Of a DNA stretch of 51,821 nucleotides, positions 1 to 51,821 are shown in pieces (the stretch's first letter is position 1; each line of letters begins with the position of its first letter). The notes beneath the pieces were generated by a model. That model had not been told where the DNA came from, searched no databases, and was given only the letters and a program-made list of their open reading frames with translations. This DNA comes from Callorhinchus milii. Its lineage: Eukaryota. The DNA is taken from the NCBI RefSeq assembly GCF_018977255.1, contig NW_024704789.1:384180-436000 (forward strand), written 5' to 3'. The translations under genes and the position numbers were made by a program.

Positions 1-11792: not shown

Positions 11793-12260
11793 CCTCTGAG
11801 TCAGAAGGTTGTCGGTTCAAGCCACATGTCAGGATTTTGAGCGCAATGTCTTGGCTGATAATCCACTGCAGTGATGGGATTGTGGTGCATTATCAGGGGT
11901 GCCATTCTTCCAATGAGACAATAAACCAATGACCACTGCCCATCTGTTCAGCAAGATATTAAAGATCCAGGACACTTAGAGCAGGAGGTTTTTCCTGGTG
12001 CTATAAAAATGTATTTTTTTTCCTGTTATCTACACCATTTTCCTGTAATCCTCCAAATATACAATACAAAATTACATTTTTATAGCACCTTTCAAGTCGG
12101 GAGGACGTCATTCACTTATTGCTGTTAGTGGGACATTGTGATGGGCAAATTGGCTGCCGTGATCACTAAAATAGTTACTACGCTTTCCAGAAATACTCTG
12201 TGGAGTGTTGAAATATTTTGATGTTATAAGCATTATATCAAATTCAAAGATTATTATAAC
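11790..12260 (+). mobile_element. SacSINE1/Deu-type SINE interrupted by tail fragments
   Basis: GCCTCTGAGTCAGAAGGTTGTCGGTTCAAGCC head; ATTAAAGATCC; GTGGGACATTG...AAATTGGCTGCCG; tail. Confidence 0.75.
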
Positions 12261-12659
12261 ATAAGAATACGTTGGACAGGAAGAAAAATATTGTGATCTC
12301 TAAAGCAAAAAATAAATCCTACATTGCTCTCTAATAAAGCCCCAAATCACTTTATTTGCCAAATACTGTAACTATCCAATTCCTTCTTAAATGTGCTGCC
12401 ATAATCTGCACCCTGGATAGTCCAATCCACGTATAAATCCAGTGCAACATTCTTTGTGTACAGTAACTGAACCTGAGCTGTCCGCTGTGGAATTTAGAAG
12501 CAAGCTCTTCAGGGTAGATACAACAACTCCAGTCACAGCACCTTCCACTTTAAGTTGGACTGCCAATAACATTCAGTGCCGGTCACATAATACAAGGCGT
12601 CACCATGGATTGCCATTCTCTAACGTGCTATCGTGGGAAGACACAAAGGAAAACCAGCG

Positions 12660-12865
12660 ACTCAGTCACCTGCTCACCCCCTCCCTTGGCTCTTCAAGGC
12701 CCGTCTCAAGGCCTTCCTCTTTAACCGTGCCTTTGGCCACCCTCCCACCCACCCATTTGCTCCTCTTTATTCCAATCTCCAGTTCGGGTGCAAACCCTAA
12801 ACCATCCAGGCTCTTGGGACATCCTTCCGACGCGAAAGGTGTGCTATATAAATGTAATTTTTTTC
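12660..12865 (+). mobile_element. L2 LINE 3' end fragment
   Basis: TCTTCAAGGCCCGTCTCAAGGCCTTCCTCTTT...GCCTTTGG and tail GGTGTGCTATATAAATGTAA. Same family at 31105-31360, 37195-37495 and 41880-42015. Confidence 0.75.
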
Positions 12866-14496
12866 CTGTTATCTACACACCCTCTCAGTCAGTGTATAAA
12901 TAATAGTAAAAAAATAAACTTTTATTTCCCTCCCACTCACAAAAAATTATAAAAACTTCTGAGAGATCAGGAGTTACTGAGCCGAGTACAAAAGCCAAAT
13001 GAACCTAAGTGAAGATAAAGCAATTAACCAGCTACATTTCAGCCAATGAGGCATTTAATTTCTCAATCGGTTAATTCAGATTCCTTGCACAGTCCGTGTT
13101 AGCCTTCTCCAGCTAATCCTTTGATACAAGCTGGTTTTGTTTTTATCATGATGAAAAACTAGAAAGGGAAGCAGTCCATGGAAACCAAAATCATTAACCC
13201 TGGCACACTAGTTTTGTGGTTGTAGATGTTTGGTATTATCAAAATGATTTTTTTGGGGTCAGCTGGGTGACACATGCAGAAACTCTTCCCCCCCCAACAC
13301 ACATGATGAATGAGGAAACATTACTCAATAATCAACTGCAGATTATTTCCCAATAAACTTGCAGTAATGATACCAGTCGTTAATCCTCTGGTGTGAAATT
13401 CAGGGTCACATATCAGTGACATTGGATATAGTATGCTGATAGCTGGCATGTGCAATAACAATAACTGCCAGTATGGGTAAAAAAACAAACTGACCAAGCC
13501 TCCACAACAAATGAAAATAACATTAGGACAATTACTAACACAAGAGAACGGCTTCAAGGTTGTAAAACAATCTTGGGTTCAGGTGGTGACTGTAGCAAAC
13601 CGCAAAAGCTTGACTGTTTTGTTTAGATGACTTGAATCATTTCACCAGATTATTACTTTATTACTTGTGGGCATTCATTAATCTCTCGTTATTTATTTTG
13701 CAATTCTCTCAGTACACTTTTGCTCATAAAGGTGAGGGATGACAGTGCTGAGAACTGGAGTTATCCTTCACCTGTGTGAATGATCACTGTACGGGGTAGT
13801 TGAGTGCTGCTCACTCCCACGTTTGTTTTAATTCCACAGATAAATTGCATTGTCTTTCTCATGAGAAGTTGAAACCAGACCTGACCACTGATAAATAATT
13901 GGTCATATGCAAAAAGACCTCTAACTTACCCTCCTTATTATTGCTAGCTATTTTCAACTGGTAACATCCCAGCAGCAGCACTCTTGACCAGTAGAGAAGC
14001 TTCATGCTGCTGTGATGGGAACAGTAGCACATTTTTCCAGAAATGATGATCAGATACATAGGAATAAATTATCCATTTCACACCCGCTGACTCTTAATGC
14101 CATTACACATCAGATGCCAATAATTAACACTGTCCTATTCATTTTTCCCTTAATTAGGTTTAACAAATGCCTAAACCAGTTACTGGAAAATGAATACCAT
14201 TGTGAATTATTCACCAATAATCCACCCTCCCTTGAAGAATTTTGCCCAATAAAGGGAATTACTGTCACCGCCCAGTACATCTGGAATATAGCATTTAACT
14301 ACAGTAAGGATAACTGCATGTTGTTCGCAATGTGCTTTATTGATTTTAATAAGATACTTCAACAGACAGGTATGAAAGAGCCATTGACGGCTCCTATCTT
14401 GCCTTGTGCACCTCAGAGGCTTGTTACACAGAGCTAGGGCACGTGCTTGCAGCAGTCTGACAAGTGTGATGAAAAGGTCTTTCTTAACTAAACTCG

Positions 14497-14636
14497 NNNN
14501 NNNNNNNNNNNNNNNNNNNNNNNNNNNNNNNNNNNNNNNNNNNNNNNNNNNNNNNNNNNNNNNNNNNNNNNNNNNNNNNNNNNNNNNNNNNNNNNNNNNN
14601 NNNNNNNNNNNNNNNNNNNNNNNNNNNNNNNNNNNN
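14497..14636. other. Assembly gap (140 N)
   Basis: Run of N. Confidence 1.
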
Positions 14637-17202
14637 GGTCTCAAGAAGTGATTTATAATGTCAGACCTATATAGGTAACTCAACATTATTCTCCCTAAAA
14701 CCACTGGTGGATGAAATTAAGAGTAAGTGCATTTAATAAAAAAACAAGATGGCCAAGTTATTGATTACAATGGATGTGGTGAAATCAAAGAGACATTTTT
14801 AATGCACAAAGCAAAGAAAATACAAGTATTTTTTTTCTATTCAGCATCAAATATATACCTGCCAAAATATTCAATTCAATTTAATTGAATACTGTATACA
14901 ACCTCAATGCTTACAATCATTTCATCACAAATAATCCTTTGAAAGGACAACAAACGTATAACACACAACCAAATTGTTCAAAAAACAAACAACTTCAGCA
15001 AAAATGATTACTGGTTTAGTAACAGTAAGCAAGGCATCATTTCTTCAAGATTTCTAATGAGAACAATTCAGGTTTTTTTTACACTGTTTGTAAAAATAGT
15101 TAAAATTGGGTGAAGTTGTTAAACAGTGAAAATATTTGTCATATCAGGTTACCCTCCTCTACACCCCCCCACCCCCCACCACCACCCGAGGAGAATTTTG
15201 CAGAGAGTAGGTTGCATGATATTGTTTTATTTTACAGTTGTGAAAAGGAGGCAAACACAGACTATCTTCCCGTCTGTATCAGATCATCAGATCGTGTTGG
15301 AGGTGGATTTTCCGCGCACATCAGCGGTTACCAGCAGGATTCAGTATTTACAAATCCTTTGCAAATCCAGATCACAATTCCCATTTCAACACCCTATGGT
15401 TTTCCGATTTGATAACTGGGGAGGGGAGGGAGGGTGTAATCATTTCATCCACTTCAGGGAGGAAAGAAAAAGAGGAGAAAAAACCCATCAGGATCAACCT
15501 CAAAAATGCATGCCTTAACATTACATTTAAGTAACAATTTTACAAATGAGCAAATTTTAAAGTTTTGCTGCTTACAACACGGGTTTTTCACCCAACATCA
15601 AAAAGAAACCAGCTCATACACCAGATAGTGAGTCGTTTTAATGAGGCAAAAGGTATATCATTTAAGGAACCCAATTGGCATTCAGCTTTACAGGACAGCA
15701 GGGCTTGCTCCTGATCTGCAGGCCACAGAAAATACTCTGCCAGGTGAGCCTGTAGGTTAGGAAGAAAATCTGCTGTGTTTTTATTGGCAAAGTAGGAATG
15801 AGAGAAGCGCTCTGTCCACTCAGTATGCAGTTGGTTAGACTGAAGCTTGTATTTCCTGTCACTCCTTCCTCCTAGCCCCAGCCAGTTCTTGGCATGGCGA
15901 TATGGATCTGTTGCTGGCCTTGTTTTGTCGCCACTCTTTCTCCTCTCGCTTCCAGCCTGACTGTTTGCATGACAATATGTTGAATGTGGACAGAATGACA
16001 TTTTCATGCCACACAAACACACATAGCCTGACTCCGCAGCACACTGTACATGGACAAATGTAACAGGTTTACTATTACATTTCGTCGTTTATTTGATCCT
16101 GGGAGAACCTTGAAGATGGTGAGTGGCTGGATTAAAGTTGAAGATTAAAACACACAGTGTGTGTGGGGGGCGGGGGCGCAGTTTGAAAAAAAACTTTAAA
16201 AACACTGCAGTACCTTAAAGGTGATTAAGATGAACAAGAAGTGAAAGTGAAAGAAAAACGGGAAAAAAACATCCCACTTGAACACTGCTTTTCTAACATT
16301 CGCATTAATACCATGCAAAATATGGAGCTGTGCACTACAATTCACTGGATTGGTTTCACTTGGACTGTGTTCATGTCTTGAGAAGATTGGAACTGAATGG
16401 ACTTCCTGTGCCAATTTGTTCTGAATAAGTTGTAACGTAACTGAATGGTTACATCCTTTTTACACTACGGTGCACAAAGATAACTAAAAACAAGCCAGGC
16501 CTACTGATGATGGGAAGCAAGTCGTAAATCAAACCTCCTCCAGAACAAGCCTACGAACTAAGCTTTGCGCAAGTTCACCTGCAAACTGTAATCCATTCTT
16601 AAAAAGACTCACTATACGGTAGTATTGCAAAATAGTCGTAATTCTCACCTGCCACCCTGAACTACTGTGGTGATAAGTCTCCAGAGGGCAAAGGATCAGT
16701 GCTTTCAGCATTTGCTTTCCACTGCTTCAGTCATTATATAAAATACACAACCTTTACTGTACATATTCAATTTATTATACAAACATCTTGCTGGACTGCA
16801 TACAACGTTCCAAGCCTTGTTCTGACATTTTGAACTCTGCAGCTCTGTTCAGTGGGTACTTTCATTCTCTGGGTACACCTGCTTTTGTGTGTATTATAAA
16901 AAACATCTGCCATAAAAGGAACTTTGTATCTGATTTTTCAGAAAGTACATGATGTAAAAGCAACTTTCACGTGTGACGAGTTTTGTGACTTTGAGGAAAT
17001 TCTCTTTTTCGCTGATTTCAGAACTTATAGATTTCATAAAACGGAAATGGATTCTTCTTTAATTGACTGTGTGTGTGTGTGAGAGAGATAAAACGGTACG
17101 TGTTATGATTTGTTTCGTTTTTTAAAAAAAATTGGTGCAATTGTCTAGCAGTTCAAGGCACTGTAGGGGAAGTGAAGGAAATTAAATAGAGGCTCAATAT
17201 AT

Positions 17203-17530
17203 ATAATAATAATAATCTTTGCATTTGATATAGTGCCTTATCACGACTTCAAAATGGCTCAAAGCACTTCACAGAATATATTGTAAAGTGACTTGATTGT
17301 ATATTTTGTGGGAAAAACACGGTAGCCAATTGCACACAGCAGTGTCCCACAAACAGTTGTGGATTGAGTGACCAATTTTTTTTTTTGAAGGAATTATTAC
17401 CACTGGAAAAGAGATCCGCCAATCGACTAACAACGGGGTTCCTACTTAGTGCTAGGTAAACAGAGGTGTGTGGAATAGGGCAGGAAACTTGCCCAACTTT
17501 TCGCCCTGCTGGGAACTGAACCCAGGTTAC
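17203..17530 (-). mobile_element. tRNA-derived SINE, long variant, 5'-truncated, just downstream of the DMRT1 poly(A) signals
   Basis: Reverse complement carries GGGCAAGTTTCC, GTTTACCTAGCAC..GTAGGAACC, Deu-like block and (ATT)n tail. Confidence 0.9.
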
Positions 17531-17577
17531 AATCAATACACAGGTTACCTGTGAATGTGAGCTTAGTGGTCATTAGA

Positions 17578-17632
17578 TTTATTTTATGTACAGTTAGAAA
17601 CATGAAAATGCCCCTGGACTGTGACATTTATT
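17578..17632 (-). terminator. Candidate DMRT1 polyadenylation signals (AATAAA at 17627-17632 and 17578-17583)
   Basis: Two TTTATT on + about 0.5 kb after the DMRT1 stop. A further AATAAA at 16771-16776 is a possible distal site. Confidence 0.6.
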
Positions 17633-18170
17633 ACAGTAGAATTAAAACAAGTAAAAATAATTCCTCCATCCCGTGTGAAAAGAAAGGTTTGCGGTTCACG
17701 GCCTCAAAGCACAAGTAGCTGCAAGACTTGAGTAAGGATATTTACCAGACTTTTGAAAACCAGGCTTTTGAAAACCTATATCACAAAACCATTGTGATAT
17801 AGCTAATTAGACTTTCTATGCATTCATCTTGATAGCTGATAGTTTGAAACGTACAGTGCTTGCAGACTGACAAGAACAGAACACACTGCATTCAATACCT
17901 TCTTATCGTAGAGAAACATTTTCTTTCAGGGTGGCAAAGGGTTAGTAATTAATTGCTGCGGCATTATTTAATCGAACTGTAATTGTTTTTCCAACTTATC
18001 CAACAACAACAGAAGAACAACAAAAAAAAGACACAATTTGCGTGTCAGCGGAGGCAGATGTCTCGGATTCCTGCCCCGTAAGAGAACCAGCGATGAAACG
18101 TCACCGCCAATACTCACTCACCGCTCTCATTGGTGGAGTTGACAGAGAAGGCGCCGGACTCGGTGATATA

Positions 18171-18262
18171 CTAACACTCTTGTTTAAGGCTCCCGGTGCT
18201 GGTGGGCGAAGTGCTGGACAGAGAGATCAGACCAGAGTCCTGACTACTGGAAGGTGAAAATA
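18171..18262 (-). CDS. DMRT1: DMRT1 last coding exon (equivalent to mammalian exon 5); ends at TAG 18171-18173, ancestral stop TGA at 18114-18116
   Basis: Acceptor TTTTTTCTTGCAG|TA, phase 1. Translates (V)FSPSSSQDSGLISLSSTSPTSTGSLKQEC*YITESGAFSVNSTNESGE*, matching the DMRT1 C-terminus [20 protein letters not shown]. Phase-compatible with the exon at 44539-44710. Confidence 0.93.
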
Positions 18263-18324
18263 CTGCAAGAAAAAAACAAAACGAGAATGTTATCTTAAGG
18301 TGAGAGCGAGCTGAGGCGAAGATA

Positions 18325-18745
18325 ATAAACATCCTTACATTTGGTACAGCACCTTTCACGTTAAGGCCACCTCATAAAGCACTTCACAGGATTTACTGTA
18401 AAGTGTAGTGATTGTATATTATGTAGGCGAATGTGGCAGCCAACTTTCCACAAGCAGCCATGAAATAAACAATCAATTTTATCTGGGGGATTGTTGGCCA
18501 GGACACGCGGCAAAACTCCCTTCTTTTTTGAATAGTGCTATAGCATCTTTAACATCTACCTGAACAGGCAGACAGGACCTCGGTTTAACGCTTCATCCAA
18601 AGGATGGCACCTCCAGCAATGTAGCGCTCCCCCAGCACTGATTTGGAGCATCAGCCTAGACTCCATGAGTTCAAAGGTGCCAAGGTGGGGCTTGAACCCA
18701 CAACCTTCTAACTCAGAAGCGAGAGTGCTACCAACGGAGCCAGGG
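18325..18745 (-). mobile_element. SacSINE1/Deu-type SINE, near full length
   Basis: Reverse complement: GGCTCCGTTGGTAGCACTCTCGCTTCTGAGTTAGAAGGTTGTGGGTTCAAGCCCCAC...GTTAAACCGAGGTCCTGTCTGCC...GTTAAAGATGC...GTGTCCTGGCCAAC...tail. Confidence 0.88.
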
Positions 18746-18779
18746 TGACACATATCTCAATTGAGATCAGAAACATTTC

Positions 18780-19035
18780 GGCACACTAAGGCCAGTGGAA
18801 ATGAGGAACTGTGCTATCCCAGAAGTGCCGTAGAGGCAGAACCGATTGGGATGTTTTTGATAGACAGATAGTCAGCCAGATAGATGAATACATACATCCA
18901 TATATACTTGGGAAGCAATGGGTTAAAGACGTATAGGAAATGGTGAGAACTGGGATTAAAAGACCTGCTGTGATCCAATAAACTGGCAGAACAGGCTTGA
19001 CGGGCTGAATGGCCTCCTCTTGCTCTAACCATAGT
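18780..19035 (+). mobile_element. CR1-like LINE 3' end
   Basis: GAACAGGCTTGACGGGCTGAATGGCCTCCTCTTG terminal motif preceded by a degenerate ORF2 end. Confidence 0.7.
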
Positions 19036-19641
19036 CTGAAATTTATCATGGTCAGTGGGCACTTTGTGAGAGGATTATCTGTTTGCCCCCCTCCCTCCCC
19101 CATTCCTCTGTAGATAATGTTAGTGCAAACATTGTGCAACGACAAGTTAAATGTTCAACCTTTCCGGAGAGCTGTAGAGGAGGAGGAGGCGTATGTTGAG
19201 GGTTTAAAGTCAGCTCCGGCACAGCTAAATAGGGGTAGCAGTCTATGGCTAAAGATCAGTATTATTGCTGTTTCTCTCATCAACAATATTTCTGGTGGCA
19301 AAGGGAGTAATGGGTCTGGCTTGCTGCAGGCACTAAAACTCAGCCCCTTGGCACTGTGGGGACAGATCGAGCCTGTCAGGACTGCTCCCTAACTAAACAA
19401 CAAAAATCACCCAATCATGTGCTGAAGCAACAGCAACTGGCAGTGGTTTGAGAGCGCATCATTCTGTCTGGGAGCTGAGTGTCGTGCTGCCAGAACGTTC
19501 ATGACAAATGGGATCATTTTTTAATGTCAACAAATGCCAGCGTTGATGTGTGGTTCAGTTCAACAAATGAAAAAATGCAGACGCCCTCACCTACTCACTT
19601 GTAACCTCTGTATTTCGTGACCTTTGCATTGTTTTTGCAAG

Positions 19642-19915
19642 TTATTAATAATAATCCCTGCACTTGATATAGTGCCTTTCACTTTGTTGAGATGTCTCAA
19701 TGCTCTTTGCAGGATATACCGTCAAGTGGATTGACTCTTTTTTTTGTGGGGGCCAAACACAGAAGCCAATTGCGCACAGCATTGACCCAAAAACAGCCAT
19801 GGAGTGAGTGAGCAATTTTATTTGAGGAATTGTTGGCCAGGACACCAGGAGAAACTCCCTTCTCTTTTCAAATAGTTCCATTAGCATCCACCTGAACAGA
19901 CAGAACCTCATCTGA
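19642..19915 (-). mobile_element. Deu-type SINE 3' half (similar fragment at 20250-20462)
   Basis: TGGCCAGGACACC, CAATTGCGCACAGCA and tail in reverse orientation. Confidence 0.8.
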
Positions 19916-21328
19916 AGTTCTTGCTCTCCCATTGAAAAACTTGTCTTTCTTTCCCTTCACTTTCCCACCCCTCCCCTTTATTCTTAGTCTCTCCAAATCA
20001 AAACACATGATTCATTAACCAAGAACACAGGCAAGAGTGCTACACCAAGCTGCTGCTCAGCAGAACTCCGTGAGTTGGAATTGCCCTCTTTACCACCTGG
20101 GAAACCTTCTCCCCTTCCTGTGCCTCTCAGGTCCTGGTATGTGGGGACCTGTGGTCATTAACCAACAACTGTCGTAGGGATCATTGGACTGTGTCGCTGC
20201 CCCCTTCTCCCATTTGTTTCTCTCTAATTTTAGAGCAATTTTAAATATTAAAATAATACTTGCATTTGACAAAATGCTTTTCACATCAGGAGGACGTCAC
20301 AAAAATGTTCACAGGATATACTGTAAAGTGCAGTGATTGAGTATATGTTTTGTAGGAGAACGAGGCAGCTGATTTGCACACAGCAATATCCCACAAACAG
20401 CCACGAAACGGAGTGACCAGTTTTATTTTGGGGAATTGCTTGCCAAGACACCTGGGGAAACCCATCTAAAAAAATTACAAAATGTTCACTAGACAGATTT
20501 GTAAACAACGGTCTATTTTGATTTTCACTGAACATTTCACTGAACTCTCTTTCGGCACCTGCTTTGAAGGGGTAAAGAGCTAGCCTACGATGGGGAGAAA
20601 TTCTACTGGCTCTGGATTTACTCTATTTATGTAACAAGTGCTCTGGGACGCTATCCTGCATGAGGGGCACCACATAAATTCAAGTTATTGTTGTAACAAT
20701 TTAGTGCATCGAACTGTTTAATTAAAATTTCTTTCAAGAACTACGGAAAAATAACTTAAAAATTAAGACCGAATTCAATAAATTGCCAAATTCTGGAAGC
20801 TCTATAAAGCCACATAAACCGAGTAAATCCACACCCAGGCGCTTTATCTCCCCATTGAAATCTTCTGCACGTTATCCAGAAACAATGGCGGTAACCCTGC
20901 TTTATTCCCACTTTCACACTGCAGCTCTACCAGTGACTGGGGCTTCCCATCTCACAGGTCAGCTGTTAATCAAACAGCACCCACTTATCTCGAGTTGCCT
21001 GTGGCTATACACTTTCTGCCGCCGGATCTGTCCTCAACCGCTATCACCGAGCTCAGCTATCGAACACTCAGCAGTGGTAATCTTACGGAAGTGGCGATGC
21101 ATCGATTGCATCAAGTGAAACGATTATTAAGTGGTGATGTTCAGTGTTTCACGAATGCAAGGGACCTTTGATTTGAGATGGATTCCTTGTAACTCTGCTG
21201 GATGGCCATGAGCAGAGTATCAGAAGTGGAAGTGTGAAGACAGGTAGGAAACAAAGATGCTGACTGCATTATACCCCAACCCAGAGCTTGGGGTGGGAGT
21301 CCATAAAAAGAGAGGCCGTGTTATAATT

Positions 21329-21650
21329 GTGGAGTCCTGTAGAGTAGTGGGTTAGCTGCTCTCCTTGCAAACGAGAGGATCTGGGTTCGATTTCCTGGCG
21401 AGGCGAAATCTTAGGCAGGTTTCCTTTCTCCACAAATCTCTATTTACCTTGCAGTATGAACCCGGTTATTAATCGATTGGGGGATTGCTTTCGCCTACAA
21501 AATACATAGTCAATTCACTTTACAGATTATTCTGTGAAGCGCTTTCTTAATAATCTTTACATTTAGTACAGCACATTTCACACCAGGAGGATGTCTCATC
21601 GCGCTTCACAGGACTCACTGTAAAGACCGTGTATTTGGTAGGCGAACGTG
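21329..21650 (+). mobile_element. tRNA-derived SINE (long variant, internal deletion) abutting an inverted tail fragment (21547-21650)
   Basis: GTGGAGTCCTGTAG head, GGGTTCGATTTCC B-box, CAGTCAATTCACTTTACAG. Confidence 0.85.
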
Positions 21651-22609
21651 AATATAGTTTGATCCCTTCATAACACATAGTTTGAGCAATGCTTGCAGTG
21701 CAACTACAATATAGATTATCTAAAATAAACATTGGCACCAGTCTCCAGCTTGTCCTTTCATAAAACAATCAAAGTTTTTCCAATGTGTAACAATCCTATA
21801 CCGACCGCAACTGCTTTACGACTCTTTGAGGCATTGAAATGTCTCCCCAGCACTAACCCTAACTTTTAACAATTGGTACTGAGAGTAGTGGCTATTCACA
21901 AAGGGAACAAAAGATCCCCCGGCACAATTACAAGGCAGTAATCTGGCCGAGCCGAGATGATATCATATACCAGCAGAGTGAAGCTCAAGTGGTTTACAAG
22001 AAGCATTTGAATGACAAGATGATCGCTTTGAAATCAGTCACATCTTTTCTTCTGAATGATATACAGAGTTTATTTGCTTGATGTTTTCTTGAAGTGTTCA
22101 CGCAGAAACCCAATGGCAGAAATGGCCCCCCGTGCTTGCAGTTTCTGTATCAGGGATTAACGATTGTGCCTGTTCAGTGGACGGCTGAACAATGCCCAAT
22201 TGGGTTACCAATAAATAGCAGTCGGTATATATGAGGTCTTTTACAGATTGCTAAAAGATCTTCAAACAACCATATTTATGGCACTGTAAGGTTTAATTCT
22301 GCCACATTTCACAGTGAAGACCTTTCCCGCTCCTGCCCCCAGGTCTACCGTGCAATACCCCATCCCATCACGTGAGCTCCCCAAAGAATTAGGTAACTGA
22401 CAGCTGCAGGATTAAGTGTAATTTCTGCTCCTACAGAGCAATCTAACCCAGTTTCAAGTGCAAGTTGCTGACGTTTTGCATCGAGGCCCATTCCTCAGCA
22501 GAGAAAACATCTGGCAGAACATTGGAAAGGAAAGCGTCCCATACCAGGTTTCAGGATCTGAATTATTTTAGTAAGTGGATTTGGTAGTGAATTGTACATC
22601 CTCACTGGC

Positions 22610-23012
22610 ATATAATGTATGCCCATCCTTGCCAGGCTGCACTGGCTACCCATCTCCAAGTGCATCAATTTCAAGATCCTCGACCTCAATCACAAATCCC
22701 GTCACGCCCTCACATCTGTGATCTTCTTTAGTCTCACTCTTCTCGTCATCCCTTTCGCCTGGCAAACTCTGGCAACGCTGGACATTCCCCGTCCCATGAT
22801 TGGAGTCTGAGCCATTGTGTCCTCACTCTCTGGACCTCTCTCCCTCAAACCCTCCATCTCGCCTCCTCCCCCTCTCTCTGTCCAGCTTCAAAACCACCTA
22901 AATACCTAGCTTGATGACAATGCCTATGGACACCTTCCTCCTCTCCTCGGTGTCTGGCACTGTCTCTGTATAGCACTCCAAGACGGGCTCAAAATAATGC
23001 AAGTTGTTGTTG
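22610..23012 (+). mobile_element. L2 LINE 3' fragment
   Basis: PILARLHWLPI..INFKIL motif typical of the L2 ORF2 C-terminus; tail ATGCAAGTTGTTGTTG. Confidence 0.85.
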
Positions 23013-35924: not shown

Positions 35925-36420
35925 CTCTACCTCCTCGTGTCCTGGACCACTCTGCCACGTTCAATAGTCGATCATACCATTCTCCTCCACTGCCTCTCCT
36001 CCATCATCCACCTTAGCGGGATCACAGTCACCTGGTTCGAGTCCTACTTGACAAACCGGCAACAATTGATCTCAGCAAATGTTTTTCCCTCCAGTTCCCG
36101 CCCCCGCTTGGTCACTTATGGGGTAACCCAAGGCTCCATCCTTGCCCCCTTTTTTTCCTTATCTACATGCTTCTATTCTGCAATGTCATCCACACATGCA
36201 GTCAACTTCTACATGTATGCGGGTGACACCCAAATCTACTTCTCCTCTAGCTGCGACCCCCAGTCCGTTGATGTCCTGTCAACTTGTTTGACGGACATCA
36301 AGGCTTGGATGAGCACAAGTTTCCTGCATCTGAATGTCAGCAAAACAGAAGCTATAATCTTTGCCTCCTGTCAATGTCTTCTCTCCCACGGGTCCGACTC
36401 CTTAACTTCCCTGGGCTCTC
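35925..36420 (+). mobile_element. L2 LINE reverse transcriptase fragment (degenerate)
   Basis: VDHTILL..WFESYLTNRQQ..GVTQGSIL..YAGDTQIY..CLTDIKAWMSTSFLHLNVSKTEAI; catalytic YADD altered to YAGD. Confidence 0.92.
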
Positions 36421-39174
36421 CCTCATATACTGTAATATATTTAAAGTGAATTGACTGTATATTTTGTGGGCGAAACTCGGCAGCCAATTGCGCAGAACAG
36501 TGTCCCACAAACAGTTGTGGATTGAAGTGACCAATTTTTTTTTAACGAATTATTACCCCCAGAAAAGCGAGGATGATTTAAGTCAGAAAATCTACAAGTT
36601 TCCTCTAGTGCTATGGGTCAGTGAACATGGGAGTACTTTATCATGGTCCGAGCGGGTGATAAGTCAGATCTCTTCTGCCGCTTTGGCAGAATCGGTTCAG
36701 TCTGTGATCGGAAACGCTATTGTTATATGTAAGGAAAGTGATGAATGCACATTAGAAGCCACTATGCCAGATAGGATCCAATGGATGGGAATCCACTGTC
36801 CCAGACTGACCTACCACTCCCACTGGAGCAATCACCAACGGATGAGGCTACAGAGCCATGAACTGGCGGAGGATGAGAATGCCAGTAGTGCCTACTCTAC
36901 TTGGAGCTATAAAATTCGCTGGAGTCCTGAACGACTTTGTTATAAGCTCCAAACTGGCATCATCTAGGGATGGCCTGAACATCAACATCGATCAAGGAAG
37001 AAAGGAAAACCTTGTGATATCATCCACGCCCAGAGGTACAATTAAAAGGTGTAGATAGACAACTGTTCAATTCCATTGGTACTTGGCAAGAATGTTCGGA
37101 ACTGTAGATTGCTGATATGTAGCACTGAAGGTTTCAACACTGAACCCAGATGTTGCATAAGAAGCTATTTCTCAGGAGTTTGGCGAGGTCACGGTGCCCA
37201 TCCTCCTCGCCCTCTCCTTCATGCCCGACTCAAGACCTTCCTTTTCGACTATGCTTTTGGTCATCTTCACTCCTCCATCCCCCTTGCTCTGCACCTCTCT
37301 CTGAAACCAATCCGCAGCTTGGGTGCAAACCCCTCATTGTCCACTGCCTTGGGACTACCTCCCGACATGAAGGGTGCTATATCATAGAATCATATCATAG
37401 AATCATAAAATCGTACAGCACAAAAAGAGGCCATTCGTCCCATCGAGTCTGTGCTGGCTCTTTGAAAAGAATATAAATGCAATTTGTTGTTGGTTGCCAG
37501 GGTGTGTAAAAGCGCCTACCTTGAATATGGAAGGATTATTTTAATGCAAGTATAATATCCCAAATGTTGACGTAAGATACCCTCCCCCCTACTATAACTA
37601 CACTACCATTGTGTATGTGTAAGCAGGATGTTTTATTCTCTAAACTCATATTGGGATTTGAGAGACACTGGCAGAGCCTGGATTTATTGTCCATTCTCTG
37701 GGTATTAATATTAATAAGAACATAAAAACGCATGGAATGAGAAAGCCCATTTGGTTCATCAAGTTCCACTTCTTCCAAAGGCACATTAGACCCACTGTAC
37801 CATGCACTTCATCCCATCCATTTTACCTCTTGGAGTTATTTTACCTAAGATAACGTTACTGAACCTCAGATCACAGCACTGAAGCCTTCCCCTTTAGGTT
37901 AATTGACACATAACAACCATCACTACAGCAAGCGCTTGCCCCATCACAAATAATCCTTGTTGCCCCAAGAACATGCTTGATTGAGGATCAAATGCTTTCA
38001 CCCATTCTATAATCAATCCCATTTGCTGGGTATTTATGGAGCATTTCCTTTAGGGAAGAGCATTTCCCCTAGGGAATACTCTTTCACTATGGAGTTAAGA
38101 AACGGGACTGACATCTGAAAGCTGCACACCATCAATTATCTGCATGTATCAATCTCAATGTTCCCACCATGACCTTCCTGAATGGCAAAGAAGAGGGTGA
38201 GGCCAGTACACAGGTGCTAAATGTCTCCAATTGAAGAGATGTTAATTCCTAGGGCTGTTATTATACTGACTGGCTTGGAGGGAGGGGAGGGCAAGAAACA
38301 AAGGTCTCTCTTTGGCCTTCAGAGATCCTGAAAAGTTTAGGTGTGGCTGGAACTGTCAACAAACTACTTGCAAGATACTGTGCCTGTAGAAAATCACCCT
38401 TCCTCCTGCGAAAATCCTGTACCAATTTACCCTGGACATGTGTTAGATCAAACCCCACAGACTAGTGTTGTGAAAGTAAGAGCAGAGCACACGAGGAACA
38501 CAGAAATACTCTGCACAGAAGAGAGGAGGAAGGAAGGGGCATTCAGCTCACCAAGATGGTGCCAATTAAAACAGATTAATAAAAATGCTGACTTCATAGA
38601 AACAGACACAAGCGTTTGTTTGTTTTTTGTCGTCGTTGTGATCAAACAGACCCTGACATTACCTCTGGGTGATGAAGCCGTTTCAGGCTGAGAAGTCCTC
38701 GCATTCGTATTCCTTTGGCGAATCTGGTAAGCAAACTAAACAGTGTTTGTACTGCTCACATAGCACCGCCAGCACAACCTTTCCATTCATTCACCCACCA
38801 CAGTACTGGAACATCACTCCATCAACAGCGATAACACAGCCCTGTTAGAAGAGACATCGCAACCTGCAGAACTCTTTGGCGATCGCTGTCGATAAGCTTT
38901 ACCTGAGGAAACTCAGAGGTTCCTGTCTCCTGGGACCCTGCAGTGAGTGGCATTGCTGAAGGGAGGTCAGAGCTACTCGGTTGATCTCAATCACCTGATA
39001 AGACACGGAGTTCTGCTTTGTTTGGGTGCCAACATGATAAACAATTTAAATGATTGTACACTAGGCTCCCTTTTTGGCAGTGAAATTTTGTGCTCATCAA
39101 GAGATGTTCATGTTGAGAAATGGAACTTTTCTCCATTGAAGCAAACTTCCTGGTCAGGTCGGGCACAAGAGGCT

Positions 39175-39510
39175 GCACAGTGAAGCTCCCTCTACCCCCA
39201 ACAATGTGCTTTAACGTCAATCTCAGAACAGCCCCTCCTACTGCACCACTGTGACATTTCTGTTTCCCAAAACAGCTGCCCTTAAGGCCTCCCTGAGTGA
39301 GTGAGATTAACAAATTAGTGCGAAATTAGAGTCAGTTTAATTGAGGCGGGGAAACACCCAGTACAGGAGTTGGGTCGAGACTGTCCAAATTTCACACATA
39401 GATAGGATCCTAACAGCCAGCAGAGGGAGGAAACCGTCACCTATTAATGTGGGCTGGATTTAAACCCGGGTCCCGGAGGTAAATGGTAACCCACCACGTC
39501 ATCCAGTCCT
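39175..39510 (-). mobile_element. LF-SINE-like element
   Basis: Reverse complement GGACTGGATG...TTTACCTC..GGGTTTAAATCCAGCCCA...CTGCTGGCTGTT...CTATGTGTGAAAT...GCACTAATT...GAGGCC...GCACATTG...GGAGCTTCACTG follows the LF-SINE consensus order as recalled. Confidence 0.7.
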
Positions 39511-40017
39511 AAATACACATGTTTATAGCAAGACAGGAGACTCTTAGTTCTACCAGTTAAAGCTCTTTTTTGATGTGTGCATCCTCAACACATTAACTTA
39601 CGCTAGAAACATTGTCAAAGTGGAATTAAACAGCAGCAGTAAGTCTTCTCTTCCATTGCACAACTTCTCTTCCCCTCCCCCTCAGATATTTGTGAATCTT
39701 TTATGATTGTTTCTTATTCCTCTGATCATATCTATGGGCTCCATCTCTGGCCCAAATAGTATGAGGTGCCAATTTGTTTTATCTTTGCTAAAAATTAACA
39801 CTCGAATATTGAATTGACAAGCCTGAATATTGAATATTGAATTGACAAGCCTGAAGACCAGGATCTTAAAATTTTGAGATTGTGCAGAATTTTGGAAAAT
39901 ACTTAAATTCTTAAAGATCTTCCAAAAAACAAAAACAATCTTCCAACCAAAGTCTAAATTAATTTTTCTCCCCATAATTCTTAATAATCTTAATTTTTAA
40001 GGAAGTGGTTTTAAGAT

Positions 40018-40570
40018 TAAGACTGCATAGCTTGCCATTGAGTGTACTGTCTGGGACTGCACCTCTAACTGGTGGAACCATCGCTCAATGGGAAGATGGC
40101 GGCAATGCTCTCACCATTTCATTCTCAGCTGTGTTGCCCACTAGGAAGTTTGCAGGGAGTTCCTGGTATCTACCATCCATTTATTGGGGGCTCAAAACCA
40201 CGCTTATCAGATGTCCAATGGCCAACTGGGATTATCCTGCTGGGGGGAGGTAAGCGCAATCTCGCGGGAGCTGAACTGGCTCCAAGGTGACATATTTGGC
40301 AACAAAATGTCAGAATCGAGCCAGCCCGCTGTGGTGGTCTCAGTAGTCCGGTTCCTTAGTCAAGCAGTCCGCAGTATTCCAGCGCACAGCCAGGCTGGCT
40401 CATCGGCAGGACTTAATGGGGCAGACTAGTCAATGGGGAGGAGGGATTCTTCCGACTCAGCTCTTGTTAACCTTGTAAGCCAAAGCCCTAACAGGTAGGA
40501 TGGTCCTAGTTGGACAAGTAGTAGGAAAGATTGCCAGGTAGTACTCTCAATGGCAAGCTAAGTAGTTTTA
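40018..40570. mobile_element. MITE (about 550 bp) with about 38-bp terminal inverted repeats
   Basis: TAAGACTGCATAGCTTGCCATTGAGTGTACTGTCTGG (40018) vs CCAGGTAGTACTCTCAATGGCAAGCTAAGTAGTTTTA (ends 40570). Partial second copy inverted at 47448-47700. Confidence 0.8.
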
Positions 40571-40650
40571 GCTGGTTACAGTCCAACAGTACCGCAACAC
40601 ATATTCTGGGGTCCCCAAGCCTCGATTCTTGCCAACCTGCACCTAATACT

Positions 40651-40792
40651 TTCCAGAGTGTGCACATTCTGTTCCAAAAGATATCTCTGGAATTTCCATG
40701 TGTAGGTGGGATGCATGGAATTTTTAGTTTGGTTTGGATACTCTTAAGCATGGTGATGGGTTTCCGCATGTGTCAGACCCCGACTGACCCCC
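40651..40792 (+). repeat. Dispersed repeat X, uninterrupted copy
   Basis: Aligns by eye with 2254-2372 and with the reverse complement of 4369-4440 + 4771-4826. Confidence 0.85.
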
Positions 40793-42523
40793 TCAAAAAA
40801 GGCTAAAACCAGGAGAAATTTCAGAAATCTTGCTCTTGTGTCAAATCCATCTATTACAGATTATGGCAAAAAGCAATCTGGCTTTACACTGCAACTCTAT
40901 GCCAATGATACAATTTGCCCTTTAATCTCTACAGGAAAAAAACAAGCTCAGATGAGTGCTGCAACCAGAGGAATAAGAAACTTGAATAACACTCACAAGA
41001 TTTAAACGGAGTGAATAAATAATGTATCAAGAGGAATGACTTCACCACTGATCTTTAATTCCTCTTCAAAGGCACAGTCCACTCAACGTAAATGCATAAT
41101 CTGCTTTAATCAAACACCTATTCTTTTGAAATTTAGCCCATTGATGCTGGATGAAAACTTGTGCCAAGGCCCAGCGATGGTGACTCTCAAGTAAATGTGC
41201 AATCTTGCAGACCAACACACAATGCACATTGCAAAAGCATTTATTGTTCATCTTCACACACCTATTCGACATAGTTCATATCCAGAGTAAAGGCACTTTG
41301 CACACCCTTTCCTCACACAACTTAAAAGTGACATTTCTCATAAGATAAATTGAGGGTGGGGGTTCCTTTATCTTGGTAGGTGATGAAGGTGAACAAGCAA
41401 AACTTCAAATTCAAGATACTTCAGTTATATTGAATATCTGACCCAAATCCCTTAGTAAGTGAACAGGGTGTGTCTCAGGTTAAGCAAACTAAACATTGCA
41501 GAAAGCAAACTCTACATTTATGAGGAGTGCACAGTACTGACTTGTCGAACAGCAAAGCGGTACAACAGGTTTTCACACTTAAAACACATTTTCACATGCA
41601 AAATATTTTCACACATAGAACTCAAGCCGTCACAACTCAATTTGTTCGGGTGGAGAGTGGAAGAATGGAAGATGAGAATTTGATACACATTAAATGGGCT
41701 TCAATCAATATACTAACTACTTGATCAGCATTTGTTAGGTTGTCAACAAAGTGGGAAATGCAATTGACATTTCTCAGTAAACCTACTTTTACAGAGTAAG
41801 TAATATTTATAGAAATGCCTGCAGTGAGACACTGGACAAATGGAGCATCACCTCTTGGATTAGCTGTAACCAAGAACACTTTTCCTCAATCCCTCCACCT
41901 TGCCTCCTCCTTCCCCTTCTTCAGGTCGCACCTGAAGACCTTCCACTTCGACCATGCCTATCACTGTCAAGCTACCCTGCGTGAGGGGAACTATATAAAT
42001 TCAAGTTTTTGTTGTATCCCAGAGAGCTCACAGCTCACTGATGGGATGTCAGTTCCCCCATCTATTAGTTGTAAGTTCCTGGTTCCTAGCATATTATAAC
42101 ATTTTTATGAATTTAGCACAAATACCCATGGGAATTCCAAAATGCACAGAATAACCACATTTAATATTTGCCTTCCATTGGGACCAATTTTTTTTTACAG
42201 TTTGTTTTCCTTTTCATTTTCAGTTTCATTTTTCCTTCTCGCCTCTCGGAAACAAACGATCTAAACATTTTGGGGGGAGGGATGGTTATGTACATATTTT
42301 AATAAGAGATATTTAAAACTTAAGTGAATAAAAATTTCTTCTCCCTGCCACCACCAAAGCAGCCAGGCTCGTGGCATAACTGAAAGATAAAAACCTGCTA
42401 AACTCCTATGTTACACTGGTCTCAAAACTGGCAAGTGTTGGGATGAGTCTGAGTATATAAGCATAGTACACTTACACCTCATATAACTTTTTTGACTCAT
42501 GTCTTCAAAGATATATCTTAGTA

Positions 42524-42963
42524 CGGTCAAAGTTGTTAAAGCAACCACCTCTATACATCAACCACCCGCGGTTAACAACCACCCTGGAACAGTCCTGATC
42601 GATTTTCCATAATAAACCACCTCTATTCAGCAACTACCTGACTAACACAACCATTCTTTATTAGCCTTATCAGTGTACTGACTCCCTTTTCAGGGTCAAG
42701 ATCTGGTCCGGTGGGCTGCTCAGTGCAGCGTTGGCATGCACTAGGAGTCTAGCGGGAGTCTACACGTGGGCTCGTGGAAACTTTGGCCCATGGAAACAGT
42801 AACGATTTGTATTTTGTGATTGATTTATTGCTTTATGAAAACAAGTTTGATTTATGGGTCTTTTTCTATACACTTAGAATTTCTACACCACCAACAAATC
42901 CTTACTTATATAAAGGCCACTTTGGTCCAGCCCCTGAGTGGTTGCTGAAAACAGGTTTGACTG
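42524..42963. mobile_element. Tc1/mariner(pogo/Tigger)-type MITE, 440 bp, TA target duplication
   Basis: TA|CGGTCAAAGTTGTTAAAGCAACCAC ... GTGGTTGCTGAAAACAGGTTTGACTG|TA, with internal AACCACC sub-repeats. Confidence 0.82.
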
Positions 42964-44538
42964 TATTTGATTAGGTTTACTGATCACCATGATGTGCTGT
43001 AAACATTAGTTATAAATCGTGTGAACACTATGGAACCCAGAACAGTTCCCTAGAACACTATTGAATCACTTCCCCCACAGATTAAGCTTTTTCCATTCAT
43101 CAGCCTTTTCCCTTTCCCGCTGACAAAGCTAATTTTCAATCCAGCTAACTATTTTGCTGTTAATTCTCTGAGCTTCTTTAAATGTGGAATTTTATCACGT
43201 CTACTGAAAACGCAAATACATTAATTACTGAATATCCAATAGATAGCTCGTCCAGTGGTTTGATTAGTTAGATTTGTGTGGGTTTATGCACCTCTCAATT
43301 TATATTTTGGTCTTAACCTTAGTATAGTCCCAATTCTAAGTAATGATTCCCCCAACTCTCTAAGTCATTGATAGCTCTGGTGGGTTGATAAACACTAAAT
43401 CTAATGAAACATCTGTTCAAGTGCCCTATTTACTTTTTCTCTACCTCACAACTTCATTTTTAAGAAGAAAAAAAACCCAAACCTGAAATTTCACCTATTT
43501 TGTCTTAAAATTTAGCATTGCGCAAAACATTAGAAAATTCCTAAATTCAGTTTTAAATTTGGAAGTTGGCTCTTAAGAACTGTATAAAACTGGCTTCTAG
43601 GATTAAAGTATCCTGGAAGCCAGTTTTCAATATTCTGCCTGATCTTAGCGATGTATGACTAAATGGCCTTTAATGCTAAACTGAGTGAAATGTCAGGCCT
43701 CCTCCTGTTTTAGTAGCTCCCCCCACCCCCCATAAGAAGGTCAAATTTTAAGTGAAGGTTTTCTCTGGAAAGTGAAAAGTTATTTGTGGTCAAAGTGATG
43801 TGTTTAACAAGTGGTTGTTTAGTTACATCTAAAAAACGGAATGTTACTATTGCTAAGTCAATGAGATTCAGATTGGGGAAGAATGATCAGGATGGAAAAA
43901 AACTCACAATTTTATGTTTACTTTCCAATAGAACTTTTGTACTTTTGTATTTGAGACTCCTTAGATTTTAACATCACACTTTTGTAAACTAACGGTGAAT
44001 TACTTCTGAAAACGTCAACAGATCACATTTACCAAAGAACAAGCCAGCACGAAAACTTCACTGTACTGTTACTTCAACTGCACTCAGCCTGTCACAATAC
44101 ACAGGAACAAAACCCAGGGAAAAGTCCAAAACATTTTGGTATGAAGTTGATCAGGAGCTGGTTTTCAAGATGGAAATATTAGTGCAGCAGGATTAGCCTT
44201 TTGAGGTGGAGTTGGAAGGGGTAGTCTTTTTTTGCACATTTTTGGGGCTGAGTAGAGGATAGTTTACCTGCGTCTGACCTGTGCTATTTAAGGTTTGGGC
44301 CACAGAAAGTTGCAGAAGGGGGAAAATGTTCTATTTCCCAATTCTAACATGCCTTACCTTGATGAACGCAAAGTTCATCGCCTCCGAATAAAAGGTTTAG
44401 ATGTGTATTGGAGATAGGCAATCCAAAGTGGGTGAATCCTACAAATGTGAGTGAACCGAATGTGAGCAAATTCAGAAAACACACCTTGATCAATACAGAT
44501 TTTTTAAACGTTACAACTAGAGAAGACTTTCAACCTAC

Positions 44539-44710
44539 CATTGGATTTAACATCTGAGAAAGAGGAACCATCTTCCAGGGTGAAGAGCTGAGGGACACAA
44601 GCAGCCGTGCTCAAGCCCTGGCCAAGATACGAGGCAGTGGGGTAGTAGGTATGCATCCTGTACTGCGGAGTCACACCGTGGCCTGAAAACCGGCTCTCTG
44701 GAGTTTTCAT
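44539..44710 (-). CDS. DMRT1: DMRT1 penultimate coding exon (equivalent to mammalian exon 4)
   Basis: 172 nt: MKTPESRFSGHGVTPQYRMHTYYPTASYLGQGLSTAACVPQLFTLEDGSSFSDVKSN+G, matching DMRT1 QYRMHSYYP..SYLGQ..VPQFFTFED. Acceptor TTGCAGCAG, donor G|GTAGGT. Confidence 0.95.
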
Positions 44711-44739
44711 CTGCTGCAACAACAACAAATAAAAGATCA

Positions 44740-44950
44740 GTGAGCGAGTAGTGAATGTATGGAACTGGCTACCTAGGGAGACAGACAGTGAAAGCAAAAA
44801 ATATTGATTCTTTCAAAAGCAAATTGGATAGATATTTGGGGATAGAGTATATAGAATGGGATATGACATGTGCATGCGACTGCCAGAATGGTGGAAGGCG
44901 AACTGGATGGACCTTGGTCTCCTTTCATCTAGCAATTCTTATTTTCTTAT
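44740..44950 (+). mobile_element. CR1 LINE 3' fragment abutting the DMRT1 exon 4 acceptor
   Basis: ERVVNVWNWLPR..VKAKNIDSFKSKLDRYL (frameshifted) and CTGGATGGACCTTGGTCT terminus. Confidence 0.85.
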
Positions 44951-46369
44951 GTGTTTTATAGCATCATCAACCCAAACACTACTTTATAAGTAACAATATG
45001 TAAGATGTACAGTCCCAAAGACTGGGGATTTTTTATATCCCATTACAAGTTACACAGTCGTTACATTTTAGAGCAAGGGTCTCCACCAGGTCTCTGGTCA
45101 ATTGCCTCTAGGTGGCCTTCCAAAGAGGGAACGATAGAACTGCGTGGTTATTTAATCCAATTGAAAAAGCAACCAGAATGCAGTACAAGTATTTCATTTT
45201 ATTTCCTGAAATTAAAATATAAACTTTACTGTCTAAACGGCAGTAGATATCGCTCATTCTCTAAGCATTCCAGGGAGCACCTAGCGGGGATCAATTAGTT
45301 GGAGACCTGCTTCAGAGCGTGAACTACTCTTGAGACTTCTTCCCTGCATGAAAGGCGTTATATCAAATGTAAGGATTATTATGTAACAACTCGAGCCAAA
45401 CTGCAGGAGTTAAGATGTTTAAAGTACATGATACTTTGGCTCATATAGAATATCACAAGATTGGTTTGGATGAAGAAGGCCCATTTGATCACATCCTCCC
45501 AGAATACCCACCCTACCATCTTTCTGTCACAGCACCAGGCTGTTTCTTGTAATGAGTCTCTAGTGTTCTGGTCTCAACCACTCTTTCTGGCAACCTGTTG
45601 CACTCATTAATTACCCTTTTAGGTAAAGAAAAACTTCCTCTTCATTTGTTCTATCCAATTACAAACTATACAGTACCTATGCTTTAGACTATATCCTGTG
45701 AAGCACTTTGAGGTGCCCTCCTGATGTGAAGAGCACTATACCAATTATAAGGATTATTACATTATAATATAAAACTTGAGACAAACTGAGATTTTTAAAT
45801 GACCCGATAACTTGGCACATAGACAATATCACAAGATCAGTTTGGATGAAGAAGGCCCTTTGGCCCATTTGATGTCATCTTTCCAGATTATCCACACTAT
45901 CATATTTGTAGCATAGCATCAGGCTGTTTTGTAAATCAGTCCAGTGCCCTGGTCTTCCTAACTTCCCTCTGAAATTGTTGGATCTTGATTTGAACCCTGA
46001 TATAAATCCTGATGTTTGCTGGTTCCTGATGTCAACTCAGTTCTTCACTCTTTTGAGGTAAACTTAAAGTGTGTCACAGTCCTGAAATTCCAGCTAGATT
46101 CAGCCTTAATTTGAAAGACAGATATTTTTAAGAACTGCAAAAATAAAAAAAATGCCTTCCAAATTGCAACCGAGTAGAATTCAAGAATTTTACCCAATTC
46201 TGTACAATCTTGAAATGTAACGACAAAACAGTCCTGCAGATTAAGACTAGGTGCAATTGTGGGGCCATGTCTAAAAATATTTTACTTTGGGAAGTGCGCA
46301 AGTTAGTCAGCTAAATCTGAATTGAACTGACCCTGAAGAAATAGGGTTTCATGTTGCAATAAATCAAGG

Positions 46370-46678
46370 TAGATTCCCAGGCAGGGCGAAACCTTAGGCA
46401 AGTTTCCCTACTCCACAGGCCCCTGTTTACCTAGCAGTAGGTAGGAACCCGGTTGTTAGTTGATTGGCGGATCACTTTACAGGGGTAATAATCCCACCAA
46501 AATAAATAAATAATAATAATTTGGGCACTATTCCATGACCGCTGTGCGTAATTGGCTGCTGTGTTTTGCCCAGAAAATATACAGTCAATTCACTTTAGAA
46601 TATATTCTGTGAAGCACTTTGAGACGTCTCAATCATGTGATAAGGCTCTATATCAAATGCACGTATTATTATTATTAA
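46370..46678 (+). mobile_element. tRNA-derived SINE, long variant, 5'-truncated
   Basis: GGCAGGGCGAAACCTTAGGCAAGTTTCC, GTTTACCTAGCAGTAGGTAGGAACCCGG, tail. Confidence 0.9.
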
Positions 46679-47447
46679 TTTGATGCATACATGAGGAAGA
46701 AGATAATTTTATGTGAAGAAGTATTTAAACACTTAGAGATTGAGAAATATATTACCAATTTCAACAAAATACAATAACTGACAATAAATTAAATGACATT
46801 TGAAGTTGCTACGATGAATAATTCAACACAAGTCCGACTAATATCAAAAACAGCAGGTAGTGAGTGATCACGTTCATCCATTATATTTTACTTTCAATTT
46901 GTATTAAACAATTTTCGGGAGTTATAATAAGATCATTGCTTTTGTACCAAAGACCAAAGCTATTACTGCAAACCTCTACTCTGTCTGAAATTTCCAATTG
47001 TGTAAAAGCCCATTCATTCTCGTAACCATGTCATTGTTTGCACAATCTCTCAATAGTTGTGCAGGCAGCTATCCTATTTCATCCTATTTCAGTCTTGAAA
47101 AGATCAAGCGAAGAGTGATATCCAATATCGATGGACCTAACGATACGATAGCCCATTTAATATTTCCCTCAACATAAGCAGCAAAAGTTCTTACCGAATT
47201 TCCTATTCACATCAGGAACGTAAAGATGCTCTGCCCAACCATAACTCCCACCCTCAGTCTTCAAATAGAATTACATTCCCTGTGGCCATCTTTCAAATCT
47301 ACACACACCTCCCGATCCATGGAAAGAAAAAATAATCCTTGCATTTGATATAGCTCCTTATCACATCTTGAGACGTCTCAAAGCGCTTCACAGAATATAC
47401 TATAAAGTGAATTGACTGTATATTTTTATGTGTGTTGGGGAACTGCT

Positions 47448-47700
47448 GAAACCACATAGATTGTCATTAAGAGCACCGTCAGGTAAGCTTGCTTACTGCT
47501 TGTCCAACTAGGACCACCCTTCCTGTTAGGGCTTTGGCTTACAGGGTTAACAGGAGCTGACTGGTCTGCCCTTCCAAGTCCTGCCAATGATCCAGGCTGG
47601 CTGTGCTGTCATACTGCGGACCCGCCAGGCTCAGGAACTGGACTAGAGACCGCCACAAAGGGCTGGCTTGATTCTGACATTCCATTGCCAAATTGGCTCT
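47448..47700 (-). mobile_element. Partial inverted copy of the 40018-40570 MITE
   Basis: CTTGTCCAACTAGGACCA..CCTGTTAGGGCTTTGGCTTACA.GGTTAACA.GAGCTGA...GGGCTGGCTTGATTCTGACATT is the reverse complement of about 40295-40570. Confidence 0.88.
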
Positions 47701-49276
47701 AAGAAACCCCTCTCTTACCTCCCTCCCCCCAGCCCCACCGGAGTCCAGAATAAAAACTTGATGTATGCATAAAACAGAAGAGATTAGAGGCATACAGTAG
47801 GGTAGAGGCTTGTACAGCATATACTGACACCATTAGTTGGGCCGAACGGCCAGTTTCCGTGCCGTAACACTGTTCCGTTTCTCAGTGCCAACTTCCTTCC
47901 ACTTTGCTGTGCACAAAATTCCCAAGAGAAGAAGAGTTTTGAAAACCCAACATTAATAGTGGTTTGCCTTCAATCCACTGTTGCGTTAGGTAACGCCACT
48001 TCCCTTCACATTTATTCTTCGTGGATTAAATTTCTAATGGCGTCAAATCAGTATCTGGTGATGCGATGTTAATCTTCCTGCTTTTGTTAACCCATCAGGC
48101 TATTTTATTAGTACTGTTACTTATACAAGGTGACTCATTTAATCACAAAACTCATACCGGATCACATCAACAAAACACATCACAAGGTGTAAAAAGGGGA
48201 AAGCAAAGAGTGAGAAAAAAAACATAAAATCATTTAAAATAGACTGCAAAAGGTAGTGTCACAAATTAACATGCCACACACACTTGACTGCACTTGTACA
48301 CATGCCGTAAAAATGATTTAAACGTTTTCTTAAATCTTTTGGAGTTAATTTCATATTGGTTGAAATTGAATCCTGTGACTGAAGAGCAAAGGACGGTACA
48401 GATTTATCGGAATGTGGTTAAACAGGAAGGAGTTCTGCAAATAATGATGCGTGTGTGTGTGTGTGTGTGTGAACATGATGCCAATAAACAGGGTAGCCTA
48501 GTGGACAAATGACATTCCCACATCCAAACTGAAGTCTCAACCTTAATTAAAGTCAATGCCTGAAAATTTAAGATTGTGCAGATTCACAAAAGCCAGTGTA
48601 AACCACTTCAAAGTACAGGGTATATCCTGTGAAGCGCTTTGAGACGTGTCAACAATATGATAAGGCGCTATATCAAATGCAAGGATTATTATTAATATAT
48701 TTAAAATTTTCTCAAGTTAGTAATTTATTCTCTTCTTAAGACAAAATCAACTTCTAAATTAAATCTGAATTTAAGAATTTTCCAAAATTCTGCACCAATC
48801 TTAAAAATACAGACGGTAATAAGGCCAAGGCTATGAGGAAATTTGAGCTTCTCAATCGGAAAATAAAATAAAAATGTTTTAAAACGGTGCAGGCCTGCCT
48901 CCGTGGCTCGCTTGGTAAGAGTGACGCTAAGTGATGCTTGAAGACTTTCCTCTTTGACTGTGCCTCCCCCCTTGCCCCATACTATGACTCAATCTACGAC
49001 TGTTTGTGGGATGCTGCTACTCGTAATTCGCTGCCACGTTTCGCTCATCAATCCATTTTAAAATATATTCTGTGAGGCGCTTTGAAACGTCTCAATGACG
49101 TGATGCACAGATTATTATTAAGTGCTCTGAGACTCTACCTCACATGCAGAGCACTATATACTCAAGAGCACACAGCATTGTCTATGTTATTCTGTGATGC
49201 AAATCAGGAGATTCTTGTTTTGATCCCTCATGTGTCCTGAGTCAAGGAACTCAGGACAGATGAGGCATCCAAACTA

Positions 49277-49386
49277 CAGGGTGACCAAAAAATCGTGATA
49301 CCATTTACAATGTCCAAAAAGTCTTAGAAGAAATTATGATTTTTTTTAGATAATAGGGTAGTTATCACGACTTTTTGGTCACCCTG
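49277..49386. mobile_element. Tiny Tc1/mariner-type MITE (110 bp)
   Basis: TA|CAGGGTGACCAAAAAATCGTGATA ... TATCACGACTTTTTGGTCACCCTG|TT: 24-bp TIRs with one mismatch. Confidence 0.85.
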
Positions 49387-49506
49387 TTTGCATGACCTAG
49401 TTTGCATGACCTTTAGATTACCCTGTTTGTTGGCATCACGTTTGCACTGCACACGTTATCATTGTTTGCAGAACTCCTTCCTGCTTAACCACATTCAGAT
49501 AAATCT

Positions 49507-50092
49507 GTGCAGGGACACAAGGTCAGGTATAACACCCCTAACTGTGATGTTAATCTTCTTGCTTTTGTTAACTCTTTGGGTATTTTAATAATATGCAAAA
49601 ACACAAGTATTTTAACTTGCATTTATATAGCGCCCTTCGTGCAGGGTACCGTCCCAGAGAGCTTGACAGTGGTGGAGTCTGATAACGAGTTGGGGGAGAG
49701 GGAGTGGGGAGATGACCATAAGCACAATCAAAAAGGTCTTTAGGCAGTATTTGAAGGTGGACAGGGAGTGGGCAAGGCGAGGGATTGAGGAACAGAGTTC
49801 CAGAGTTTCAGGGGTAGTGACTGAGGCACGGCCATTGATGGTGGAGCGGAGGGGACGAGGGACAAACAGGAGGCTGGAGCCAGTCGAGCAGAAGCAGCAG
49901 GTAGTGGAGTGGGGAGTAAGCAGGTCAGAGAGGTAGGGAGGTTCAAGGGCATGAATGGATTTGAAAACGAGTGAGCAAATCTTTAAATCTTGAATTAGTA
50001 GTTATTTATACAAAGTGAATCATTTAATCACAAAGCTCATACCAGGCAGGGCAGCAGTGAGGGGTGTTATATCTGACCTCGTGCCTTTGGAC
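49507..50092. mobile_element. MITE-like element split by an antisense L2 3' fragment (about 49612-49990)
   Basis: GGGACACAAGGTCAGGTATAACACCCCT (49512) is inverted relative to AGGGGTGTTATATCTGACCTCGTGCC (50060). The internal core occurs uninterrupted at 48060-48158. Confidence 0.7.
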
Positions 50093-50309
50093 TAGGGATA
50101 GCGGGACAACAAATTGAGCCTGGCAGAGGGTGTGTGTGGACGTTGTGTGAACAGGTGCTGGGTGTTTTGTGACTGTTAACATTCACTACCACCATCTGGC
50201 CTCAGGGATGAAGAATTGGAGATTTTGCAATGGCTGCCCAAACAGGAAACCGTGGCTGTCACCAGCACCATGGAACTGCCCCCCAGCATGAGACATCTGG
50301 GGCCAGGAG

Positions 50310-50530
50310 CAACGGCAACCTGTGTTTATACAGCATCCTTCATGCATGATAGCGTCTTGAAGAGCTGTACGGGAGCACGGTTAGATGCTGCCACTGTAGG
50401 GGGAAGGGGAGGTGACAACAAACGCAGTCGAAGAGGTAGGTCTTAAGGTGGGATTTAAAGATAGATGAGAAGAGCCGAAGCAGAGGGATTAAGGCAGGGA
50501 ATTCCACAGATTGGGGATGTAGTGGCTGAA
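50310..50530 (-). mobile_element. L2 3' fragment
   Basis: Reverse translation FKSHLKTYLFD; TGTGGAATTCCCTGCC. Confidence 0.7.
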
Positions 50531-51579
50531 ACCACAGCCCCCAGAGGTGCTGGAGGATATATATTACCCTAACAGGGAGAAAATTAAAGTATGATCTGCC
50601 CCCACGAAGAGGAAATACTGGAATAGAGCTCACTTGAGCACTTGGTTACTAGGCTCAGGGTGGGCTTGTTCTGTCCGAGAGGCAATCCGGGCACCTGACT
50701 TGCTCGGGGGGTCGTGAAGACAGGTATCAAGTCCGCATTGTATTTAGACAATTTGGGGCCTAGCGAGTTTGGGATGAGGGTGGGGGGGGGGTTGTCTACA
50801 AGGTCAGCCCTCGTTGCCTTGAGGAACACATTTCAGTCTAATTCGCTTAAAGGGGGTAAGTGGGGCATAACTTCACTTAGCAAATTAAAAAAAAGGGAGA
50901 AAATTAAAACTGAATGGACGAGTACCAAAAAAAAAGCCTTGGAGCCAAGGTCCTCATAAGTCGGCGTGATGGATTTGGGGTGGGTGTCCTTGGAAGAAAG
51001 GCACCTTATGTCCCGAGCTCCTCTTTAAGAGCAAGTTGCCATTTTGCCTGTGTCTTGCTGACGAGTGCTCCATCCGTGTTTTTTTTTAAATAACTTAAGA
51101 GTGTCCAATTATGTTTTTCTAATATTTCTCCCCATGGATACACACCTCTGCCCTCCTGGTATAGCTCTTGTTGAGTTGTGTCTGAGACAAGAACCAGCAA
51201 ATTGGTCCTTAAGCCACAGCTCTATCCACTACACTATTAGGGTGGGCTGAGCAGTTTTTCATCCAGTGTTATTTGTCAGGTCACCTGTGTCCTACGATTT
51301 TACACAACTCCCGAAAGGAAAATCAATGGCAAATGTCAGAGAAACCAAAGCACGAAGAGTTCAACACACCATGATATTAGCGCCACCTTCTGTTATTTCC
51401 ACTAAAATCATTTACAAGGTCAGCCGAACAGTTTACCACTACTTGCTGCAGTGGCACGAAAAAGAGTTCAATATTACCTGCCTGGCAACTAACCCAAGCG
51501 AACTGCTAAACGAACAAATAAAAAGCCAAATACACTATCAGCAATCGGTCTATGTCTTATCACTTAACCCACACCACTG

Positions 51580-51740
51580 ATTGGCCAATTCACTCAATCC
51601 ATGACTGCTTGTGGGACACTGCTGTGCGAAATTGGCTGCCGTGTGTCACCCACAAAATATAGTTTACAGTATATTCTGTGAAGCGCATTGAGACGTCCCA
51701 AAGACGTGATAAGGCGCTATATCTAATGCAAGGATTGCTT
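51580..51740 (+). mobile_element. SINE 3' half (further tail-only fragments at about 2700-2853, 5250-5366, 10545-10655, 29800-29915, 31430-31596, 36427-36560, 45680-45765, 47333-47425, 48620-48695, 48995-49120)
   Basis: GTGGGACACTGCTGTGCG..ATTGGCTGCCG...TATATTCTGTGAAGCGC.TTGAGACGTC...GCGCTATATC.AATGCAAGGATT. Confidence 0.9.
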
Positions 51741-51821
51741 TAATGTTTCTCGTGCTTTATCGTTTTTGTTTCATATTTCCAACATTCTCATTCTCAGTTT
51801 TTGTCTTTTATCTCCACCTTG

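Follow-up and report, generated by a model that had tools for sequence, protein, structure and literature searches.

A premature TAG in the last exon of Callorhinchus milii DMRT1, very probably a fixed truncation of the chimaera lineage

Results

The premature TAG and the ancestral end of DMRT1

The last exon of DMRT1 of Callorhinchus milii carries an in-frame TAG, and we consider it very probable (about 0.92) that this is a fixed truncation of the chimaera lineage, in which the protein ends ...LKQEC and the old 18 codons likely drift, untranslated, as 3' UTR. We propose that a Glu codon in this exon changed to TAG, likely in the holocephalan stem lineage, and that the change was then fixed.

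The stretch of DNA analysed (the window, G000:C48:384180-436000) is 51,821 nucleotides long and contains the following features, all on the minus strand.

1..410, start of a neighbouring DM-domain gene, presumably DMRT3 (translation; conserved gene order)
17500..18113, 3' UTR below the old stop, with AATAAA at 17632 and 17583; RNA-like contigs extend beyond 17500
18114..18116, the ancestral stop (TGA), which lines up with the C-terminal end in sharks and rays
18117..18170, relic of 18 codons that now belongs to the 3' UTR; its frame is open in C. milii and shifted in the related runs X12 and X14
18171..18173, TAG stop, taken as the point where the main isoform ends; sharks and rays have Glu here, no other letter in 7/7 runs
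18174..18262, coding part of DMRT1 exon 5, 29 codons and 2 nt of a split Val codon; ends ...LKQEC
38663..38723, 61-nt cassette exon with the alternative end DSPKEYECEDFSA; cassette-to-exon-5 junction in run X5
44539..44713, DMRT1 exon 4, 58 codons and the G of a split codon; its end is seen as a loose end at 18263 in runs X5 and X6

An earlier note, made from the letters of the window, had described an in-frame TAG in the DMRT1 last exon with the ancestral tail behind it. We found this to be correct: read on the minus strand, exon 5 gives VFSPSSSQDSGLISLSSTSPTSTGSLKQEC, a stop, YITESGAFSVNSTNESGE and a second stop, with TAG at 18173-18171 and TGA at 18116-18114. The frame around the first stop is thus ...SLKQEC, stop, YITESGAFSVNSTNESGE, stop, and 18 open codons lie between TAG and the old TGA. 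The column of the TAG is Glu in all 17 elasmobranch records that carry exon 5 (16 species), which confirms the proposed origin from a Glu codon, and the shark and ray alignment places the old stop in register with the ancestral C-terminus, as had also been claimed. The whale record P0025 is in register with the tail as well. Twelve of the 18 tail residues of C. milii are as in sharks, including an F and a V that are invariant across 10 aligned vertebrates.

The DMRT1 locus

The gene was identified as DMRT1 of C. milii by several features: exons 2 and 4 match proteins of this name at 98-100%, the gene lies upstream of DMRT3, and its DM domain is followed by the Dmrt1 segment (PF12374), which scored above the cut-off on contig C1. 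The neighbouring DM-domain gene begins at about 410 on the same strand as DMRT1, judged from the open-frame translation, and from its sequence we take it to be DMRT3. The order DMRT1-DMRT3-DMRT2 is described as conserved in the accessible part of PMC6737965, which supports this name. Between DMRT1 and the start of DMRT3 there is a low-complexity tandem repeat (window ~1060-2270) that gives rise to long spurious open frames. Ends of high-copy repeats, with a depth in the thousands, flank exon 5 and the UTR at ~18320-18400 and 17500-17545.

Exons 1-3 matched the protein model P0002 on C1, and exons 3-5 were matched on C48, the contig of the window. The C1 part, at 87.597-87.637 Mb, consists of exons 1-3 and a micro-exon of 21 nt (RNESDEK); exon 3 and the micro-exon recur on C48, which also carries exons 4 (44713-44539) and 5. 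The micro-exon is situated between exons 3 and 4, at ~439914-439894 (-) of C48 and 87637020-87637040 (+) of C1. Many shark and ray records have it, and the bony-vertebrate records aligned lack it. C1 and C48 share a doubled segment of about 36 kb that is 99.0-99.5% identical, and an N gap interrupts C1 at 87642930. C1 87.606-87.645 Mb corresponds to the window from 48781 onward, and beyond the gap a 2.4-kb piece (window 48781-51153) runs in the opposite orientation. It appears that DMRT1 is one gene split over two uncollapsed haplotypes, C1 and the unplaced C48. A true partial duplication was considered and rejected, as the 99.0-99.5% identity over ~36 kb and the N gap point to haplotypes. Since the gene is split between the two contigs, the database models P0002 and P0053 are partial. 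Exon 5 is a single copy in the assembly (one match each in the DNA and the protein search), and PF12374 was likewise found once in the genome. In the models P0003 and P0053, 26 residues (window 44463-44359, -) stand between exons 4 and 5; this piece does not occur in the X5 or X6 junctions and is likely a prediction artefact.

The stop in runs of the same species

Seven of the 24 listed runs were aligned, X1, X3, X5 and X6 from C. milii and X12, X13 and X14 from related organisms; X2 and X4, which gave strong matches, X7-X11 and X15-X24 were left out. The runs were compared as assembled contigs, which drop rare variants, so that a rare allele or minor editing would stay hidden. Each of X1, X3, X5 and X6 spans 18171-18173 within one contig and has no other letter there. 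X1 and X3 come from one study with the same contig and are maybe not independent; X5 and X6 come from two other studies. X1, X3 and X5 have letters other than those of the window at 17546 and 17729, thus TAG stands on at least two C. milii haplotypes.

X5 and X6 are RNA-like by guess, none of the runs being recorded as RNA, and the splice joint supports this status. The exon 5 acceptor AG lies at 18264-18263, and the junctions are seen in contigs of both runs. Contig 26 of X6 joins exon 4 to exon 5 and has no other letter over 17730-18263. At 18263 its match to the genome stops and the end of exon 4 follows, which shows that a spliced transcript carries the TAG. Beyond exon 5 this contig has a further 1046 letters, which would accommodate the 981 coding bases of exons 1-4; 30 of these letters were inspected. 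The X6 contigs break at 17707-17729, which might mark a heterozygous site usable as a control; holes between contigs prove nothing, and no weight is placed on this break. The stop was therefore found in independent samples of the species (4/4 runs), including a spliced transcript contig.

Related runs and the age of the stop

X12 (organism B, depth 32), X13 (depth 3.1) and X14 (organism C, depth 3.2) aligned at 90-95% identity, and all three keep the TAG; X13 and X14 have a depth below 5, and the X13 contig stops at 18137, without the frameshift site. In the X12 tail there are +1 letter behind 18136 and +4 letters behind 18121 (net 5, out of frame), and in the X14 tail +1 letter behind 18134 (net 1, out of frame). 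The stop is common to 3/3 related runs, and the tail behind it appears to have been freed of coding constraint.

The three runs share T18, L26, I33 and A38 with C. milii, in contrast to S, I, V and T of the shark record P0007 and to all or nearly all shark records, and are thus closer to C. milii than to sharks. They are three distinct, mutually different haplotypes with 9-13% tail divergence, which makes it likely that other families are included. We infer from their sequence that X12-X14 are holocephalan. The accessible part of PMC11521621 counts three species of Callorhinchus, puts their common ancestor at 15.5 Ma and dates the chimaera crown group to 173 Ma (148-214), and that of PMC12952989 quotes the split of Chimaera and Callorhinchus as 187 Ma. 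On these dates the stop would have arisen between ~400 and ~170-190 Ma, likely before the living chimaera families diverged. When exon 5 was searched as protein across the stop, no candidates of 26-86 aa were found, a result that is uninformative on other chimaeras; among 30 protein matches to exon 2 and 17 to exon 4, no holocephalan-named record besides C. milii occurred.

Decay of the tail and other readings of the stop

The earlier note had called the tail undecayed, and in this respect it was mistaken: 6/18 residues differ from the Heptranchias record, and the frame is shifted in two related runs. Five of the 18 tail residues are unseen in the 17 elasmobranch records, all in otherwise invariant columns, compared with 7/88 in exon 4 and the pre-stop part (Fisher p=0.03). 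When the relatives were compared, the 30 codons before the stop had 1 nonsynonymous and 3 synonymous variable sites, and the 18 codons behind it had 6 nonsynonymous and 1-2 synonymous ones. Per available site this amounts to 1/~66 nonsynonymous changes before the stop versus 6/~41 behind it (Fisher p=0.012), all these tests of decay being post hoc and on few sites; the ratio of nonsynonymous to synonymous changes taken alone was not significant (p=0.09-0.22). Substitutions per base in the tail, the coding part and the lower UTR were 6/54, 3/89 and 7/162 in X12, 3/34, 3/89 and 3/92 in X13, and 7/54, 2/89 and 9/112 in X14. In each of the three related runs the tail thus changes more quickly than the lower UTR. 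In C. milii itself the tail residues Y, N, T and N are derived, and the relatives that cover those sites show the shark S, D, I and I. Against decay stand the frame of C. milii, which is still open, and its 12/18 shark-like residues. The tail looks intact in this species because chimaeras change slowly; even the lower UTR is 92-97% alike in the relatives. Taken together, the comparisons show no sign of coding selection on the tail. As one case against its own reading, the earlier note had described a fixed TAG behind which the codons decay neutrally in relatives, leaving a simple truncation, and this is the case that our results support.

The UTR segment 17952-18113 (-) is 92-97% alike in the related runs and has no listed indel. 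Its conservation exceeds that of the relic tail, and regulatory elements may lie in it. A crude motif look for a D3U-box found no adjacent CTGCTG/CAGGT pair in the UTR, and the accessible part of the D3U-box paper has nothing on the TAG site (PMC6448818).

The open frame up to the old TGA and the 12/18 residues that match sharks are also what programmed stop-codon readthrough, giving C. milii a second, full-length C-terminus, would leave behind. We nevertheless regard readthrough as highly improbable. The same TAG precedes a frameshifted tail in X12 and X14, and all four tail substitutions assignable to the C. milii branch alter an amino acid at columns that are invariant in 17 records; neither frame nor amino acids behind the stop are conserved among the carriers of the stop. 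In addition, the context reads TGT TAG TAT, as the earlier note had correctly stated, and not the leaky readthrough signal UGA-CUAG.

A recent, polymorphic or sex-linked nonsense allele of C. milii is slightly less probable still. Only four same-species runs, of unrecorded sex, were compared, with X2 and X4 outside the comparison, which leaves such an allele some room; against it, TAG is present on two C. milii haplotypes and in 3/3 related samples. Sex linkage is further opposed by the position of exons 1-3 on C1, a 139-Mb contig, and by the silver chimaera, whose X is a small HoxC-bearing scaffold without Dmrt1 according to the accessible part of PMC12952989. 

A-to-I editing, by which a fraction of the mRNA would read UGG (Trp) in place of UAG, has a very slim chance of being correct. 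No positive sign of it was seen, although contigs could hide a minor edited fraction. No T>C or other letter occurs at 18172 in the contigs of X5 or X6, in which minor fractions are invisible, the tail of the relatives is frameshifted, and the ancestral residue is Glu and not Trp. The suggestions of readthrough and recoding made in the earlier note thus fall together with its recent allele and its consensus base error. The last of these can practically be dismissed: the locus is indeed poorly assembled, split between C1 and C48 with ~36 kb represented twice, but 7/7 runs agree with the TAG, among them 4/4 of the same species from three studies, and the NCBI-derived C. milii database models P0003 and P0053 both already end at KQEC.

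Expected effect on the protein

We return to the fixed truncation. The predicted protein has 357 residues, and the tail would bring it to 376; both lengths were added up from P0002, exon 4 and exon 5 and include the micro-exon. A stop in the last exon escapes nonsense-mediated decay, and the DMRT1 mRNA would escape it because the TAG lies in this position. The truncated protein would keep the DM domain and the region-4 activation segment, and only the last third of region 7 would be lost. The putative region 4, placed by alignment, sits in exon 3 and is intact. In the accessible part of PMC11493790, region 4 activates in all four species tested, and region 7, the last 56 residues and approximately exon 5, activates in gecko and medaka and not detectably in human and mouse. 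Since the activating role of region 7 varies by species, loss of its last third is plausibly mild, and the truncation is probably of small effect.

Just before the stop there is an LKQE (window 18188-18177, -), which is IKQE in sharks and rays and consists of other residues in bony vertebrates. Both forms fit the SUMO acceptor consensus, and we take this as a candidate site.

A cassette exon and a second C-terminus

The 61-nt cassette exon (38723-38663, -) codes for a 13-residue end, DSPKEYECEDFSA followed by a stop, after exon 4. The cassette peptide terminates nine shark and ray records of seven species, eight of them identical, and this end is already in the shark and ray database annotations. 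In X5 we found two contigs, of 59 and 120 letters (a difference of exactly 61), by which exon 4 and the cassette are joined to exon 5; their depths (9.6 vs 7.2) are not a measure of how often the cassette is included. Only the direct exon 4-exon 5 junction was seen in X6. The cassette stop lies 20 nt above its donor, which is the last junction, thus the isoform is predicted to escape decay. This isoform is without all of region 7. A second cassette acceptor, 12 nt upstream, would add VCLP and is also conserved (P0006, P0046). The cassette end shares 'ECE' with the canonical exon-5 end.

It is possible, though we hold it only tentatively and think it rather unlikely as a whole, that the cassette has been kept for ~400 My in cartilaginous fishes, where it would switch DMRT1 between forms with and without the terminal acidic activation motif, and that chimaeras then lost the motif from the long form, so that every chimaera DMRT1 would be a weakened activator. 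If this were true, nature would have tested across the whole chimaera lineage what a deletion in region 7 of DMRT1 does to gonad development. The truncation is a less testable lead than the conserved cassette exon.

Discussion

The fixed truncation removes a false lead, as readthrough, editing and a sex-linked allele are all unneeded. It would mean that a DMRT1 end conserved from sharks to whales proved dispensable in one ancient lineage, and this natural deletion may be useful for mapping the poorly defined DMRT1 activation regions. The TAG may also serve as a simple shared character for chimaeras. It carries a warning as well: where a genome evolves slowly, a frame that looks intact behind a stop can be a relic of great age. 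In the literature searched, with supplements and most subscription papers outside its scope, we found no published description of the truncation or the cassette, and the accessible parts of PMC12952989, PMC12318234, PMC6737965 and PMC6448818 mention neither. The accessible part of PMC12318234 describes a male bias of Dmrt1 in the gonads of juvenile bamboo sharks and its absence from primordia.

Compared with vertebrate DMRT1 (DM domain PF00751 and Dmrt1 PF12374; among the elasmobranch orthologues P0007, P0011 and P0052), the C. milii gene has the same exons, register, DM domain, region-4 segment and position upstream of DMRT3; it differs in ending 19 residues early, without the acidic-hydrophobic end. 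In our alignment sharks, rays, sturgeon, coelacanth, amphibians and whale all retain this end.

Genes with programmed readthrough carry conserved C-terminal extensions. Like them, C. milii DMRT1 has an open frame and protein-like similarity behind the stop; unlike in them, the frame and amino acids are not conserved in relatives, and UGA-CUAG is absent.

Another comparison is Xenopus DM-W, which the accessible part of PMC9250109 presents as a C-terminally truncated DMRT1 paralogue; the C. milii product resembles it in lacking C-terminal activation sequence. Unlike DM-W, exon 5 of C. milii is the sole genomic copy, just 19 residues are gone and there is no sign of sex linkage, the sexes of the samples being unrecorded. 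No extra partial copy was found: exon 5 and PF12374 occur once each, and the doubled exon-3 region, 99% alike, represents the two haplotypes.

Last exons that acquire a stop in one lineage and keep a remnant of coding sequence in the 3' UTR form a known general class. The C. milii truncation is an event of this known kind in an ordinary DMRT1, and it shares with the class a fixed stop near the end, an old stop in register and a tail gathering missense changes and indels. It differs from typical members in hitting a conserved gonadal regulator and in being unusually old, likely at least 170 My, yet still readable because of the slow rate in the chimaera lineage.
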